Shown piece after piece: positions 1-64,000 of a DNA stretch of 64,000 bases. Source of the stretch: an uncultured archaeon (GTDB taxonomy: Archaea; Asgardarchaeota; Thorarchaeia; Thorarchaeales; Thorarchaeaceae). The stretch lies in contig CAZSWP010000012.1 in NCBI GenBank assembly GCA_964610875.1, positions 1 to 64,000 of the forward strand, written 5' to 3'. Positions within the stretch are counted from its first letter, which is position 1, and the number at the start of each line of letters is the position of its first letter. Below the pieces are notes generated by a model that saw only the letters and a list, made by a program, of their open reading frames with translations, was not told the origin of the DNA and did not search any database. Position numbers and translations under genes: made by a program.

Positions 1-300
1 ATAGCACCACGTGACGTATCGCGGCAGCTCCTCGACTCTGGGTATATCGTACCTGGATTCCGGAGGAGCGAGAAGGTGCTGGAACGCCTTCTTGAAAGGT
101 ACATTCCCGTCGTTGCAGGGCTTGGCGGATTCCTGGTCGGAGTTTTGGCAGCCGCAGCAGACATCATGGGTGCGCTTGCGTCTGGTACAGGTATCCTGCT
201 GATGGTATCTATCATCAAGCAATACTACGAGCAGCTTGCCAAAGAACAGTTGTCCGAGATGGGCGGCGAAGGCGTCGCTGGATTACTTGGAATTCTATAA
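1..300 (+). CDS. secY: Preprotein translocase SecY/Sec61alpha, C-terminal part (5' end outside window)
   Basis: Frame 1 is open from base 1: IAPRDVSRQLLDSGYIVPGFRRSEKVLERLLERYIP...SGTGILLMVSIIKQYYEQL, the archaeal SecY C-terminus; upstream of adk. Confidence 0.95.
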   Translation: MAPRDVSRQLLDSGYIVPGFRRSEKVLERLLERYIPVVAGLGGFLVGVLAAAADIMGALASGTGILLMVSIIKQYYEQLAKEQLSEMGGEGVAGLLGIL

Positions 301-307
301 CGTGATT

Positions 308-348
308 AAGGAGGAGTTTCTGACTCCTCTTTCCCTCCTTATTTTTTT
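308..348 (+). terminator. Hairpin plus T-tract after secY
   Basis: GAGGAGT-ttctg-ACTCCTC stem (311-329) followed by T7 (342-348). Confidence 0.6.
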
Positions 349-401
349 GTAAAGTTATCCCTTTCACGATTTCCAGTAACTATATTTAATCGAAGTTATT
401 C

Positions 402-678
402 ATGAAGATTTGGGTACTTATATCCGGTATTTTCTTTGATAGTTATTCCTGAAACCGACTGGCCATTAATGCTACCAGTTTCTAGATGGCTTGTAGACAC
501 CTCAACTTGGGACAAATCGTCTATCACACCCGAAACTTCTACTGCGACTACTGAAACAGGCACTATTCAAACGACAACAACTACACAACAGAAACTAGTA
601 CCAGAACTGGTTATCGTCCTAGGACTGTCTGCTGTAGTTGTCTTGGTTATTGTCGTATATGCAGCTAAAAGACGATAA
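402..678 (+). pseudogene. Remnant of a membrane-anchored surface protein (Thr-rich linker plus C-terminal TM helix)
   Basis: ORF 436-678 ends in TTTTT linker, hydrophobic helix and KRR; ATG at 402 gives a signal-like MKIWVLISGIF in another frame. Confidence 0.4.
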
Positions 679-778
679 TCTAATGAGAAGAATGTCATCG
701 AATACAGTATAATTGACTATCTCTGAAAGAGGAATACTCTCTTCATCTTCTTTATTGGTCATAAAGAGCCTCAATATA

Positions 779-1060
779 TTAGCGTAGAAATACTTCATCA
801 AGAAGTCCCATCTTATCAATGGCTTTGACAACATGTGAGAGACCTACTAGATACCCACATGCATTACAGCCAAAACTGGTTGGACCATACCATTCTACAC
901 CCCGATTGAGATCAATTGATTTTCCACATCTTGGACATGGGAATGGATGTTGCTTTGATATCTCTAGGATACTCCTTGTGACCGAATGGAATGTGATTGG
1001 CTGTTTCTTTGAATATTCTTCTTTGCTATATGATGGGTATGTGTCGATTCTCTTCTGCAT
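779..1060 (-). CDS. Small zinc-ribbon protein
   Basis: CPRCG...CNACG pair; GGAGG RBS-like sequence upstream of the ATG. Confidence 0.6.
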   Translation of the reverse strand: MQKRIDTYPSYSKEEYSKKQPITFHSVTRSILEISKQHPFPCPRCGKSIDLNRGVEWYGPTSFGCNACGYLVGLSHVVKAIDKMGLLDEVFLR

Positions 1061-1203
1061 GATTTGGCCTCCGGATTATATTAGTTGCAGTCTATCAAGA
1101 AATATTGTAAAACCGTATAGTCAAAAGACTGTGTAATACTCACTCGTTCTCTTTTCGGTCAATAAAATCAATATACTAAAAGGAGAATCACTCCGGACTC
1201 AAT

Positions 1204-1673
1204 ATGTTTGGGGAAACCAAGGTCTCAACTTACATCACTAGAGGAGCTTATCTTTTTGTTTTTCGTGAGAGAGGATTTACGCAAGGCGGTTTGCAAGTAC
1301 CAACGGTTCTCCTGAAGAAGGTGAAACTCTGGAAGATGCCGTCCTAAGAGAAGCAACTGAGGAAACTGGCCTTACTTCTTTGCAGATATCATCTTATCTG
1401 GGTAGACGCACGTTTGATAATTCAATCTGGGGTCCAAATGCTATTCATCATAGACATTTCTTTCATCTTCTATGTGATGAAACTACTCCTGACAAGTGGA
1501 GTTATGAGGAAAAGGACCTATCAATCAGAATAGATGCTACACCTGAGCAAATTATTTTCGATTTTCACTGGATAGAACTACCTGATGACGTCCCCGAATT
1601 ACAATTGGGACATGATGCATTTCTAGACAGCCTGCTTCTGAACATGGACCTTAAGAACTCGACTACAGAATGA
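1204..1673 (+). pseudogene. NUDIX hydrolase with a single -1 frameshift near 1302
   Basis: ATG 1204 gives MFGETKVSTYITRGAYLFVFRERGFTQGGLQVP; the -1 frame continues GSPEEGETLEDAVLREATEETGL (Nudix box) into ORF 1380-1673. Confidence 0.8.
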
Positions 1674-1725
1674 TATATAACGCCTTCATTGGGTGTTCGG
1701 ATAATTACAGAAGGATGTATCAAGC

Positions 1726-2316
1726 GTGAGTGAACCACTGAACATTGTTATTGTTACTGGAATCCCTGGTGTCGGTAAGACTACCGTGATCAACTCTGCA
1801 GTGGAGCAAGTAAAAGATAGGCATGGTGAAGATGTGCTTGTTCTGAATTTTGGGACTGAAATGTTTGAAGTCGCCTCTGCTGAAGGTTTCGTCAAAGATA
1901 GGGATGAGATGCGAAAGATGCCAACAGCAAAGCAACGTGAAATTCAGAAATTGGCTGGTGCTGCCATCGCTGAAAAAGCAAAAGATGCACGTGTCATTGT
2001 TGATACACATACATTGATTCAAACAAACAATGGCTATCTGATTGGACTTCCAGAGTGGGTTGTCAGAGCTATCGGTCCAAAAACAGTTGTTCTGGTTGAG
2101 GCTGACTCCGAGAAAATCGCTTTACGTCGTGCTGAGGACCCCACACGAACACGTGATGAACAGCAGGTTGATGTGATTGAAATACATCAGCAAATGTGTC
2201 GCGCAGCAGCTGTGTCGGTGGGTACTTTAACTGGTGCGACCGTAAGAATCATCAAGAACCGTCAAGGTATGATTGAAGAGGCTGGAAGTGAGTTAGCATC
2301 AGCCCTCATGGAGTAG
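1726..2316 (+). CDS. adkA: Archaeal adenylate kinase
   Basis: GIPGVGKTT P-loop, NFG, VDTH, GLP motifs; position after secY. Confidence 0.95.
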   Translation: MSEPLNIVIVTGIPGVGKTTVINSAVEQVKDRHGEDVLVLNFGTEMFEVASAEGFVKDRDEMRKMPTAKQREIQKLAGAAIAEKAKDARVIVDTHTLIQTNNGYLIGLPEWVVRAIGPKTVVLVEADSEKIALRRAEDPTRTRDEQQVDVIEIHQQMCRAAAVSVGTLTGATVRIIKNRQGMIEEAGSELASALME

Positions 2317-2323
2317 AACATTA

Positions 2324-2881
2324 ATGCAGGACATATTTGCAGAAATCGTTGCATGGTTTTCACAGACATTTGCAGTAGCAGCTTCACCGCCATGGGCTGC
2401 TCCCCTTATCATGACGGTTTCTGTGCTCGTGTCCTCTCTGAGCAACCTTGCAATGAGACGGTTTGCTGATATGAGGCGGCTGAAAAGAATTCAAGCAGAA
2501 GTAAAACAATATCAGGAATTACAAAAACAAGCTCAGAAGACACAAAATGAAAAACTTCTGAGAAAGGTCAAACGAAGGAAAGCGTACATTGATCGTATCC
2601 AACGTGAAATGATGACCACTCGTTGTAAACCTTCTCTGATCTTCCTGGTCCCCTTCATGCTGATGTTTTCTATTTTGCGTGCATTTTATGCACCTGATGG
2701 TGTCGATGTTGTGGTTGCAATTCTTCCTTTCAATGCTGACAAGATTTTGCCATTTCTTGTTGGAATGATTGGAGTGTCAACGCCTGCAGGGTTTGGAATG
2801 ACATTCATAGGTTTCTATTTCCTTGCAGGACTTGGTCTGAGTAGCATTCTTCAGAGAATAATGGGGACTCAGATAACATAG
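2324..2881 (+). CDS. EMC3/TMCO1/Get1-family (DUF106) membrane insertase
   Basis: TM1, cytosolic coiled coil, two further TM segments; conserved position between adk and rpl34e. Confidence 0.88.
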   Translation: MQDIFAEIVAWFSQTFAVAASPPWAAPLIMTVSVLVSSLSNLAMRRFADMRRLKRIQAEVKQYQELQKQAQKTQNEKLLRKVKRRKAYIDRIQREMMTTRCKPSLIFLVPFMLMFSILRAFYAPDGVDVVVAILPFNADKILPFLVGMIGVSTPAGFGMTFIGFYFLAGLGLSSILQRIMGTQIT

Positions 2882-2951
2882 AGGTATTACAGATACACCG
2901 TTTGGCTTAAAAGGACAAACTGATGGGAGCAGCCAAGATAAGACTGAAACA

Positions 2952-3230
2952 TTGGTGATTTTAATGCCAAGGCCTGGAATGTTGACAAGAGGACGAGTAA
3001 ATCGTAGAGTGAAGACCCCGGGTGGTCGTTTGACTCTACATAGAAGGAAAAACTACACATCACGAGGCACTTGTGCACTCACTGGTAAGCGGATGCAGCT
3101 TCCTAAGAAAGCAAAACTGGGTGAAAGTCAAAATGCCAGTGGTTCCGCAAAGCGGTCCAATAGACCTTATGGCGGATACGCACGAGCAAAAGCTGTACGT
3201 AGAGGTATTATTAGAGCCATAAGAGAATAG
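2952..3230 (+). CDS. rpl34e: 50S ribosomal protein L34e
   Basis: VKTPGG and RPYGG motifs, basic; most Zn-finger Cys absent. Confidence 0.92.
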   Translation: MVILMPRPGMLTRGRVNRRVKTPGGRLTLHRRKNYTSRGTCALTGKRMQLPKKAKLGESQNASGSAKRSNRPYGGYARAKAVRRGIIRAIRE

Positions 3231-3234
3231 AAAG

Positions 3235-3768
3235 ATGAATTCCATTACGGTCACTCTCGGTGGACTTCACGGTACAGGGAAAAGTTCCACAGCTGATATG
3301 GTGGCCAAACGATTCAATTTGAGAAGACTATCTGCTGGTGGCATATTTCGGCAATTGGCAGAAGAGCGAGGATTGTCTCTAGAGGAATTTAGTCGTGTTG
3401 CAGAAGAAGACTCCTCAATTGATCATGAACTCGATTCACGATTAAAGTCCGAAGCTGAAAAGGGAAATGTTCTACTTGATGGACAATTGGCCGCTTGGAT
3501 GGCAGGTAAGAACGCTGGTCTGAAGGTTCTTCTAATTGCACGTGACGAAGTACGAATCCGACGAATAGCTGAGCGAGATGATGTCAGTTTCGAACATGCT
3601 AAGCATGAAACCTTAACAAGAGAAGAGATTGAGCGTGACAGGTACAAGGAATTCTATGGTGTTGATATAGCTGATAGGTCAATATATGACCTGATTATTA
3701 ACACGGAAAAATTTGACATTGATGGCGTAACTGCTATTATTTCTCAGGCAATTGAGCTTCTTTTGTGA
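3235..3768 (+). CDS. cmk: Cytidylate kinase (archaeal type)
   Basis: GLHGTGKSS P-loop, SAGGIFRQLA, RYKEFYGVD, YDLIINT. Confidence 0.93.
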   Translation: MNSITVTLGGLHGTGKSSTADMVAKRFNLRRLSAGGIFRQLAEERGLSLEEFSRVAEEDSSIDHELDSRLKSEAEKGNVLLDGQLAAWMAGKNAGLKVLLIARDEVRIRRIAERDDVSFEHAKHETLTREEIERDRYKEFYGVDIADRSIYDLIINTEKFDIDGVTAIISQAIELLL

Positions 3769-3911
3769 CTGGATGAGAATGTTAGTCAAAGCGGAAGGCT
3801 GATATTGGGTCTTCATCAGAGAACGTCAAAATCTCCCCACCAATCTCGGGATGATTTACCCGAGGCGACTCTGGAAACTCGATGGACCGGGATGGGTTGA
3901 GGTGTTGAAAT

Positions 3912-4193
3912 ATGACATTATACGAAATTGGTAGAATCTGTGTAAAACTGATGGGAAGAGAAGCAGGCAGTTACTGCGTTATTATCAATGAGACTGACTC
4001 AAAAATGGTAGAAGTCACAGGACCTAAAGACCTGAGTGGCGTGAGACGTCGACCTTGCAATATCCATCATCTAGAACCACTAGAGCAAACACTTGACATC
4101 AAAAAAGGTGCGAGTGATGATGATGTGAAGAAGGCACTCGACGAAGCTGGTCTTACAGAGAGATTCAGGACCAAAGTTCGTATCCAAGAGTAG
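3912..4193 (+). CDS. rpl14e: 50S ribosomal protein L14e
   Basis: IGRICVKLMGREAG...VTGPK...GVRRR.CNIHHLEP. Confidence 0.95.
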   Translation: MTLYEIGRICVKLMGREAGSYCVIINETDSKMVEVTGPKDLSGVRRRPCNIHHLEPLEQTLDIKKGASDDDVKKALDEAGLTERFRTKVRIQE

Positions 4194-4234
4194 ATGTTTT
4201 TAACGTGGTCTGATTTAGTATGGAGTGACCACAA

Positions 4235-5236
4235 ATGGGCCAACTTCCTGCAGATAGACCACGAGAAGTACTACTCAGAGCAGTTGATACTACAAATCCA
4301 GAGTATGGATTATCGTCACTGGAGAACCTTCCAGTAGAGTTACTTTTACAGAATGGTGTGGTCAGCCTCGATAAACCATCCGGACCGACAAGCCATGAAA
4401 TTGCTACTTGGGTACGTAAAATTCTGAACTCGGATCGTGCTGGTCACTCGGGTACTCTTGATCCAGCTGTGACTGGAATTCTCCCCATTGGAGTTGGGGA
4501 AGCCACAAAAGCGATGAATGCCCTCCTTCCAGCAGGAAAGGAGTATGTCTGTGTGCTTGAGCTACATAATCAAGCTCCTGAAGAAGACATCAGACGTGTT
4601 ATCGACGAATTCACAGGAAAACTATACCAAAAACCTCCGCTTCGCTCTTCTGTAAAGAGAATTCTTAGAGTGAGAGAAGTATACTATAACAACATTCTTG
4701 AGATCAAAGGTCGTCTTGTTCTGTTTAGAGTTGGCTGTCAGGCAGGTACCTACATTCGTAAGCTCTGTTTTGATATTGGGGAAGCACTAGGTGTTGGAGG
4801 TCATATGCGCGAGTTGAGACGTTCTCGTGTCGGACCTTTCAAGGAAGATGAACGCCTATGTACATTACATGACTTGAAGGACGCGTATCATTTTTGGAAA
4901 GATGATGGTGATGATACTGACATTAGACGATATCTACTACCGGTAGAATCAGCCCTAGCTCATCTCCCTGAGATTGTTGTACGTGACAGTGCAGTGGATG
5001 CACTCTGTCATGGTGCAAATCTAGCTGCTAATGGTGTTGTTTCAGTTCATAGTGGTATCAAAGAAGGTGACTTAGTTGTCATTAAGACTATGAAAGGAGA
5101 AGCAATCTCTCTAGCAGAATCCAATCATATCAGTGAAAAGATAGTGTCCTCTTCAAAGGGTATAGTTGCCACAACAGAACGTGTTCTTATGGAGCGTGGT
5201 CGATACCCGTCTATGTGGAAACGTAAGGATGAGTAG
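4235..5236 (+). CDS. cbf5: RNA-guided pseudouridine synthase Cbf5 (TruB family, PUA domain)
   Basis: LDKPSGPTSHE, GHSGTLDP, GTYIRKLC, C-terminal PUA. Confidence 0.97.
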   Translation: MGQLPADRPREVLLRAVDTTNPEYGLSSLENLPVELLLQNGVVSLDKPSGPTSHEIATWVRKILNSDRAGHSGTLDPAVTGILPIGVGEATKAMNALLPAGKEYVCVLELHNQAPEEDIRRVIDEFTGKLYQKPPLRSSVKRILRVREVYYNNILEIKGRLVLFRVGCQAGTYIRKLCFDIGEALGVGGHMRELRRSRVGPFKEDERLCTLHDLKDAYHFWKDDGDDTDIRRYLLPVESALAHLPEIVVRDSAVDALCHGANLAANGVVSVHSGIKEGDLVVIKTMKGEAISLAESNHISEKIVSSSKGIVATTERVLMERGRYPSMWKRKDE

Positions 5237-5266
5237 AGTTTTATCAATAGAATCCGTAAGTGAATC

Positions 5267-5610
5267 GGCCTCGGAGCAGAAGCGCGACTAACGGGCCCGT
5301 ACTAACGGGAACTGAGGAAACTCCTGACTACATGTCGGAGCCAGTCCTACGCGAGTAGGAAGGTGAGAGCCTTGCTCTGGGAACAGAAACGACACCCCCT
5401 GTCTGCATTCGACAATGATACAGCATTCTAAGCTGTTGAGGAGCATTCAGGACCGGTTGAAACGGCCCAACACTGGGTAGCAATCCCAAGAATAGGCATG
5501 TGATGTTCCGACCTGATGCCTAGGGTAGGGAGCTTAGTTTGATGTTGCAAGGTCAAGTTCGGTGACGTGCTTGACGGAACAGAATCAGGGTCATTCTCTG
5601 GACCGAGGCC
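5267..5610 (+). ncRNA. rnpB: Archaeal RNase P RNA
   Basis: Terminal helix GGCCTCGG/CCGAGGCC; conserved GAGGAAACTCC, ACAGAAA, GTTGAAACGGC and 3' AACAGAA elements in the expected order. Confidence 0.92.
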
Positions 5611-5638
5611 ACATTCATTGTTCCTTCTCAGTTTGGTC

Positions 5639-6286
5639 TCAAGTGTTAGCTTGTTTTTCCTCCCACCAAGCTTCCTCTTCCTTCCATGGTGTTTTATATT
5701 CGTCCTTCCATGGTCCTCTGTACCTCATAAGAATAATACCGACAATGAGTGCAATGGGAATCGGACCAGAATAGGCTAGTACTCCAGCTTGCACAATTGA
5801 TGTATATCCTAGAAGACCCATTACCAATCCGGGCATGATTGAAAGAACTCCATAACCAAAACACATTCTCTTTGAGAGCTTACCAACACAATAGCGAACA
5901 ACCTGAAGGGCAAATAAAATTGGTAGGAACCAGAAGAAGAAAGTGTTAATCATTATCATAGGATTAAGAACATGCCATCCATACCCTTCAACACCAAATA
6001 TTCTTGGATGGTCATTTCCAGATGGTGGATAATAGATCCAGAGTACAAACACATAGATCATGTCAACCCACTTCACTTCTTCCTCCAAATACCAATACTC
6101 TCCCCTTCCAAAAGTTATCACTGCAACAGGAAAAATGAGTGTCACAATCATCATAATGATTGCCACATATCTGAGAGGAATTGTACCTAGATATCTCTTG
6201 ACTCTAATTAACACTCTTCCACACTCTCTAGAAACCATTAGAAATGCATGGATTAAAAGCATTGGCTCTAGTATGGATACTCTCAT
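5639..6286 (-). CDS. Hypothetical multi-pass membrane protein (true start may be downstream)
   Basis: Several hydrophobic segments, charged C-terminal tail. Confidence 0.7.
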   Translation of the reverse strand: MRVSILEPMLLIHAFLMVSRECGRVLIRVKRYLGTIPLRYVAIIMMIVTLIFPVAVITFGRGEYWYLEEEVKWVDMIYVFVLWIYYPPSGNDHPRIFGVEGYGWHVLNPMIMINTFFFWFLPILFALQVVRYCVGKLSKRMCFGYGVLSIMPGLVMGLLGYTSIVQAGVLAYSGPIPIALIVGIILMRYRGPWKDEYKTPWKEEEAWWEEKQANT

Positions 6287-6831
6287 TTTGTATGCGCATT
6301 CATTATCTCTTCTTGTACTTTTACAACTTCGCTACTGTCAACACACTCTGCATAGGCATCCAACCATTCTTTATTCAGTGTTAGAAATGAAGTCCCCCAC
6401 TTGAATACTGACATGATGTCTGCGGCTTGTTCTCTCTCACCGATTATGTACAGAGAGGCAGCTAAAGCCTCTGCTGTTGAGAGCTTGATTGGTTTGTATG
6501 TATTGATTGGATTTGCAGCTAAGAGATAGGGAAGAGCTCGATGTAGACCATGTTTCACTCTACGGAAGATATCTTCAGCTTGTTTCCAAGAACAATCAAG
6601 ACCGATTAGACCTGATCGGATAATCCTCTCACGATCAGATGGGGACAGTGCGATTTCAGACACTGGATTGAGAACAATAGCTCCCTTGGGTATCCCTCTC
6701 ATATCATGAATTGTCTTTGCTTTCTGCATTCTTTCGAGTCGGATTCCTGTGCATTTCTTCGGATCACATTGAGATGCATGATAGATGATTACTCTTGGCA
6801 TGAGCTTCTTCTCAGAGAACCAACCTTTCAC
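6283..6831 (-). CDS. tsr3: rRNA aminocarboxypropyltransferase Tsr3 (DUF367)
   Basis: QCDPKKCTG, LDCSW, RALPYLLAANPIN, KLSTAEA, FKWG..FL.LN. Confidence 0.95.
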   Translation of the reverse strand: MKGWFSEKKLMPRVIIYHASQCDPKKCTGIRLERMQKAKTIHDMRGIPKGAIVLNPVSEIALSPSDRERIIRSGLIGLDCSWKQAEDIFRRVKHGLHRALPYLLAANPINTYKPIKLSTAEALAASLYIIGEREQAADIMSVFKWGTSFLTLNKEWLDAYAECVDSSEVVKVQEEIMNAHTK

Positions 6832-6892
6832 AAGAGATTTGTGTATTACTATATGTCTAGAGGTTGTCTAAAAATGACTACTAGGGATATCA

Positions 6893-7144
6893 ATGATACC
6901 ATGTGAGATATGTGGAGTACAACATGAAGAGCTTGCAAAATGCAGAATGTGCGGTTCTCTGATATGCGATGAGTGCACATCCGGTGAAAATGAACTCTGT
7001 CTTGTCTGCATGGAGGCAAAGTGCTCTATATGTGGCGAGTATCTCTCATCTCGTGCCTGCAATATTTGTGGAGCGTTGGTCTGTGAGGACCATGGCATTC
7101 GTGTGAATGAGGCTACTATCTGTGAGAACTGTCAGGCGAAGTAA
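6893..7144 (+). CDS. Small Cys-rich protein with two tandem zinc-finger units
   Basis: Eight CxxC/CxxH pairs arranged as two similar ~37-aa repeats. Confidence 0.8.
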   Translation: MIPCEICGVQHEELAKCRMCGSLICDECTSGENELCLVCMEAKCSICGEYLSSRACNICGALVCEDHGIRVNEATICENCQAK

Positions 7145-7146
7145 CA

Positions 7147-8478
7147 ATGGGTCAAGAACATATTGAGATAGGAATGGATGATATTGACAGCCCTACTGGA
7201 GGGTGTACCACTCATTTTGCTTCATTACTAGTATCGGAATTAGAACAACATGTTTCTGAGTGGTTGGACTATCCAAATCTCGTTCGACTAAACCCAAACA
7301 TCCCGTATCGTACTCGGGGTAATGGCGCTGTGGCTCTGAGATTTATGATTGATTCCGAGTATGTTGATGACCTTATTCCAAACATCCGAAATCTTGTTGC
7401 TGACTACGCTAACACTAGCTATACAAACACAAATCCTGGAATCGTACTGATTCGAAGTACACCTGATGAATGCATCCGGAGTTTCTCTCAGAGGGCGCTT
7501 TGGAGGACCTTACCTGTAGCACTAGCTCGCAGACTGATTTCAAAACTAGATTTGGTATATTCTGCATCTGGAAATGGTAGGGGTTTGATAGGAGCTTTAG
7601 CAGCATTAGGTAACGAATTGAAAGGTGATTACACCTACGAGTACATTGCATACCGTTCTCTTACAGATTGTAAAAGACCTCGAAATGTTGACAAAGCTTC
7701 AGTATTAGAGATGGACAAAATCATGGGGGACAGGACTTTCTCCAATATTGATCTATCGTCTGATACTATTCTGATTGAACCACAAGGTCCTGATCCTGTT
7801 CTCTACGGAATCCGTGGTGAAAGGCCTCACGATTTGATTGAAGCAGCAAGTTATGTGGAGAGTGGTCAAACAGTTACTCGTTGGATGATTTTCAGAACAA
7901 ATCAAGGAACTGATGAACACCTCTCTCACATGCTGAAGATAGCTGAACTTCGCCCGTATATGTCAGCAAAAGTATCCTGTAAAGTAATCCAACGACCTCA
8001 TATTATTGAAGGTGGGCATGTCATTCTTAGAGTAGCAGATGAAACAGGCTCGATTGACTGTGCTGCCTATGAACCCACTGGTGATTTTCGATGGGTAATA
8101 GATAAGCTCATAGAAAACGACAGACTCATTCTTCATGCTGGCGTACGTCCTGCATCTCGTTCTCACGGTCTCACACTCAATATTGAGGGAGTAAAAATTC
8201 AAAATCTTGCAAAAGAGGTTCAACTTCACAATCCACCATGTCCGGAATGTGGTCGTACATTGAAAAGCGCTGGGAAAGATAAGGGCTTCAAATGTTTCAA
8301 TTGTGGCTACAAGAGTTCAGAAATGGAGAAATTACAGTTAGAAATCAAACGAGAAATCACAAAAGGAATGTATTTGCCAAGACCTGGAGCTCAAAGGCAT
8401 TTAACACGTCCACTAGTAAGAACATTTCGAAAGAATCAACTGCCTGTGATTGAGATAGACCAATGGCATATGCCATAG
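7147..8478 (+). CDS. tiaS: tRNA(Ile2) 2-agmatinylcytidine synthetase
   Basis: IGMDDIDS..GGCTTH, LVRLNPNIPYRTRGNGA, GRGLIGALAA, GPDPVLYGIRG, TNQGTD, Zn ribbon. Confidence 0.96.
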   Translation: MGQEHIEIGMDDIDSPTGGCTTHFASLLVSELEQHVSEWLDYPNLVRLNPNIPYRTRGNGAVALRFMIDSEYVDDLIPNIRNLVADYANTSYTNTNPGIVLIRSTPDECIRSFSQRALWRTLPVALARRLISKLDLVYSASGNGRGLIGALAALGNELKGDYTYEYIAYRSLTDCKRPRNVDKASVLEMDKIMGDRTFSNIDLSSDTILIEPQGPDPVLYGIRGERPHDLIEAASYVESGQTVTRWMIFRTNQGTDEHLSHMLKIAELRPYMSAKVSCKVIQRPHIIEGGHVILRVADETGSIDCAAYEPTGDFRWVIDKLIENDRLILHAGVRPASRSHGLTLNIEGVKIQNLAKEVQLHNPPCPECGRTLKSAGKDKGFKCFNCGYKSSEMEKLQLEIKREITKGMYLPRPGAQRHLTRPLVRTFRKNQLPVIEIDQWHMP

Positions 8479-8506
8479 GATGAAAAAGTATGTTTTGTGT
8501 GTTTAA

Positions 8507-8905
8507 TCACACACGTCGTCCTCTGCGGCCACCAGGTTTACGCGTACCATCATGAGGCATTGGAGTGACTTCATCAATAATACCAATTCTTAAACCGGCT
8601 CTGCTGAGGGCTCGAATTGCAGCTTGTGCACCTGGGCCAGGAGTCTTTGGACCATGGCCTCCTGGAGCTCGTACTCTGATATGAATTCCATAGATTCCTT
8701 TGTCTTTAGCTTCTCTTGCTGCCTGAAAAGCAGCTTGCATAGCTGCGTGTGGAGATGATTCATTTCTGTCAGCTTTGACCATCATTCCACCAGAAACGCG
8801 TGCGATGGTTTCTGCACCAGTAATGTCTGTGATATGAATTATGGAATCGTTATAGGAAGCATAAATGTGAGCAATACCCCACTTATCTCGTTCTTCTTTA
8901 CTCAT
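8507..8905 (-). CDS. rps11: 30S ribosomal protein S11
   Basis: [39 protein letters not shown]; start placed at MSKEERDK. Confidence 0.97.
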
Positions 8906-9482
8906 CGGGTTTTCCTCCCTTTTCGTCAATTTTCTCTGGAACTTCAGCTGATACTCGCTTGGCTGTATTAGATGCAGCTAGTCTTGCAGGATGTGATTCG
9001 TCATTTAGTGGTGATTTGTTAGCATAACCCACTCTATCCTCTTCAGCAGATGAGATGACTCTTCTAGGCGTAGTTACTTTTGCACCATCAATAGCAATGT
9101 GTCCATGAGTGACTAACTGCCTTGCATGATACATTGAACAGGAAAACCCTTTCCTGAAGACAATCGTCTGTAGCCTTCGTTCGAGAACATCTTCAAGAGT
9201 AAGGTCCAGTACATGATCAAGTGACGCATCTTTAAGCATGCCCAGACGAATAAGCTTGTCAATAAGTTCCTTCTCCATTGTTGCTCTCTCTTCTGCAGGT
9301 AATGCTAGAAGGTTTCTTGCTTGTCTTCTGTAAAGAGAAAGGTCTGTTCGGTGTCGCCAGAGTTCGCGTTTGTTCCTTAGACCATATGAACCTATGAGTT
9401 GAAGCTCCTGTTCAAATCTATCACTGTCATAGGGCTTCTTTGGTGCAACGTACTTCTTTTTCTGCTTTCGTGGATCTCCCAT
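8898..9482 (-). CDS. rps4: 30S ribosomal protein S4
   Basis: [40 protein letters not shown]. Confidence 0.97.
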
Positions 9483-9495
9483 AGTCTACACCACT

Positions 9496-9948
9496 CTATA
9501 GTTTCTTTCTTGACACACCGACAGCTGCGCCACCTCTTCCTGTGGTGCGCGTGTGCTGACCTCTTACTTTGAGTCCTTGAGAGTGTCTGTAACCTCTCCA
9601 AGATTTTATACGCTTGAGACGTTCAATATCGTTCTTTTGAGTGAAATCCAAATCCGAGCCTAAGAGATGCAACATCTTTCCTGTCCTTCTGTCTCTTTGT
9701 CTATTCACATACCATGTTGGAATCTTTGCATCCACTGGTGACTTGACTATCTTTTCGATCTCAGATATCTCATCAACTGTAAGATAACCCAGTCTGTTAC
9801 TTGGGTTTAACTCTAACATCTTAATGACAGTCTTAGACAATCTAAGACCCACTCCTCTAATCTTAGTCATACCTTGGAGTAGGGTTTCTTGGCCATCAAT
9901 ATCATGGCCTGCTATTCTTACGATGTGTTTGTATTCTTGCTCGGACAT
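9496..9948 (-). CDS. rps13: 30S ribosomal protein S13
   Basis: IVRIAG.DIDG, IRGVG, SWRGYRH..GLKVRGQHTRTTGR. Confidence 0.97.
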   Translation of the reverse strand: MSEQEYKHIVRIAGHDIDGQETLLQGMTKIRGVGLRLSKTVIKMLELNPSNRLGYLTVDEISEIEKIVKSPVDAKIPTWYVNRQRDRRTGKMLHLLGSDLDFTQKNDIERLKRIKSWRGYRHSQGLKVRGQHTRTTGRGGAAVGVSRKKL

Positions 9949-10046
9949 GGTCTGTAACCTCATCCAGAATGACCTGAGGCTTTGTTCGCCTCTTGAAGTC
10001 TCCTTATAACCGTTGTCATCGAGCTGCTTCCGATAAGCGCTCTAAC

Positions 10047-10059
10047 ACTGGTTTTAATG
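10047..10059 (-). promoter_or_regulatory. Putative TATA-containing promoter motif CATTAAAACCAGT of the rps13-rps4-rps11 operon
   Basis: TTAAAA about 105 nt upstream of the rps13 start; identical 13-mer recurs at 19879-19891. Confidence 0.45.
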
Positions 10060-10160
10060 GCGAAGACGCCATTTCCATATCTTAGTGATAGGACAAGTGA
10101 GATTTTTGATATGTGCCTATAAGGGATTTGCAATGACCATAAGGGGGAGAATGATGAGGT

Positions 10161-10574
10161 TTGCCACGCCACCATCACAATACCAACACGCCAAAAGAAA
10201 TGGAAGGAAAATACGCGAAGTCCGTTTCAGAGTGTCTTAATGAAACCTTATCTGAGTCACTGTTAGAACCTGAACAGCCTCCTGATTCAACATTGGTTTC
10301 TAGCAACAAACTAGCAAATCGGTTTATTTTCCAGAAATGGGGAATCCGTGCATCTCAACGTCGAAAATATCGGAATCTCTTCTCGAAGATACGTCAACAG
10401 TGCCGTGAACTCTTCCGCAGGTATTTGCATGAAGGAAAGGTTGAGGTGTCCAATGATGCAAGGAGACGCACTCTATGGGTTTACAAGTTTGATGATATTC
10501 GAGGAAACCTGATTCTGGGCTTTGCTAGGATTCCGCTTCAGAAACTCCAAGATGAAACAGGAGCTGGCTCATAG
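10161..10574 (+). CDS. Hypothetical protein
   Basis: Stand-alone 137-aa ORF with GAGG RBS-like sequence; no family recognised. Confidence 0.6.
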   Translation: MPRHHHNTNTPKEMEGKYAKSVSECLNETLSESLLEPEQPPDSTLVSSNKLANRFIFQKWGIRASQRRKYRNLFSKIRQQCRELFRRYLHEGKVEVSNDARRRTLWVYKFDDIRGNLILGFARIPLQKLQDETGAGS

Positions 10575-10630
10575 ACATATGCATGTTTAGGTCTACAGGT
10601 AGATTGAATGCACTTCTCTAATTGAAAAGC

Positions 10631-13534
10631 CTACTCAATTAATAGTGATACCCTGCCAGGTAGAGCATATCTTGCTTTATTCTGTGGGTCGTATTCTACC
10701 TTTTCTGCTGGATGAACTATGATCTCAACACCTAGTTCACTCTTCATGAAAGATGCAGAGTCTTTTAGGATACGTACTTCATCTTCTGCACTAGCTGAAT
10801 GTTCCCAGAGTCCGTTCTCTTTTGTAATCCTATCAACAATGGATTTTACACTCTTTCCATGTTTTCGAAACTCTGGATTAGACATTAAGTGTTTCATGAT
10901 ATTGCCGACTATCATAGGGGCATCCATATACCTAACGCTTTTCATTGCATCAAACATCCATTGCGGTGCGACGTAGACATGTACTTTGGATGCTTTCTTA
11001 TCACGTAGCAATTTCATAATCTCACGAATATCCTTCATTGTTGACTCAACAACATGATGAGCATCTTCGACTTCTTTGTCGATTAATTTCGTATCGGCTT
11101 TGGGCCAAGATGTTAAAGTCACATACCCTTCCCGTTTCATTTTCGACCACATCTCTTCCGCGATATGTGGAGTGATAGGTGCTACCAACCTAACCCAAAT
11201 GTCACAAACATACGCCAATGTGGATTCCTTTTCTTCTTTGGGAACATCTTCTCTTCTAATGTAGTGATTTAAGGTCCGAATCATCTCGGAAGTTGCGTTA
11301 ATGGCATAGTCCCTCATCTTGAACGATTCAATAAATTCTGTACAATCTTGAACCAAAGAATTGACTTTAGATAGTAACCAACGGGTCACCATTGTGGGCT
11401 TGTCCTTCTTTCTGTAGATTTTTGGTTCTTTTTTACCGTACTTTGTTACTATATCGATGAACTGTTTCAGTCTACTCCTTACTGCAGGTACATCTTTCTC
11501 TCTCCAATCCATCAGTGAACCTGGTTCTGCTGCGGAAATGGCATAAGTTCTGTAGACGTCTGCTCCATATTTCTTTGGAATCTCTACTAATGGTATGACA
11601 TTACCCTTACTCTTGGACATCTTCCCACCTTCCATAATCAGGTGTTCGTTAAGACTGATTTTCTGTAACCAGTACTTTTCTGGGAAGATAGCCACATGGT
11701 GAAAAATGGCGAAACTCAGGTGATTAGATATATGCGAAGGTGCAGTGTGACGCTGATCATTTGGATACCAATACCTGAACTCACTCTGCATCTTTTTCAA
11801 TAAAGCCACATCAATTGTCGTTTTCTCGGAAACCTTCTTCGGGGTACCTTTTCCTAAAAAGACATAATCAAAGAACTCCAAAGGCAATTGGTTAGGTTTT
11901 ATTTTGTGTTCCGTGATATAGTGTGCAATTGTATAGAAGGCCATGTAGATAGTTGAATCAGACAATGACTCAATAATCCAGTCTGTGTCGAAAGGCAATC
12001 TTGTACCAATTCCACGCTTCCGTGCACATGGTCGTTGCGCTAACCACTCAAATGTGGCTTCGAATAAGTTCCTGAACATCTCTGGTATTATTGGCATGTT
12101 ATTCAGGGCTTTCCAGGCTTCTTCTTTCCATCCTTCACTATTATAGTCCAAGAACCATTGTCCTGCAAAGACTCCTACTTCAACATCTGTGCCGCATTTA
12201 CACATTACAGGACGAGTATCTGGCTCATAGAAGACATCAACATGATTATTTTCCCTCATCCATGCTATGATGTCTTCTTTCACATCTTTAATAGATCTAC
12301 CCGAGAACTGACCACAATTATCTTTCATGACACCATCGTAAAACTCTGCTTTGTAGATCTCTTGTGTGGCCTCCTCTAGTTTCTCGTCCTCTTTCTGTGA
12401 CTTGATATCTCTATTCTCAACTGCATCTTTTGCAGGGAACTCGCTATACCCCTTGATATCAATCATGCCAATGATTTCTATATCTCTGACTTCTTCTGCT
12501 GAAATCCCATATTTCTTCAAATCTGAGGGATCTTCCCATAGGTCACGTAGCGCGATATAGTCAAACGGTGCATGACCGGGGACTGAATAGACTACGCCAG
12601 TCGCATTGTCAGGATTTACAAAATCTGCAGGTAATATGATAATTTCACGGTCATCGTGGATGGCTTTGAACTTCTTACCGATGATTTTCTTACCCTTGAA
12701 CTCTTCCACGATTTCGATGTCTTTCGCCTGCAATTCCAGTTTCTTTGCTGCTGCTTTTGAGATGATCCAAGTGTCTCCATCTACCTGTGCTTTGACATAT
12801 TTCGCTTTGGGATTTATCCACATATTAGTGACACCAAAGACAGTTTCAGGACGCAATGTCGCTGCAACTAGGTATCCATCTTCAAACTGCCATTTGACAG
12901 CTGTGAATTCCTTTATCTTTGCAGTCTCTCCCTCTAGTAAATCGTCTTCTCCAACAGGATTTCCACAATTTGGACAGTATAATAGGGGGTAATTCCCTTG
13001 CTTTATGTACCCCATCTCTTTGAATTTGTGGTACTGCCATTCAATGAACTTGTTGTAGGTCTTATCTCCTGTAGTGAATTTTCTGCGCCAGTCAATACTA
13101 TATCCTAATGCGTCAAAGTCTTTTGAGATTACTTTAGCAAAGAATGCTGCTGTGGTCCATGGGTCTTTGAACTTGGCTAGTTGTGCTTCCACTTCTTCCT
13201 CAGTATCGAAGTATAGTCGTAGGTCTCTTTTGTACTGTTCAATAGCTTCCTTATCACCTGAGTTGATTCTCTCAACCATTCCTAATACAGGCGTACCCGT
13301 CATATGCGATGCCATTGGGAAGAGAACATTGAATCCTTGCATCCTCTTGTATCTTGCAATCAAGTCTCCCATTGTGTAGGTACGACCGTGCCCAATGTGC
13401 AATGCACCATTGGTATATGGATAGGGGACTGTAAGGAAGAACTTGGGTATCTTTGGGTCTGGATCCGCCTCGAATATTCCATCTTTCTTCCAGCGTTTTT
13501 GCCATTTCTTTTCCATCTTGTAGTAATCGCTCAA
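10631..13534 (-). CDS. leuS: Leucine--tRNA ligase (archaeal type)
   Basis: PYPYTNGALHIGH, ATLRPET, IESLSDSTIYMA, KMSKS. Confidence 0.98.
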   Translation of the reverse strand: MSDYYKMEKKWQKRWKKDGIFEADPDPKIPKFFLTVPYPYTNGALHIGHGRTYTMGDLIARYKRMQGFNVLFPMASHMTGTPVLGMVERINSGDKEAIEQYKRDLRLYFDTEEEVEAQLAKFKDPWTTAAFFAKVISKDFDALGYSIDWRRKFTTGDKTYNKFIEWQYHKFKEMGYIKQGNYPLLYCPNCGNPVGEDDLLEGETAKIKEFTAVKWQFEDGYLVAATLRPETVFGVTNMWINPKAKYVKAQVDGDTWIISKAAAKKLELQAKDIEIVEEFKGKKIIGKKFKAIHDDREIIILPADFVNPDNATGVVYSVPGHAPFDYIALRDLWEDPSDLKKYGISAEEVRDIEIIGMIDIKGYSEFPAKDAVENRDIKSQKEDEKLEEATQEIYKAEFYDGVMKDNCGQFSGRSIKDVKEDIIAWMRENNHVDVFYEPDTRPVMCKCGTDVEVGVFAGQWFLDYNSEGWKEEAWKALNNMPIIPEMFRNLFEATFEWLAQRPCARKRGIGTRLPFDTDWIIESLSDSTIYMAFYTIAHYITEHKIKPNQLPLEFFDYVFLGKGTPKKVSEKTTIDVALLKKMQSEFRYWYPNDQRHTAPSHISNHLSFAIFHHVAIFPEKYWLQKISLNEHLIMEGGKMSKSKGNVIPLVEIPKKYGADVYRTYAISAAEPGSLMDWREKDVPAVRSRLKQFIDIVTKYGKKEPKIYRKKDKPTMVTRWLLSKVNSLVQDCTEFIESFKMRDYAINATSEMIRTLNHYIRREDVPKEEKESTLAYVCDIWVRLVAPITPHIAEEMWSKMKREGYVTLTSWPKADTKLIDKEVEDAHHVVESTMKDIREIMKLLRDKKASKVHVYVAPQWMFDAMKSVRYMDAPMIVGNIMKHLMSNPEFRKHGKSVKSIVDRITKENGLWEHSASAEDEVRILKDSASFMKSELGVEIIVHPAEKVEYDPQNKARYALPGRVSLLIE

Positions 13535-13802
13535 AATCTATAACCTCGACTAATTTTACATTGAGTGATTGAAGAGCCAAAAATACTGTCCGCTATAAAG
13601 GACTCGCAAAAGCAGTTACCTATGATGGGCGAGAACGCAATCCATCCTTTGGCTCACTCCAGTTCTTCGGTCACTCCTTTGCCTTATTAGGACTATGGTT
13701 AATGGAATTTGACCAATACTGTAGATATTCTGTTGTTTCGTCAACCTTCAGTTATTTAGGATGAGCGATTGGCCCATTTGCACATTTTTTGAGAAAGATT
13801 GA

Positions 13803-14111
13803 AAAGACATTTTAAGAAATTGTAGAAGGGGAGTTTCTATTGAAACAATCATCTTTGTATATTTCTGTGGTTCTTTTCCTATTGATGGTATTTCGATAGG
13901 CAATGGTTGGAGTGATTGGAGTGGATCAGGAGAATACTCCATTCCTGGAGATTGGAATGCAACGGACAGATATCCTACATTCTATGAATCTGCTCTTCCT
14001 TCTGATAATGAAACCATCGGATTCGCATCAATCGTGATTACTATAGCCTCTGTGATTTGTATTGTCATTGTGATATCTCGGATTATTTTACATCGAAAAC
14101 AAAGTGCCTAG
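13803..14111 (+). pseudogene. C-terminal remnant of a NosD-like surface protein with membrane anchor
   Basis: Startless open frame ending GNGWSDWSGSGEYSIPGDWNATDRYP...TM helix-HRKQSA*, resembling the GNYWSDY...D.YP end of archaeal beta-helix surface proteins. Confidence 0.45.
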
Positions 14112-14179
14112 CTGTATTTCATTCTAAGTCAGGTGCACTAGATTTATAGCATGACCGCAATTTGAGGGCTTGAAGATAT

Positions 14180-14401
14180 TTGATGAGGAGGAGAGTTGTC
14201 ACCTATTCAGTAATTTTGGTAATCACCTTTCTAATTACACTTCTGCCCTTACGCGCACCCCTTCCAAGGACAATCATCAACAATACTACAACGGACAATG
14301 GAATTGGTCCTCTTGATATACCAATGAAAAAAGCATTGGATTCTGAAGTGACCCTGTTTCTAGCTTTAGGAACAACGCCAATTGTCAGAAGACACACCTA
14401 A
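14180..14401 (+). CDS. Small putative secreted/membrane peptide or gene fragment
   Basis: Basic N-terminus followed by hydrophobic stretch. Confidence 0.35.
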   Translation: MMRRRVVTYSVILVITFLITLLPLRAPLPRTIINNTTTDNGIGPLDIPMKKALDSEVTLFLALGTTPIVRRHT

Positions 14402-14448
14402 CATAGATGAAACATATTACCTTTAAGATTCAGTTATTGTGTCAACTT

Positions 14449-15117
14449 ATGGCAGATGAAGGTCATATTAAGAAGAACGATCGAGAATGGATGTTAGATG
14501 CAAAAGGAGAGTATATTGACATCCATGAAGAACTAAGACCTTATTCGGATGTCTTTTCATTTATGCTTCGAGTCCAACAAGAGTATGACTTGAAAAAGTA
14601 CTGCAATGGCTTCAATCAGAGGGGAAGATGGATTTTTCAAATCTATAGTTTCGAGTTCATTAGAGAGCTAGCATCACTCATCAATGAATTACTGAATAAG
14701 AACCCAAATAGTGAACTGGTTTTAGAAGTAATGGCGGGGGACGGACGTCTCTCAGAGTTTCTTAGACCTATTCTCACATCTGACATTAAATCAACCGATT
14801 CCAAGAGTGACCGATATGGGATTGTGCACCCAAAGTGTGTAGAAGAATTAGATGCGACTAAGGCAGTAGAGAAATACCAACCCGATCTTGTATTACTCTC
14901 ATGGGAACCATATCTCTCAGAAAAGGGAGTTGAGATTGTACAGAGAGGAGTTCCAATGATATGGATAGGAAACCCATTGATGTGCGGTCGACCATCCCTT
15001 TTTGAGCATGACTACAAGCAAATTCGAAGTAGATATCTCTTGAGTCGACATGATAGTTTTCTAAAGAAGGAATTCAAATCTGGACTATATCTCTTCAATG
15101 AACACAATATGTCATAA
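14449..15117 (+). CDS. Hypothetical protein with SAM-methyltransferase-like motif I
   Basis: VLEVMAGDG, DATKAV, LVLLSW motifs; start placed at MADEGH. Confidence 0.65.
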   Translation: MADEGHIKKNDREWMLDAKGEYIDIHEELRPYSDVFSFMLRVQQEYDLKKYCNGFNQRGRWIFQIYSFEFIRELASLINELLNKNPNSELVLEVMAGDGRLSEFLRPILTSDIKSTDSKSDRYGIVHPKCVEELDATKAVEKYQPDLVLLSWEPYLSEKGVEIVQRGVPMIWIGNPLMCGRPSLFEHDYKQIRSRYLLSRHDSFLKKEFKSGLYLFNEHNMS

Positions 15118-15157
15118 TGCGTGTTACACAATTTCTTATTCCCTCACTAGCTGATAT

Positions 15158-16120
15158 GTGCATCAGTGTGAGAAAGGTGCCATAACATTGAAACCTGTTG
15201 TTGATGCAATTGATGTGGATCCAAAGACTGGAACAACTCTTGGATTCTATACGTTCGGAGAGGAACGTCCTAATGTCTTAGTCCTCTCTGCGATGGAGGG
15301 TCAATCATCAGGCTCCGTATACACCAGTTTTCTCATAATGAAAAGTCTAGAGGAGATTGATAGGATTGATGGCTCACTAACATTTCTGCCAGTTGCCAAC
15401 CCGCTAGCTTTTCGACTTGGTATGGAGGTCTCTCCTTTGGACTCCCAATATCTTGATACTGTGTTTCCAGGATATGAGATGGGTTCAGTAACAGAACGTA
15501 CTGCTTGGGAGATATGGAGAAAAGTCGTTCAAGCTGACTATGTCATTCACATAAAATCACAGACAACCTCCTGCATCAGTCACATCCATGCAATGCATCG
15601 TGACTATATTCACGTGAGAAATTTCGCATCACAGCTCGGCCTTCCGTTAGTTGTGCAAAGCTCTGGTAGGCGTGGGGCTTTAATCACTGAGGCTGCACAC
15701 GAGGGCATTCCTGCGGTGACTGTGGAGATCCGTGGGTCTAGAGATGATGTAGATCCACAAGCTTCAGTCGAAGTTAGAGAAGTATTACTCAATTTTCTCA
15801 GGATAAAGGACATGATATCAGGGGAGAAGATTGATGTAGAACCAAAATATGCTGGACGTCTACAACAGGTGAATGCCAGTTCAGAAGGGTTCTTCGTATC
15901 AGATATCAATCCTGGTGAAACCATAGAGACGAATGCTCCAATTGGAAGAATCATTGATAGAGAGGAGATAATCAGTCCGTTGTCAGGAACCGTTGTGTCA
16001 CTAAATAGGTTGAATTACGTTTTTGAAGGGGATAGTATTGGTAGAATCGCACAGCCCCTTGTTGACACTTATACGTCGTCTCATGAGGAAGTTGATGAAG
16101 TTCCTAGAAGGAAATGGTAG
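15158..16120 (+). CDS. Succinylglutamate desuccinylase/aspartoacylase-family protein (M14 fold), metal ligands altered
   Basis: GSLTFLPVANPLAF, LDTVFPG...GS.TER.A, GIPAVTVE, C-terminal barrel-sandwich. Confidence 0.85.
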   Translation: MHQCEKGAITLKPVVDAIDVDPKTGTTLGFYTFGEERPNVLVLSAMEGQSSGSVYTSFLIMKSLEEIDRIDGSLTFLPVANPLAFRLGMEVSPLDSQYLDTVFPGYEMGSVTERTAWEIWRKVVQADYVIHIKSQTTSCISHIHAMHRDYIHVRNFASQLGLPLVVQSSGRRGALITEAAHEGIPAVTVEIRGSRDDVDPQASVEVREVLLNFLRIKDMISGEKIDVEPKYAGRLQQVNASSEGFFVSDINPGETIETNAPIGRIIDREEIISPLSGTVVSLNRLNYVFEGDSIGRIAQPLVDTYTSSHEEVDEVPRRKW

Positions 16121-16569
16121 TCGTGAATCCAGAGTATAGCAATGCTGGCAATTTGATGAGCATCAATGTTGGAGACTCCAGAATTCGAAAGAAGGGGTCA
16201 TTACTTCTTATTGGTACATGCATGATGGACAGATATCCTGGAATAGTTGAAGAATATGCAGAGAAGGATGAGGGGAATGCTGTTCTGAAAGTCTGCTTGG
16301 AAGAAACACATGTGAATCAGGCTGGATTCAAGATTGCATCAATTGTAAGATATTCACAACTCAAGAAAGTAACAGTATTGACTGTTGATGGTAGCCCGCA
16401 TTGTGTTCAGCTTCATTATGTCCTTGAAGACATCAAGAAGCATTTCGTGCCCGAACTAGAAACCTCTCACTATGTTGTTGAGAAAGGAAAAACCCACGAA
16501 ATATCTGCAAAAGCAGTGAAGACATCACGTCATTTGCATAAAGTTGAGCCGCTTCTTACTAAGACTTAG
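16114..16569 (+). CDS. Putative Fe-S/metal-binding protein
   Basis: LLIGTC, VCLE, VLTVDGSPHCVQLH; overlaps the upstream stop. Confidence 0.7.
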   Translation: MVVVNPEYSNAGNLMSINVGDSRIRKKGSLLLIGTCMMDRYPGIVEEYAEKDEGNAVLKVCLEETHVNQAGFKIASIVRYSQLKKVTVLTVDGSPHCVQLHYVLEDIKKHFVPELETSHYVVEKGKTHEISAKAVKTSRHLHKVEPLLTKT

Positions 16570-18385
16570 AACTATATCTGGATTGAACTATTACTCCCAC
16601 GATGATGATAACGCAAGCTGTAGCAATAATGACCATCAATGTATCAATCTGCAATAAGGGAATGATATCAGATGCATTAGTTATTGTAGGACTCCACGAA
16701 GTATCCGGATGATAAAAATGACATGGGTTTCGACGAAGGATGTAATGACTACCATCATCATATTCATCGAGAAGGAATGGTCCTGAAGTGAGTAAAGTTT
16801 CGATATCAGGTTCGTAGTGAAGATAGTCGGTTATCTCTAACCAATTCTCCAGAGGTAGCACCCTTTTGTAAGCCACATTATGGACGTGCCAATATGATTC
16901 CTCCTTGTATTCTACTACCACTTTCCAAGGGACTGGGGAATATGCTGCATAAACATCGCGAAGACTCTCTCCAACAGGATGAGTGAATCCCACTTCTCTT
17001 AGGTAATTCATTGTGAACGCAACATCATTCCCGCGCAATTCAGAACCATCATTCCAAGTTGCGTTTGATACCAAGTCGAAAGTTATCCTGGTCCAACCAT
17101 CTGTAACATGTGGGTTATCAGCATGTGTTTCCACAAACCAGTCTGTTGCCAACCAACCGATATCATGACCATCAGGAGAGATTTTTACCATTGAATCGGA
17201 TATTAGATCATAGAGCAGGTGTCTGTGATTTGCATCAACATGCATCGGATTAATTGTTTCAGTTTCAAGCAGTAATGCTATTTTGAGTGTACTATTGAAT
17301 ATGTTTGATGAATCTTCTGAGTTCAAGTAAGCTCGTATTGTTGACCAAAAACCACACAGACCTGCGTCCTGTTGCTCAACTAAGCCCTCAAATCTATCAG
17401 TACGATAAGCTGAGATTCTCTTCGGTTGACATAAAGGAATGATTGGGCATTCTTCTACGATTACTTCTTGCATTGCTTGTGCAGCTGATTCTATGTCATC
17501 ATACTCGGTAGAATACAGCAAGTCCTCACAAAGAGCATCATATGTTTCGTTACTGAAATTCCCTCGATTCCAGTAGTCATATCCAGGATTTTCAATAGCA
17601 TATTTGGATGAAAGGTCAAATGCTAACCATTGGACATCATAGTCGTTGAATGATTTCGCCCATAGCCCAATATCAGGTGAGCCGTGAGAGTACAATCGAG
17701 TCAGATAACTGTAGTAGGATCCTGCAGAAGTACTCACTTGAATACCAACATTCAGTAATGCCTCTGCAACAATAGATGCACTAATCTGGTATCGTTCTTG
17801 TGGGAAATGTTCGATAAATACGCTGAACAGTTCTCCATTGGGGGCTTCTCTAAACCCGTCATCATTAACATCCAAAAAACCAGCATTATCCAACAGAGTA
17901 TTTGCTTCAGTCACTCTTGCATTGTAATAGTTTTCAACAAGGGTTTCCTCAATTGTCATTGGATTGCCTTGAGGAAGTGGCGAATCTAGAGGGATTGCAA
18001 CATCATCATATGCAGTTGTACATATCTTATGCTTATTTACTGCAAGGGCAAGTGCCCTTCGAAATGCCGTTTCATTCAATGGATAGCGTTCACAATTAAT
18101 GAGAAGATAGACAAACCCATTCTTTAGAGTTTCTTCATGTTGAATTCCATCATAGGTGGCAACTAATTCTGGGTCGATATCTGTAATGACATCAACATCA
18201 CCTTGAACTAAGAGTGATAGCTGTTCTTCCGTAGAGTTCACAATCTTGATATCAAGTGTATCAACAAACGGTCCCGTCTTAGAATGACCTGGTAATGTAT
18301 CAGCAATTGCTTGAGAAGAAGATGGTATAAGCAATATTGCAAAAATTAGAAGACTGATCGCCTTGGAAGATAATTTATTCATCAC
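16559..18385 (-). CDS. ABC transporter substrate-binding protein, family 5 (OppA/DppA-like), C-terminal TM anchor
   Basis: Signal peptide; YPLN..AFRRALALAVNK, ATWNDG..L...DVAFT, SGPF...RNP. Confidence 0.9.
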   Translation of the reverse strand: MMNKLSSKAISLLIFAILLIPSSSQAIADTLPGHSKTGPFVDTLDIKIVNSTEEQLSLLVQGDVDVITDIDPELVATYDGIQHEETLKNGFVYLLINCERYPLNETAFRRALALAVNKHKICTTAYDDVAIPLDSPLPQGNPMTIEETLVENYYNARVTEANTLLDNAGFLDVNDDGFREAPNGELFSVFIEHFPQERYQISASIVAEALLNVGIQVSTSAGSYYSYLTRLYSHGSPDIGLWAKSFNDYDVQWLAFDLSSKYAIENPGYDYWNRGNFSNETYDALCEDLLYSTEYDDIESAAQAMQEVIVEECPIIPLCQPKRISAYRTDRFEGLVEQQDAGLCGFWSTIRAYLNSEDSSNIFNSTLKIALLLETETINPMHVDANHRHLLYDLISDSMVKISPDGHDIGWLATDWFVETHADNPHVTDGWTRITFDLVSNATWNDGSELRGNDVAFTMNYLREVGFTHPVGESLRDVYAAYSPVPWKVVVEYKEESYWHVHNVAYKRVLPLENWLEITDYLHYEPDIETLLTSGPFLLDEYDDGSHYILRRNPCHFYHPDTSWSPTITNASDIIPLLQIDTLMVIIATACVIIIVGVIVQSRYSSKS

Positions 18386-18486
18386 TACTCCCTCAATCGC
18401 AATAATATTCCAATCAAATACATACTATCTCTAATTTGTACTTGAAGTTACTTGTGCCAGCATTACACAAATGTGTTCGTTCTTTT

Positions 18487-19113
18487 TCATTCCTGACCAA
18501 ATTTTGGTAAGACGAAACCCGCTTGTTTCTTATATTCTAGATAGTCCTCACCATAGTGAAGAATGAGTTTTTTCTCTTCTAGGTATGCTCCAATAAGAGT
18601 ATACACTATGAGGGATAGTACAAATACTATGACTCTTGGAAACGGATAGACCAGGCCCAGACCGATGAGTAATAGTATGGTAGCTAGATATAGGGGATGT
18701 CGAATTCGAGAGTAGATTCCGTCAGTGATCAACTCAGGCATTCTATCCGTCCGCATATCAGCAACAGTACTAACAGAGATTACTTTTGAAGCAGCAGCAG
18801 CAATTACCCCTCCAATAATCATTAGGACAATTCCAGAGATGAACGTAAATGGTTCAATTAATGAAACGTCGCGAATGAAGTATAGCCAATCCCAAAACCA
18901 CATTGATAGAAAGGCAAGACCTATTGTTATCACACTCGTGATGGTAAATATGTTGGAATAGCCTTCCTTTCCCCATCTATCGATTATCCCGTTCTTAATT
19001 CTAAGTGCCGAGATTCCGCTGTGTTGCAACCCGAATATTCCCACTGTGATTATAATGACAACATACTCAAGCATCATATTCATCTCTAATTTATCGGTGT
19101 TTATGCGTTGCAC
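18487..19113 (-). CDS. Isoprenylcysteine carboxyl methyltransferase (ICMT/PEMT) family membrane protein
   Basis: LITDGIYSRIRHPLY, EEKKL...YG..Y..YK. Confidence 0.88.
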   Translation of the reverse strand: MQRINTDKLEMNMMLEYVVIIITVGIFGLQHSGISALRIKNGIIDRWGKEGYSNIFTITSVITIGLAFLSMWFWDWLYFIRDVSLIEPFTFISGIVLMIIGGVIAAAASKVISVSTVADMRTDRMPELITDGIYSRIRHPLYLATILLLIGLGLVYPFPRVIVFVLSLIVYTLIGAYLEEKKLILHYGEDYLEYKKQAGFVLPKFGQE

Positions 19114-19167
19114 TAAGCTTATAAGAAACTATTGTTAAGTATATGATAACCATTGTTAATTAATTAG

Positions 19168-19743
19168 GTGTACAAAATGATAGAAATACCAGAGAACCCT
19201 TTCAAGCCTCTTGAGCTATGGGACGAATCCATGGTAACTGTAAAGGATGGCGATGACCGTAAACAGGTTGACGCAAAGCATTACCATGTGATGTATCTTG
19301 TCGGAGAAGGCTTGGACAAGAAGTTTGTGCATTCCGGAGAAGGTATCGAGTCTTATAATGAGAAGACACTCTACATAGCACCAAGTGTCCATAAGATCTC
19401 TGAAGAACCCTTTCACTATGATGGAAATGTAGTTCGTCAATTGAGTGGCAAGGAAAACACAGAGCAAACCAAAGACTTGAAGCGACTTGATTTCTGCGAA
19501 GATCACGAATTGGTAGAAGTTGCTTTTGAGAGTCCAGGTGTGGAATGTTGTGCCATGACAAAGGAACAAGCTGACAAGCAGAAAGTACCTCTACAGTACC
19601 TTGCTGGATACCTTCTTGGGAAAGCTGATGGTATAGTGAAGGTTGCATTATCAAAGACTGAACTCGAATCAGGTGGCGCATACTATGAGAGTATCCATGT
19701 GATTCCAGAATCAGCAATAAAGACCATTCAGTGTCTGGAATAA
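19168..19743 (+). CDS. Hypothetical protein
   Basis: 191-aa acidic ORF with protein-like composition. Confidence 0.75.
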   Translation: MYKMIEIPENPFKPLELWDESMVTVKDGDDRKQVDAKHYHVMYLVGEGLDKKFVHSGEGIESYNEKTLYIAPSVHKISEEPFHYDGNVVRQLSGKENTEQTKDLKRLDFCEDHELVEVAFESPGVECCAMTKEQADKQKVPLQYLAGYLLGKADGIVKVALSKTELESGGAYYESIHVIPESAIKTIQCLE

Positions 19744-19786
19744 ACATCACGCTTGCTATTAGGTCACAACCCGACCAGAGCAAAAC

Positions 19787-19862
19787 GGTGGGCGTTTCAA
19801 CTCATCTCCCTGTTTCCACTGACCCCTACACAGTTGGACAGTTTCGCTCCGAGACGCCCACC
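19787..19862. ncRNA. Candidate structured non-coding RNA
   Basis: GC-rich closing stem GGTGGGCGTTTC/GAGACGCCCACC in an AT-rich intergenic region, internal stems, promoter-like motif at 19879-19891 on the minus strand. Confidence 0.4.
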
Positions 19863-20029
19863 AACCTGCTCTCTATATACTGGTTTTAATGAGAAAACAA
19901 CTATTATCCTATCCAATAACTTATATACTCATAAATTAGCGCTTCGATTTGCATTTAATCAAAATGCGTTTTTCTGTTAGTCTGGAAGTCGCATTTTGAA
20001 GGCCAACCATAACATTGGTATATAATTAG

Positions 20030-20980
20030 GTGAAAGCTATGGCAAAACCGGTCCGTGCTAAGGATAGCCAAAAAAGTGTCAGTGTCTGCTCGATTTGTGG
20101 TGGCACAGAATTCTATGAGGATCAAGCACGCGGCGAAAACATCTGCACATCCTGTGGATGTGTGATGAACGACCGCATTGTGGATACCGGCCCTGAATGG
20201 AGGGCTTTCACGGCAGAAGAGCGGAATTCACGAGCAAGAACTGGTTCACCGATGACTCTTACTATGGCAGACAAAGGTCTTGCAACAACTATTGGTTGGA
20301 GTGACCGTGATGCTAACGGTCGAACAATTGCTGCAAGCAAACGTGCTGCAATATACCGGATGCGCAAATGGCAAATTCGAACACTCGTTCACAGCTCACA
20401 GCACAGAAACTTGAGCATTGCTATGAGCGAGATGGACCGGCTTACTTCTCAACTTGGAATTCCTAGTGAAACCAAGGAAACCTCTGCTCTCATCTATAGA
20501 AAAGCTCTGACTCGACGTCTTGTAAGGGGTCGAAGCATTGAGGGTATGGTGGCTGCAACTCTCTATCTATCATGTAGAATTCATAAGATTCCTCGACAGC
20601 TTGATGAGATTGTCACAGAAGCACGAGTGAACAGAAAAGAACTTGGACAATGTGTACGACTTATTTTGAGGAATGTACCAATCAAAGTCCCAATTCCTTC
20701 AGCAAATGACTTAATGCCAAGGATATCTGCAGATCTCGCCCTGGATGGACAGACTGTCCAGACGGCTATGAACATCATTAATGAAGCCAGAGAGAAAGGC
20801 ATAACAGCAGGTAAAGACCCTGGCGGTCTCGCAGCAGCTGCATTATATATTGCTGGTATTATCGAGAATGACAGACGTACTCAGCGTGAGATTGCAGAAG
20901 CTTCAAACGTCACTGAGGTCACTGTGAGAAATCGGTATAAGGACTTGGCAAACAGTCTTCAAATAACTATCAAACCATAG
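20030..20980 (+). CDS. tfb: Transcription initiation factor IIB (paralog 1)
   Basis: Zn ribbon, GPEWRAF, GRSIE, two cyclin repeats, TQREIA...VTEVTVRNRYK. Confidence 0.97.
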   Translation: MKAMAKPVRAKDSQKSVSVCSICGGTEFYEDQARGENICTSCGCVMNDRIVDTGPEWRAFTAEERNSRARTGSPMTLTMADKGLATTIGWSDRDANGRTIAASKRAAIYRMRKWQIRTLVHSSQHRNLSIAMSEMDRLTSQLGIPSETKETSALIYRKALTRRLVRGRSIEGMVAATLYLSCRIHKIPRQLDEIVTEARVNRKELGQCVRLILRNVPIKVPIPSANDLMPRISADLALDGQTVQTAMNIINEAREKGITAGKDPGGLAAAALYIAGIIENDRRTQREIAEASNVTEVTVRNRYKDLANSLQITIKP

Positions 20981-21050
20981 GTTTCTTACCTACCACTCAC
21001 TTGGACCTGCATACATTAAATTATTCAGAGAGTATAATCTAGGCCTAATT

Positions 21051-21803
21051 ATGTATCAATTTCTGTTAGCAATATGTGGGTTGCCTGCAAGTGGAAAGAC
21101 AACACTAGCTAATGCGTTGTGGAACCGGAGTAAGGATTATCTAGATGTCCAATTGATAAGCACAGATATGTGGAGAGATGAGGCATTCTATAGTGACTTT
21201 CAACCATGGAAAGAACAGAAAGTCAGAGAGAGAGCTAGAATTGAAACCCAAGACTTCTTACTGATTGGTGATTCCATCGTTCATGATGATACAAACTACT
21301 ATGCAAGCATGCGACACGAACTCTATGAGATGGCAAGATTTGTAGGATGTTTTTTTGGAGTCATCCATGTGACCACTCCTCTAGAAGTGGCTCTTGAATG
21401 GAATAGACAACGTACATCCAATATTCCAGACGAAGTGATAGAGCGAATTGATGAAAGATTTGATTTACCTGGTTCAAAGTATGCATGGGACCAGCCCATC
21501 TTCAAATTCAATCCTTTAACTATGAATACTACAAAAGCGGTTGATGAGATAGTAGAGATATTGGGAAAAGCTGAACCAAGCTATATCACAGAGCGGAAAA
21601 AATATCAAGAGCTAAAGAACGATTATGACGCTGTTTCTAGAAACGTTGTTGCAACTTTTCTACGGGAGTATCGTGACCTACGAGGAGACCCTATGGTTTC
21701 AAAGATACGAAAAGATGTAATAGAGAAAGCAAAATCAAAATCTATCCCTATTGATGCGATGAAGGAGCAATTAATGTCCGAACTAATGAAACTTGTAATT
21801 TAA
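21051..21803 (+). CDS. pstK: O-phosphoseryl-tRNA(Sec) kinase
   Basis: CGLPASGKTT, DDTNYYASMR, WNRQR...IPDEVI, PGSKYAWD; adjacent to tRNA-Sec. Confidence 0.92.
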   Translation: MYQFLLAICGLPASGKTTLANALWNRSKDYLDVQLISTDMWRDEAFYSDFQPWKEQKVRERARIETQDFLLIGDSIVHDDTNYYASMRHELYEMARFVGCFFGVIHVTTPLEVALEWNRQRTSNIPDEVIERIDERFDLPGSKYAWDQPIFKFNPLTMNTTKAVDEIVEILGKAEPSYITERKKYQELKNDYDAVSRNVVATFLREYRDLRGDPMVSKIRKDVIEKAKSKSIPIDAMKEQLMSELMKLVI

Positions 21804-21808
21804 TAAGT

Positions 21809-21899
21809 TGGCGGCGCTCCAAGAGAATCGAACTCTAATCGCGTGAACGATCATGGGTTTGAAGCCCACGGCCTAGGACCACCTATGCTATGGAGCGCC
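21809..21899 (-). tRNA. selC: tRNA-Sec (anticodon UCA)
   Basis: 9-bp acceptor GGCGCTCCA/TGGAGCGCC, G discriminator and encoded CCA, long D-stem with UGGU loop, 6-bp anticodon stem with CUUCAAA loop, variable arm, 4-bp T-stem (9/4 fold). Confidence 0.96.
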
Positions 21900-21912
21900 T
21901 TGGATGCACTGT

Positions 21913-22563
21913 CTAAATGTGTTTAGCTATAAGGTCTTGTGTTTCATGCTTCCATTCTACAGATTTCTTTGCTAATGCCATTGCAAAATCGCTAGGTAGG
22001 GTATCGTTTTGTGACATTGACTCCATCTTAGATAGCCAGCCGCTGGTATTCAGTGTCAATGGAGGTACTTCTTCTCCCTCAGTGGCTTTTATCATCATCT
22101 CTCTTCCATGTGCCAATTGGTAATATATGTCAGCGCATGGTTTCTTCTCAACGATAGAATAAACAATACGATCCCAACACGTTTTGGCAACCAATGCACG
22201 ACGGACCTTAGATTTCATCTCATCATCGAGTGCTTGATATTTTTTGACGGTCATTTCAATTGAAGTGATGATGACATCTAGGTATTTTGTGAGTTGATCA
22301 TCAGAATCTCCATGTGCAGTAATCTCAACGGATTTACTCTCACCAAGTACGCGCAGGCCAACCTGTATACCATTGGATTCAGACTCGGTGCTAAACGTAG
22401 CACGCCCTTCAAAGTTCTGACTTTCAGCTTCTGAATATTCGAGTAGGTAGACTTTTGGACGAGACGCAATGATATACCACGCCATCCTGAAGATCACATC
22501 TGGTTCTATGTCATCAAATACATGAGAACGAGACACTTTTGATGGATATTCTCTATTTACCAC
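21913..22563 (-). CDS. Uncharacterised protein inside the Sec cluster
   Basis: 216-aa ORF, 15 bp downstream of SepSecS and 13 bp upstream of tRNA-Sec, same strand. Confidence 0.8.
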   Translation of the reverse strand: MVNREYPSKVSRSHVFDDIEPDVIFRMAWYIIASRPKVYLLEYSEAESQNFEGRATFSTESESNGIQVGLRVLGESKSVEITAHGDSDDQLTKYLDVIITSIEMTVKKYQALDDEMKSKVRRALVAKTCWDRIVYSIVEKKPCADIYYQLAHGREMMIKATEGEEVPPLTLNTSGWLSKMESMSQNDTLPSDFAMALAKKSVEWKHETQDLIAKHI

Positions 22564-22578
22564 TGTTCAGCCCACCAT

Positions 22579-23904
22579 TCAGGATATCTTTGAAAGAGAA
22601 CTGAGTTCCTTATAGGCTTTAGCAGTGGCGACCTTTATGTCATTTTCATTGACTCCAATTGCAGCATTCATAACAAGATAAGCGTGAGGATAATCATCTA
22701 TACAGGAGCCATTGCTCCCGACTTCAACAGCTCTTGGTCCAGTGACTCGTAGATTATACAGATGCGCACCAATCTTGGTAGCATCGAGTCCATCAAGAGT
22801 CACTGCAGCAGCTATTGGGCTCTTCACGTCAAGCACACGTTGACCGATTGACTCAGCTATCTTGTTCAATTCATCATCGAGTATACGTTTGCATTCTCTC
22901 TGAGTCACACGCAACTCTTGATATTTTTCAAGTCCCAATGCAAGCAATGCAGCGAGTGTTTGAACTACAGGTGCTGCTGATGCACGTCCAGCAAAGGTTT
23001 CAGCTATTTCAGAGGTAGTCTTTTCAGATGGTGTACAGACAATGGCACCCCCTACTGGTGTCATGAAGTTCTTGTCCGTGCTTTGTATAATAGCGTCAAC
23101 TCGTCCAGCATCAATTGCTGATTGTAGCAGTTTCATAATCTCTTCAGACTGCACACCATATGCATTGTTGACTATGTGTGGAATGTCGTTTTCTTGACAT
23201 AAGCGTGCAACTGTCTTTACTGGGTCAGTTTCCCTTGGTGGAAAGAAAGTAGTAGTAGTCAATACTACAAAATCATCTTTTCTCTGTATCATTGTTTCAA
23301 AAGCAGAAAGATCCATCCCTACTGCATCATCTTTCAATATTGTAGGGACCACTATCTCTTCAAATCCAACAAGAGCAATCCCTCTGTGGGGAGAACGATG
23401 GTCTATTCGTGGAAACAATACTTTGTCCACATTATAGGTTCTACGGAGTGCAGCCAAGACCAAACCAATTGTCATCCCTGTTGAGATGGGAAGGACAAAA
23501 CCTGACTGAATATTTGGAAGTCCCAACTTTCGGAGTGCATCGACAGCTACATTGTTAGCAATACCTTGCATTATTGAGGCGCCAGTTGCTTTTGGTTGAG
23601 GTGCTATCAATTGCCCACTCCGACCAATCCCGTGATTAAATCCAGCTGCAAGTTGTTCTACAAACGGTGATGCCACCCTGCCTTCTCTTTCACCCACTCT
23701 TGCTGCATCTGGGTCTTTATCAGTGTCCATGGATGAGAGGAGTTTTACAAGTAATTCAATCTGCGAATCCTTCAATGCCTTGTCTGGGAATTGCTTCCTG
23801 TTCATTAGGTCACGAATTGGTGCCAGAAATGCATCAAGAGTTGTTTCTGCTCTCTTTAGCATGCTTTCTGGAATTATACTGGTCAGTATTTTATCAATGT
23901 CCAA
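22579..23904 (-). CDS. spcS: O-phosphoseryl-tRNA(Sec) selenium transferase SepSecS
   Basis: VGEREGR, HGIGRSG...PQPKA.G, TGM, NNAYG, GRVDA..QSTDKNF..PVGG; start placed at TTG 23904 overlapping the SelB stop. Confidence 0.96.
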   Translation of the reverse strand: MDIDKILTSIIPESMLKRAETTLDAFLAPIRDLMNRKQFPDKALKDSQIELLVKLLSSMDTDKDPDAARVGEREGRVASPFVEQLAAGFNHGIGRSGQLIAPQPKATGASIMQGIANNVAVDALRKLGLPNIQSGFVLPISTGMTIGLVLAALRRTYNVDKVLFPRIDHRSPHRGIALVGFEEIVVPTILKDDAVGMDLSAFETMIQRKDDFVVLTTTTFFPPRETDPVKTVARLCQENDIPHIVNNAYGVQSEEIMKLLQSAIDAGRVDAIIQSTDKNFMTPVGGAIVCTPSEKTTSEIAETFAGRASAAPVVQTLAALLALGLEKYQELRVTQRECKRILDDELNKIAESIGQRVLDVKSPIAAAVTLDGLDATKIGAHLYNLRVTGPRAVEVGSNGSCIDDYPHAYLVMNAAIGVNENDIKVATAKAYKELSSLSKIS

Positions 23905-25300
23905 ACGAATACTCCTCCTCAATCCATCTCTTGTAATAAACCTCCTGCGATTCCTGAACCTCAGAATCGAATGTGACTGCCAGGACTCCTCTAGTTCCAA
24001 AAGGCTGTTTAATCTCCCCTCTTATGCCCTTCTCAGTTTCTACAGTCTTACCAATAAGATGCTCTGATCGTATTTTATCTGAAGCCAAGCCTTCGACTAA
24101 GACATCATTGTCGCGTAATCTGGATATTCTTCCAATGCGCGTCTTCTCTCGTTTTAGGCGTACAATATCAGGTAAGTCAGTAATTTTCCCAGACCCCATG
24201 ATTCTCATTGCAGTCGGTGGGAGGTCTGTTCTCATAAGTAGTATCTTCATGCTGGTATCAATAGGTATAGCAGTCTGCAGCAATAAAGCAAGATAAGTTG
24301 TTTTGCTTAGTGCTTCATTACCTACAAAGTATTCATTATTCTCTGCGGTGATTGGTATGACCTCACATGTAACAGATGACATTCCTATCATGGCATTGAC
24401 AACCATACGTTGTGAAATACGTCCTTTATACAATGGATTCCTATCAAATGAACAGATGAGATTCTTGGATACCCGCATACCGTTTGGAACTGAGAGATAG
24501 TCTCCTCTGTGTATTTCAGAACTATCGAAATCTGGGATGTTGATACCTATTCTGTCACCTGCATTTGCTATTCTTCTAGTTTCACCAAACACTTGAATTG
24601 ACCGAATCTTTGCAGCCTTCATATGAGGAACTAATTGCACTGTATCGTTGGTCTGAATTTCTCCTCGTAATACTGTCCCGGTCAGAACCGTACCATACCC
24701 TTTCTTTGGAAATGCATGATCGATGGGCATCATGAATAGTGCTTCCACAAGTCTGTTACTGGGTTTCAGAATCTCAGCAAGTGCATCCTTTAAATCTGGA
24801 ATTCCCGTTTCTGTGATTGCTGAGATTGGTACAATCTGACTCTCTGGATATCCTGCACTCACCATGAGTCGTTTGATTTCATCCTGCAATGTGTCCAACT
24901 GCTTTGGTTCTACTAGGTCTATCTTCGAGAGTGCCACAATTAGTCGCTCGATTCCAAGTGATTGGAGGACTATTAGGTGCTCTCCAGTTTGTACTTTTGG
25001 CCCTTCATCTGCTGCAATTACAAGGATAGCTGCATCAATGATGTTTGCACCTGCAATCACACTACGTATGAGGTCTGCATGTCCAGGTGCATCAACTAAG
25101 GTCACGAGATAATTATCTAGAGTAAACATCGTGAAACCCAAGTCTATTGTTATCCCTCGTCTTTTTGATTGAGGGTGTTTGTCCAGCCCCGCCGTTGATA
25201 TTTTTTCACTGAGGGCTCGCGCTATCTCGGTCTTTCCATGGTCAATATGACCAAGGAGACCAACATGCACTGGTATTAGTTCATTCATCTCCAACAACAT
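23894..25300 (-). CDS. selB: Selenocysteine-specific elongation factor SelB/eEFSec
   Basis: GHIDHGKT, STAGLDK, RGITIDLGF, VDAPGHA.LIR, QTGEHL; archaeal/eukaryotic-type domain IV (G.I..PFG..G). Confidence 0.96.
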   Translation of the reverse strand: MLLEMNELIPVHVGLLGHIDHGKTEIARALSEKISTAGLDKHPQSKRRGITIDLGFTMFTLDNYLVTLVDAPGHADLIRSVIAGANIIDAAILVIAADEGPKVQTGEHLIVLQSLGIERLIVALSKIDLVEPKQLDTLQDEIKRLMVSAGYPESQIVPISAITETGIPDLKDALAEILKPSNRLVEALFMMPIDHAFPKKGYGTVLTGTVLRGEIQTNDTVQLVPHMKAAKIRSIQVFGETRRIANAGDRIGINIPDFDSSEIHRGDYLSVPNGMRVSKNLICSFDRNPLYKGRISQRMVVNAMIGMSSVTCEVIPITAENNEYFVGNEALSKTTYLALLLQTAIPIDTSMKILLMRTDLPPTAMRIMGSGKITDLPDIVRLKREKTRIGRISRLRDNDVLVEGLASDKIRSEHLIGKTVETEKGIRGEIKQPFGTRGVLAVTFDSEVQESQEVYYKRWIEEEYSFGH

Positions 25301-25388
25301 CTAGAATACTCGATATCTGTTAAAACCTTGGCTTAGAGCCGTCGTCCTGTCAGTGGTACTTATTTGGTGGGTTGCTTGATGTAAAGGT

Positions 25389-25796
25389 ATGGTATCGCGC
25401 TCTCTTGAGAAGATGATGTTGATTGCTATTGGACTCACAACAGTTGTTGTTATTGGTGTTCCTGTGTTAATATTTGCAATGGATACCATAAATACAACAA
25501 CCCGAATCCAAGCAGCTGAATCGTTTGCCCAACAGATATTCAACGCCTCATTGCAGGTAGACTCGGGAGAGGTTGAAGAGAAGACGATCCAAGTAGTCGT
25601 ACCATCTAATATGACCATTGAGGCTATAGGTGAGAGTCTTATTGTGACTTATACTAGGGTGGGTACTGAGGATCTGACCTGGTCTCAAGACTTTTCGCAT
25701 CAGGTTCATGTTCTCACTCCTACTACTCCAGGTGCCTATATACTTCATATCATACTAGATGAAGACAGATTAGTTCTTGAGTTTAGTCAGGTATAG
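25389..25796 (+). CDS. Hypothetical protein with N-terminal TM helix, pilin-like architecture
   Basis: SRSLE followed by hydrophobic helix, amphipathic helix and beta-rich domain. Confidence 0.6.
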   Translation: MVSRSLEKMMLIAIGLTTVVVIGVPVLIFAMDTINTTTRIQAAESFAQQIFNASLQVDSGEVEEKTIQVVVPSNMTIEAIGESLIVTYTRVGTEDLTWSQDFSHQVHVLTPTTPGAYILHIILDEDRLVLEFSQV

Positions 25797-25879
25797 TACA
25801 TCTATTATTCTTAACACAACTCTTTTAAGCTTGGTAAAGCGTTCGCCGTGAATAGCGCCTAAGGCGAGGACTAATTGCA

Positions 25880-26938
25880 ATGGCAGAGGATGCCGAAACC
25901 CCTGAACAAATGGATGCAGAAGAAATCGAGTCTGCATCAGTAGAAACTCATGAACCAGAGGGAAAAAAGAAGAAACGAGAGTTTAAACTCAAGAACCCAC
26001 TTGGCTTCATATTTAACATAAGAATGCTAAGAAGAGTTGTTCAAATCTTCTTCTTACTTGTGTTGAATGCGTACATATTCGGGGCTTGGTGGGGACAAGA
26101 GGCTATAACTCAATTCTGGGTTGATGTGAGAGCATATCTTCCCACATTACCTATTATTGCTCCTCTTGAAGCACCATTCGCAATAATCGCAGGTTCATTT
26201 GATATCATGCAGAGAGAATTGACCGGAGGACTTTTCCCCTTCTTCACTCTAGGAGCTATGATTATAATTTTGACCATTTTGGGTCGTGCTGCTTGTGGTT
26301 GGGTGTGTCCAATTGGGACAATTCAAGACTTTGCAACATTGCCGAGCAGATCAAAAATACGTCCAGCTCCGGGAACTGAGAAGGAGCTCAGACGAGTGAA
26401 AGGTTACATTGGTGTGATTGTCTTGTTCTTTGTCGCTTGGATTGGTATCAGTGTGACCCTTGGTACTGCGGACGCTCTAATTGAAGCGATGGGAATGTTT
26501 GCAAACGCACCTTTTGATCCGTTCAATCCTGCGTACATTGTCTTTGTAAAGATACCAGAAATGATTGAGTCAGAATACTGGCCAAAAAGTATAGAAACGC
26601 TCTGGCGACTCGGTTACTGGACCCCTATTTTCTGGTTACAAATCTCTTTTGTATTTCTAGTAGCAATTGTATCATTCTGGTTCCCAAGATGGTTCTGTCG
26701 TTGGATCTGTCCTGCAGGATGGTTCTATGGACTCTTCTCAAGAGATGCACTGGTTGGAATTGGTAGAAATCCTGCTAGATGTACTCCTGATGTTTGTAAT
26801 GTCTGTGAAGTAGTATGTCCAATGAACATCAGAATTAGAAGATTCCCCTATCAGCATGTATACAGTCCAGACTGTATCATGTGCTTGGAATGCAAGAGTC
26901 ATTGTCCCAATAACGCAATTGAGATAGCGTTCTTGTGA
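25880..26938 (+). CDS. Membrane 4Fe-4S binding protein (NapH/MauN family)
   Basis: GRAACGWVCPIG, RWFCRWICPAG, two ferredoxin motifs. Confidence 0.92.
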   Translation: MAEDAETPEQMDAEEIESASVETHEPEGKKKKREFKLKNPLGFIFNIRMLRRVVQIFFLLVLNAYIFGAWWGQEAITQFWVDVRAYLPTLPIIAPLEAPFAIIAGSFDIMQRELTGGLFPFFTLGAMIIILTILGRAACGWVCPIGTIQDFATLPSRSKIRPAPGTEKELRRVKGYIGVIVLFFVAWIGISVTLGTADALIEAMGMFANAPFDPFNPAYIVFVKIPEMIESEYWPKSIETLWRLGYWTPIFWLQISFVFLVAIVSFWFPRWFCRWICPAGWFYGLFSRDALVGIGRNPARCTPDVCNVCEVVCPMNIRIRRFPYQHVYSPDCIMCLECKSHCPNNAIEIAFL

Positions 26939-27292
26939 TCAAATCTTAGAAGAATCCTTAATGACATCTTCAAAGGAATCATTGATATTAGCATAGAGTT
27001 CCATAAGACTTAGTGCATAATCTGTCACCCTTGCACCACCGCCACCAACCGTGCCCCCACGATATGAATCAAGGAGTTTCACACCTATTTTTTTTTCTAT
27101 ATCTCTTATTACACCCCATGCATATCGATATGACATACCTATATTCTTAGCCCCAGCAGAAATGGTCCCTGCATCCTGTATACTCTTTAGAATCGCATAA
27201 GCACCAGGTCCAAAAACATACTCTCCCTCATGTTCTAGCCATAGCTTGTAGTTTGGACGCAACTCAGGTAGACCGTCGGTACTCTTTGACAT
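26939..27292 (-). CDS. ModE-type winged-helix transcriptional regulator (N-terminal domain only)
   Basis: KLWLE, FGPG, GTISAGAK.IGMSYRYAW, RGG..GGGA. Confidence 0.9.
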   Translation of the reverse strand: MSKSTDGLPELRPNYKLWLEHEGEYVFGPGAYAILKSIQDAGTISAGAKNIGMSYRYAWGVIRDIEKKIGVKLLDSYRGGTVGGGGARVTDYALSLMELYANINDSFEDVIKDSSKI

Positions 27293-27349
27293 AATGTCTT
27301 TGACTCCCCTGCAAACTTGTAACAAAAAGTGGGGCTTCTTGGAGTGGGT

Positions 27350-27592
27350 CTAGGGACCCCAGCGCATTCTCTCGCCCTTTGTGTCCTTTTTGTAAGCTTT
27401 CTTGACCTGTTTCCAGTGTTCTTTGCAGAGGTAAGTTTTTCTCTTCCTGGAGTCCTTGACTTTAAGACCACAGGATGCTACACTTGGACCTATCCTCTGA
27501 GATGACATAGATTTCATAGCTTCTTCGTTACAGCCAGCAATACTACAGATTTTCTTACTTCTTGTTGCCAAGGTCCACACTTCTTGTAACAT
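27350..27592 (-). CDS. Small zinc-binding protein
   Basis: CSIAGC...YLCKEHWK, basic. Confidence 0.75.
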   Translation of the reverse strand: MLQEVWTLATRSKKICSIAGCNEEAMKSMSSQRIGPSVASCGLKVKDSRKRKTYLCKEHWKQVKKAYKKDTKGERMRWGP

Positions 27593-27634
27593 AGAAAAGA
27601 AGACATCATTTAACTATAGCGACGAAGGCGATTC

Positions 27635-28624
27635 TTATGGAGTGCCTCTCGGAATTAAAACAGGTCCTTTTGAATAATCGAACATTATATCCTCATTATC
27701 ACCCTGTCGCAAGCGGAGTGTTTTTTGGGAATCAACATATCCAATTTTTAACATTTTCATTCCATGAGATATTGCAATTTCCTCAACCGTAGATAAACTA
27801 TTTTCAGGTACTGACAGTAAGAAACCAAGAGAAATGAACATTCTTAGCCAGTCATCCATCTCAATCTCTTCAGGTCTTGACCTTTCAATCCAATCAAGAA
27901 CTAATACTCCACCAGTTCCTGAGTATTCCAACATCATTCCAGCTGTACCGACGATGCCTGAAACAGATACATCCTTTGATGCAGAAACTAGTTTTCTCTC
28001 AGCTAATTCATTCATTACAGATAGTCTTGTCGTGACAGTATCCGAGTCCCGTCCAGTGACAGAGTCCCAACCAAGTCGATAGCTAGATCCACGTCGGCCG
28101 GTGCTATCAAAAAGTAGTACAAGACTCTCTCCTGCTTTTGCACCACCCGAGGTAAGCATTACCTGTTTCTTCACTGTACCAGTAGCAGAACCAACCACGT
28201 AAGTTGATTCAGATGCCGGATTTGTATGACCTCGAACAATTGGTACTTCAAAAGTATTTGAACCCTCAATGACGCCCTCTAATAGCTTTTCTCCTACCGT
28301 TTCATCAGAATATGATAGTGCTATTGCAAATGAGGTTGGCACACCACCTGCTGCATAAATGTCCATTATGTTTGCAAGTACTGCATTAAATCCAGCTGCG
28401 TGAGGGTGATGCAAGCATAATTCTTCAACGATTGCATCTGTGGTCAATAAGACAACATAATCTGTGTCAGTAAGAATTGCTGCAGAGTCCTCTCCAAGCG
28501 AATGAGGACTATTTCCATTATATGATGTCGCCCGTAATTTAGAAAGAATATTGGGAATCACAAACTTTCTTGAGATACCATCAAAACTTCGAAGCATCTC
28601 TATAGTCTTTTGTAAATCCCTCAA
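27635..28624 (-). CDS. AIR synthase-related (PurM/SelD/ThiL fold) protein, methanogenesis-marker-2/sll0787-like
   Basis: GEDSAA, ANIMDIYAAGG.P, VRGHTNP, SKDVS..GIVGT. Confidence 0.85.
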   Translation of the reverse strand: MRDLQKTIEMLRSFDGISRKFVIPNILSKLRATSYNGNSPHSLGEDSAAILTDTDYVVLLTTDAIVEELCLHHPHAAGFNAVLANIMDIYAAGGVPTSFAIALSYSDETVGEKLLEGVIEGSNTFEVPIVRGHTNPASESTYVVGSATGTVKKQVMLTSGGAKAGESLVLLFDSTGRRGSSYRLGWDSVTGRDSDTVTTRLSVMNELAERKLVSASKDVSVSGIVGTAGMMLEYSGTGGVLVLDWIERSRPEEIEMDDWLRMFISLGFLLSVPENSLSTVEEIAISHGMKMLKIGYVDSQKTLRLRQGDNEDIMFDYSKGPVLIPRGTP

Positions 28625-28653
28625 CGACTATCACTCGATGAACTAGTGAAGAC

Positions 28654-28779
28654 TTACGGTCCTCCCATAAATCCTATTGCGAACGCAATCTGACCGAGAA
28701 TGTATCCAATTGCGAGAAGTGACATACCTACCATGAAATAAATCAACGCACGCATTTCATGTCTAATTTCTTCGAACAT
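28654..28779 (-). CDS. 41-aa single-TM microprotein (below the ORF-track cutoff)
   Basis: GGTGA RBS then MFEEIRHEMRALIYFMVGMSLLAIGYILGQIAFAIGFMGGP*. Confidence 0.6.
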   Translation of the reverse strand: MFEEIRHEMRALIYFMVGMSLLAIGYILGQIAFAIGFMGGP

Positions 28780-28851
28780 CTATGTTCACCTTCGGGTGCT
28801 CCGAAAATTCATTGTGATGCTTATAGACGTTGTGGGATGTCAGTTAAACAT

Positions 28852-29160
28852 CTACAGATTGCCTTTACTACGGATTTTCTTTTCGTATTTTTTGGGTATG
28901 TGTTGTGGGTCTACAAAATCATCTCGTTCATCGACCTCACCTTTCTTCGTTGCTAGTCGTCCTCTGCACTTCCCAGCATCCCCCATGCGTCGTATTCTGC
29001 ACTTAGCGTATTGACACCATCCGCCATCACATGTATCCTCAAAAGTAGCACACCATGCCACTTTTTTTCCCTTTTCTTTGCGAAACAGTAGCACGCCCTT
29101 CCCCTGATCACAGACAAATTCTGGACAGAAGGGAGTGCAATCTGATTGACCTTTCTGCAT
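28852..29160 (-). CDS. Small Cys-rich hypothetical protein
   Basis: Eight Cys (CTPFC..F.C, WC, C.G..C.YA.C, C); GGAG RBS. Confidence 0.75.
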   Translation of the reverse strand: MQKGQSDCTPFCPEFVCDQGKGVLLFRKEKGKKVAWCATFEDTCDGGWCQYAKCRIRRMGDAGKCRGRLATKKGEVDERDDFVDPQHIPKKYEKKIRSKGNL

Positions 29161-29191
29161 GAGATCAACTCCTGACCGTAACCATTCGGGT

Positions 29192-30010
29192 TTACTTCTT
29201 ACTTGCTAATGTTATCATCTCATCCAACATCTTATGGCCACCAAGAATGACATTCTCAAATCTATCAATCAATGATTTTTTGGAATCATAATTGGCAGTA
29301 GAGATATCTCCAATCTTTAGTTTAGCTTCTAGACGACTTCGTTCTTTTCGAAGATTCTTGAGCTTTTCATTCATTGATTTCAACCAAGTCTTGGACACCT
29401 TTATTGCTGTCTTAAGACCACGCCGTAAATCTCTGATTTTGATAAGAATCCTAGTCTTCTCCTCTTCAAAGACTTCAGGGTCAAGTTTTTTCTCAATCCC
29501 TTCCAGTTTCGAGAGTTTTGATTCATGTTCCTCAAGTTCGTCGAATATTCGTTTGATTGGCAATATGCCTTTGACTTTTCTCAGGTCTTGTCTTCTATTC
29601 TTAGTCTGCATGAGTCTCTCCTTGAGGTTCTCTGCACGTTCAGTTAGAAGTTCTTTATCTGCATGTTTCAAGTCTAAAGCATGGCGTGTAGCACGAATCT
29701 GTTCAATCAGGCTGTCCAATTCTTTGTCTAAGACATCTAATTCCGACTTAGAGAACAAACGGGCCATATCTCGTGGATCCATTCCATCAATATGAAATCC
29801 AAAATCAGGAAGATGCTCTTCCACATCCACTAGGACTTCTGATGTGGTATCTTCTGATATAAGCTTAGTTTCTACTATGTCTTGTGAAGAATCTGAGTCT
29901 TCTTGCCCTTCCTCCTTTTCAGGATGAAGAAGTTCTCCGCAGTACTTACAGTACTTACCATCAGACACTTCAAGACCACAATTCGGACATACAATGAGGT
30001 CCTCAGCCAT
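29192..30010 (-). CDS. Zinc-ribbon plus long coiled-coil protein
   Basis: CPNCG...KYCKYCG then heptad-rich helices ending LEAKLKIGDIS...Y. Confidence 0.8.
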   Translation of the reverse strand: MAEDLIVCPNCGLEVSDGKYCKYCGELLHPEKEEGQEDSDSSQDIVETKLISEDTTSEVLVDVEEHLPDFGFHIDGMDPRDMARLFSKSELDVLDKELDSLIEQIRATRHALDLKHADKELLTERAENLKERLMQTKNRRQDLRKVKGILPIKRIFDELEEHESKLSKLEGIEKKLDPEVFEEEKTRILIKIRDLRRGLKTAIKVSKTWLKSMNEKLKNLRKERSRLEAKLKIGDISTANYDSKKSLIDRFENVILGGHKMLDEMITLASKK

Positions 30011-30077
30011 CAACAGCCCTCGATATAGATTATTGAATCTTGATGGACACACCCATCAAACCGTCATGATACTTAAG

Positions 30078-30395
30078 TTAAATCAAAGTTCCAAGTTTTG
30101 CTGCCGCTTGATCAAGCTTTCCTTTTGAATTCACAATTGTATCTGTTCCGTATGAAGGTAGGACCTTCAATTCCTCCACAAGGAGAGCTATTGCTGTCTT
30201 GGGGTCAATTTCTTTCTGATCCAATGAACCGTCTGGAAAAGTAATTGATGCTTCAATCCACTTCTCCTTTGTTTCATCAGCAGGAAAGATACAATAGATA
30301 TAGTCATCATTGCTGCAGATGAAAGAAGGTGTATTCTCCCATGCTTGAGCCAGTACCGCTCCAAAGTTCTTTGCATTCTCTGCTTTGTCTGCCAT
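30078..30395 (-). CDS. Hypothetical protein
   Basis: GGTGA RBS, 105-aa ORF; no family recognised. Confidence 0.8.
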   Translation of the reverse strand: MADKAENAKNFGAVLAQAWENTPSFICSNDDYIYCIFPADETKEKWIEASITFPDGSLDQKEIDPKTAIALLVEELKVLPSYGTDTIVNSKGKLDQAAAKLGTLI

Positions 30396-30490
30396 CGATA
30401 TTCACCATCGTCGGCTAGATGAGATTGTAGCTTGCTAGTATCTCAACCTTATGACCTTTTCTGACATATCATTTCAGTTGTACCATCCTA

Positions 30491-31066
30491 TTATGGCTTA
30501 TGCCAGACAAAAGAGTAGTATGCTACATCGCCTGAGTCTTTGACTGTGGCAATAATAAATTTCTTACGAACACTGGTCGCAAGACGTCCTGCCCTTACGA
30601 TATCAAGAGGTACAACCCCTTTTCTTTGTGGAATCACATGTACAAGGAATGGTGCATGATCCTTTCCAGGGCCGTGCTCATATACTGAGAAATCAGTACC
30701 AAACTTCAGTCCAGGTCTCACAATATATCCAAGAACTCGTAGTTTTCTATAGACCGTTAATATATCTCGAAAATCTTCTGAGGTCTTTAAGCCTCTCTCA
30801 ATTACGTCCTCAAAAGATAGGATATTGCCTGTTGATGCATCAACCACAGATATCTTCCCAGCTTCAAGTAGATAAGCGGTTTCAATCAGGGACAATTCTA
30901 ACGGCTTCTCAAACTCTGGACTCTTTGGCTTCCTAATGCCTACTGGTTGTCCAAAATAATCATCTGCATAGAGTTGCGTCCCTTCTTCAGGATTCCACAC
31001 AATTGCTCTATCACCGGCAAGTTCGGCATGAGCTATCTTCTTATCATCTGACACAAGATGCACCAA
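30491..31066 (-). CDS. endA: tRNA-intron endonuclease
   Basis: LELSLIETAYL, VYRKLR..GY.VRPGLKFG.DF.VY, H.PFLV, GRLA.SVRK. Confidence 0.95.
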   Translation of the reverse strand: MVHLVSDDKKIAHAELAGDRAIVWNPEEGTQLYADDYFGQPVGIRKPKSPEFEKPLELSLIETAYLLEAGKISVVDASTGNILSFEDVIERGLKTSEDFRDILTVYRKLRVLGYIVRPGLKFGTDFSVYEHGPGKDHAPFLVHVIPQRKGVVPLDIVRAGRLATSVRKKFIIATVKDSGDVAYYSFVWHKP

Positions 31067-31072
31067 TGTATC

Positions 31073-31747
31073 TCAAGTATTGAGAGTTAATGATAGACTT
31101 CTTATTGTAATTGCTGCGTCTTCACTCAGATTTGAAATATCTTCCATCATATTCAAGAAATCTCTGAATCTCAAGAGGATGGCTATTTCGATATCTGAGT
31201 TATAGAGCAGACTCATAATCTCACGCTGTATAATATCTATTTGTTTTTCTAAGATACAGATTTGATTTGCGCGTTTCATAGAATTTTCCATGTTGATAGA
31301 TAGAAATCTCACAGCTTCACGCTGTTCTGTTATCTGATTGATTACCAGTTCTCCAAGTCTTGATACTTTTTCTCTGAGTTCGCCATCCGGCGTCCAACCT
31401 GAATGCTGAACGGCTGCTAGGTGGTAACATGCAATCTCTGCACCATCAACGAGTTTGTCATTATAGTGAACCAAGCGGAGTAGGTCCTCTCTTTGTAACA
31501 GTGAATTTGCATTTGCAAGCTCGCGTAGTATTTGTCTCTTGAGGTCATCACCCTGCTCTTCAAGATGAGTGATCTTTGTGAGGTCTTCCTTTTCCATGCT
31601 CTTGCCTTCATTCAGCCAATCAATAAGTGCTCCAGAAATGATTCTATTTGCGGTAAGTGCAACTCGGAAATGTTCCTCTAGCATCTTAGTGATATTTCCT
31701 AGTTCTGAGCTTATGTATCGTCCATTATCTAAGACCAATAATTGCAC
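31073..31747 (-). CDS. DUF47/PhoU-like phosphate transport regulator family
   Basis: LEEQGDDLKRQI, REDLLRLV...D, EDISNLSEDAA. Confidence 0.88.
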   Translation of the reverse strand: MQLLVLDNGRYISSELGNITKMLEEHFRVALTANRIISGALIDWLNEGKSMEKEDLTKITHLEEQGDDLKRQILRELANANSLLQREDLLRLVHYNDKLVDGAEIACYHLAAVQHSGWTPDGELREKVSRLGELVINQITEQREAVRFLSINMENSMKRANQICILEKQIDIIQREIMSLLYNSDIEIAILLRFRDFLNMMEDISNLSEDAAITIRSLSLTLNT

Positions 31748-31823
31748 CTCAACGATATTCTCGTGCCTATTGGAGTAGATTTAAGTCTTCGGTAAAGTGC
31801 TTTCGCCGAGAGGTTTTTCCATA

Positions 31824-32621
31824 ATGGAGCCATGGCAGATTATTGTGGCACTAATTCAGGGACTAGTTGAATGGTTGCCTATCTCCAGTGAAGGGCAAGC
31901 TGTATTATTCGTTTACAACTTTGGAGATGTTTCTGTGGAATCACTCATCACTTTGGTTGCTTGGCTTCATCTAGGTACCGCTCTTGCAGTTATCGTTCGT
32001 TATCCCAATACAATATTCGAAATAATCTCCCTCAAAGATCGTAATCTATTCAGACAGTTGCTCCTAGCCACAGGTGCAACAGCTATTACTGCGTTACCCA
32101 TGTACTTTCTTCTCAGAGAAGGACTGTTATTTTTCAATGGTGAGATTGTAAATGTTTTAGTTGGTGTTTTCCTACTTGTAACTGCAATTCTCCTATATCT
32201 TCCAACCCGAAATGTTACAGTTCTTGAAATACCTGATGAAGTTGTAGAACCTGATGACAAAATATCCACAATAACAGGTCTGGCTCAAGGATTCTCAATA
32301 CTACCTGGATTAAGCAGGTCTGGAACCACTATCTCTGTACTTCTAATGCAAAAAGTGAACAAGGAAACTGCTTTACGCTTCAGTTTTCTAATGAGTGTGC
32401 CAGCAGTTCTAGGTATTTTCACAATTGAACTCTTACTGGGAGGAGCTGTCTTACCAACAATTGCACCGATTGATCTACTACTAATGGAAATTATTGTCTT
32501 CTTTACAGGGCTCCTTTCAATGGAGATTCTTCTGCGAATTGCGCAAAGAATCAGTTTTTGGAAGTTCTGCCTAGTCCTTGGTGTGGTTGCAATCTTGTTT
32601 GGAACGCCTGCCTTTCTATGA
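31824..32621 (+). CDS. uppP: Undecaprenyl/polyprenyl-diphosphate phosphatase (BacA family)
   Basis: QGLVEWLPISSEG, HLGT, QG..ILPGLSRSG.TI, FSFLMSVP. Confidence 0.93.
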   Translation: MEPWQIIVALIQGLVEWLPISSEGQAVLFVYNFGDVSVESLITLVAWLHLGTALAVIVRYPNTIFEIISLKDRNLFRQLLLATGATAITALPMYFLLREGLLFFNGEIVNVLVGVFLLVTAILLYLPTRNVTVLEIPDEVVEPDDKISTITGLAQGFSILPGLSRSGTTISVLLMQKVNKETALRFSFLMSVPAVLGIFTIELLLGGAVLPTIAPIDLLLMEIIVFFTGLLSMEILLRIAQRISFWKFCLVLGVVAILFGTPAFL

Positions 32622-33338
32622 TTCACGCTTTTGAAACATGATGGCAATAGGTGCGTTGGCCTTCCTCCACTCTGCCAGTTTTCCCTCATAATTGAGAGGT
32701 ATAGGATGTCTACCGTGATTTCCAATAACCATGAATAAAGTGTCTGGTCTTGCCTGTTTATAGAGAACTTTTATCCAGTTATCGGTCCGCTTCACTATTT
32801 TTTCAAGAAGTTTCTTTGGAGGTGTCCTGTGTCCATACTGAGCATATAGACTCTCAAAATCTAGAAAATGGATGTAGAGTAGCTGACATTTGAAAACATG
32901 TTTTGTAGACTCGATATATGTTGACATATCATCACGGACACTTATTGTATACGATCTATCAAAATCAAATGTTTCCCGGTCATCTTCTCGACAGACTGCA
33001 CGAACCACTAAGTTCGAGTCTTGAGCATACTCTAGGACATTGAATCCTCCCAAGGGGTTTCCTGAGATTATGTTTTTAATTATTGATGCTGCATATGGAT
33101 CTTCACTTTCAATAACTGCAAGGACTTCCATGTTTTTGATAAGTCCCTCAGGTTTGTAGACAACAGCCTCGAAGAGACCAAAATTATCAATCATTACGAC
33201 AACAATGGATTTTGGACTGAACCTACTAGCAATTTCAGTATTTACAGAAGAGAGACTGATTGGAAGTTCAATCCCTAACATTTTCAATATGGTCGCAGGA
33301 TATTCTCCTGCACTTGTTCGTACTTGAGGGAATGACAT
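32616..33338 (-). CDS. Alkaline-phosphatase-superfamily-like protein with degenerate active site
   Basis: VVVMIDNFG and VIGNHG resemble the DG and DHG motifs of the superfamily. Confidence 0.6.
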   Translation of the reverse strand: MSFPQVRTSAGEYPATILKMLGIELPISLSSVNTEIASRFSPKSIVVVMIDNFGLFEAVVYKPEGLIKNMEVLAVIESEDPYAASIIKNIISGNPLGGFNVLEYAQDSNLVVRAVCREDDRETFDFDRSYTISVRDDMSTYIESTKHVFKCQLLYIHFLDFESLYAQYGHRTPPKKLLEKIVKRTDNWIKVLYKQARPDTLFMVIGNHGRHPIPLNYEGKLAEWRKANAPIAIMFQKRES

Positions 33339-33491
33339 GCTATTGTCCTCTTCTCATGAGTATGAGAGGTCAATAAAGGTAGTGGCCTATTGTAACTTTC
33401 ATACGTTTCCTGAAAAAGTGATGTGGTCTTGACTCCTGAGTTGAAACTTGACTTATGGAAGGATTAATAGACCTATAGAAAACTGACGTTC

Positions 33492-34460
33492 TTGATACCA
33501 ATGCCTACACTACAAGAGATTATCAATAACGATTCAATAAAATTCATACTTAGCGGTGGAAAGGGTGGTGTTGGAAAGACCAGTTGTGCTGGTGCGATGG
33601 CCGTACTATCTGCTAGAAGAGGTCTACGAACCCTCGTGCTTTCAACCGATCCCGCACACAGTCTAAGTGATAGTTTCCATCAAGACCTCTCAGGGGGAGA
33701 ACCAGTTCCCGTTGAGGGAGTTGAACATCTCTGGGGAATGGAGCTTGATACCGAAAAGGGCATGCAAGAATTCCAGGATACAATTGGTGGTGGAGGAATG
33801 GGTCCAGAGATGGAGATGGCCTCTTCTCTGATTGGTGACATGAGTGGTATGTCCCCTCCAGGTTCTGATGAAGCCATGGCATTTGGCAAAATACTGGAGT
33901 TCATTGAGGACTCATCCTATGACAGAGTAATCTTTGATACTGCTCCAACAGGGCATACTCTCAAACTCCTTGAACTACCAGATTTATTGGACAGCTGGCT
34001 AGGAAAAGTACTGACCATCAGACAGCGACTGAGCTCGATGATGTCTGGTCTTCGTGGTATGTTCGGTGGTGGTGGTGATGAGGAAACGCCATGGGAGATG
34101 TTACAGGCTACAAAGGAGAAGATCAAAGCAGCCCGTATCGAACTCTCTGACCCCAATATGACCCAGTTTGTTGTGGTAATGATACCTGAAGCTATGGCGG
34201 TCTTTGAAACCCAGCGTTTGTTTGGGAGTCTAAATGCTTGGAATATTCCTGCTTCTAATATCATTGTGAATCAATTAGTACCAAAGAATACGGATTGTAG
34301 ATTCTGTTCGAGTAGACGTGAAATGCAACAGAGGAACCTAGTTGATATAAAGGACCTTTACCAAGATTTGAATATAACCGAAGTGCCTCTGTTTGAGAAG
34401 GAAATAAGAGGTGTGGATGGTCTCATAGATCTTGGAAAGGTGCTTATTAGCGAGGCATGA
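33492..34460 (+). CDS. Get3/TRC40/ArsA-family ATPase (single domain, Get3-like)
   Basis: GGKGGVGKT, STDPAHSLSD, PG.DE, FDTAPTGHTL, Met-rich helical insert, C-terminal CRFC. Confidence 0.93.
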   Translation: MIPMPTLQEIINNDSIKFILSGGKGGVGKTSCAGAMAVLSARRGLRTLVLSTDPAHSLSDSFHQDLSGGEPVPVEGVEHLWGMELDTEKGMQEFQDTIGGGGMGPEMEMASSLIGDMSGMSPPGSDEAMAFGKILEFIEDSSYDRVIFDTAPTGHTLKLLELPDLLDSWLGKVLTIRQRLSSMMSGLRGMFGGGGDEETPWEMLQATKEKIKAARIELSDPNMTQFVVVMIPEAMAVFETQRLFGSLNAWNIPASNIIVNQLVPKNTDCRFCSSRREMQQRNLVDIKDLYQDLNITEVPLFEKEIRGVDGLIDLGKVLISEA

Positions 34461-34564
34461 TCAAAATGCGGTATAAAACTAAACGGAAAATTTACTCTGC
34501 GATATTTGTGCTGCTCTTCATAGCCTCAATTCTGGCTGCTGCATATCTAGTGTTCAAGGGATAG
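34457..34564 (+). CDS. 35-aa tail-anchored-type microprotein (below the ORF-track cutoff)
   Basis: ATGA overlap with the Get3-like stop; MIKMRYKTKRKIYSAIFVLLFIASILAAAYLVFKG*. Confidence 0.6.
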   Translation: MIKMRYKTKRKIYSAIFVLLFIASILAAAYLVFKG

Positions 34565-34568
34565 GAAA

Positions 34569-34712
34569 TTATACTCCCTTTACACGTTTAACGACTGGTG
34601 GACGAATCTTGTAGAGGATTCTACCTCCACAGTAGGGACATTTGACTCCTGGGAGTTGTTCTAATCCCTCTGGAGTTACTTCACGTTTGCAGGAATGACA
34701 TACATAGACCAT
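34569..34712 (-). CDS. rpoP: DNA-directed RNA polymerase subunit P (Rpo12)
   Basis: YVCHSC...KCPYCGGRILYKIRPPVVKRVK. Confidence 0.93.
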   Translation of the reverse strand: MVYVCHSCKREVTPEGLEQLPGVKCPYCGGRILYKIRPPVVKRVKGV

Positions 34713-34804
34713 GGAGATAACCTCGAATAGTAATCGGTGTTCTTTCACCACTACTATCTGGAATCAAAGGTTGCCAATATGAGGTTTTTCATTGGGCACT
34801 TTGA

Positions 34805-36397
34805 TTATTCCTTATTCTGAATGACTTCTCCTTCTACCAATCCTTCACTCAGAACTTTGAATATTCTAACACAAAGAAGGGTCCCTGGACTAAAACCTCC
34901 ACGAACTGTCATCAGAGGCCCTTCATTCAATGGATACACCATCGTAAAACCATGATGTGTTCCAGATGGCTCTGCAGCAATCCCCCTCATTATCTTACCC
35001 ACGTACTCTGTCTTTCTTGACCTATTGATTCGTGCGGCTTCCTTCTTGAGTCGCATTCCCAGCGGGTCCTTGGCACTTGATGGACGTGCTTCTGCAAAAG
35101 CTGACTCTGGTAGTGGGCGGAAACCATAAAGAATTATTCTCTCGGCTCCGGCTTCACTCACTTCTCGCATGAGTCTTATGGATTCTTCAACGGTCTTGGG
35201 CGTCTCTCCTGGTAGTCCATATATAAAGTAGATATGAGGCCTTAATCCATATTTAGATGATATTTTGACTGCTCTTACAATATCCTCAGGGGTGCCACAT
35301 TTTCCTATATCTCGCATATGTCTTGCCGAACCTGTTTCTAATCCAATATTTGGAGATGTCATTCCTGCGAACTCTGAAAGAATACGTGCAGTATCATCAT
35401 TCAATAAACAAGCTTTGACATTCTCTATTGAGAGATGGGCCTCTCCGCTTTGCATTTGTTTAATCTCAGATATCTTCTCAAGAAGCAAGCGTATTGCATT
35501 CACGTTGGGTTTTGGACTGCAAGGCGTTCTCACAGGATAACCACCTCGCATATAGTCAAAGAAACCTGGTGCTTCCAGTACAATTCGACGTACTCCTAAA
35601 TCTAAGAGTTCCTCTACTTCTTCGATTATGGTGTTCTGCATTTTGCTACGCGGAGGTCCCCAAACTGCAGGGACGCTGCAGAATCCACAACCTGGTGGGA
35701 TATCTTCTGGACATGAAACTCTGTCCTCAGATTTATCAGAATCGCAATTACCACAGTCACTACACATGCGGCCATCTGGTAATTCTAGGCGGGTTCTATT
35801 GAAATTTGAACAACCCCTCAATACCTCAACATAGACCTTACTAGCCTGATAGTAGGGATAATCTATGATTCTGGAAGTCGAAGGGTGATATTCCTTGGAT
35901 AGTTCTTCAGGACTCAGAAAGGGTCGTGGGTCATTTACTTTGACTGCTTTGCCCTTCCGATAAGCGATACCTAAAACATGTTCCAGTTGCACATCATTCT
36001 CGAGAAATCCAATATTAATCAACTCTGAAAGTGTTGCTTCGCCCTCTCCTCTTACAATGAGGTCTGGATTTATTTCTCTCAATAATCTATCAGCATCTGT
36101 AGCAATCGGTCCTCCTATCATAATTCGTCCTTGTTTTCTACGTTTTTTCCAACTATCAACTAATCTCTTTGTAGCCGGAAAGTCCATGCTCATCGCACTT
36201 ATTGCGAGATGGTCAAAGGAACGGAGTTTGAATTGTCCTGCTAGAACTACCTCTGCTCTTACTATTCTACATGGAATTCGATATTTTTCAAAGACTCCTG
36301 CAACACTTCTAGGACCACACCCAATGGAATCACGTGAGCTGGTACGTTGTCCTCTTCCAGCACTCAGCGCATCAATGATCAGTACTTTTCCGGGCAT
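34805..36397 (-). CDS. B12-binding-domain radical SAM protein with C-terminal TRAM-like region
   Basis: IGGP, GEGE, EVLRGC..(Cys-rich insert)..GCGFCSVP, GLETGS, YFIYGLPGET. Confidence 0.9.
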   Translation of the reverse strand: MPGKVLIIDALSAGRGQRTSSRDSIGCGPRSVAGVFEKYRIPCRIVRAEVVLAGQFKLRSFDHLAISAMSMDFPATKRLVDSWKKRRKQGRIMIGGPIATDADRLLREINPDLIVRGEGEATLSELINIGFLENDVQLEHVLGIAYRKGKAVKVNDPRPFLSPEELSKEYHPSTSRIIDYPYYQASKVYVEVLRGCSNFNRTRLELPDGRMCSDCGNCDSDKSEDRVSCPEDIPPGCGFCSVPAVWGPPRSKMQNTIIEEVEELLDLGVRRIVLEAPGFFDYMRGGYPVRTPCSPKPNVNAIRLLLEKISEIKQMQSGEAHLSIENVKACLLNDDTARILSEFAGMTSPNIGLETGSARHMRDIGKCGTPEDIVRAVKISSKYGLRPHIYFIYGLPGETPKTVEESIRLMREVSEAGAERIILYGFRPLPESAFAEARPSSAKDPLGMRLKKEAARINRSRKTEYVGKIMRGIAAEPSGTHHGFTMVYPLNEGPLMTVRGGFSPGTLLCVRIFKVLSEGLVEGEVIQNKE

Positions 36398-36542
36398 GGG
36401 ATACTACCTACTTGATCTTCTTCTTTCTGTCATCTATTCTTATTGCTAAGGACCAATAGAAATCACTTATATGTCACGCCTGAGTCATACTGAAAATAGC
36501 ATAGTTGCTAAATCATAGAATAATTAGGAGTACGATTGATTA

Positions 36543-36881
36543 GTGTCGGAAGACGCCGGAATTTGTCCAAACTGTGGCCTCCCCTCCGATTTGTGCGTGT
36601 GCGAGACCATCGCACAGGAGGATGCCCAAATCACTGTAACAATTGAACGACGCAAATGGGGCCGTTTGTATACTGTCGTCGAGGGTTTTGATAAGAATAT
36701 TGACCTTGGCGATTTGGCATCCAAATTAAAAAGCAAGCTTGCTTGTGGTGGAGCCGCCAAACATGGTCATGTTGAACTTCAAGGAGACCATCGAGGAGTC
36801 ATCCAGAATGTTCTCTCAAAACTTGGTTTTCCGGAAGATCAAATTGTTATTGACTGGTCCTTTGTTTCACGTAGACGTTAG
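36543..36881 (+). CDS. sui1: Translation initiation factor aIF1/SUI1
   Basis: CPNCGLP..LCVC, LKSKLACGG, ELQGDHR. Confidence 0.95.
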   Translation: MSEDAGICPNCGLPSDLCVCETIAQEDAQITVTIERRKWGRLYTVVEGFDKNIDLGDLASKLKSKLACGGAAKHGHVELQGDHRGVIQNVLSKLGFPEDQIVIDWSFVSRRR

Positions 36882-36950
36882 CCCTATCACTGATTTGTGC
36901 AAGCAGAGCCCTAAATTCACGTGGATGGATGCGAACTAGTTCAGTGATTA

Positions 36951-37919
36951 TTAGGTCATTGATAGGGAATCTATCTCCAACTTCTTCACAATTTCCTTGT
37001 ATCGATTTCTCACAGTGACCTCAGTCACTCTAGCCACGCTTGCAATCTCTCGTTGAGTCCGCCTCTCATCTAACATGATGGATGCTACATAAATTGCTGC
37101 TGCTGCGAGACCTAGTGGGTCTCTACCTATGGTAAGACCGAGGTCTCTACTGCGTTTCAGAATTTCGATAGTTCGAAGCTGTACTGGACTTGATAGTTCT
37201 AATTCCGAGGCAAAACGAGATATGTAATCAACAGGGTTTGAAAGAGGTATTCTAACCTTCAGACTCCTCAACAGTAGACGATAACACTGTCCGAGTTTCT
37301 TCTTATCCACCCTGGATGCATCAGCAACTTCATCCAATGGTCTTGGTTTCATGCGAATTCTACAAGCTGCATACAATGTGGCTGCTACCATCGCCTCAAT
37401 CGATCTACCACGAACAAGTTTCTTGATTATTGACTTGCGATACAAAAGGGCAGCAAGCTCGCGTATCGGTTTGGGTATACCTAACTGTGAAGAGAGCCTC
37501 TCCAACTCCGACATAGCCTGAGCTAGGTTCCTATCCAATGAACTGTGTACTCGGCTGCGGATTTGCCACTTGCGCAAACGATAGATCTCTGACCTACGTG
37601 TCGGACTAAGTCTTTTCCCAGAAGTGTCTCTGTCCCGCCAGTCGATGATGGTGGACAATCCTTTGTCGTGCACTGTATATCTCATAGGTGCGCCAACTCT
37701 GCTTCTTGAGTCGGCTTCTTCAGAACTAAATGCTCTCCACTCCGCACCGGTATCAATCCGATGGTCGGAAAGAACAAGACCACAATCACCACAGACACTT
37801 TCTCCCCGTGTCACATCCTCCACTACGGATGTTGAACCGCATTCAGGACATACAAGAACTTTTTCTGAATCTGAGTCAACCCCTGTAGTCGGTACCGACT
37901 TAGCAGACCTACCCACCAT
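36951..37919 (-). CDS. tfb: Transcription initiation factor IIB (paralog 2)
   Basis: CPECG Zn ribbon, GAEWRAF, HDKGLST, GRSIE, VTEVTVRNRYKEI. Confidence 0.97.
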   Translation of the reverse strand: MVGRSAKSVPTTGVDSDSEKVLVCPECGSTSVVEDVTRGESVCGDCGLVLSDHRIDTGAEWRAFSSEEADSRSRVGAPMRYTVHDKGLSTIIDWRDRDTSGKRLSPTRRSEIYRLRKWQIRSRVHSSLDRNLAQAMSELERLSSQLGIPKPIRELAALLYRKSIIKKLVRGRSIEAMVAATLYAACRIRMKPRPLDEVADASRVDKKKLGQCYRLLLRSLKVRIPLSNPVDYISRFASELELSSPVQLRTIEILKRSRDLGLTIGRDPLGLAAAAIYVASIMLDERRTQREIASVARVTEVTVRNRYKEIVKKLEIDSLSMT

Positions 37920-38101
37920 TGCTCCTCCATCACGCTTAGACCCGGAGTACTCATGGTTGTCAAGGATAATACGATGAAATCAAAAGATAATCTCCCGGAC
38001 CCACTAGCATTAATATGAAAATATGCTTTTAATGATTGTGAATTTGTCGAAGAGCTCTTCTACACTTTTAGAAGTGGATACTATAGTATCCTCTCATGAC
38101 A

Positions 38102-39082
38102 TCATGTGGTCTGGATGTACCCATCTTCAATGATGATGACCGTATGCTCGTGCTGTGATACAAAGTGTCCCTTCTCTTCTGCAAGGATGTGGTGAGAGAT
38201 CAAAGCACCATTTTGAGAGAGTTCTCGCACTGCCATCTTCATTGTGGCATGCCCCATCCTCTCTGCAATCCAACGTTCAGCAAAGGGGAACTCTTTGTAC
38301 CCCTTCCTTGCAATGCTCAAAAATTGGCGCGTTCCTTTGAATCTAACTGGCACACGAATTGGAAGAAGTTGATAGATGACTGGATTCGGAAGGTCCGATA
38401 CATTCCCCGAGCCAGTGCTTGCAAAGGTTTCAATTGCATATACTTCTCCTTCTTCGACAAGTACTTCAGACTTGCCAGATACACATGGCACTTGTTTCTC
38501 AGAGTGCAGTTCATATTCCATCATCTGATGACCAGTCAATTGTTTTACCGGTTTGAATCCTGCACTGACAATGGTGTCCTCAATGAGTGCTCCAATTGTG
38601 TTCAATTTAGCTCCCGGCCGCATCATCTTGATGGCAACGTTTGTTGCATCTACTGATGCTTTCACCAATGCTTCATGATCAGGATTCAAAGCAACAGTGA
38701 ACGCAGAATCAGAGATACACCCATCGATGTGGGCGCCAATATCTACTGTAACGAGGTCTCCTTCTTCTATGACTGTTTCATCATTGAGAGGCGAGGTATA
38801 GTGTGCCGCTACGTTATTGATTGCAACATTGCAGGGAAAAGCAAGTCCTGTGGCATTCTCAAGCACATGGTCTTCTGCTGCCTTAATAATATCAATGACC
38901 TTTGCGTCTGGTTTTATCAATGGTCGGGCAATCTTAAGTGCCTCCTTTGCAATAATTCCTGCTTGCTTCCACTTATCCCACGGGTCATCTGATTCCTCGG
39001 CTGTTTCTGATTCAGTAGGTTTCTCTTCTGGCACTCTGTTCACCTTGTCATGTATATATCCCTGCTGAGAGGATTGGCACAT
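38102..39082 (-). CDS. map: Methionine aminopeptidase type II (true start probably downstream)
   Basis: AFPCN, AAHYT, VDIGAHIDG...D.A.T, LTGH, AIE.FA, QHEHT. Confidence 0.95.
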   Translation of the reverse strand: MCQSSQQGYIHDKVNRVPEEKPTESETAEESDDPWDKWKQAGIIAKEALKIARPLIKPDAKVIDIIKAAEDHVLENATGLAFPCNVAINNVAAHYTSPLNDETVIEEGDLVTVDIGAHIDGCISDSAFTVALNPDHEALVKASVDATNVAIKMMRPGAKLNTIGALIEDTIVSAGFKPVKQLTGHQMMEYELHSEKQVPCVSGKSEVLVEEGEVYAIETFASTGSGNVSDLPNPVIYQLLPIRVPVRFKGTRQFLSIARKGYKEFPFAERWIAERMGHATMKMAVRELSQNGALISHHILAEEKGHFVSQHEHTVIIIEDGYIQTT

Positions 39083-39153
39083 AAAAGTGACGGAATAATC
39101 ACTTTATCAAAATGCATTATGTCTTACTATTGCAGAGAATGAATAATATGGTA

Positions 39154-39546
39154 TTATAATGCTTGAGCAATTTGTCTTGCAATCTTACTCATCATAAAGA
39201 AAAGATATCCAAGGTTTACTCTACGATTAGTGAGTACTGCAAGAATTGCTGCTTCTCCTGCTCCACCAATAATGACATAACCGTTGTTCCCTTCGATTAG
39301 CATTCTTACGAGAGGGCCCCTCCTCAGTTCTTGGAACACTTTTCCGGTTGCCATTTGAATCTGGATGCAGCGGCCGGCAATCACATTTTCATCGGGTATT
39401 GTCACACCCGGTGCATCAGGGGGATAATGTGAACATATTGTAAGTCCCTGATCACGGTCAATGACTAGACTTGCCTGGATATTTCCTTGGGAAGCTCTGC
39501 TAAGGTCCTCGAGGAGTGATGTGAGTATTTCGGTCTTGGAAGACAT
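39154..39546 (-). CDS. Roadblock/LC7 domain protein
   Basis: alpha-beta-beta-alpha-beta-beta-beta-alpha pattern; IEG..GYVII, ILAVLT...VNLG. Confidence 0.9.
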   Translation of the reverse strand: MSSKTEILTSLLEDLSRASQGNIQASLVIDRDQGLTICSHYPPDAPGVTIPDENVIAGRCIQIQMATGKVFQELRRGPLVRMLIEGNNGYVIIGGAGEAAILAVLTNRRVNLGYLFFMMSKIARQIAQAL

Positions 39547-39634
39547 GTAAAATATACCTCCCTGGGCAGGCTCTCGACAATAGAAGATGTTTCGAGTATT
39601 TAAAGATGCTCAGGATAGACTCAGTATTATAAAG

Positions 39635-40408
39635 TTAGACTCTTTTTGCTCCAGCGGCCTTCAAAGCCCTAATAATCTTCTTGAGCCCATCTCCCATGTC
39701 ATCCTCAACATGATCTTCAAGATATGTGCCCTGAACAATGATTGAAGCTCCTGACTTTACACCACGAACAACATCGTCTGCTGTATTGAAACCGCCGCCG
39801 GTAATCACGGGTATGTCAATGTAGGTTGAAACCGTAGAAATCATCTCGCTAGGCACACCACCTCCATCAGCTCCACTTCCTGCCTCAAGATAGACCAGTT
39901 TGAAACCAAGGAGTTCTGCTGCCATTGCATACATGAGAGGAATCTTTGGCTTGTCTCGTGGGAACACTTTTGCATCACCCACCCATGCCGCGGTCTTTCC
40001 AGGAGCGACCATCAGGTAGGCCATTGGTATCGTTTCGATCTCGGCCATTTTCACACCTGCTGATGCAAGTGCCTGTGCTCCAATGATCCAATATGGATTA
40101 GTGGAATTCAGAAGACTCATGAAAAACATTGCATCTGCGTACTTGGAAACACCCGATATATTGCCTGGGAATAGAATGGTTGGAATTTCAACAGCGTCAG
40201 TGATTGCCTTTACTGCCTCATCAATGACACCAAAGATTGTACTACCACCTATCATTACTGCATCAGTGCCAGATTTTTCGGCAATCTGTGCAATATTGAC
40301 GACACGGTCAATTGTCATCTTTAGTGGGTCGGGGTCAAGTAAGGAAAAATGACAAGCGCCATCTGTGGCAATCTTTTCTTCTATGTACTTCCACACTTTT
40401 CCGGGCAT
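39635..40408 (-). CDS. Geranylgeranylglyceryl phosphate synthase (group II)
   Basis: LLDPD, MIGGST, ILFPG, SLLNS.NPYWI, YLEAGSGA. Confidence 0.95.
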   Translation of the reverse strand: MPGKVWKYIEEKIATDGACHFSLLDPDPLKMTIDRVVNIAQIAEKSGTDAVMIGGSTIFGVIDEAVKAITDAVEIPTILFPGNISGVSKYADAMFFMSLLNSTNPYWIIGAQALASAGVKMAEIETIPMAYLMVAPGKTAAWVGDAKVFPRDKPKIPLMYAMAAELLGFKLVYLEAGSGADGGGVPSEMISTVSTYIDIPVITGGGFNTADDVVRGVKSGASIIVQGTYLEDHVEDDMGDGLKKIIRALKAAGAKRV

Positions 40409-40481
40409 CTAACAGCCTCCAAATGGTGTGCATCGACCGATTGACCTGCTTTTTACGCTTGTGGTATATAACGGAAAGGTA

Positions 40482-41123
40482 TCACTCACTTGGTTTCCCA
40501 GTTCGTGGAAACGGAAGGATTCTGCCAGTATGCTCCATATATTCTGCGTACTCTTCTCCAAACACTTGTAGTAGGTATTTTTCTTCATAGAGTATCACGT
40601 TATAGTAACCCGGAATACCAATCAACAGTATCAGTGAAACTACGGAAGGCACTAAGAATACAATTCCCAGGAAACAGAGAATATACGACGTATATGAGGG
40701 ATGTCTCACTTGGGAATAGGGACCACGTGTGATAAGGACATGTTGATTACTCATGGCCCATGACGAAGCCATGTCATGACGTACGTATCTCGACCAACCA
40801 TGAATAACAATACCAATGGTAAGGAGTATTAACCCAATAAACCATAGTGCAAATGGTGCATCGTAGAGGGGTATCATTAGCATAACTAAAAATTCTCCAG
40901 TATTACTGACCCAAGCTATTGGAAACAACAGTGCCAGACAAAAAGATAGGAGTGTTGCTATCGTTACAGCTGCCATAGTACCATTGGGCACACTGGTTGC
41001 GGGTTCTGAAAACACTGTACTATTTTCTCGGTGTATTTTTGCCAGGTCAAGTTTTAGATGAAGTAACACATCCACTGTTGCAAAAATTCCTATGACAGGT
41101 CCTACCAAGAAGAAATCAAGCAT
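40482..41123 (-). CDS. ICMT/PEMT family membrane methyltransferase
   Basis: LITRGPYSQVRHPSYT, EEKYL...FGEEY..Y. Confidence 0.88.
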   Translation of the reverse strand: MLDFFLVGPVIGIFATVDVLLHLKLDLAKIHRENSTVFSEPATSVPNGTMAAVTIATLLSFCLALLFPIAWVSNTGEFLVMLMIPLYDAPFALWFIGLILLTIGIVIHGWSRYVRHDMASSWAMSNQHVLITRGPYSQVRHPSYTSYILCFLGIVFLVPSVVSLILLIGIPGYYNVILYEEKYLLQVFGEEYAEYMEHTGRILPFPRTGKPSE

Positions 41124-41274
41124 ACCGCAAACTCTACTGCCTTCATCAAAAACCTATCCCTGAATATAGGTCATAGACTGCTGGAACGTGATTATCACAG
41201 GATACCACGTCAGCAGCAAACGTGAGCGAGAGATCATTTATGCGTAACTCTGATATTAATCGATGGTGATTCTC

Positions 41275-41568
41275 ATGCAGACTGCGGATGAGGTAAAGTG
41301 TACCATTCATCTTCATAAGAGGGATTTGAAGCAGCAGTATAAATTGAAGAGTATTGCCATCTTCGGTTCCTATGTTAGAGGACAATAGAGAGAGGATAGT
41401 GATTTAGACATTCTTGTAGAGTTTTCCGAACCATTCATTCTGCTAGATATTGTTTCCCTTGAGAACAATCTCACAGACCTATTGGGTATTCAAGTTGTTT
41501 TCATCTCCAAGAAGAATATACGCAAGGAATTACGAAGCACGATACTAGAGGAGGCTGTTCCTCTATGA
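41275..41568 (+). pseudogene. MNT (minimal nucleotidyltransferase) antitoxin with in-frame TAG at 41386-41388
   Basis: IAIFGSYVRGQ*REDSDLDILVEF...LTDLLG...ILEEAVPL. Confidence 0.9.
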
Positions 41569-41915
41569 AGAGGTCCTTTCTGATCTACATCGATGACATT
41601 ATCAAATACATGGAATGAGCTGAAGAATACGTTGATGAAATGTACTTCAAGGAATTTTCAGCTGACCAAAAGATGTGTGATGCAACGATACGGTGCCTTG
41701 AAGTGATAGGAGAAGCCACCAAAAAGATTCCGGAGGATATCCGTACGAAACATAAGGATATTCCTTGGCGTGCGATGACGGGAATGCGGGATAAAATAAT
41801 CCATAGTTACTTTACCGTTGATCTAGAAGCGGTGTGGCTTGTGATTAAGGAAAACATACCTGAACTAAAGATATTACTAAAACAGATTCGTGAAACACAC
41901 AAGGATTCTATCTGA
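41565..41915 (+). pseudogene. HEPN (DUF86) toxin with in-frame TGA at 41616-41618
   Basis: MKRSFLIYIDDIIKYME*AEEYVDEM...DATIRCLEVIGEA...IPW...GMRDKIIH.Y; ATGA overlap with MNT. Confidence 0.88.
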
Positions 41916-42040
41916 TATCATCAAGTATGACAGACAATACCTGATAGAATAATAACAACTCTTTCATTCAACAGAAACTTCACATATACCCAAGCTTCAA
42001 TGACTGATTGTAAGGCACATCATCATCTGAGAAAAATGAT

Positions 42041-44002
42041 TTATTCCACATTTGACAGGTACTCTGTGATCATCGCAGCAATCTGCCCATCTGTATAATG
42101 CTGCGAGCTGATTGCACCACTGGGACAGGTTGAGGTACAAGTGCCACATCCCTTGCACAGGGCGGGATTTATCTCAGATACACCACGCTCATTGAGTCTG
42201 ATTGCATTGTACGGACAGACCGAGATGCAGACCTGACACCCAGCACACTTCTCTTCATCCACCACGCTGTAATATGGTTCAACAGAAACCTTACCCTTGC
42301 CCATCAGAGCCATAGCACCGGCAGCTGCTGCTTTAGCTTGCGCAACTGTATCAGGGATGTCCTTTGGTCCCTGAGCCATCCCTGCCACAAAGATACCATC
42401 ATTGAAGGAATCTACCGGTCTGAGTTTGGGATGTGCTTCAAGTAAGAATCCATCAGGAGACTGGCTTAGATTCAAGACTTTTGCAATATCTTTCGCTTTT
42501 GCAGGTGGAACAACTCCAGTGGACAGAACAACAACATCAACATCACTAAGAGTGATTGGCTTTCCAAGCAGGGTGTCTTCACCACGGACTACAAGTGAAT
42601 GGTCCTCGTTCTCAAAAATCTCACCAACACGACCACGGATGAATGTTACTCCTGCATTTGCTGTACTCTCATAGAACTCTTCGTATCCCTTTCCAAAGGT
42701 ACGCAGGTCAATATAGAATATCCAGATTTGAGCACCTGTCTTGTCACGGATCATACGAGCTTGTTTTATAGCTGTCATACAACAGACTCTGCTACAGTAA
42801 CGGTTTGTGCGCTCATCACGACTTCCAACACATTGCACGTATACGATTTTCTTTGGCTCCTGTAAATCCGAGGGACGAACGATATGACCCTGAGTAGGAC
42901 CTGAAGCACTGAGCATCCTCTCAACCTCTGCCAGATTGACAACATTGGGAAACTCTCCATAACCATATTCTTGCTTCTTAGTGGCATCGAATATCTCGAA
43001 GCCCGTAGATACAATAATGGTGCCGACCTTGACCTTTATCTCCTTTTCAGCATCATCATAGTTGATTGCTCCAGCCTCACATGCATCCTTGCACTTACCA
43101 CAGCGAACAGCATCAACACCTAAACAGTTGTTCATATCCAATAGGTAAGCTGAAGGTACAGCCTGAGCGAAGGGAATGTAGATAGCTTTTCGATATGCGA
43201 GATTAGCATCAAACTCACTGGGAATATCAACCGGACATATCTCAGAACAATCACCACAAGAGGTACATGTTTCAACATCGACATAACGGGGTTTCTGTTT
43301 GATGGTCACTTCGAAGTTGCCAACAAACCCATCGAGTTTGGATACTTCTGCCATAGTGATGAGGTCAATATTGGGATGTGCACCGGCCTCAGCCATTCGT
43401 GGTGTGAGAATACAAGATGAGCAGTCCAAAGTCGGGAATGTCTTATCGATACGTGCCATATTTCCGCCAATAGTAGGTTCTTTTTCTATCATGTACACTT
43501 TGAAACCAGCGTTTGCAAGATCAAGTGCAGCTGAGATACCAGCGATGCCAGCACCAATAATCAGGGAGGTCTTCTCGATATCAACTTCTATCTCGTCGAG
43601 GGGTTCGAGAAGACGTGTTCTAGCAATAGCCATTCGTGTGAGGTCTATCGCTTTCTGTGTGGCTGCTTCGGGATTGTCGGCATGGATCCAGCTCACATGC
43701 TCGCGGATGTTCGCAATCTCCAATTGATATGGATTGAGACCTGCTTCCCGCATGGTCTGTCGAAAAGTAGGTTCGTGCATCCTTGGAGAGCATGCAGCAA
43801 TGACAATACCATCAAGTCGATGTTCCTTGATTCTGTCTTTCAATATCTGCTGTCCCGGTTTGGAACAGACATATTTGTAGTCTTCAGCATGTTCAACATT
43901 TGGTAGGTCTTTGACTGCTTCAATGACCGCATCGACGTCCACGACGCTAGCAATGTTGGATCCACAGTGACAGACGAATACACCGATCCGTTTCTCAGGC
44001 AT
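42041..44002 (-). CDS. hdrA: Heterodisulfide reductase subunit A (Cys form)
   Basis: VFVCHCG.NI, AACSPR.HE, GAGIAG, KTFPTLDCSSCILTP, QCVGSRD, CSRVCC, C-terminal ferredoxins. Confidence 0.97.
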   Translation of the reverse strand: MPEKRIGVFVCHCGSNIASVVDVDAVIEAVKDLPNVEHAEDYKYVCSKPGQQILKDRIKEHRLDGIVIAACSPRMHEPTFRQTMREAGLNPYQLEIANIREHVSWIHADNPEAATQKAIDLTRMAIARTRLLEPLDEIEVDIEKTSLIIGAGIAGISAALDLANAGFKVYMIEKEPTIGGNMARIDKTFPTLDCSSCILTPRMAEAGAHPNIDLITMAEVSKLDGFVGNFEVTIKQKPRYVDVETCTSCGDCSEICPVDIPSEFDANLAYRKAIYIPFAQAVPSAYLLDMNNCLGVDAVRCGKCKDACEAGAINYDDAEKEIKVKVGTIIVSTGFEIFDATKKQEYGYGEFPNVVNLAEVERMLSASGPTQGHIVRPSDLQEPKKIVYVQCVGSRDERTNRYCSRVCCMTAIKQARMIRDKTGAQIWIFYIDLRTFGKGYEEFYESTANAGVTFIRGRVGEIFENEDHSLVVRGEDTLLGKPITLSDVDVVVLSTGVVPPAKAKDIAKVLNLSQSPDGFLLEAHPKLRPVDSFNDGIFVAGMAQGPKDIPDTVAQAKAAAAGAMALMGKGKVSVEPYYSVVDEEKCAGCQVCISVCPYNAIRLNERGVSEINPALCKGCGTCTSTCPSGAISSQHYTDGQIAAMITEYLSNVE

Positions 44003-44513
44003 TTTTGTAATCCTCTGGACGAGCTCAAATCCTGTCGAGCTTTTGAGTCGAGAATCACGTGAAAGTAATAAAGCGTTCGGATAGGGGGCTTAACAATGTG
44101 AAGTCCAATATGACCATAATCCATCATCATTTTCGTTTTTGCTTATCGCTAGAATCAGAGGAATAGACATTGATGAAATTTTCAATTGCCTTCCGTTTGT
44201 TCTCCGCCTTCTCAAGTAATTCAATTGTTAGTTTCTTGTATGTTCTTGGTTTCGAATCAAGAACCGTTTACATAGCTCTCGCACTTCTGGTATCAGTCCT
44301 TCTGGATGTTGCTGTGTTTGTTACTGGTACTCCTTTCCCATTAGAGAAGCTTGGAATGAACACCTGGGCATTCATCACGTTAGGACTGATGATGGCTCTG
44401 TGGTCATAATACAGTAGCAAGGGAACGCAAATACTGTATTCATCCTCACCTTTTTCCTAAATCCTCATAGCTTATCAGGCACAAATGCACATCAGAAATA
44501 TGGGTGTCAAATC

Positions 44514-45854
44514 ATGACTCAGGATAAACTCCCCACTACTGCTGTCTTCTGGGATATAGAAAACGTGCAGGACGATCAAGTCACTCATGAGCGACTCACA
44601 AAAGCTGTAAAGGAGTCTGGGGACATAATACGTGCATACGCATTTGCTGACTGGGACACTCGCCGATTTGTGGCAGAGAATCTGCACCAGTTAGGATATG
44701 ATTTGATACATGTTCCAGATTATCGTGATAACGCTGCAGACTACAAGATGGCTGCGTATATTCTAGAGCATCTTGTTCGCTATCCTGAAACAAAGAAATA
44801 CGTAATGGTCACAGGAGATGGCGATTTCAAACTGATTGCTGGAGCTCTGAGAGAAAAGGGCTTGGACCTCTGGATAATCAGCAATCCCATCATTACATCC
44901 TCGGAACTGACAGATATTGCTACACAGTACTCGGATATCTACTCTTTTAGACCGATCACTCTAGAGTGCTCTACACCGGAAGACTGCAAAGCTCTCGGAA
45001 TGACGATGGAGGAGATTAGGGAGATTGCGGTGACAAAACTGCAAGAAGCGGTCTTGGAGATCAATGAGTCCGGAAATAGTCCCGGGATTGGACATGTTAA
45101 ACACGTCATGACCGCACTCAACCCTGGCTTCAATGAGAAAAGATTGGGTTTTAAGAACTGGTCTGATTTTCTTACATGGGCGGAGTCTAAGGATTACATT
45201 GCGTTAGAAGGCGAAATGCCTGGTACTATCATCAAGATACCTGAAGATATGACTTCGCAAGTACAGAAGCACTCAGAAGAATCCACGCGTGCATTCAAGA
45301 GTTTCTGTTCTCTTGTTGAACAACACGTAGATGAGGGACAAGCCCCTAGCCTAGAGATCCTTAGCACTTCATTAGAAAAGCCCGATATAGATTTTCAAGA
45401 ACTAGGTTATACCACTCTTGCAGACTTTATTCTTGCAGCGGAAAAAAGGGGATTTGTACGTATCATCTCAGATGGGTCAGAAGACTCTGTTGAAGCGCCA
45501 AAGATCATACCCGGAATGAATCCCGAGCGAGTGAAGGCATGGTTTGAAGAAAAAGTCACTGAACTCTATGGAGAGTCGGTAAATGTGCCGAAGAGAGGAT
45601 TTCTCGAACGCATCTCCGATATGCTTCTTGAAACTCGAATCACTCTTGGAAAATTGGAAAACTACTTGAGGGATGAGAATCTCCAAAAACAATACCGCGC
45701 TATTCTTGACGCAAGTGACCTACCGTTCTTGCCACCATACCAGATGTCCTTCTTGTATATCCTTCTTGGACAAGGTCTGAGTTGTGAGAAAGCAATAGAA
45801 CGTGTAAACAGAGAACTGGAACCTCTCGCAATAGTTCTGTCTTGTCCAGAATGA
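44514..45854 (+). CDS. NYN-domain ribonuclease with LOTUS/OST-HTH domains
   Basis: AVFWDIENV, NAAD, VTGDGDF; F.EKRLGFK..SDFL and F.ELGY..LADFI repeats. Confidence 0.9.
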   Translation: MTQDKLPTTAVFWDIENVQDDQVTHERLTKAVKESGDIIRAYAFADWDTRRFVAENLHQLGYDLIHVPDYRDNAADYKMAAYILEHLVRYPETKKYVMVTGDGDFKLIAGALREKGLDLWIISNPIITSSELTDIATQYSDIYSFRPITLECSTPEDCKALGMTMEEIREIAVTKLQEAVLEINESGNSPGIGHVKHVMTALNPGFNEKRLGFKNWSDFLTWAESKDYIALEGEMPGTIIKIPEDMTSQVQKHSEESTRAFKSFCSLVEQHVDEGQAPSLEILSTSLEKPDIDFQELGYTTLADFILAAEKRGFVRIISDGSEDSVEAPKIIPGMNPERVKAWFEEKVTELYGESVNVPKRGFLERISDMLLETRITLGKLENYLRDENLQKQYRAILDASDLPFLPPYQMSFLYILLGQGLSCEKAIERVNRELEPLAIVLSCPE

Positions 45855-46002
45855 AGTTTTATCTTGAATTCTACTATATCCCCAGTCAACTATCAAGAGA
45901 TATGTTCAGGTTGTTAACAGGCGCCATTGGAAGGTACAACTGTTAAACACACGTAGCCTTTTTCTTCTTCCATGTACTATACATGTATGAGGTTGGAAAT
46001 TA

Positions 46003-46155
46003 GTGTTGGATTCGGATTCAAGACCTAAAACACCATTACCCGATTGTTATGGCGGGTATAGTTCAAAAGAGATTTCTTGTCAAAATTGTGACTGGTCTGC
46101 TGACTGCAGAAAAACAACCGAGGATACACTAAGGAAACTGGGGGAAGACATCTAA
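46003..46155 (+). CDS. 50-aa Cys4 microprotein (below the ORF-track cutoff)
   Basis: GAGG RBS then GTG; MLDSDSRPKTPLPDCYGGYSSKEISCQNCDWSADCRKTTEDTLRKLGEDI*. Confidence 0.55.
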   Translation: MLDSDSRPKTPLPDCYGGYSSKEISCQNCDWSADCRKTTEDTLRKLGEDI

Positions 46156-46307
46156 TCCGCGTATAATCCTGACCTAAGATGTGAAAACATCAGCTGGTAG
46201 ATAATCAGCAATCATGAGCATTGGACTCGCAATACTAGAGAACTGACTATATTAGGTATCTAGCACATTATGTAGTATAAGCACCACTCTGGAGTGTGTC
46301 ATAACAG

Positions 46308-47741
46308 ATGGAAGATCTCTATGAAAAGTATGGTTCTGCAGTGGATAGACTAGCAGACACTTCTGCATCTGTTGATGTGTTCCAAAGGCAATTTGGTGCA
46401 GAGCTTACTTCTTGGGAGCTAGAACATCAGAAACGGTTTCAGCGGCGGATATCTTCAACCAAGAGCTCCTACCGTGGATATGTACATTACACAAGGGATA
46501 CATCCGTTGTCTTACTCAGTCCGAGTCCTTGGCTTCTTGAGGGAGTGCTCGTATACATACAGCGGGACCAAGAATTACCTCCTGAGAATATATTAGTGGA
46601 GATAACAGGTCGGAACATTCTTGCTCCTAGAATACTTCAAAACAGAGGTGACTCGGTGAGAGCTATTTCTGTGGATGAGATTCAGATTATTGGTGAAAAC
46701 ATAACCGACAACATTCATCCTAATACAAACCTTAGAGACCTCTCAAAGATGTTGTTTGAGCATGTTGGTATGGCTGAGGCGAGTAAACGAGTCTTTGCTA
46801 GGTTGTTTGTGTCCAGTCCGCCACATGAAGGTGCAATCGGTGGTCTGACAACGGGTATCCAAGCACTAGCATCGGAGAGAAAGGTGCAGCGCCTCTTCTC
46901 ATTGATCAAATCTGTCGTTCCTCCAGCACTTAGAGGTAAAGGAGCTACCTCTGTGAACTTCAGAGGTATTCGCGTTCCCAAACCGAAGATATGGCGCTTA
47001 GAGTCTGGAAAGACGGTGAGGTCCAAACTTGAGGAATTATGTATCAGGCGAAGAGACCCTTCTGGGTTCAGTGAGGTCTCTCTTGGTACAATGACCACGC
47101 AATCTACAGCAGCATTACCAGATGTTCCGATTGCTCTCACATCTGAGGAATTTTGGATAGAAACTCGGAATGCGTCAGAATTGCGATTACCCATCACTAA
47201 AGCAGCGATTACTTACAAACTGTTGAATCCAAGTGTGTCCCATCAATCAATTGATGCAGGAACGAAACACGCTCTAAAACGATTAGAAGTCATCAAAGAG
47301 AGTTTTGGACTTGAAAACTCTGCACTTAGTAGAGGTAATGTCCTAGATGCAGACGCGCTGGGTAGACCAATGAGTATGATACGACTAGCATTATCCTCAG
47401 CACGAGCATATTGGAAAGAAAAGATAACAGTGAAGCAATTGAAACGTGAATGGGACCGAGTATTGGAACCAGCCTTGCGTGAGTTTCTTGAGTTGTCTGA
47501 CATCAAGGAGAAAGCTGAGGCAAGATGGGGCAAAGATAGTCGCTATGACCGTTATGATAGTCGAATTCTAAAAGCATTAGAAAAACTGGACGCAGGAAAG
47601 ACTGGGTCTCTTGGACCAAAACTAGCTGAGATTGCAGAAGAAGCTGGAGTTGAGCAGCACGAGACTGCTCAGACTCTTACAAAAATGAAAGAAGATGGAA
47701 CTGTATATGAACCTCGCATCGGACATTACAGACTTGTATAA
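46308..47741 (+). CDS. Divergent MCM-like protein lacking recognisable Walker motifs
   Basis: C-terminal ...KMKEDGTVYEPRIGHYRLV resembles the archaeal MCM winged helix; SMIRLALSSARA...ITV resembles the MCM lid/sensor-2 helix. Confidence 0.6.
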   Translation: MEDLYEKYGSAVDRLADTSASVDVFQRQFGAELTSWELEHQKRFQRRISSTKSSYRGYVHYTRDTSVVLLSPSPWLLEGVLVYIQRDQELPPENILVEITGRNILAPRILQNRGDSVRAISVDEIQIIGENITDNIHPNTNLRDLSKMLFEHVGMAEASKRVFARLFVSSPPHEGAIGGLTTGIQALASERKVQRLFSLIKSVVPPALRGKGATSVNFRGIRVPKPKIWRLESGKTVRSKLEELCIRRRDPSGFSEVSLGTMTTQSTAALPDVPIALTSEEFWIETRNASELRLPITKAAITYKLLNPSVSHQSIDAGTKHALKRLEVIKESFGLENSALSRGNVLDADALGRPMSMIRLALSSARAYWKEKITVKQLKREWDRVLEPALREFLELSDIKEKAEARWGKDSRYDRYDSRILKALEKLDAGKTGSLGPKLAEIAEEAGVEQHETAQTLTKMKEDGTVYEPRIGHYRLV

Positions 47742-47748
47742 TGATTCA

Positions 47749-48345
47749 CTATTTGAAATAGTCAAAGAATTCTTCTGGCTCACTACCTTCCTCGATGAGT
47801 TCGATATCTTGAACTCCTACCCTCTCTGCATCGTAACGTCTTGCAATGATGGTTGCATCAAACTTCTCTCTGGCAGAAGCTTCTTCGCCACGCCAGACAA
47901 AGATATCATCCCAAGTATCCAACACAAAGACGTCATCGCTCTTTAGAGAATCGCGTGAGAGTGGTACTTCAGCAAAGAAGGTTTCATCACCTTCTCTATG
48001 TACGCGCCAGAGCTTGTACTCTTTGGTTTCCAAACGGACCTTTTTCAGAATTCCCTCTGTATCCTCATCAGTAAGCTCAAAGTCATCGAAAAGGCTCTTG
48101 AAGTGTTCTGGTTCCTGTCCGCCATCTATTCTATCAATGTCGGCATGTCCCTTACGTGCGGTATCTCGAAAGACCGCCTCTGCTGCTGTAAGGAACTTTT
48201 CATCTACTGAACTGTTCGGACCTATCCAGAGATAGATTTTAGGTCCTGCATCAACTAGATAACAGTCCCCTCGTCCAAACTTTCCAGGGTCCTTCATCAG
48301 AACAAGATTTCCCTTTTGCACGTGGTATACATCTGGTTCTCCCAT
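47749..48345 (-). CDS. Two-domain gelsolin-family protein (Asgard 2DGel type)
   Basis: GDCYLVD...IYLWIG..SS.DEK and L.SDDVFVLD....IFVW.G..AS..EK, EGSEPEEFF. Confidence 0.93.
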   Translation of the reverse strand: MGEPDVYHVQKGNLVLMKDPGKFGRGDCYLVDAGPKIYLWIGPNSSVDEKFLTAAEAVFRDTARKGHADIDRIDGGQEPEHFKSLFDDFELTDEDTEGILKKVRLETKEYKLWRVHREGDETFFAEVPLSRDSLKSDDVFVLDTWDDIFVWRGEEASAREKFDATIIARRYDAERVGVQDIELIEEGSEPEEFFDYFK

Positions 48346-48442
48346 ATACTGCTCTCCTGAGTATTTTATTTCACTCGGACATACCTAGAATGAGCCTTAA
48401 GTTATGTGTGGATGAACCTAAGTAGTATCTGTGTGATGGATA

Positions 48443-49435
48443 ATGCCTGAACTACCTGAGATTGAAACAATTGCTCACAAACTCTCAGAATTACTCATTG
48501 GAGAGGTAATCAAGAGAGTGCGTGTTGAGAATCATCTACTCATCTGTGGTAGTACAGTGGAAGACTTTGAAAAGATGTTGCTTGGAAAGGAGTTTCAATC
48601 GTTTAGGGGCGATGGCAAGTTCTTGGTAATGAAATTAGACTCTGACATTGAGATTGTGATTAACCGTTCATTGCAAGCTGGACAGATCTGGACACCGGAG
48701 TCTTGTCCGTCCAGAAATGGTACTGGAACGTTACTCCGTGGGGTCAGCACACAGATGTCAGGTGACCTATGAATTTATTCCGTTCTGAAGTATCTAAGCT
48801 CCCACAAAAAATGTCTAGGATTGTCCAGGTTTTTGGCAGCTGTTAACAACCCCATGCTTACTGGACGCATCAAGTTGACTAGTCCTTCTAAGAAACCCGG
48901 AAAGCAGGATGTGTTCAGAATCTTGGTGAGCAATCAGACACTGTGGTATACAGATAGGAAACAGATTGGACGCGTCTATCTTGTGAGAGATTCTGATTAT
49001 TCCACTGTTGCGGAGTTTGAAGGTCGTGGCCCCTCTGCATTGAGTCCCGAACTCACACTTGCTGTATTCAAAGAGAGGATAAGACGACACAGAGGACAGG
49101 TCAAAAATGTCCTGCGCAATCAGAGATTCGTAACAGGTGTTGGCAACGCCTATGCAGATGAGATTCTACTCTATGCCGGAATCCTACCTTTTAGAAAACG
49201 CTCTACACTTACCGACGATGAAACAGAACGTTTGTATACTGCCATGAGAGCAGTCCTCTCGAAGTTCAAGGAGATACTTATGGGGCGGTCTCTGAAAGAG
49301 ATTGGTCTTGAAAAGCGTGACTTCTTAATGATTCATGGCAAGACAAATGGAGCCTGTCCATTATGTGGCAATAGAGTTTCTGAGGTCAAATCCAAGCGAT
49401 TCAAGACAAATTACTGTCAGAAATGCCAAGTATGA
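48443..49435 (+). pseudogene. mutM: Fpg/Nei DNA glycosylase interrupted by a 186-bp insertion
   Basis: MPELPE start, GKFL, IVIN|PMLTG split by the insert, H2TH GVGNAYADEIL, C-terminal CPLCG...CQKCQ. Confidence 0.9.
48661..48850. mobile_element. 186-bp non-autonomous insertion (MITE-like) with imperfect terminal inverted repeats; ends ambiguous by a few bases
   Basis: Left TTAAC-N13-CTGGACA-gat-CTGGACA versus right reverse complement TTAAC-N13-CTGGACA-atc-CTAGACA; removing 186 bp restores VINPMLTG. Confidence 0.7.
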
Positions 49436-49491
49436 TATAACTCGCAAAGCTAATCAATAGGGTGTACTTCTTTGTTTGATTGATTTGAGGT

Positions 49492-50679
49492 GTGATATTG
49501 ATGGATGACTGGGAAGAGAGCTTCTTGCGTGATATGGTGCAACTTGACACTAACAGTGACGAAAGGAAAAACTATGAAGAATGCTCCACTGTAGTCAAAA
49601 AATATTGCGAGGGAGCCGGCTTAACAGTTGAGGTTTTTGATTCGCAACATGATGGGATACCGCAACCTAACGTTGTTGCCATGCTAGATGTAGGTGCTAA
49701 AGAGACCATCCTGTTATGCACTCATTATGATGTAGTTCCTGCTGGTGATGTTGAGAAGTGGCAGTATCCTCCTTTTGATCTAACAAAGAAGGGCGGAAAG
49801 GTCTATGGACGAGGAGTCACTGACAATAAGGGTAACGTCGTAGCTGCAGTAAGTGCGGCAAAGACTCTTGCAGAGAGCGGTAAATCGAAAGCGAACCTGA
49901 AGATTCTCATCTCTCCCAATGAAGAGATTGGTGGTGTCTGGGGCATCGATTATCTCATCAATGGACCTGCCAAGATACGCGGTGATTTTGCGATTGTAGT
50001 TGACTCAAGTCCAAACTATGTGAGTGTTGGCGCTAGTGGAGTTGTTGCAGGAACAATCACGGTGCATGGTACTCAGGGACATGCGGGATACCCCTTCAAA
50101 TTCAACAATGCCATTCATCTCTCTGTTCCCCTCCTTACAGTCATGTTGGATTATGTTGATGTACGAAGGAAAGTTACTTCGAAACTCCCAGCACCGCCAG
50201 GAAGTCCCTATCAGGAACTGTGGGGTCGCTTTTCCTTTACTATCTTTGAAGCAGGTAGCAAGACAAATGTGATTCCTGGAAAGGCTGGGATATCCTTTGA
50301 CTGCAGATTGATACCAGAAGAAGACCCAGACACTGTTGAGAAAGAGCTTGAGGAGTTTCTTGCACAGGCCTGTGAAGAGACCGGTGTCGAGGCTGATGTC
50401 ACGTTCAAAGTTGGTGTGAATGGCTGGAGCTCCGACTCTGAGAACAAGTTTGTCAAAATATTCCATGATGCTGTCAAAGAGGTTGCTGGTCCGTCCATCC
50501 CTCTGTCTGCAGATTTGGGAGGGAATGATGGTCATTATTTCACAAAGGTAGGAATTCCGACAGCGTGCTATGGCACAATTGCTGATGACAGTAATTTCCA
50601 TGGGATTGATGAGTGGTTGGACTTGAATGACTATGAGCGTGTGAAAAACGCTCTAATTCTATTTGCAGAGAAGTGTTAA
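49492..50679 (+). CDS. M20 family metallopeptidase/deacylase (ArgE/DapE-like)
   Basis: HYDVVP, YGRG..DNKG, NEEIGG, FHGIDE. Confidence 0.93.
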   Translation: MILMDDWEESFLRDMVQLDTNSDERKNYEECSTVVKKYCEGAGLTVEVFDSQHDGIPQPNVVAMLDVGAKETILLCTHYDVVPAGDVEKWQYPPFDLTKKGGKVYGRGVTDNKGNVVAAVSAAKTLAESGKSKANLKILISPNEEIGGVWGIDYLINGPAKIRGDFAIVVDSSPNYVSVGASGVVAGTITVHGTQGHAGYPFKFNNAIHLSVPLLTVMLDYVDVRRKVTSKLPAPPGSPYQELWGRFSFTIFEAGSKTNVIPGKAGISFDCRLIPEEDPDTVEKELEEFLAQACEETGVEADVTFKVGVNGWSSDSENKFVKIFHDAVKEVAGPSIPLSADLGGNDGHYFTKVGIPTACYGTIADDSNFHGIDEWLDLNDYERVKNALILFAEKC

Positions 50680-51806
50680 TCATGCCTGATATTCATGATC
50701 TAGAGATAGGTGCACCTGGACCCTTTCTCCCACCCTGGGAGAATGTCAAGAAGAATGCAAGACTGATAGATACACTTGGTTATGACAGTATGGCCTTTCC
50801 TGACCATTTTGCAGGATTTGTGCCTGAAAGTATCTGGACGCCTGATATTACACCTCTTGCGATTTTTCAGGAGTCTCCACATACCTATTTCGAATTAGCA
50901 AGTGTGATGGCTGCATGTGCTGCAGTCACTGAGAATACAAAACTGATCTCCGCAGTCACGGAGCCCCTTCGAAGACATCCTATCCTCTTGGCTCAAACCT
51001 TTCTGACTATTGACCATATCAGCAACGGACGGGTAGTCATGGGTATAGGAGCTGGTGAGATTGAGAACGTTGAACCCTATGGTCTGAACTATAGAGGACA
51101 GGTGGGGAAACTACGTGAAGCCCTTGAAATAATCCGACTAGCCTTTACACGAGTTGAGCCTTTCACTTTCGATGGAAAATATTGGAGTCTCAAAGATGCA
51201 GTGATGTCCCTCCGTCCCGCTGTTCAGGATAAACCTCCCCCAATCTGGATCGCTGCACATGGAACCAAGATGCTAGAGATAACAGCAGAATATGGAGATG
51301 GCTGGATTCCGACTCTGCTTCAACCGAAAGACTATGGGGAAAAGCTGTCCGTGATACAGCAACATAGGAAAAAGAAGGGTCGAACTGGTTCTTTCAAATC
51401 AGCACTCTGGAACTGGTGCATTCTTGATGGCGATATCTCTGAATGTGAACGGATAATGAGAACACCTCTTGCAAGGGCCTTTGCATTATTATACCCTTCA
51501 TCAGAATGGAGAAAGCTGGGATTTGAGCATCCCTTTGGAAACGATTTCTACTCGCTTACCGACTATGTGCCTATGCGGTATTCAAGAGAACGAACATTGG
51601 AGGCGATAGAGCAGGTGCCCGATGCAGTGCTTCGGGAGTTCTATATGCTAGGAGATGCCGAAACCATCATTTCCAGACTTGAAGAGTATGTCCACGAAGG
51701 ATTACAACACATCATTTTGTGGAACTCTACGGGTATGTTCGACCTTGAGAAGACTAAAGACTCATACCGCATCATGAAGGAGATTCTTACTTATGTCAAA
51801 GGATGA
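50673..51806 (+). CDS. LLM-class flavin/F420-dependent oxidoreductase
   Basis: PDHF, RHP..LAQ...TIDHISNGR..MGIGAGE, PPIWIAA.G, YGDGW. Confidence 0.92.
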   Translation: MLIMPDIHDLEIGAPGPFLPPWENVKKNARLIDTLGYDSMAFPDHFAGFVPESIWTPDITPLAIFQESPHTYFELASVMAACAAVTENTKLISAVTEPLRRHPILLAQTFLTIDHISNGRVVMGIGAGEIENVEPYGLNYRGQVGKLREALEIIRLAFTRVEPFTFDGKYWSLKDAVMSLRPAVQDKPPPIWIAAHGTKMLEITAEYGDGWIPTLLQPKDYGEKLSVIQQHRKKKGRTGSFKSALWNWCILDGDISECERIMRTPLARAFALLYPSSEWRKLGFEHPFGNDFYSLTDYVPMRYSRERTLEAIEQVPDAVLREFYMLGDAETIISRLEEYVHEGLQHIILWNSTGMFDLEKTKDSYRIMKEILTYVKG

Positions 51807-52356
51807 ACTTGTCTTAGTCACACAGAATGAACACAAACTCAGAGAGCTACGACCAATATTCAGGGAGTATCATGTTCATTTCACTACATCTGGTCTCGAA
51901 AAGATGGAGATACGGTCTGATAGTATAGAGGAGATTGCAGAGGCAGCTGCAGAACATGCCTTCAATACTGTAAAGACGAGAGTGGTAGTAGACGATACTG
52001 GTCTCTACATCACCTCCCTGAAAGGATTTCCCAAATCATATCCTGCGTTCGTACTTGAAACAATTGGACGAATGGGAATACTGAAACTTCTTGAGAGTGA
52101 ATCAGATCGTTCCGCACACTTTGCCACAGCCGTTGGATACTGTGATGGAACAACTACAAGATCATTTGTTGGGGAGATGAGGGGAAGCATCTCGTATGAA
52201 GAAAAGGGAGATGAAGGATTTGGATATGACCCCATCTTTGTTCCAGAGGGATATAATCTCACATACGCCCAGTTGAGCTTTGAAGAAAAGACTAGCATAT
52301 CACATAGAACACGTGCGTTTCGTAAGTTCCTGCAATGGTATTCAACTCAATCCTGA
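51793..52356 (+). CDS. rdgB: Non-canonical purine NTP pyrophosphatase (RdgB/HAM1)
   Basis: VTQNEHK, VDDTGL, GFP, GFGYDPIF, SHR. Confidence 0.93.
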   Translation: MSKDELVLVTQNEHKLRELRPIFREYHVHFTTSGLEKMEIRSDSIEEIAEAAAEHAFNTVKTRVVVDDTGLYITSLKGFPKSYPAFVLETIGRMGILKLLESESDRSAHFATAVGYCDGTTTRSFVGEMRGSISYEEKGDEGFGYDPIFVPEGYNLTYAQLSFEEKTSISHRTRAFRKFLQWYSTQS

Positions 52357-52393
52357 GTGACAAAGCCTTAAGGATACGAATTCGAAGAATAAG

Positions 52394-52432
52394 TTGGAGA
52401 TAAGTGAAGCAAATTGGAGATAAGTGAAGCAA
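52394..52432 (+). repeat. Perfect 19-nt direct repeat spanning the TrmB start
   Basis: TTGGAGATAAGTGAAGCAA at 52394-52412 and 52414-52432. Confidence 0.9.
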
Positions 52433-53190
52433 CACTCAAGGCACTAAAGGAACTCGGTTTGACCGAGTACGAATTGCAGGCTTATGTTGCATTAGTTGAT
52501 GGTGGCCAGATGACTGCATCCGATGTTGCTTCTGAATCCAATGTGCCCTTCTCAAGGGTATATGATGTCCTTGGGCGGCTGGAAGAACGTGGGTTCATCC
52601 AGATTCAAAGAGGCAGACCCACCAACTATATTGCAAAAGCACCAACAGAGATTGTAAGACTGGTGAAGATCGCATGGGAACAGAAATTCGAGAATGCGGG
52701 TAAAGTGATTGTTGATGAGTTACAGCCTCGTTTCGAGAAAGAGACCCACGCCACATCAAGAGACGTCTGGTTACTCTTTGGAAGGGCAGCAATATTAGCC
52801 AAGGCTCTTGAGATGCTTGATAGTGCAAAGGACTCGATTATGCTCTCAATCCCTAGTCTTGACATGAGTGATGTCGACGAGGGTATTGAGATGGATGACC
52901 TGAGTGATCTCATTGAGAAGATACTCGGACTGAAGACACAGACCTATATTCTCACTGCTAATGTGCCAGATGATATCAAAGACATGATACCTGACAGAAT
53001 ACAATTACGGACACGTGACAGAGTTTTCGGAGCCGGGCTAGTGGTTGACCGTTTACATACTCTCATTATGCTGTCTGGTCAGAGTATTGAAAGTGATTTC
53101 ATGGGAATATATTCCTCACATGCTGTCTTTGCAGAGATGGCAAATTCATACTTCGACTCTCTCTGGAATGAGTCTGAACCTGTAGAATGA
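52414..53190 (+). CDS. TrmB-family transcriptional regulator
   Basis: LGLTEYE..AY.AL, VP.SRVYDVL..LEERG, GRP..Y.A; PLD-like C-terminal domain. Confidence 0.93.
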   Translation: MEISEATLKALKELGLTEYELQAYVALVDGGQMTASDVASESNVPFSRVYDVLGRLEERGFIQIQRGRPTNYIAKAPTEIVRLVKIAWEQKFENAGKVIVDELQPRFEKETHATSRDVWLLFGRAAILAKALEMLDSAKDSIMLSIPSLDMSDVDEGIEMDDLSDLIEKILGLKTQTYILTANVPDDIKDMIPDRIQLRTRDRVFGAGLVVDRLHTLIMLSGQSIESDFMGIYSSHAVFAEMANSYFDSLWNESEPVE

Positions 53191-53267
53191 GCCCGATGTG
53201 GTTTTCTGGGCAGCTTTTATTCAATTATTAAGACAAATCTATGTATTACTAGCACCTTTGTAATCTA

Positions 53268-54689
53268 TTGTGGGGTGTATCATTGACAGAGCTTGAACAA
53301 AAAAAGGATGCCAGAGATATGTCATATGACCCTGGAGAGGAGTTCCTCTCTGCACTAAGCCCATCTGCTAGAGCTGTTCTACGCGCATTACAGAAATTGG
53401 AGAACGGAGAGGAAGTATCTAGATTTCAACAGGGCCGAGACACCGACATGGAACGTCTCATATCCATTGTTTCTAATTACAGGGGTAGTATTTGTCGTCT
53501 TGTGAGAAATAGATTGAAACAGGTGATTGAGCAGGGGGGCATCTCGATCATCACACAACCAGATTTGATGGGCTTAATTGAGGAAGTCTATGCTGGTAAT
53601 ATTTCCAGAATCACATCGAACGAACTCAAGGTTCTGGAAGGTTCTTTGAAACACTCTGACCACTCAATTGCTGATCTTGCCAAGAAGATAGGTCTCTCAT
53701 ACAGCAAGATACGTCGTGCTCGTGACCACCTCTTATCAACCGGCACCCTGCGTGTGGAGGGGCGACTCAATGTTGCAGAGCTTGGGCTTGACCGCATATT
53801 GATCATACTACAGGACCCTGATTTTATTCCGATATGTCCCTATTTTGAGAAGACCTTGTTCATTGATGGTGCACCAAGATTTGTCTTCCTAACGGGCTTG
53901 ACTCCCAGCTATCGAAGGGAACTCATTCATGACACAATCAGGTCTCTCAGAAACGTTACAGGTTCAGTCTCCATCTGGCATCTCTCTACAGGTAGGCCCT
54001 TGGTGGGCACCGCTTACCATTCTAAGAAATCAAAACGCTTCTCATTTGACAAGTTTCATTATCGACTCTCTCTGGCTGACACCACTGAGATCACAATTGG
54101 CGAGTTCGCCGCAGGGTTGCCTAATCCCCCTGCTCAACTGACTAAGGCTGAAGTAAAAATCCTTGACCACCTCACAAAGAATTATGATGATACAGCACAA
54201 GAGATTGCAAAGGCTACAAAATTATCCGAGTCAACAGTATTCAGAAGAAAGGCTCATCTCATCAATAAGGGCTATGTATTGCCACGTCCTATCGTTTCCA
54301 TTCCAGACCTGAGTGACAGAGTGATAGCAATCCTTGACCCTGATTGTGCAGGTAGGGTGATGAACAGCTGGAGAATGCTTCCAGTCACTTACATGTCCAA
54401 AATAGAAAACCTGGAGAATATGAGAGAGAAAAAGATACTACTAGCTACCGCGTTACCGAGGGCATCTGCCTCGGAACTCGTTGATGTTCTTGAATCTGAG
54501 AAATCAAAAGCAGATGACTATAGTCTCTATACTGTGGCAAGTGCATCAGAAAACAGGTTGAGTGTCAGGTCGTTATATGATTCGAAACAAAACCTGTGGA
54601 AGTTTGAGAGTTCTTTCATTGATCTGATTCACTATGGCGTTTCTAGGAACGACTCGAGTGCCACCGATATGCCGCTTGATTTGGCTTAG
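53268..54689 (+). CDS. Multi-HTH Lrp/AsnC-like transcriptional regulator
   Basis: Two wHTH units (SIADLAKKIGLS; TAQEIAKATKLSESTVFRR), each followed by a ferredoxin-like region. Confidence 0.75.
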   Translation: MWGVSLTELEQKKDARDMSYDPGEEFLSALSPSARAVLRALQKLENGEEVSRFQQGRDTDMERLISIVSNYRGSICRLVRNRLKQVIEQGGISIITQPDLMGLIEEVYAGNISRITSNELKVLEGSLKHSDHSIADLAKKIGLSYSKIRRARDHLLSTGTLRVEGRLNVAELGLDRILIILQDPDFIPICPYFEKTLFIDGAPRFVFLTGLTPSYRRELIHDTIRSLRNVTGSVSIWHLSTGRPLVGTAYHSKKSKRFSFDKFHYRLSLADTTEITIGEFAAGLPNPPAQLTKAEVKILDHLTKNYDDTAQEIAKATKLSESTVFRRKAHLINKGYVLPRPIVSIPDLSDRVIAILDPDCAGRVMNSWRMLPVTYMSKIENLENMREKKILLATALPRASASELVDVLESEKSKADDYSLYTVASASENRLSVRSLYDSKQNLWKFESSFIDLIHYGVSRNDSSATDMPLDLA

Positions 54690-54742
54690 CTGAACATCCA
54701 GTCCATAAGCCATATCAGAACAATCTACATTGATAGACTACC

Positions 54743-55678
54743 ATGATAGAAGTGATAGTGCTAGGATCTGGTGGAAGTATTCCCACAGCAAAAAGAAATC
54801 ACCCTGCCATTCTACTTCGTCATGAATCGTGGAATTTCTTGTTCGATGCAGGTGAGGATGTTCAACGATCTTTTGAGAAGGTTAAGGCTGGACTCAATCG
54901 AAAGCTCGCTGTATTCATTAGCCATACTCATCTTGACCACTTGTTGGGTCTCCCTGGTCTTATGTTGAGGATGTCACTTCTTGGACGGACCGAACCTTTG
55001 AATGTCTATGGACCCCAAGCCCTCCTTGAGTATATCAAGGTCAATCAAGCTTCAATCAATCTGGGGACTACCTTTCAGACTGTGGTCTTTGCCACTGCCG
55101 GTGGTGTGTTGTTTCAAGAGAATGGTGCACGGGTAAGATCTTTTCCAGTAGACCACCGTGGTTTGGCGCTTGGTTATGAGTTCACATATTCTCGAGCTAC
55201 AGGCACTTTTCTTCCTGAGAAAGCTTCTGCGTTAGGTGTTCCAAAAGGACCACTCTGGGGAAAGTTGGCCTCAGGAGAATCAGTAGAAACTCCGCACGGA
55301 AAGGTTGTGAGACCTGAAGATGTCACTGATACACCAATGACTCCACTCAAGATAGTCTATAGTGGTGACACACGTCCATGTGAGAATGTTCGGCATGCAG
55401 CCAAGAATGCAAATCTCTTGATTCACGAAGCAATGTACACACGTGATCATGAGGACCTTGCTCAGGAACGAGGACATTCCACAGCAGCCCAAGCTGCACA
55501 GCTTGCCAAGGAGGCAGAGGTTGGCACACTGCTTCTGACACATTACAGTCCAAGATATGAGGGTCCTGAGATAATAGAAGAAGCACGTAGTATCTTCCCA
55601 AATTCCATTCTTGCAAAAGACTTCCTCCGTCTAGTAATTACCCTTGACGGAAACATCACAGTCGACGAAATTGATTGA
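54743..55678 (+). CDS. rnz: Ribonuclease Z
   Basis: LGSGG..PT..R, FDAGE, SHTHLDH, GP exosite arm, YSGDT, HEA, HST, THYS.RY. Confidence 0.96.
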   Translation: MIEVIVLGSGGSIPTAKRNHPAILLRHESWNFLFDAGEDVQRSFEKVKAGLNRKLAVFISHTHLDHLLGLPGLMLRMSLLGRTEPLNVYGPQALLEYIKVNQASINLGTTFQTVVFATAGGVLFQENGARVRSFPVDHRGLALGYEFTYSRATGTFLPEKASALGVPKGPLWGKLASGESVETPHGKVVRPEDVTDTPMTPLKIVYSGDTRPCENVRHAAKNANLLIHEAMYTRDHEDLAQERGHSTAAQAAQLAKEAEVGTLLLTHYSPRYEGPEIIEEARSIFPNSILAKDFLRLVITLDGNITVDEID

Positions 55679-56884
55679 TCAGAAAAGCAGTCTTAGTGCT
55701 TTGACAGGATGATGCCGAAGCAGTCTTTTTGTGATATCCTTCCTAACATTGGAAACCGGTCGTATACCTAGACCGAAATCGATGATGTACTCCTTCATCA
55801 CAGGATCATTCTCTACAATCTCTATCAGGAGTTCAATATTACTCAATGATTTGTAGATCACTCCTGCCACAAAGTTTGCTGCACTGAGGTCTGTTCCAAA
55901 TTCTGCCTTTATCCTCTTATCATACTCCACGACATGCAATGGGGAGCGTATTTCTATGGTTTCAGCAGCAACTGTACCAGCTATTATGCCAGAACGTAGC
56001 GCGTAGTATATTCCTTCACCTGTTAACGGGGAAACAAGGCCCGCAGCATCTCCCACAAGCATTGTCCTTCGACTGGTCAAGCGTTCATCGATCTTTCCTA
56101 AGGGTATGCGAGCTGCGCTTCTTCGAGATAGGTCAAGTTTGACATCCTTTTCATCCTCAAAAAATGACACAAATCCCTTCCATGCTCCCCTAAGATCAAT
56201 AATCTTGTTCATTGGAGCGCCTATCCCGATGCTAATCTCATCCTTTCTTGGGAAACACCAACCATAGCCACCATCTATTGCCCATGGATAAAACTCCAGA
56301 GGAAGAGTTGCATTATCTCCTGGAATCGAGAGGATTCTTTCTATCTCTGATGACTCCATGGGAATGTCCGCAGCTATACAGAGTGCAACCTTATCATCTT
56401 TCCATTTAGAATGCATATGCAATGAACGGGCTACTGTACTGTTCACACCATCTGCACCAATGAGGAGTCTTGCTCTGAAGGAATCTCCTTTAGCTAGGAC
56501 TCGAACAGCTTTTTTCACCTGCTCTACAGCTAGTACGGGTATGTTTTGAATAATCTCCACACCTGCTCTCTCGGCTTTTTTCAATAGATGAAAATCCAAT
56601 GTCGAGCGTTTCACTGTACCAGCTGATAGTTCTGGCTTCACACAAGAGATACTCCTATTTTTTGGTAGACGAAAAACTCCTGCGTTAATTCTCCTATCTA
56701 ATAATTGGTCAGCATCAGAACCAAGTAGACTATAGGTGCGAGGACTAATAGCACCGCCACATAGTTTCTGTCGGGGATGTTCTTCCTTCTCAAGTAACAG
56801 GACCTCTAATCCGTGTGATGCCGCTGTGATTGCACTCATACAACCAGAGGGTCCTGCTCCTACAACCACTAGGTCATACAACAC
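55679..56884 (-). CDS. Geranylgeranyl reductase family FAD oxidoreductase
   Basis: YDLVVVGAGPSG, KLCGG, GADG..S, GYGWCFP, VGDAAG...P.TGEGI; start placed at GTG 56884. Confidence 0.92.
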   Translation of the reverse strand: MLYDLVVVGAGPSGCMSAITAASHGLEVLLLEKEEHPRQKLCGGAISPRTYSLLGSDADQLLDRRINAGVFRLPKNRSISCVKPELSAGTVKRSTLDFHLLKKAERAGVEIIQNIPVLAVEQVKKAVRVLAKGDSFRARLLIGADGVNSTVARSLHMHSKWKDDKVALCIAADIPMESSEIERILSIPGDNATLPLEFYPWAIDGGYGWCFPRKDEISIGIGAPMNKIIDLRGAWKGFVSFFEDEKDVKLDLSRRSAARIPLGKIDERLTSRRTMLVGDAAGLVSPLTGEGIYYALRSGIIAGTVAAETIEIRSPLHVVEYDKRIKAEFGTDLSAANFVAGVIYKSLSNIELLIEIVENDPVMKEYIIDFGLGIRPVSNVRKDITKRLLRHHPVKALRLLF

Positions 56885-56955
56885 TTCAACACCCAACCAT
56901 CTTACTCTACTATGCATCAATACATTGATTTCATCTTTTCGTATTCTTAGCATAG

Positions 56956-57996
56956 GTGTCTTACGTGAGTGAACCATTGAGAGTATGCGTCCTTGCCACA
57001 GGTGGTACAATTGCGAGTGTTCAGGACTCCTCTAGTGGAGGATTGCGTCCTAGTCTTTCTATCGAGGATCTTGTTTCTACCCTGCCAAAAGGTATGAGTA
57101 ACATATCTGTGGAACAGAGAGAGTGTTTTCAAATTGATTCCTCGAACATGCAACCCTATCATTGGCAAAAGATGGCTAGCGAGATTCAGGAAATTGACAA
57201 GGAGATGCCTGACTTGCAAGGAATCGTTGTGACACATGGTACTGACACTATGGTATATTCTGCTTCAGCTATCAGCTTAATGGTTCAAGACTTTGGCAAA
57301 CCAATCGTGTTCACTGGTTCTCAGATTCCTGTGAGTATTCCTTGGAGTGATGGCCCGAGAAATCTACTGGATGCAATTCGCGTAGCAGCGTTCTCCAATC
57401 TCGGTGAGGTCTGCATGGTGTTCAATGGAGAGATTCACAGACCAACGCGAACGAAGAAGGTCCGCGTCAACACCTATGATGCTTTTGATTCAATGGACCC
57501 TCGTCCTCTTGGTTTTCTTGCGCGGGAGATTGTCCTCTTTGATGGCATTCGCAAAAGACATAACCTTGTTCCAAAGTTCGACACTAAAATAGATGACCGT
57601 GTATTCCTCTTGAAGATATTTCCTGGCATGCCCCCAAGAATCATATCTAGCATCATTGAAATGGGCATTCGTGGAATTGTCATTGAAGGCTATGGGTCTG
57701 GGAACATTCCCACTCAGGAAAACAGTCTGACTGGTACGATAAAACAAGCGATACAGCAGGACTGCACAGTCGTGATCAGCTCACAATGCACCTTTGGACA
57801 GACGGACCTCTCCCTCTATGAAGTGGGAAGAGCTGCTCTCAAAGCAGGAGCGATAAGTGCGCATGATATGACCTCTGAGGCTGCCATGGTCAAGCTTGCT
57901 TGGGTGCTCGGTCATACGACTGACAAGACGAAAATTGAGGAAATGATGCTCAACGACTACGTGGGAGAGATCTCATACCATATAGGAAGTGGATGA
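56956..57996 (+). CDS. ansA: L-asparaginase type I
   Basis: ATGGTIAS, DSSNM, HGTDTM, TGSQ.P, YGSGN, SQC, DMT.EAA.VKL.W. Confidence 0.92.
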   Translation: MSYVSEPLRVCVLATGGTIASVQDSSSGGLRPSLSIEDLVSTLPKGMSNISVEQRECFQIDSSNMQPYHWQKMASEIQEIDKEMPDLQGIVVTHGTDTMVYSASAISLMVQDFGKPIVFTGSQIPVSIPWSDGPRNLLDAIRVAAFSNLGEVCMVFNGEIHRPTRTKKVRVNTYDAFDSMDPRPLGFLAREIVLFDGIRKRHNLVPKFDTKIDDRVFLLKIFPGMPPRIISSIIEMGIRGIVIEGYGSGNIPTQENSLTGTIKQAIQQDCTVVISSQCTFGQTDLSLYEVGRAALKAGAISAHDMTSEAAMVKLAWVLGHTTDKTKIEEMMLNDYVGEISYHIGSG

Positions 57997-57997
57997 T

Positions 57998-59317
57998 TTA
58001 GCACTGATATGGGAACACATAGCTCTCCTTCTTAGGAAAGAGGACTTCGAGGAGGTTCCTGTACCAGCCTCGTACTATGAAGTCGATGTCCATTTTATTG
58101 AGTTCATCAATCGTGTTTGCGCCTAGTATCAAGCGTACAAGACCCTTTGAAGGTATTCGTATCTCTGTCTTCTCATATATGTCTTGCATACCAATGTCCT
58201 TGATACTCTTAATCTTACCATTCACAAACTCGAGATGATAGCAATTGCGATATGTGTTGAGAAAGATATCTCGACTGAGTCCTTCAAACATTGTTCCTTT
58301 GATTCGTTCCTCAAGGACTGGTTGAATAGTCCTAAGAAAACGGACGACATTGGGAATCCTGACCATATATTTCCAACCCGACCACATCCGTCCGCCATAG
58401 TTGAGTACTATCTTGCAGAGATTAGACTCAAGTGCACTATGTGTAGCAAAATAATGACAATTCTTTTCTATCGTAGCTTCCTTCGCATAATAGAGAGCAC
58501 GCATCACAGAATCAATAGATCGAATACTTGACTCTAGAATCTCAGCACAATCACCATATGGAAAGAGTGAGTCATATTTGCGAAATACTATCTTGAAATA
58601 ACCATCAATTATCCCGTCCTTCTCCAGTATCATAGTGCGATAGGGGGTGCCAATTTCCATTTTGATGTTTTCTTGGGTTCTCCAGAGCTCTTTACTTCTG
58701 TGTCCTGTGACCAAGAATCTCTGTAGAAGTTCCTGATAGAGTGTTTCGATAGCATCCATATCTTGTTCATTTGCCTCTCTCACTGTTATCGACATGAAGT
58801 CTGGTGAGTCTTCTTCCTTGAGTTGTGGGAGTTGTGCGTTATGTAGAGTGACACCTCGGTTTAGTGGGATGATGAAGTCGTAACCAAAAGCGTGTCTATA
58901 GAAGTAAGGGATTCCCTGAATTGTAGAGATATCGTACTCTCCGTTTTGCAGTTCTCTCTCGAAGTAGGTGTATAGAACGCGAATCAATCCTTTCTTACGG
59001 TATTCAGGCTCAGTTCCAACATAACCAAGCTCAAGATTTCGAAGATGTACTCCATCATAGTTCCATATACTTGGTATGGCATTCACAGACGACACTATCT
59101 TTCCTGTAGATGAGTCACGAATGTAATAATTCATCTCCGGAGAGAAACCCGGCAGATGTTCGAGCCATCTTTCCAAGACCTCTGCTGATGTATCTTCGTG
59201 GATATGCGCATTGAATGCAATAAGTTCCTCCACTTCTTCATCGGTTTCAACGACACCAAACTCAAAACCATCAGGGAGATTCAACTCAGCTACATCTCTG
59301 ACCGTCATATCCATCAT
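57998..59317 (-). CDS. GNAT (Eis-like) acetyltransferase
   Basis: VGTEPEYRKKGL, GIPYFYR..GY, C-terminal SCP2-like region. Confidence 0.88.
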   Translation of the reverse strand: MMDMTVRDVAELNLPDGFEFGVVETDEEVEELIAFNAHIHEDTSAEVLERWLEHLPGFSPEMNYYIRDSSTGKIVSSVNAIPSIWNYDGVHLRNLELGYVGTEPEYRKKGLIRVLYTYFERELQNGEYDISTIQGIPYFYRHAFGYDFIIPLNRGVTLHNAQLPQLKEEDSPDFMSITVREANEQDMDAIETLYQELLQRFLVTGHRSKELWRTQENIKMEIGTPYRTMILEKDGIIDGYFKIVFRKYDSLFPYGDCAEILESSIRSIDSVMRALYYAKEATIEKNCHYFATHSALESNLCKIVLNYGGRMWSGWKYMVRIPNVVRFLRTIQPVLEERIKGTMFEGLSRDIFLNTYRNCYHLEFVNGKIKSIKDIGMQDIYEKTEIRIPSKGLVRLILGANTIDELNKMDIDFIVRGWYRNLLEVLFPKKESYVFPYQC

Positions 59318-59446
59318 CGAGCTTCGGATGCGAATATATCTTATCCTTAGCTATCTCCGCCAAAATATGGAACCTAGAAAATAATCTATGTTCACATGTT
59401 CAACAGCGACATTCTTAAAACTGGATTGTAGGCTGATTTCAACTGT

Positions 59447-59566
59447 GCCAGGGTAGCCAAGCCCGGTTTACGGCGGCAGCCTGGAAACGGCGGTCACTGA
59501 CGGCTGTTCGCCCAGGCAGCTGCTCTCCAATAGGAGGCATGAGTTCGAATCTCATCCCTGGCGCCA
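59447..59566 (+). tRNA. tRNA-Ser(GGA) with 31-nt intron at 37/38 (59487-59517)
   Basis: Acceptor GCCAGGG/CCCTGGC plus GCCA, anticodon stem GCAGC/GCTGC, bulge-helix-bulge CTGG-AAA/CCAG-GCA, long variable arm, TTCGAAT T-loop. Confidence 0.95.
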
Positions 59567-59567
59567 T

Positions 59568-60176
59568 CTACTCATTCTGTATTAGTGTGCTTAGAGCAAC
59601 TAGTCCTACAAACACTAGGGACCCGAAAACAGTATACCACTCAAGAAGTGGTCCACCTGTTGTAAATGCAAAGATAAAGGTTGAACCATCAAGAATAATA
59701 CCATAGAGGGCAAAGAGTCGATTGAAATCGGGATGGAATCCTAACGCGATACACAGAATCAGCAGGACAAAGAAGTTCAGTAGAAAAAAGATACTTGAAG
59801 CGGCCATGTGTGGTGCACCTTGGTCTTCTGAGAACACTCCTATCAAAATGAGTGCAACTCCTGATGCAAGCCCTAATACTTGTCCCACTATCATCACAGC
59901 TCGGTGCATTAGCTCTTGTCGGTGCCATCGGTAGAGGCCCACGAAGAATGGAAAAAGAGCAATACCTGTGACAATACATCCAATGTTGTAAAACCACGCA
60001 CCAAATGAACTGTAATTGAGATTTCCCAGACGGCTGAGGTAGTTGTCCCATGGCGTATACGGTAAAGGATAGAGTGCCCAAGATATCAGTGTGAACACAC
60101 AATAGAAGACAATGACCAATATGCCTCCAATAACTGACATGTCTCTCTTGATACTAAGTTCTCTCATCCATCTCAT
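59568..60176 (-). CDS. DUF998-family membrane protein
   Basis: NYLSRLG, GVFSED, H...S..FF, LEW; multiple TM helices. Confidence 0.82.
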   Translation of the reverse strand: MRWMRELSIKRDMSVIGGILVIVFYCVFTLISWALYPLPYTPWDNYLSRLGNLNYSSFGAWFYNIGCIVTGIALFPFFVGLYRWHRQELMHRAVMIVGQVLGLASGVALILIGVFSEDQGAPHMAASSIFFLLNFFVLLILCIALGFHPDFNRLFALYGIILDGSTFIFAFTTGGPLLEWYTVFGSLVFVGLVALSTLIQNE

Positions 60177-60181
60177 CTCCT

Positions 60182-61375
60182 CTAAATCAGCAGGTCTTCA
60201 AGTTCTCGTGGGTAGTCTGTTAGACACTCAATACCATCTTCAGTCACGACAAAAGTGTCACTGTGACGAAATCCGCCTAAGTGTCTCTCATAGATGCCCG
60301 GTTCACAGGAGAGAATCATGCCTGGTTTGAGCACTTCATCTGAACCGATGTCAAGAAATGGTCTCTCATGCCCCTCAAGTCCAAGACCATGTCCTGTGTG
60401 GTGTCGAACAAGCTCTAAGACTCCTCTCTCCTTGAATACCTTCCTGACTGCTTTATCGACCTCTGCGCATGGTACATCTGGTCCGGCAGCCTGAAATGCA
60501 GCGTCTTGAGCTTCAAGCATTATTCCAAAGAGTTTCTTTTGCCTATCATTAGGACTCCTCATGAACATCGTACGCTCTAGTTCTGACTGGATACCGTAGA
60601 CGTCAGAAGAAGCTCCTGTCACTAATGTGTCGCCTGGTGAGAATATGAGTCCTCTTGATAGTGCATGGGGAAAGAACGAGTTGGGCCCAATCTGCCCTCG
60701 ATAGAGTGCAATTGCAGGGAACATTGAGAAGCCAGTCGGTCTATATGCATGTCCCAGTTCCTTCACCATGTCTTCTGAACCTTGCGTACTTGCTCTTATT
60801 GTGACATCAATCTCATTGAGGCCAACTTCTGTGAAGCCTTGGAGATACGTATGAGCTCTTGCTGCCCATTTGCAGGACTCTCTCATCAATTTAATTTCTT
60901 CAGGGTCCTTAATCAACCTCATATTCGCGACAAGGTCTGATAATATCTTGAATTTGAGTCCGGTTGCACTCTCCAGACTAGGTCCCTGATAGCCCCAATA
61001 TGCAGGTGCTCCGTTCCCTTCTGCAGCTACCTTGTTAGGTTGTACCTTGAGTTCTTTATGGAGTATATCGGCAAGATGATACATTGGATGTTTCTCGTCA
61101 GGGTACTCAAAATACGAGAAAATCTCAGTCACAAAGGGGACCTGATGATGTATATGGTCAATCTCTAATGATGGTACAAAGAAGTAGACATCTCCCTTGT
61201 GTATGATTAGAAAGATAGGTCTCTCAGTTGGGATGAATGATAGCCCCGTGAGATAGAATATGTTCTTTGAATTGACAACGAGATAGGTCTCTAGATTCTT
61301 CTCGTCTAGGTCTTGTTTGACTCTCTCAATTCGCTTCTTATGATGATTTGGAGTAAGAAATGTGAGGCCCGGCAT
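60182..61375 (-). CDS. M24 family peptidase (Xaa-Pro/creatinase-like)
   Basis: N-terminal creatinase domain, RLIKDPEEI, HHTGHGLGL.GHE.P, EPGIY, GFRHSDT. Confidence 0.92.
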   Translation of the reverse strand: MPGLTFLTPNHHKKRIERVKQDLDEKNLETYLVVNSKNIFYLTGLSFIPTERPIFLIIHKGDVYFFVPSLEIDHIHHQVPFVTEIFSYFEYPDEKHPMYHLADILHKELKVQPNKVAAEGNGAPAYWGYQGPSLESATGLKFKILSDLVANMRLIKDPEEIKLMRESCKWAARAHTYLQGFTEVGLNEIDVTIRASTQGSEDMVKELGHAYRPTGFSMFPAIALYRGQIGPNSFFPHALSRGLIFSPGDTLVTGASSDVYGIQSELERTMFMRSPNDRQKKLFGIMLEAQDAAFQAAGPDVPCAEVDKAVRKVFKERGVLELVRHHTGHGLGLEGHERPFLDIGSDEVLKPGMILSCEPGIYERHLGGFRHSDTFVVTEDGIECLTDYPRELEDLLI

Positions 61376-61446
61376 CCTAACGCACCTTGTTCACAGCTCA
61401 TGTGAAACGAAGCAATAAAGGTTCTCAGACACGCTTCAGAATTGCA

Positions 61447-62154
61447 TTAGTCAACTTTACGGAAAACCATCACATACCTGATGAGATTCCCAAGCTGCCT
61501 TTCATAGACAAGTCCTGCTGCTTCACACCATTTACGCATGGTGCGTCGAAGGGGGTAGTCTGGATCCATGATCAACTCAGCATCGGCAAAGATACCATTT
61601 ACTTTTATGAACTGTTTCAGTTTCCTGATGACTTCAACAGGGTCTTGGATCTCAGGAATGACCGTCACAGAGAACACTCCATCTGTAATCTCCTCCTCCA
61701 GTGGAATCTCCTGTTCCGCATCAGCAAGAACCGGTATTATGTTCTCCACACCTTCCCGGTCCATCCTTGCTCGAAGTCTGTCCAATATACCTTGCTGAAT
61801 GTCCACAGCATATACAATACCGTTCGGTGCGATAGCCTTTGCTACCGCTATAGTATAGAAACCTGAACCACAACCAATCTCTACGAAGGTCATTCCCGGT
61901 TTGGCTTCCAATGCTTCAATGATCATTGATGGTGGCTGTACTCGTCTTCTATACGGTCCTGCTGCAATCGCATTCCCTATTCTGGCTGGTGCAGGGAACT
62001 TCCAGAAATACCGTATAGCACGGACAATTATGCATACCCAGAGAAAGAGTGCTAGAAAGATGAGAATAATAATCTCAATTATCCAATGAACCCCTACAAA
62101 GAGAAAGTCCTGCAGGAATAGTACTTGCTGAGGGATAACAGTCAAGGTAATCAC
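61447..62154 (-). CDS. Class I SAM-dependent methyltransferase with N-terminal TM
   Basis: VEIGCGSG, VYAVDIQ, ADAE. Confidence 0.88.
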   Translation of the reverse strand: MITLTVIPQQVLFLQDFLFVGVHWIIEIIILIFLALFLWVCIIVRAIRYFWKFPAPARIGNAIAAGPYRRRVQPPSMIIEALEAKPGMTFVEIGCGSGFYTIAVAKAIAPNGIVYAVDIQQGILDRLRARMDREGVENIIPVLADAEQEIPLEEEITDGVFSVTVIPEIQDPVEVIRKLKQFIKVNGIFADAELIMDPDYPLRRTMRKWCEAAGLVYERQLGNLIRYVMVFRKVD

Positions 62155-62155
62155 A

Positions 62156-62181
62156 GATACTGGGGACCGCCCCCCAATATC
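62156..62181 (-). terminator. Hairpin downstream of vhuA
   Basis: GATATTGGGG/CCCCAGTATC 10-bp stem (one G-U), 13 nt after the stop. Confidence 0.5.
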
Positions 62182-62193
62182 TTTTCGTATATT

Positions 62194-63504
62194 CTAAATC
62201 ATGGGATCTGGTAACTTGAGGCTCTCATGAGCTTTATCTTCAAAGACCTGTTTTGCAGTCGCAAGAAGACTCTTCTCAAGACCTGCTATGTTGTTATTTG
62301 TAGCAACGACCATGTTGACCTTGGTAATGATACCTCTCTCATCAGTCCAATAGTGATGAATCAATGTTCCACGAGGTGCTTCAAGACAACCCACACCGTT
62401 ACCTTTTCTGGGGTCAACATCTGTGAGCTTGACATCGGTACTCACTATCTCTGGATCCTTTAGCAACATCTCTATCTCTTCTATTGCTTGAACCAGTTCG
62501 ATAACGCGTGCCCAATGGTAAGCGAAGGTCGCATGGATTGGTCTACCCAGAGCATCTCGCATTTCTTGCAATGCCTCCTGTGCTATGGGTGTTCCCATCT
62601 TGTCTGCTACATTCACACGTGCCAATGAGTTAGCACGCCAGATTCCTTCTGGGTATCCAACTGGTTTGTAATAGATATGAGTGGCGTATGAATGGTTTGG
62701 CACGTATTCTCCGTAGTATTTACGATATTGCTTTGGAGAGAAGTCTTCGACAATCTTGCCATCAGGGTCCATGACCCGTAGCTTTCCATCAAAGATGTCC
62801 AATGCTCCATTATTGTGCATTCCAAGGTAATATGTTGGAACAACAGCAAGCTTGGTGATTGGGTCCCAGTAGTCCTGGACTACTTTTTTAGCTAGATCCA
62901 CGGTCTGAAGTGTCCATTCCTTTGCATCCTGCACACGTTTCAAATATTCATCACGTTTTTCTTCTGAGAACGGATTCAACATACCTCCTGGTGTTGCAGT
63001 GACAGGATGAATTGCTTTTCCTCCTATGGCTGCGCAGAGGTCCTGTCCGAATTGCATGACTTGTAACGCCATTTTTCCAACATCGGGGAGTGCCTTGATC
63101 ACTGACACAACATTTCGTGTTGCTGGGTCTGCAAAAGGTCCAGCTAAGAAATCAGGTGCCGCCAAGGCAAAGAAATGAATCGCATGACTACTGTACTGTT
63201 TCGCATTAATCAGTAATCGTCGCAACTTGACTGCAGCTGTAGGCGGAGTCACCTTCCACGCGGCTTCCACTGCTCTGACTGCTGCAATATGATGTGGTTC
63301 TGGACAGATTCCACAAATCCTTGGTGCAATTCTAGGGGCTTCCTCAGCAAACCTCCCCTCAAGGAACTTTTCAAAGAAGCGAGTACTGCTAACATTGAAC
63401 TGAACGTCCTTGACTTTCCCAGTCTTGGTCAGCTTGACAGTTATCTCACCATGGCCTTCTAGTCTGGTGACTGGTGCAATTCGAATTGTCTTCTCGTCAG
63501 TCAT
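62194..63504 (-). CDS. vhuA: F420-non-reducing [NiFe]-hydrogenase large subunit lacking the C-terminal CxxC (VhuA type)
   Basis: TRLEGHG, RFFEKF, PRICGIC, EAPRGTLIHHY, VATNNN; ends KLPDPMI* with no DPCxxC. Confidence 0.92.
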   Translation of the reverse strand: MTDEKTIRIAPVTRLEGHGEITVKLTKTGKVKDVQFNVSSTRFFEKFLEGRFAEEAPRIAPRICGICPEPHHIAAVRAVEAAWKVTPPTAAVKLRRLLINAKQYSSHAIHFFALAAPDFLAGPFADPATRNVVSVIKALPDVGKMALQVMQFGQDLCAAIGGKAIHPVTATPGGMLNPFSEEKRDEYLKRVQDAKEWTLQTVDLAKKVVQDYWDPITKLAVVPTYYLGMHNNGALDIFDGKLRVMDPDGKIVEDFSPKQYRKYYGEYVPNHSYATHIYYKPVGYPEGIWRANSLARVNVADKMGTPIAQEALQEMRDALGRPIHATFAYHWARVIELVQAIEEIEMLLKDPEIVSTDVKLTDVDPRKGNGVGCLEAPRGTLIHHYWTDERGIITKVNMVVATNNNIAGLEKSLLATAKQVFEDKAHESLKLPDPMI

Positions 63505-64000
63505 TTCTTATCCTTCTCCTTCTTCTTCCCGCTTATCTTTGAAAGGTATGATGTTGCATAATCTGTGAAATAGAACGACCCGATTGGGTCTGGAAATGCT
63601 GCTTCAAGCTCTTCAGGTTCCATGTCAGCTATTGAACCAAGAGCTGAAATGATTTTTGCACCATGGTCTGTAATTACAGGTGTTGGACCGAAGCAACCCT
63701 TACAGGGCGTATTGACTTTAGGACACTGAGCACCACACAGGCCTATGGTGGCAAAGCCAAGACAGAGGTATCCTTGGTCAAGTAAACATTTAGTAGGGTC
63801 TATGTGTCCCTCATGGGTCCGTTTGAACTTCTTAATATGCTTCTCCTCTCTCACCTTGTCACACTGATCACAGACAGTCTTGTTAGGCAAGTCATAAGGT
63901 TTGTTTGTCAGCAGAGCTGTGAGTGCCTCCAGTGTATTATCAGGTGTCGGAGGACAACCCGGAAGAATCACGTCACAGGGGACAATATCAGGATTGGGAG
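63501..64000 (-). CDS. vhuG: F420-non-reducing hydrogenase small subunit, C-terminal part (5' end outside window)
   Basis: LPGCPP, TVCDQC, CLLDQGYLCLG.AT...CGA.C, PC.GC.G. Confidence 0.92.
   Translation of the reverse strand, partial: PNPDIVPCDVILPGCPPTPDNTLEALTALLTNKPYDLPNKTVCDQCDKVREEKHIKKFKRTHEGHIDPTKCLLDQGYLCLGFATIGLCGAQCPKVNTPCKGCFGPTPVITDHGAKIISALGSIADMEPEELEAAFPDPIGSFYFTDYATSYLSKISGKKKEKDKK

Follow-up and report, generated by a model that had tools for sequence, protein, structure and literature searches.

The window analyzed here is a stretch of 64,000 nucleotides from the genome (95% complete) of an uncultured archaeon of the family Thorarchaeaceae, and its DNA occurs in only two sequencing runs, both of DNA and both from one microbial-mat metagenome study. 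Its forward strand carries get3 (33501..34460), which encodes a single-domain Get3/TRC40-type ATPase of 319 aa counted from ATG 33501. On the same strand follows a microprotein gene (34466..34564) of 32 codons plus stop, the product of which consists of the head M-R-Y-K-T-K-R-K, a 22-residue transmembrane (TM) helix and the tail K-G. The get3 frame ends with TGA 34458-34460; its earliest possible start is TTG 33492, and ATG 33501 is the start that agrees with the N-termini of relatives. Upstream of get3, and divergent from it, lies a gene whose 240-aa product shows weak phosphodiesterase-like similarity (32616..33338, reverse strand; PF01663 0.005, below the cut-off). Downstream, a convergent gene for a 60-aa zinc-ribbon protein (RpoP/Rpb12-like; 34569..34751, reverse strand; PF03604 25.2 bits, cut-off 24) ends 4 nt past the microprotein stop. 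Thus, bounded by a divergent gene on one side and a convergent gene on the other, get3 and the microprotein gene constitute a self-contained two-gene unit. A gene for a 530-aa protein with B12-binding and radical SAM domains is found just downstream (34805-36397, reverse strand).

Judging from its sequence, the ATPase belongs with Get3 rather than with ArsA. It matches PF02374 (1.2e-85, 287.9 bits, cut-off 24.3) over residues 17-319 of 322 and the TIGR00345 model (GET3_arsA_TRC40) with 286.9 bits against a cut-off of 135; its score with the ArsA equivalog model TIGR04291, 123 bits, falls below the cut-off of 650. The nearest solved structures are those of the archaeal Get3 proteins 3zq6 (264 bits) and 3ug6 (242 bits), with solved eukaryotic Get3/TRC40 proteins at 175-210 bits and E. 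coli ArsA (1f48) at 127 bits. Invariant in an alignment of 43 sequences are the deviant Walker A P-loop GKGGVGKT (G20-T27), the switch motifs STDPAHS (S48-S54) and DTAPTGH (D146-H152), and the CxxC motif, here CRFC (C266/C269, residues 266-269 counted from ATG 33501). Of the methionines in the helical insert regions, 8 fall within residues 76-135 and 4 within residues 161-215, and this Met-rich part can be aligned with the insert of solved Get3 proteins. The single-domain architecture, Met-rich helical insert and C-terminal CRFC motif proposed in the initial annotation were all borne out by these matches and counts, and a grouping with arsenite-transport ArsA, which it had raised as the outcome that would speak against a Get3-like ATPase, is contradicted by the TIGR00345 score and by the rank of 3zq6 and 3ug6 as the best structural matches.

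The only cysteines of the ATPase are C29, C266 and C269, and hence an ArsA-type metalloid site is lacking. No ars genes occur among the get3 neighbors, and weak ArsB-family matches lie on other contigs only. An identity as an ArsA arsenite pump is ruled out by the single domain (as opposed to a tandem of ~580 aa), the low TIGR04291 score and the lack of an ars context. A second Get3 copy was not found in the genome, the window get3 being the single copy found. From its motifs, the ATPase is predicted to dimerize through CxxC and is a putative carrier of tail-anchored proteins.

The microprotein gene had been described initially as a 35-aa ORF with an ATG overlapping the get3 TGA. Such an ORF indeed exists, opened by the alternative in-frame ATG 34457 (ATGA), but the start in use is probably a different one. 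The conserved product in 27 relatives is 32 aa long and begins with M-R-Y, which matches the second in-frame ATG, 34466, located 5 nt past the get3 stop. A Shine-Dalgarno (SD)-like GAGG (34452..34455, forward strand) lies within the last get3 codons, 10 nt before ATG 34466, and an SD-like core, mostly GGAGG or AGGAG, is found 5-11 nt before the conserved start in 26 of the 28 orthologous loci. The 35-aa form is specific to the window, and a literal ATGA-type overlap with the get3 stop is present in 7 of the 27 relatives. In 26 of 28 loci, the start lies between -3 and +13 nt relative to the last base of the get3 stop; the offsets in the other two are 0 and +44 nt. Across these loci, the microprotein occupies all three reading frames relative to get3 (17, 9 and 2 of 28), indicating separate, closely coupled initiation and excluding a read-through or frameshift fusion. 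The tight coupling to get3 claimed at the outset was confirmed: in each of the 30 loci retrieved for the best matches, the microprotein gene directly adjoins the get3 3' end.

The microprotein gene is real and its conservation goes far beyond chance. A screen of get3 loci in 30 related genomes revealed a TM-containing ORF of 31-37 aa directly behind get3 in all 25 loci of the same family (hereafter f1; other families are denoted likewise), in the genome of the same order and in one f12 genome, with the consensus M-R-Y-x-x-K-R-K, 22 hydrophobic residues and [FY]-[KR]-[PG]. In a profile search, 81 of the 85 other f1 genomes yielded one full-length, stop-free copy. The four misses are assembly gaps: two of these genomes lack any Get3 match, one has only a distant paralog and in the fourth the contig terminates at the get3 stop. 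Linkage to get3 is kept in every assembled get3 3' flank, that is, in more than 80 genomes from 16 genera, plus f2 and f12. Pooled over 24 orthologs, pN/pS is 0.41 in the microprotein frame, with pS already at 0.79, near saturation. In the other two forward frames, pN/pS is 1.08 and 1.25, and stop codons interrupt 21 and 7 of the 24 copies, respectively. Most copies are also closed in the reverse frames, and variability is highest at the third codon position. Lack of conservation, which had been named as evidence against the gene, is thus contradicted by both its presence in 81 of 85 family genomes and the pN/pS of 0.41.

The ORF is very short, escaped the gene finders in the window genome and begins a few bases from the get3 stop, features that would also suit a chance ORF or a C-terminal membrane anchor of Get3 produced by read-through or frameshifting. 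However, purifying selection is confined to the microprotein frame, length and sequence are fixed in more than 80 genomes, the gene has its own start codon and SD, and no single recoding event could join frames that stand in all three relations to get3; the read-through or frameshift fusion is ruled out on the latter ground. Moreover, a search of 1.84 billion protein representatives yielded only 12 microprotein clusters, all 32-36 aa long, and neither a longer nor a fused form. That there is no separate gene here is therefore exceedingly improbable.

The family is virtually absent from annotation resources. Neither Pfam (at E<=0.01) nor NCBIfam contains a family matching the microprotein, and the exact window peptide is absent from 15 billion predicted proteins. 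When the peptides of three relatives were looked up, one was named "hypothetical protein" and two had no name. A look-alike search of a protein atlas gave a best score of 0.77, below the useful level, to unnamed clusters of ~31-35 aa. The literature search returned nothing on a get3-coupled microprotein, nor on Thor Get3 beyond a transporter census. At one locus of an f1 genome, L150 (G353:C292), two copies were observed, at 3003-3128 and 2385-2522, the diverged second microprotein-like ORF lying ~600 nt downstream of the get3-coupled copy; it looks like a local duplication.

The sequence of the peptide agrees with the initially described basic N-terminus, 22-residue hydrophobic helix and 2-residue tail (KG). 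The hydrophobic stretch spans residues 9-30 of 32, with 2 residues beyond it; averaged over 19 residues, its Kyte-Doolittle hydropathy reaches 2.76. Of the basic residues, five stand before the helix and one behind it. By the positive-inside rule, this distribution suggests an N-in, C-out orientation, and the microprotein falls into the tail-anchored topological class. A 32-residue product is released before its helix emerges from the ribosome. Since the chain is still wholly in the ribosome tunnel at termination, insertion can only be post-translational.

Conservation within the peptide is unevenly distributed. Among 38 distinct sequences, F18 and S21 never vary, L17, A25 and L28 hardly do, and R2 and K8 are retained in 36 and 37, respectively. 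Within the helix, conservation has its strongest periodicity at 100-110 degrees, defining a face composed of S11-F14-L17/F18-S21-A24/A25-L28 that includes a small-xxx-small pair. This pattern is the one that a defined helix-helix contact would produce and exceeds the needs of a generic anchor; with R2 and K8, the face bears the signature of a specific protein contact.

To assess the reach of the family, we searched a widened microprotein profile against 400 Asgard genomes representing ~33 sampled families, accepting as real only matches to short ORFs. Real matches were obtained in f1 (81/85), f2 (1/1), f12 (11/19), f21 (6/6) and f22 (2/3). The remaining Asgard families had no real match, including 0 of 135 genomes in the largest one, and the low-scoring rest fell inside long ORFs. 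The microprotein gene is linked to get3 in three families (f1, f2 and f12) and unlinked in two (f21 and f22). We found no comparable ORF after get3 in loci of other named Asgard groups, other archaea or bacteria. The get3-microprotein pair is thus a lineage feature rather than a general property of Asgard Get3: the expected presence of the microprotein behind Asgard Get3 homologs holds in the Thor-type family, but the peptide is restricted to 5 of ~33 families.

In f12, where Get3 is ~50% identical, the microprotein lies directly behind get3 in the three loci fetched. At the f12 locus L149, the zinc-ribbon gene likewise comes after the microprotein gene, and the gene upstream of get3 (L149 448-1161) appears by eye to encode a homolog of the 240-aa protein and is co-directional there. 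The flanking genes in f12 are thus similar to those in the window, but both are co-directional with get3, from which it follows that an old neighborhood was rearranged around an intact get3-microprotein pair.

The short peptides of f21 and f22 are probable homologs of the microprotein, to judge from 33-37-bit matches to the 32-position profile (27 bits in the weakest f21 genome and 26 bits in the weakest f22 genome), and are also conserved inside those families. The f21 peptides are 27-28 aa long, start with TTG, have their own SD-like sites and keep the L-L-F-L-G-S/T...A-A core; the f22 peptide has a longer basic head and measures 46 aa from its ATG. These get3-unlinked relatives are located at L141:2620-2703, L142:2618-2698, L143:1370-1450 and L146:2550-2687. 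In a complete f21 genome, 873 kb separate the peptide gene from get3. Get3 is present in 7 of the 8 genomes of these unlinked lineages that have a microprotein match, the eighth assembly consisting of ~540 contigs. Considering these copies and the many Get3-bearing families without the peptide, the linkage is needed by neither the peptide nor Get3.

This distribution bears on whether the job of the peptide could be unrelated to Get3, for example, as a subunit or stabilizer of a membrane complex, with the adjacency resulting from tight packing only. Indeed, an SD within the get3 coding sequence makes separation costly, and such packing could by itself hold the two genes together; the solitary f21 and f22 copies, which are far from get3 and share no neighbor genes among themselves, fit this explanation. 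Yet, the adjacency has been kept in more than 80 genomes from 16 genera, plus f2 and f12, while neighbors were inverted or inserted, and the topology would still demand a post-translational insertion route. Accordingly, we regard an unrelated job as quite unlikely.

A second small membrane protein was found to be linked to get3. In f12, the operon order is a protein with three TM helices (3-TM protein), get3 and the microprotein. The 3-TM protein is 107-120 aa long, with an acidic and probably disordered N-tail followed by three TM helices, and belongs to no Pfam family; its loci include L149:1166-1525 (f12), L159:1489-1809 (f7), G149:C1:1907044-1907343, G157:C34:3192-3494 and G329:C138:56486-56812. 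A profile of this protein has matches in f12 (19/19), f7 (4/5), f21 (5/6) and f22 (1/3), as well as in f23, f24 and f31. The gene is directly upstream of get3 in f12, f7, f22 and f31, convergent with and adjacent to it in f21, and present but unlinked to get3 in f23 and f24. Neither single-protein nor profile searches recovered it from f1 (0/85), the window genome or f2, and in Thor-type genomes the microprotein is the only get3-linked small membrane protein detected. The AlphaFold model of the 3-TM protein (pLDDT 59, pTM 0.28) was too poor for a fold search. Its layout, an N-tail plus three TM helices, may recall Get2/CAML or EMC6. We also compared the loop before its third TM helix (R-M-R-Y-S) with the microprotein head (M-R-Y-S/A); the resemblance has no statistical support (tblastn E ~5). 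Thus, small membrane proteins are recurrent companions of Asgard get3 loci, and the get3-linked 3-TM protein in Asgard families other than Thor is new here.

The initial annotation further pointed to a Get1/EMC3-family insertase in the window. The gene is real, encoding a membrane protein of the DUF106/EMC3-TMCO1 family (Oxa1 superfamily; 2324..2881, forward strand; PF01956 5.4e-21), but it adds nothing specific to the case, being 31 kb from get3 in a separate operon, near-ubiquitous (the family was found in 380 of 400 Asgard genomes) and of a copy number that does not track the microprotein. A second DUF106 paralog of the genome lies on contig C38 (G000:C38:33497-33961; L157:1480-2034), and two DUF106/EMC3-TMCO1 paralogs are usual in genomes of the family. 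A copy number tracking the microprotein was considered and rejected: Thor families usually have 2 copies, f12, f21 and f22 have 1, and microprotein-less families have 1-3. In six relatives belonging to six genera, a DUF106 gene is 24-38 kb from get3 on the same contig, so that gene order is conserved on a large scale. The role of DUF106 proteins as the Get1 equivalent has been inferred (PMC5868721).

These observations frame the possibility that the peptide is a membrane-side cofactor of Get3, namely, a minimal tether or receptor subunit, in which the head (R2, K6-K8) would bind Get3 at the surface of the membrane, as the basic N-terminal motif of Get2/CAML does, and the helix face would pack against DUF106, the archaeal relative of Get1/EMC3. 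The coupling to get3 remains strict across three families despite ~50% Get3 divergence and local rearrangement. R2 and K8 are more constant than a positive-inside bias alone would require, and the conserved face of the helix points to a partner within the membrane. Furthermore, a protein of Get2-like layout adjoins get3 in five other families and forms a 3TM-get3-microprotein operon in f12, and neither PMC5868721 nor PMC6593721 mentions an archaeal Get3 receptor, Get2-like or otherwise. Against this stand the mere ~8 cytosolic residues of the peptide, which leave no room for a flexible linker as in Get2, and the lack of detectable similarity to GET2 or any Pfam family; in addition, most Asgard lineages with Get3 and DUF106 do without the peptide, its f21 and f22 genes stand apart from get3, and the number of DUF106 copies does not follow it. 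We therefore consider the tether assignment possible, if doubtful.

Our preferred reading, to which we assign a probability of roughly 0.5, is that get3 and the 32-codon gene form a unit in which Get3 handles the peptide, which then makes contact with a specific membrane partner. The microprotein would be made from the get3 mRNA, using its own ribosome-binding site in the end of get3, and would thus appear beside freshly made Get3. The single Get3 of the genome would shield the peptide and deliver it to the membrane in the N-in, C-out orientation, where it would expose ~9 basic cytosolic residues, span the bilayer with one very hydrophobic helix and leave 2 residues outside. Once inserted, it would contact the partner via the helix face (S11, F14, L17, F18, S21, A24, A25 and L28) together with R2 and K8, and this partner may itself belong to the same insertion pathway. 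Both the handling by Get3 and the existence of a membrane partner are what we infer from the features described above.

Because the microprotein must insert post-translationally, a Get3 client is the default reading of it. Get3-type ATPases shield hydrophobic tail-anchor helices. Very small hydrophobic peptides can also insert spontaneously or via YidC-type insertases, without a targeting factor, and such insertion can be held against the client reading. Binding of tail-anchored proteins by Get3 homologs from archaea is on record (PMC6593721, which cites Sherrill 2011 and Suloway 2012). When a Get3 dimer (alignment of 43 rows) was co-folded with the microprotein (27 rows) in a run without controls, the score was 0.00, a result that speaks neither way as to binding. 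Beyond client status, a role in the pathway itself is favored by a coupling that is both deep and strict, by the conservation of residues in the head and by the 3-TM protein as a parallel case. It is disfavored by the unlinked f21 and f22 copies, by the peptide being absent in most Asgard lineages, by its very short cytosolic part and by a DUF106 copy number that does not follow it.

Among known organisms, Asgard archaea are the nearest kin of eukaryotes, and the origin of the GET pathway is thus naturally sought in their get3 loci. In the most far-reaching interpretation, the microprotein would be the membrane end of a primitive Asgard GET pathway, where the 3-TM protein would join it in other families; its head would dock Get3, its face would pack against DUF106, and the whole would be a forerunner or analog of the Get1/Get2 receptor. 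We consider this scenario unlikely. The peptide and the 3-TM protein bear on how archaeal Get3 meets the membrane, each being a named candidate that could serve as a model client or act as a membrane partner. Our analysis adds a conserved, unannotated membrane peptide that is hard-wired to get3 in Thor-type archaea and is small enough for synthesis. It also illustrates that standard gene calling misses conserved genes of ~30 codons.

Compared with known systems, the window ATPase has the same SIMIBI-class single domain as archaeal Get3 (3ZQ6 of M. thermautotrophicus and 3UG6 of M. jannaschii) and eukaryotic Get3/TRC40, and shares with them the deviant Walker A, switches I and II, the Met-rich helical insert and the CxxC dimer motif. 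To our knowledge, a co-transcribed microprotein has been described for none of these homologs, and, unlike them, the window get3 carries the ribosome-binding site of a downstream peptide gene in its last codons. The peptide resembles Get3 clients, such as Sec61-beta, SecE and SNAREs, in its cytosolic N-terminus, single very hydrophobic C-terminal TM helix, tail of few residues and obligatory post-translational insertion. However, known clients possess a functional cytosolic domain and are not encoded together with the chaperone, whereas the peptide has ~9 cytosolic residues and lies in the operon of the chaperone.

Eukaryotic Get3 delivers tail-anchored helices to Get1/Get2, a receptor whose Get2/CAML subunit tethers Get3 by means of a basic motif at its N-terminus. 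The peptide parallels Get2/CAML in having a conserved basic cluster in the cytosolic N-terminus and a genetic association with Get3, although its binding to Get3 is only putative. Moreover, the three TM helices and long flexible tether of Get2 contrast with the one helix and the linker-free head of 8-9 residues in the peptide; searched against Pfam at E<=0.01, the peptide matched no family, GET2 included, and does not qualify as a Get2/CAML member. In size (~30-40 aa), in the possession of a single TM helix with a conserved face and in often being unannotated, the peptide is comparable to bacterial single-TM microproteins binding to membrane machines, such as KdpF, CydX and AcrZ, whose genes likewise lie in an operon, that of the machine in question. 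Those genes, however, stand beside the genes of integral-membrane partners, whereas the Thor-type peptide is encoded beside a soluble targeting ATPase.

Follow-up and report, generated by a model that had tools for sequence, protein, structure and literature searches.

The window, that is, the whole stretch of 64,000 nucleotides analyzed here, carries on its forward strand a gene for a 477-residue protein, P0001, formed by a single open reading frame with an ATG start and no internal stop codon in the ORF list and its translation (Table 1). The start position matches that of more than 100 orthologues of 477-484 residues. In all, more than 200 orthologues of about 479 residues were found, every one of them annotated as 'hypothetical'. 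None of the Pfam models PF00493, MCM_OB and MCM_N matches P0001 at E-values up to 1, and none of 36 family members is matched by them at E-values up to 0.1. The NCBIfam scan of P0001 returned nothing besides a 10.8-bit match to NF040949 (cut-off 940), which covers the winged helix only. The same genome also encodes one canonical MCM of 694 residues (P0182). A search of RNA sequencing runs listed none holding the gene, a result that carries no weight for or against its expression.

The gene is monocistronic and lies on a different contig from MCM and Cdc6. Its convergent neighbor encodes a two-domain gelsolin protein and adjoins it in 24 of 29 related loci; this neighbor is a syntenic marker, for which no functional partnership is claimed. 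We found no conserved replication neighbor of the gene, no conserved gene neighborhood among distant members in the four contexts examined, and no repeats or origin-like elements in the region upstream of the P0001 gene (45855-46307). Six copies of a 17-nt ORB-like repeat, against 0.03 expected by chance, lie on both sides of a homologue on a Methanomethylicia contig, where the homologue adjoins cdc6 and cren7. In Thorarchaeota genomes, the gene also occurs near Fpg and, in some of them, near a DNA methyltransferase.

Table 1. Features of the P0001 locus (positions in the window; residue numbers are those of P0001)
Feature	Position	Strand	Evidence
Whole gene, MCM paralogue (P0001) predicted to be ATPase-dead, 477 aa	46308..47741 (stop codon included)	+	ORF, orthologues, MCM fold
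Residues 1-50, N-terminal extension, family-specific, in place of MCM subdomain A	46308..46457	+	
Residues 51-130, OB fold equivalent to MCM subdomain C, without zinc-finger insertion (subdomain B)	46458..46697	+	
Residues 131-290, shrunken, degenerate AAA+ alpha/beta core	46698..47177	+	hhalign, Mcm7 AAA+ superposition
Residues 178-192, former Walker A P-loop site	46839..46883	+	hhalign mapping
Residues 291-405, AAA+ lid domain	47178..47522	+	phmmer/profile matches to MCM lids
Residues 406-477, flexible linker and C-terminal winged helix, MCM/RPA32 type	47523..47738	+	
Two-domain gelsolin protein, convergent neighbor	47749..48345	-	Pfam Gelsolin, E 1.6e-28

The AlphaFold (AF2) model of P0001 (pLDDT 84.8, pTM 0.80) has the two-tier MCM-type fold, composed of OB subdomain C, an AAA+ module of the helix-2-insert clade, a lid and a winged helix. 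When this model was submitted to Foldseek, the top 50 matches were all MCM, with E-values down to 2e-12. The initial annotation had named a structure that shows no AAA+/lid fold and resembles known proteins in nothing but a generic winged helix-turn-helix as the result that would speak against an MCM paralogue; after VIA re-alignment, residues 42-477 of the model superpose on MCM chains with Z-scores of 17-19.4. The ATPase-plus-lid module superposes on the Mcm7 AAA+ domain 8q6p_7 (Z 18.0, rmsd 3.4 A over 223 residues) and on PfMCM-AAA (Z 16.7). In a search independent of Foldseek, run against 48,161 representatives, ranks 1 to 11 all belong to the MCM family (Z 13.5-16.7), followed at lower ranks by RavA (11.7), a MoxR-like protein (10.6) and BchI (9.5). 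The model of a distant Methanomethylicia member (P0138) gives the same fold ranking.

Sequence profiles lead to the same family. The hhalign comparison of the family profile with 14 Asgard MCMs runs end to end (probability 97.4%, E 3.3e-11, 425 columns), and the domain order of P0001 is that of MCM: OB fold, degenerate AAA+ core, lid and winged helix. Segments singled out in the initial annotation fall on their MCM counterparts: LVEITG aligns with the OB strand LVRLTG in the profile-profile comparison, LFEHVGMAEASKRVFARLFVS, taken for the start of the AAA+ domain, with the pre-Walker-A helix IAPSIQGHEHIKESIALLLFGG, and the two lid-like stretches ITKAAITYKLLNPSVS and SMIRLALSSARA...KITV with the first lid helix and the sensor-2 helix, respectively. 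The terminal winged helix was likewise correctly assigned to the archaeal MCM end, both by this alignment and by matches to MCM structures in the PDB, which reach an E-value of 1.5e-4 from the single sequence (8x7t, winged helix) and 6.8e-10 from the profile.

An origin from another helix-2-insert AAA+ protein, such as MoxR/RavA, the Mg-chelatase subunit BchI or BrxL, followed by acquisition of the OB fold and the winged helix, would account for the next-best folds in our searches (RavA Z 11.7-12.6, MoxR-like 10.3-10.6, BchI 9.5-10.6, BrxL 8.9-9.8). However, all 11 top representatives are of the MCM family and lead these proteins by 2-5 Z units; alignment from OB fold to winged helix is achieved by MCMs only; and the sequence profiles of lid plus winged helix match MCMs only. 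We consider such an origin very improbable.

The domains differ in how much of MCM they retain. The N-terminal extension is modeled with pLDDT below 50 for residues 3-18 in the monomer, followed by a helix at 35-44. It bears a motif (D13, L15, D17, D23, R27, G30, E32, W36 and E37) that is invariant in an alignment of 25 sequences (P0001 and 24 homologues at 52-62% identity). In the broad family, R27 hardly varies. The OB fold comprises five strands in the model; structural alignments begin at model residues 42-47, compared with residues ~100-150 of MCM, past its subdomain A. In P0138, the OB domain has its counterpart in 4me3, an archaeal MCM N-terminal domain (Z 9.3). Recognizable elements of the AAA+ core are strand beta-1 and helix alpha-1, as well as the pre-Walker-A helix, with moderate to high hhalign confidence for residues 150-207 and 221-235. 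The core is some 50 residues shorter than that of MCM, around the helix-2-insert, the PS1 hairpin and the sensor-1 region. In the lid (hhalign confidence 5-9), the equivalent of the sensor-2 helix is LDADALGRPMSMIRLALSSAR (residues 346-366), where P354 and R366 are family-invariant.

The winged helix of P0001 ends in YEPRIGHYRLV. Its profile matches the SsoMCM winged helix 2m45 in the PDB with an E-value of 1.2e-6, and sub-threshold Pfam matches to MCM_WH_arc and MCM_C occur in 7 and 6 of 36 members, respectively. As pointed out in the initial annotation, this domain alone also resembles RPA32-type domains: the C-terminal 65 residues match the RPA32/Rpa2 winged helix (E 3e-5) about as well as that of MCM, and the winged helix of the P0138 model superposes on RPA32C with a Z-score of 11.8 (rmsd 1.0 A), compared with 10.2 for the MCM winged helix. 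RPA32 shares this one domain, however, and its OB fold D leaves residues 131-405 of P0001 unaccounted for.

The ATPase motifs of MCM have disappeared from the family. The Walker A pattern [AG]xxxxGK[ST] was found in 0 of 54 members by regular-expression scan. At the Walker A site, hhalign places GGLTTGIQALASERK of P0001 where MCM has RGRSNILMIGDPGTGK, the aligned segment being QALASERK. Strand 181-186 and helix 190-203, as assigned by DSSP, are separated by a loop reduced to three residues, and the equivalent of the Walker A lysine (column 192) is K or Q among Thorarchaeota members. None of the 54 members has the Walker B motif hhhhDE at the aligned position, and residues 225-250 contain no conserved acidic pair. 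Since hhalign maps Walker B, sensor 1 and the PS1 hairpin with low confidence, leaving two possible strand assignments, their loss is deduced from the lack of any conserved acidic, Lys or Arg candidate. The sensor-2 arginine (P-I-T-x-R) aligns in both phmmer and hhalign with the invariant P354, with a possible shift of one residue, as the preceding position is mostly R or K.

The initial annotation had reported that Walker A, Walker B, the zinc finger and the SRFD arginine finger were missing. The scan bears this out for the first three: P0001 contains one Cys, and no member has two CxxC motifs (subdomain B). As for SRFD, it occurs at the right position in 0 of 54 members, where P0001 reads LPDVP with a nearly invariant D272, in a low-confidence stretch of the alignment; a related tetrapeptide, SRYD, is nevertheless present at residues 409-412. 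We examined it as a possible surviving arginine finger and rejected it: it lies at the wrong position, within the linker that joins the lid to the winged helix and is modeled with low confidence, and is not conserved, as some Thorarchaeota members have SRYD or SRFD there while others read SRID, TRLD, APVH or further variants, so that we regard it as a coincidence. Helical subdomain A is also missing. The description of the protein as ATPase-dead and truncated thus agrees with both the hhalign mapping and the motif scan. Because every mappable nucleotide-handling motif appears to be lost, P0001 is predicted to have no ATPase activity and to be unable to act as a motor.

With canonical archaeal MCMs (P0182; 8x7t; SsoMCM, 4fdg/6mii; PfMCM-AAA, 4r7z), P0001 shares the order and folds of the domains, including the flexible linker (Z 16-19), and the terminal winged-helix motif YEP-x-x-G-x-Y. 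It differs from them in length (477 residues against 694), in an identity of only 10-15%, in the loss of subdomain A, zinc finger, Walker A, Walker B and SRFD, and in the new, conserved 50-residue N-terminal extension. P0001 is almost certainly a catalytically dead, slimmed-down paralogue derived from the archaeal replicative MCM helicase.

Strong purifying selection acts on the gene, which is universal in its Thorarchaeota family. A full-length, uninterrupted copy is present in 76 of 76 sampled genomes of this family, contig-end fragments aside, and the median dN/dS is 0.076 (50 pairs). Identity of the protein between genomes is 47-50%, and that of the canonical MCMs which these genomes encode is 72-76%, so that the paralogue shows about twice the divergence. 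The alignment of Thorarchaeota-type homologues has a mean column identity of 73% and about 100 invariant columns. The most conserved stretches (151-190, 271-280, 341-366 and 381-390) are remnants of the ATP-site region. Distant relatives with 22-33% identity and the same fold occur in Odinarchaeota, Bathyarchaeota and Methanomethylicia; a profile built from these distant members alone retrieved only 8 proteins and did not widen the family. One could suspect that the gene is a duplicated MCM copy in decay, now devoid of function, as all catalytic motifs are lost, evolution is about twice as fast as that of MCM, and the gene is broken by a TGA or frame break in one relative (G155). The retention of full-length copies throughout the family, the low dN/dS, the column conservation and a length kept at 477-484 residues effectively refute this idea.

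One inactive archaeal MCM homologue had been described, the Methanopyrus kandleri MCM2 (PDB 3f8t), which carries natural internal deletions. It is similar in size (459 residues modeled) and is likewise an archaeal MCM paralogue without a conserved Walker A (PMC2933578). It superposes on P0001 with a Z-score of 16.6 over 302 residues (16.4-16.6 when P0138 is included) and has the highest Foldseek TM-score by target. On the other hand, 3f8t is absent from the best 60 of 111 profile hits at E-values up to 10, and the P0001 family occurs widely, in Thor-, Odin- and Bathyarchaeota and in Methanomethylicia, carries an N-terminal motif of its own and has kept the C-terminal winged helix. The two are probably independent inactivations. 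Among eukaryotes, MCMDC2 and the Drosophila mei-MCMs MEI-217/MEI-218 are MCM-derived, have no working ATPase and act by binding MCMs or DNA rather than by unwinding (PMC5070785, PMC6553819). The comparison with MCM-BP and MCMDC2 made in the initial annotation holds as to concept, as it does for MEI-217/MEI-218, but our data on P0001 do not indicate common descent: the MCM-BP profile (Pfam PF09739, MCM_bind) matches 0 of 36 members at E-values up to 0.1, and the MCM-BP cluster is a weak language-model neighbor of P0001 (0.82, below the 0.9 lead level). The likeness to these eukaryotic proteins is a functional analogy at most. Our literature search found no description of an inactive MCM from Thorarchaeota or other Asgard archaea, nor of an archaeal MCM-BP homologue.

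P0001 probably serves the canonical helicase as a non-catalytic partner or regulator. We predicted the complex of MCM residues 95-612 with the whole paralogue, in one pairing and one stoichiometry. The ipSAE was 0.72 (0.72, 0.72 and 0.74 in three runs), compared with 0.00 for the best control; of 80 solved complexes, 58 reached that mark, as did 2 of 110 mismatched pairs. The runs have at least 93% of their contacts in common, and partner pLDDT is at least 79. On the MCM side, contacts involve residues 412-436 (the PS1 hairpin and the helix that holds the invariant H418), 467-472, which immediately precede R473 of SRFD, and 564-571, around the sensor-2 R565, as well as 136-140, 181-190 and 218-223 in the N tier; the P-loop is uncontacted. 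On the side of the paralogue, residues 1-53, 71-85 and 102-121 are engaged, the majority of the predicted contacts being in residues 1-50. The arginine finger, sensor 2 and sensor 3 residues form the trans face of MCM (PMC4619765), and the model thus places the extension and OB fold of the paralogue on the arginine-finger face. The ring-like geometry of the complex is read from the contact lists alone. The score is the model's own confidence, and the pass may reflect likeness to MCM rather than binding, because the solved structures include many complexes of MCM with neighboring MCM subunits. Residues at the predicted interface are no more conserved than the others (permutation p 0.29 in Thorarchaeota, 0.74 in the broad family). 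The earlier suggestion that the protein joins or regulates the helicase ring has therefore passed a complex prediction, which is a model and not evidence of binding.

We may hypothesize that the paralogue acts as a nucleotide-independent pseudo-subunit of canonical MCM. Its N-terminal extension and OB fold would dock on the trans face (arginine finger, sensor 2, sensor 3) of an MCM protomer, occupying the place of the P-loop-bearing neighbor and its ATP, and the resulting interface would never be able to hydrolyze ATP. The protein could then cap, gate or chaperone MCM assemblies, in ring opening or loading, storage or inhibition, with no part in unwinding, and its MCM-like winged helix could engage the partners of MCM winged helices. 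Binding to MCM in this way, as the structural model suggests, is a tentative proposal to which we give somewhat less than even odds; for the explanation as a whole, MCM descent and pseudo-subunit mechanism taken together, we estimate a probability of roughly 0.42. Several observations speak against the mechanism. The conserved ATP-site remnants (151-190, 271-280, 341-366 and 381-390) are unexplained by the model. Dead subunits inside AAA+ rings often retain one half of the ATPase site; here, both halves are lost. The gene is monocistronic, off the contig of MCM and Cdc6, and has no conserved replication neighbor. Finally, M. kandleri MCM2, the sole solved inactive archaeal MCM homologue, crystallized as a monomer (PMC4619765).

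Two other functions have to be weighed against this mechanism. The protein might be a stand-alone scaffold for DNA or partner binding that no longer touches MCM and acts at origins or in repair, its OB fold and winged helix binding DNA or recruiting Orc1/Cdc6 or PolD/primase, as MCM and RPA32 winged helices do. The best-conserved tie to known proteins is indeed the lid end plus the winged helix, for which MCM and RPA32 are nearly equivalent, and the RPA32 winged helix is known as a protein-recruitment module (PDB titles 9f2a, 4mqv). The net charge of the AAA-like part (+8) and of the lid part (+4), the Fpg and methyltransferase genes near some Thorarchaeota copies and the lack of preferential conservation at the predicted MCM interface point in the same direction. 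So does the Methanomethylicia homologue located between ORB-like repeats, beside cdc6 and cren7, but this origin-like context is a single locus and upstream repeats are absent in Thorarchaeota. Furthermore, the complex prediction with MCM was clearly passed, and a full two-tier MCM body kept at a dN/dS of ~0.08 suggests that an MCM-shaped body matters. We regard such a scaffold as unlikely, if still a serious competitor. A homo-oligomeric, MCM-like ring serving as a passive clamp or sliding ring on DNA, free of ATP turnover, would make sense of the retention of both tiers that mediate ring contacts in MCM (OB and AAA+/lid) and of the location of the most conserved segments at the former inter-subunit ATP site. 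It appears considerably less probable than the scaffold: the nucleotide that normally stabilizes AAA+ ring interfaces should be unable to bind the dead paralogue, the protein lacks two parts that help MCM form hexamer and double-hexamer contacts (zinc finger and subdomain A), and the closest solved analogue, M. kandleri MCM2, is monomeric (PMC4619765).

The archaeal MCM is usually regarded as a self-sufficient homohexamer, and regulated, multi-partner handling of the helicase is counted among eukaryotic innovations. Here, a whole Asgard class maintains, under strong selection, an MCM paralogue predicted to be dead, and related proteins exist in other Asgard lineages and in TACK archaea. In the main-text passages retrieved by term from a 2025 survey of the Asgard replisome, MCM is treated as mostly single-copy and a dead MCM paralogue is not mentioned (PMC12680538). 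HMM-based inventories of the Asgard replisome would miss the family, because all the database copies found here are labeled 'hypothetical protein' and have no Pfam domain. The family would extend the archaeal replication or repair machinery by a component not listed before, and would offer a tractable case of a motor subunit becoming a regulator. If docking on the arginine-finger face is true, an AAA+ ring could be gated independently of nucleotide by a mechanism that is simple and open to test. A bolder and rather improbable extension is that Asgard and TACK archaea possess an MCM pseudo-subunit predating eukaryotes. As a cap or chaperone with no need of nucleotide, it would sit on the arginine-finger face through its N-terminal motif and control ring assembly, opening or loading at origins, as a forerunner or analogue of MCM-BP- or Cdt1-type handling.

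The 477-amino-acid protein P0001 was read in the initial annotation as an apparently ATPase-dead, truncated MCM paralog (hereafter 'dead MCM'), and structural comparison bears out the MCM assignment. Its AF2 model (pLDDT 84.8, pTM 0.80) retrieved only MCMs among the best 50 Foldseek matches, and VIA re-alignment of the model on MCMs gave Z scores of 17-19.4, with an rmsd of 3.4 Å over 223 residues for the isolated ATPase module. The first eleven representatives in a Foldseek-independent search were also MCM-family proteins (Z 13.5-16.7), including Methanopyrus kandleri MCM2 (16.6) and MCM8/9 (15.0-15.8); RavA (11.7), a MoxR-like protein (10.6) and BchI (9.5) came next. P0138, a distant member from the Methanomethylicia (model pLDDT 88.7), yielded the same family ranking. 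Its OB fold matches an archaeal MCM N-domain, and its winged helix matches those of RPA32C and the MCMs.

At the sequence level, Pfam and NCBIfam report a weak C-terminal winged helix alone in P0001 (DUF5817_CT, E 8e-4; MCM_C, 0.21; NF040949, 10.8 bits). A single-sequence search aligns residues 305-477 with the MCM of PDB 8x7t (E 1.5e-4). The family profile matches the lid end and winged helix of archaeal and eukaryotic MCMs (E 6.8e-10 and 1.6e-8), as well as the canonical MCM of the same genome (1.7e-6). Compared with a profile of 14 intein-free Asgard MCMs, it aligns over 425 columns (probability 97.4%, E 3.3e-11), placing P0001 1-477 onto MCM 145-692; a local run followed the identical path, with posterior confidence peaking at P0001 150-207, 221-235 and 356-477.

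The dead MCM has kept the OB fold (strand LVEITG on MCM LVRLTG), the pre-Walker-A helix, strand beta-1, helix alpha-1, a strand with WRLESG aligned on MCM MTLEAG, the lid with its sensor-2 helix, the linker and the winged helix. Lost are subdomain A, the zinc finger (P0001 has one Cys and no CxxC), Walker B and the PS1-hairpin Lys. The P-loop is gone as well: its loop is shortened to three residues, the Lys column varies, and Walker A occurs in 0 of 54 family members. A nearly invariant D272 aligns, with low alignment confidence, in place of the SRFD arginine finger, and an invariant P354 aligns with the sensor-2 Arg. For the central part (residues 210-290), where single strands are not assigned, our claim is the limited one that neither an acidic pair nor a Lys or Arg is conserved. 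New is a 50-residue N-terminal extension with a motif invariant in an alignment of P0001 and 24 homologs (D13, L15, D17, D23, R27, G30, E32, W36, E37); R27 is nearly invariant family-wide, and residues 3-18 are of low confidence in the monomer model.

A protein search found more than 200 close homologs (477-484 aa, 53-62% identity), none with a Pfam domain. Those named are 'hypothetical protein' of Thorarchaeota, apart from two JGI records under other, evidently misassigned names. In the 25-sequence alignment, mean column identity is 73% and about 100 columns are invariant. When 1.84 billion representatives were searched exhaustively with phmmer, no more than 37 clusters matched. Some 28 of these are full-length proteins (416-487 aa, 22-33% identity), and the clusters have named members in Odinarchaeota, Methanomethylicaceae and Bathyarchaeota. 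Among 300 sampled Asgard genomes, a full-length dead MCM is present in all 76 of the window's own family and in only six or seven others, from five other families. The many further matches in this survey were the C-terminus of canonical, often intein-bearing, MCMs. One ortholog of the same family (G155:C15:114802-116198) was matched as two pieces with an internal TGA flagged in each; the gene may be truly disrupted or frameshifted, or the assembly may be in error. ESM-Atlas searches agree with the MCM-like assignment. The nearest language-model neighbors (0.96) are two archaeal Atlas clusters without a Pfam family (511 aa, 464 members; 414 aa, 81 members), most commonly labeled Methanobacteriota, which share the fold (350 residues, TM 0.55 and 0.52). 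Dead MCM-like proteins may form a wider superfamily.

One inactive MCM homolog was already known in archaea: M. kandleri MCM2 (PDB 3f8t), which P0001 matches at Z 16.6, carries internal deletions and lacks a conserved Walker A (PMC2933578, PMC4619765). In the literature on inactive Thorarchaeota or Asgard MCMs and archaeal MCM-BP homologs, we found no description of the present family. Eukaryotic counterparts in kind are MCM-BP, MCMDC2 and the mei-MCMs.

The dead-MCM gene, of unremarkable G+C content for the window, lies 453 nt from the upstream gene and 7 nt from a convergent gelsolin gene, and therefore looks monocistronic. Several relatives have the NYN/LOTUS gene about 1.2 kb further away, enough space for a DNA methyltransferase gene that seems to be missing from the present genome. 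Gelsolin, an Asgard eukaryotic-signature protein (77-86% identical to its counterparts in relatives), is the immediate neighbor at 24 of 29 related loci, with Fpg next in line at many. The Fpg/Nei halves, split in the window, abut or overlap at related Thor loci. A single canonical MCM (P0182, 694 aa) is encoded in the genome, on another contig, where it and a nearby Orc1/Cdc6 gene form a possible origin neighborhood. Many Asgard canonical MCM genes (for example, in genomes G127, G154, G029 and G035) lie in open frames 1,070-2,300 aa long in which the Pfam MCM domain is fragmented, consistent with at least one intein in the ATPase domain.

Location of the dead-MCM gene and associated features
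Feature	Location	Strand	Description
Dead-MCM gene (P0001)	46308-47741	+	One uninterrupted ORF, 477 codons
NYN/LOTUS-domain gene, upstream	44514-45854	+	446 aa; N-terminal NYN ribonuclease domain (E 2e-21), OST-HTH/LOTUS repeats
Two-domain gelsolin gene, convergent	47749-48345	-	Pfam Gelsolin, E 1.6e-28
Fpg/Nei glycosylase, two same-frame ORFs	48443-48772 and 48821-49435	+	N-terminal domain, then H2TH and zinc finger; separating insertion ends in TGA 48770-48772
Canonical MCM, same genome (G000)	contig C3: 64029-66140 (L001)		
Orc1/Cdc6 gene, one of two in G000	contig C3: about 70295-70576 (L078)		About 4 kb from canonical MCM
Repeat-bearing regions, Methanomethylicaceae locus L065	4950-5740 and 7191-7739		The AT-rich intergenic regions on either side of the dead-MCM homolog; repeats confined there
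Dead-MCM carriers outside own family			G031, G199, G048, G178, G226, G111, perhaps G025

The initial annotation further proposed that the protein might join or regulate the helicase ring. A complex prediction with canonical MCM residues 95-612 and the whole dead MCM, both as alignments, passed with a score of 0.72; the highest of three controls scored 0.00. Among solved complexes, 58 of 80 attained that mark, and among mismatched pairs 2 of 110. The runs agreed on 93% or more of the contacts, and partner pLDDT was at least 79. On the MCM, predicted contacts (412-436, 467-472, 534-546, 564-571; N-tier 136-140, 181-190, 218-223) lie around three elements: the arginine finger R473, which acts in trans, R565 of sensor 2, and the conserved His on the preceding helix. 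A review assigns them to the ATP site's trans side (PMC4619765); the P-loop side is untouched. On the dead MCM, nearly every contact falls within residues 1-53 or the OB fold. We infer from this model that the dead MCM would take the place of the P-loop-donating neighbor, its extension filling the vacated nucleotide site.

The passing score may also be a memory of MCM-MCM complexes. In a conservation test, predicted interface residues were no more conserved than the rest of the protein, and the most conserved stretches (151-190, 271-280, 341-366, 381-390) are left unexplained by the complex. A rival reading is that the dead MCM might serve as an origin or partner scaffold. Distant members have no neighbors in common in the contexts examined. 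On Methanomethylicia contig JAVZKW010000016.1, a homolog lies between cren7 and a cdc6/orc1-like gene, with six copies, in both orientations, of the 17-mer A(A/C)ACGAAAT(A/G)AGGGTGT (chance expectation 0.03). The arrangement resembles a replication origin; as it is a single locus, we take it only as a lead for the scaffold reading. It may belong to an integrated element, given the nearby genes for a DUF1156 methyltransferase and an HTH_17 protein.

The protein is under strong purifying selection: median dN/dS is 0.076 (50 non-independent pairs, unsaturated dS). In the same three genomes, identity is 47-50% for the dead MCM and 72-76% for the canonical MCM. The dead MCM is therefore clearly maintained, though less constrained than the motor MCM.

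Follow-up and report, generated by a model that had tools for sequence, protein, structure and literature searches.

The 186-nt interruption of fpg, a DNA-repair gene of an uncultured Thorarchaeota archaeon, is very probably a gene-less miniature derivative of an IS607-family transposon that was moved in trans by the transposase TnpA, that has knocked the gene out, and whose RNA is likely an omega RNA (ωRNA). This reading draws on an autonomous partner, a target rule, a covarying structure, and the disruption of the gene itself, and membership of the IS607 family is established at the level of defining sequence features. The window, by which we mean the whole 64,000-nt stretch of contig C12 that was analyzed, contains the complete split gene. 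The genome searched was a 3.75-Mb, 124-contig metagenome-assembled genome (MAG) that is 95% complete. Throughout, element sense refers to the tnpA/tnpB direction of the autonomous relatives, which corresponds to the minus strand of the window. Coordinates of all features are collected in Table 1.

The interrupted gene encodes an Fpg/Nei-type glycosylase, and both of its parts are recognizable. The 5′ part matches Pfam PF01149 (Fapy_DNA_glyco; E = 2.8e-14, profile positions 1–74 of 117), and the 3′ part matches PF06831 (E = 3.3e-16) and has the zinc-finger cysteines. Ten Fpg orthologues in other genera, all within the same taxonomic family (loci L032–L041), are uninterrupted, at 266–268 aa; the 5′ part aligns with all ten, and the 3′ part does so over its whole length at 53–65% identity. 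At the break point, the orthologues read (I/V)(I/V)NPML(T/A)G. Relative to them, fpg has a surplus of exactly 62 codons, or 186 nt, in agreement with the original prediction of a frame-preserving insertion of this length. The orthologues imply an empty site of ATTAACCCCATG, in which one GG is kept. Owing to a 4-nt junction microhomology (AACC at 48662–48665, and again at 48848–48851), the 186 nt can be placed anywhere from 48662–48847 to 48666–48851; the earlier frame-wise placement, 48665–48850, is one of the permissible choices.

The insert has a single in-frame stop, the TGA pointed out originally, which ends a truncated product of 109 aa. This single TGA is uninformative, since 14% of shuffles have one stop or none per 62 codons (P = 0.14); at that chance level, its reading as a recoding signal was rejected. 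Because the break lies within the conserved NPMLTG segment, in the N-terminal domain, the additional 62 codons and the TGA have almost certainly knocked out fpg, and the Fpg product is predicted to be inactive. Both halves of the gene are still open, though the fpg copy of the element belongs to an older, diverged subfamily, and the open halves are compatible with a recent insertion. A distant Fpg/Nei paralogue is left in the genome (contig C25, 28% identity, open frame of 275 aa). We also note that this paralogue, at C25:35553–36131, is followed about 600 nt downstream by another copy of the mini-element (C25:36716–36904).

Table 1. Coordinates of the split gene, the inserted element and its parts, and related loci elsewhere in the genome. 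Positions without a contig name are those of the window.
Feature	Position	Strand	Source or remark
Split fpg (Fpg/Nei-type glycosylase)	48443–49435	+	Contig C12
fpg 5′ part, codons 1–74 (MPELPE...IEIVIN), N-terminal glycosylase domain to the break	48443–48664	+	Pfam, orthologue alignment
fpg 3′ part, PMLTG... to stop, 194 codons, open, H2TH and zinc finger	48851–49435	+	Pfam, orthologues
Conserved 189-nt block of the mini-element, GGGTTG...CAATGAACGG in its own sense	48664–48852	-	nhmmer positions 1–189, E 5e-59
186 nt gained by the gene: 184-nt interior (48666–48849) plus one CC (=GG)	48666–48851
CC (GG in element sense), right-end junction, proposed crossover dinucleotide	48664–48665		Flank tallies
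CCC (GGG in element sense), left-end junction: crossover GG plus conserved target G	48850–48852		40/41 copies
Two direct CTGGACA repeats (TGTCCAG in element sense) near right end	48678–48694		Repeat search
TGTCTAG and TGTCCAG (CTAGACA, CTGGACA in element sense) near left end, inverted motif	48812–48828
Only in-frame stop (TGA) of the insert	48770–48772	+
Covarying RNA module, four helices, putative TnpB guide-RNA (ωRNA) scaffold	48664–48768	-
H1	48763–48767 with 48742–48746
H2	48733–48738 with 48696–48701
H3	48723–48727 with 48710–48714
H4, pseudoknot	48704–48708 with 48680–48684
TATA-like box, TTAGATA here, consensus TTATATA, ~25 nt upstream of H1	48791–48797	-	Alignment columns 88–94
Host sequence (antisense of fpg codons 69–74), would-be guide	48648–48663	-
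8.58-kb IS607-type unit	C18:16148–24728 (locus L057:1149–9729)		Ends match mini-element
TnpA gene of the 8.58-kb unit	C18:16218–16838
731-aa TnpB gene of the 8.58-kb unit	C18:22509–24704
Seven TnpB genes with a different 3′ flank type	C78, C3 (two genes), C37, C25, C16, C12:85663–85809
Copy at alpha/beta hydrolase gene	C39:1544–1733
Copy at Na/Pi cotransporter-PhoU gene	C31:31949–32139
Copy in nitronate monooxygenase gene, 41 codons from start	C2:111376–111565
Copy near end of aspartate/ornithine carbamoyltransferase gene	C7:26796–26982

The insert belongs to a repeat family. BLAST and nhmmer profile searches of the genome returned 67 matches, 41 of which were full length (180–220 nt), and many of the others were cut by contig ends; the Thorarchaeota host carries about 60 copies of this gene-less IS607-family element. 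At least four subfamilies could be distinguished. One is old and diverged (73–93% identity) and contains the fpg copy, whose closest relative, at C18:8636–8824, is 93% identical. Three are young, with 5–7 copies each at unrelated loci, and the 98–100% identity within them points to recent movement. Of 24 further genomes from the same taxonomic family, 10 also had these element ends, often in at least 20 copies, and searches of other families in the phylum found none. Most copies measure 190, 191, or 220 nt, and the length of most inserts is not divisible by three. Roughly a dozen further genes with unrelated functions have been hit likewise, in either orientation relative to element sense. Element sense is antisense to the gene in fpg and perhaps in a family-less open reading frame (ORF) at C9:76071, and it coincides with the gene at the alpha/beta hydrolase (C39), the Na/Pi cotransporter (C31), and the NMO gene (C2).

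We then examined the ends of the element and the sequences into which it has inserted. On the fpg strand, all copies start with CCGTTCATTGTA and end with CAACCC, and the flanks beyond the conserved A are unrelated. The tips in element sense, GGGTTG... and ...AATGAACGG, are not inverted copies of each other in any of the 41 full-length copies, and neither terminal inverted repeats nor a target-site duplication was found among them; the original observations of no target duplication and of no transposase in the window were both correct. Both sides carry CC (=GG) in 40 of 41 copies; position 48663, an A on the fpg strand and a T in element sense, is likewise conserved in 40 of 41. Outward from the left-end GGG, the next base is A or T (element sense) in 34 of 41 copies, giving a target of WGGGT (W-G-GG-T) on the minus strand. 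Three of the conserved bases are target-derived, because the block is 189 nt long but the gene gained 186. Keeping 0 or 3 junction bases restored ORFs in 13 of 41 copies, compared with 2–5 for the other frames, where restoration was scored as a frame open for at least 40 codons both before and after the junction.

Inside the tips lie subterminal motifs of the CTGGACA type, two per end, inverted between the ends, and 15–40 nt from the tips. Those near the right end are conserved in all subfamilies, and the motif pair also occurs upstream of tnpA in Thorarchaeota IS607 loci. These repeats had been proposed to form an outer fold-back, CTGGACA on TGTCTAG/TGTCCAG. The inverted repeat does exist, but pairing of the left with the right repeats reaches 84.4% against 83.1% in shuffles, with no covariation. 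Because they are kept as motifs while their variable positions fail to covary, we regard the repeats as protein sites rather than as a stem, and they are predicted to be, probably, the binding motifs of TnpA. In the IS607 family, GG is found at both termini and the target has an invariant GG (PMC6188088); a (G)GG or TGGG target is preferred, there is no duplication, subterminal repeats are present, and excision is scarless (PMC6188088; 10.1101/2023.11.20.567912). Judged from sequence, the end and target features of the mini-element are hallmarks of IS607-family serine-recombinase transposons.

A candidate source of the transposase is present in the same genome. Contig C18 carries two TnpA genes, whose products each have an N-terminal MerR-type HTH ahead of a resolvase (serine-recombinase) domain. 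One of these genes is part of an 8.58-kb unit arranged as left end, TnpA (206 aa), an opposite-strand ORF of 1838 aa, a 731-aa TnpB, and right end. The left end of the unit lies 70 nt before tnpA and shares 79% identity over 48 nt with one mini-element end, and its right end, which extends to 24 nt past the tnpB stop, is 73% identical to the other over 70 nt. The search for further copies and an autonomous partner suggested alongside the original prediction thus found both. As the partner ends are only 73–79% identical, the direct parent, which would have closer ends, is absent from this assembly. In at least 12 Thorarchaeota MAG loci, tnpA is preceded by this left-end type at a distance of ~70 nt. 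In another genus (L068), the right-end module recurs at a TnpB orthologue with 51% identity and overlaps its stop, which is 4 nt before the element end. None of the eight other PF07282 (TnpB) hits in the genome carries the family right end: seven have related 3′ flanks of a different type, and the eighth, a weak hit with internal stops, has an unrelated 3′ flank. The second TnpA gene is part of a like unit, C18:60599–67782 (L058), with a left end, TnpA (204 aa), and an opposite-strand ORF of 1403 aa, which runs toward the contig end without a TnpB before that end. The 1838-aa and 1403-aa ORFs matched no Pfam family.

Structure was assessed in an alignment of 32 distinct copies, 26 from this genome and six from other genera. 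Four helices spanning ~105 nt at the right end had 94.4% of cells paired, with compensatory (two-sided) changes in 11 of 23 pairs; none of 500 shuffles reached the module values, and slid controls gave 29–47%. It is in this right-end module that covariation among copies, proposed as a check alongside the original prediction, was found, and the stems CGGAGT/ACTCCG, CCAG/CTGG, and GGTCA/TGACC that it described do exist and have covariation support across copies. Two further pairings did not survive: the GTGGG/CCCAC stem reached 60.8% against 59.9% in shuffles, and the match of CGTGGGGT with the downstream flank is due to chance, the flank being host sequence that is different at every other copy. 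Folded as RNA, the whole insert was not more stable than its shuffles (z = -0.29), and G-U wobble counts, set against A-C, were similar for the two strands (94.4% versus 92.9% paired).

The C18 element shares homology with the module in its final 70 nt. Upstream of the module, a TTATATA box is nearly invariant across the aligned copies, with a T-to-G change (TTAGATA) in the fpg copy and in C18:8636–8824; a promoter function is predicted for this box. Known ωRNAs overlap the tnpB 3′ end, end at the transposon end, and read into the flank (PMC10705468). For the function of the module, we lean towards a TnpB guide RNA, and if the RNA reads through the right end, the adjoining host sequence would be the guide. 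Transcription of the mini-element, loading of its RNA into TnpB, and homing would all be expected under this reading.

Taken as a miniature IS607 derivative, the insert can be given a mechanism. A full-length relative would supply the serine-recombinase TnpA in trans, and the mini-element would move by cut-and-paste through a double-stranded circle, with TnpA exchanging strands at the GG common to both element ends and the target. Such an exchange would produce neither inverted tips nor a duplication. In fpg, the target would have been 5′-WGGGT-3′ on the minus strand, which corresponds to the ACCCC of the Pro75 codon region. The element would have retained the TnpA-binding repeats of both ends, the TATA-like box, and a structured RNA whose end coincides with the right end. 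A stand-alone TnpB guide RNA is the most likely identity of this RNA, which would run on into the flank and, in fpg, be antisense to the gene. TnpB carrying this guide would cut the restored, empty fpg site, and the element would be copied back. A further-reaching version, which we consider improbable, makes the mini-element a self-promoted stand-alone guide-RNA gene, with the fpg copy programming the large TnpB of the 8.6-kb transposon against restored fpg; combined with scarless excision by TnpA, this would amount to an RNA-guarded reversible knock-out, or mutator switch.

Less probable still is the excisable switch offered in the original prediction, in which scarless excision and re-insertion by TnpA would toggle fpg, and hence the mutation rate, within the population. 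Such a switch is mechanistically possible. Donor sites are regenerated exactly when IS607 elements excise, at a rate of ~5% overnight for CboIStron in E. coli (10.1101/2023.11.20.567912). In this case excision would give back an intact fpg, and both of its halves remain open reading frames. Nothing in our data shows switching, however. Public DNA was available as contigs only, at ~5x depth, from three runs of one microbial-mat study; these contigs left 48538–48639 and the left junction uncovered and gave no joint across the insert, including in the two runs of the source habitat that were used for this comparison. The dozen or so unrelated genes hit similarly resemble random insertion rather than regulation, and a TnpB guide RNA would oppose loss of the element.

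We also considered a PATE of the IS200/IS605 type, which would depend on a Y1 (HUH) transposase and transpose as a single DNA strand, and whose hairpins would be the DNA recognition sites of that enzyme. Asymmetric ends, the lack of a duplication, and subterminal hairpins are all expected of such an element, and the wobble counts are compatible with DNA-level structure on either strand, yet we find this very improbable: Y1_Tnp (PF01797) had no match in the 95%-complete genome, the ends match elements that carry a serine recombinase, and instead of a conserved 4–5 nt target on the left flank alone, the same GG is present on both sides.

An RNA-level intron, also put forward originally, would be spliced from the fpg transcript by a bulge-helix-bulge endonuclease or by self-splicing as in IStrons, so that Fpg would still be made. 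The insert length is divisible by three, fpg is intact on both sides of it, and IS607/IS605 elements fused to group I introns (IStrons) are known (10.1101/2023.11.20.567912). This explanation is nevertheless effectively ruled out by the orientation of the copies within genes, which goes both ways (one in fpg and perhaps in the C9:76071 ORF, the other in the C39 and C31 genes). The lengths of most other copies likewise speak against splicing in frame, 189 nt is far below the size of a group I core, and the covarying helices stop at the transposon end rather than at splice-site-like junctions. The RNA module is antisense to fpg if read in the inferred tnpB direction, and no Rfam intron family matched either strand of 48400–49100 at E up to 10, the sole hit being a chance snoRNA (E 3.2). 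An assembly artefact, with the repeat misplaced inside an intact gene, deserves the least credence: public contigs do break at the repeat, and one joins the fpg copy to the left flank of another copy, but misassembly is excluded by the flanks themselves, two in-frame halves of a single gene that meet at one codon, and the right junction is bridged by independent contigs covering 48726–48993 (run X1) and 48662–49222 (run X2).

Several known kinds of mobile element can be compared with the mini-element. A classical MITE has, by definition, terminal inverted repeats and a target-site duplication. The mini-element is likewise small, multi-copy, non-autonomous, and able to land in genes, but it has neither of these two features; in the original proposal of a new MITE family, the multi-copy non-autonomous mobile element therefore stands, whereas the class does not, the element being an IS607 derivative. 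With IS607 transposons (IS607 of Helicobacter pylori, IS1535, ISC1926, and CboIStron of Clostridium botulinum), it shares the absence of inverted tips and duplication, GG at the ends and in a target with a preferred extra G, short subterminal repeats, a partner that combines a MerR-HTH/resolvase TnpA with TnpB, and a guide-RNA scaffold (putative here) ending at the right end. It differs from them in that the fpg copy is gene-less (189 nt) and resides in an Asgard archaeon, in the extra conserved T that follows the GG of its target, in having no group I intron, and in a partner of 8.6 kb with a giant extra ORF and an unusually long TnpB (731 aa).

Two other gene-less elements are close in kind. 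SMN1 of Sulfolobus islandicus, a non-autonomous element said to rely on the ISC1733 transposase (PMC3718332), can be likened to the mini-element by description, as an archaeal miniature element on which a transposase encoded elsewhere acts in trans; it is 320 bp long, against 189 nt here. Gene-less IS605-type PATEs that retain ωRNAs have already been described (PMC10055086), and the PATE-like IS200/IS605 elements of Geobacillus stearothermophilus in that work are similarly protein-free, with both ends and a guide-RNA scaffold, and take TnpB from elsewhere. PATEs, however, are moved by a Y1 transposase as single strands beside a TAM, whereas the mini-element has IS607-type ends and a GG crossover.

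As far as we searched the literature, the family appears to be new, and the kind of element is already known; the conceptual gain is small, because gene-less guide-RNA elements and the IS607 GG rule have both been published. Insertion of the mini-element explains a broken DNA-repair gene with no need for introns or recoding, and it accounts in the same way for other split genes of the Thorarchaeota MAG (Na/Pi cotransporter, alpha/beta hydrolase). In the annotation of Asgard MAGs, the family should be masked before pseudogenes, introns, or new RNAs are called. The ~60 copies of the family also offer a small natural collection of presumed guide-RNA scaffolds, each next to a different flank, for an unusual 731-aa archaeal TnpB, and this collection could help to define both the scaffold and the TAM of that nuclease. 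Finally, directly upstream of fpg, at 47749–48345 on the minus strand of the window, lies a gene whose 198-aa product contains two gelsolin repeats (PF00626, E = 1.6e-28); gelsolin-repeat genes are typical of Asgard archaea.
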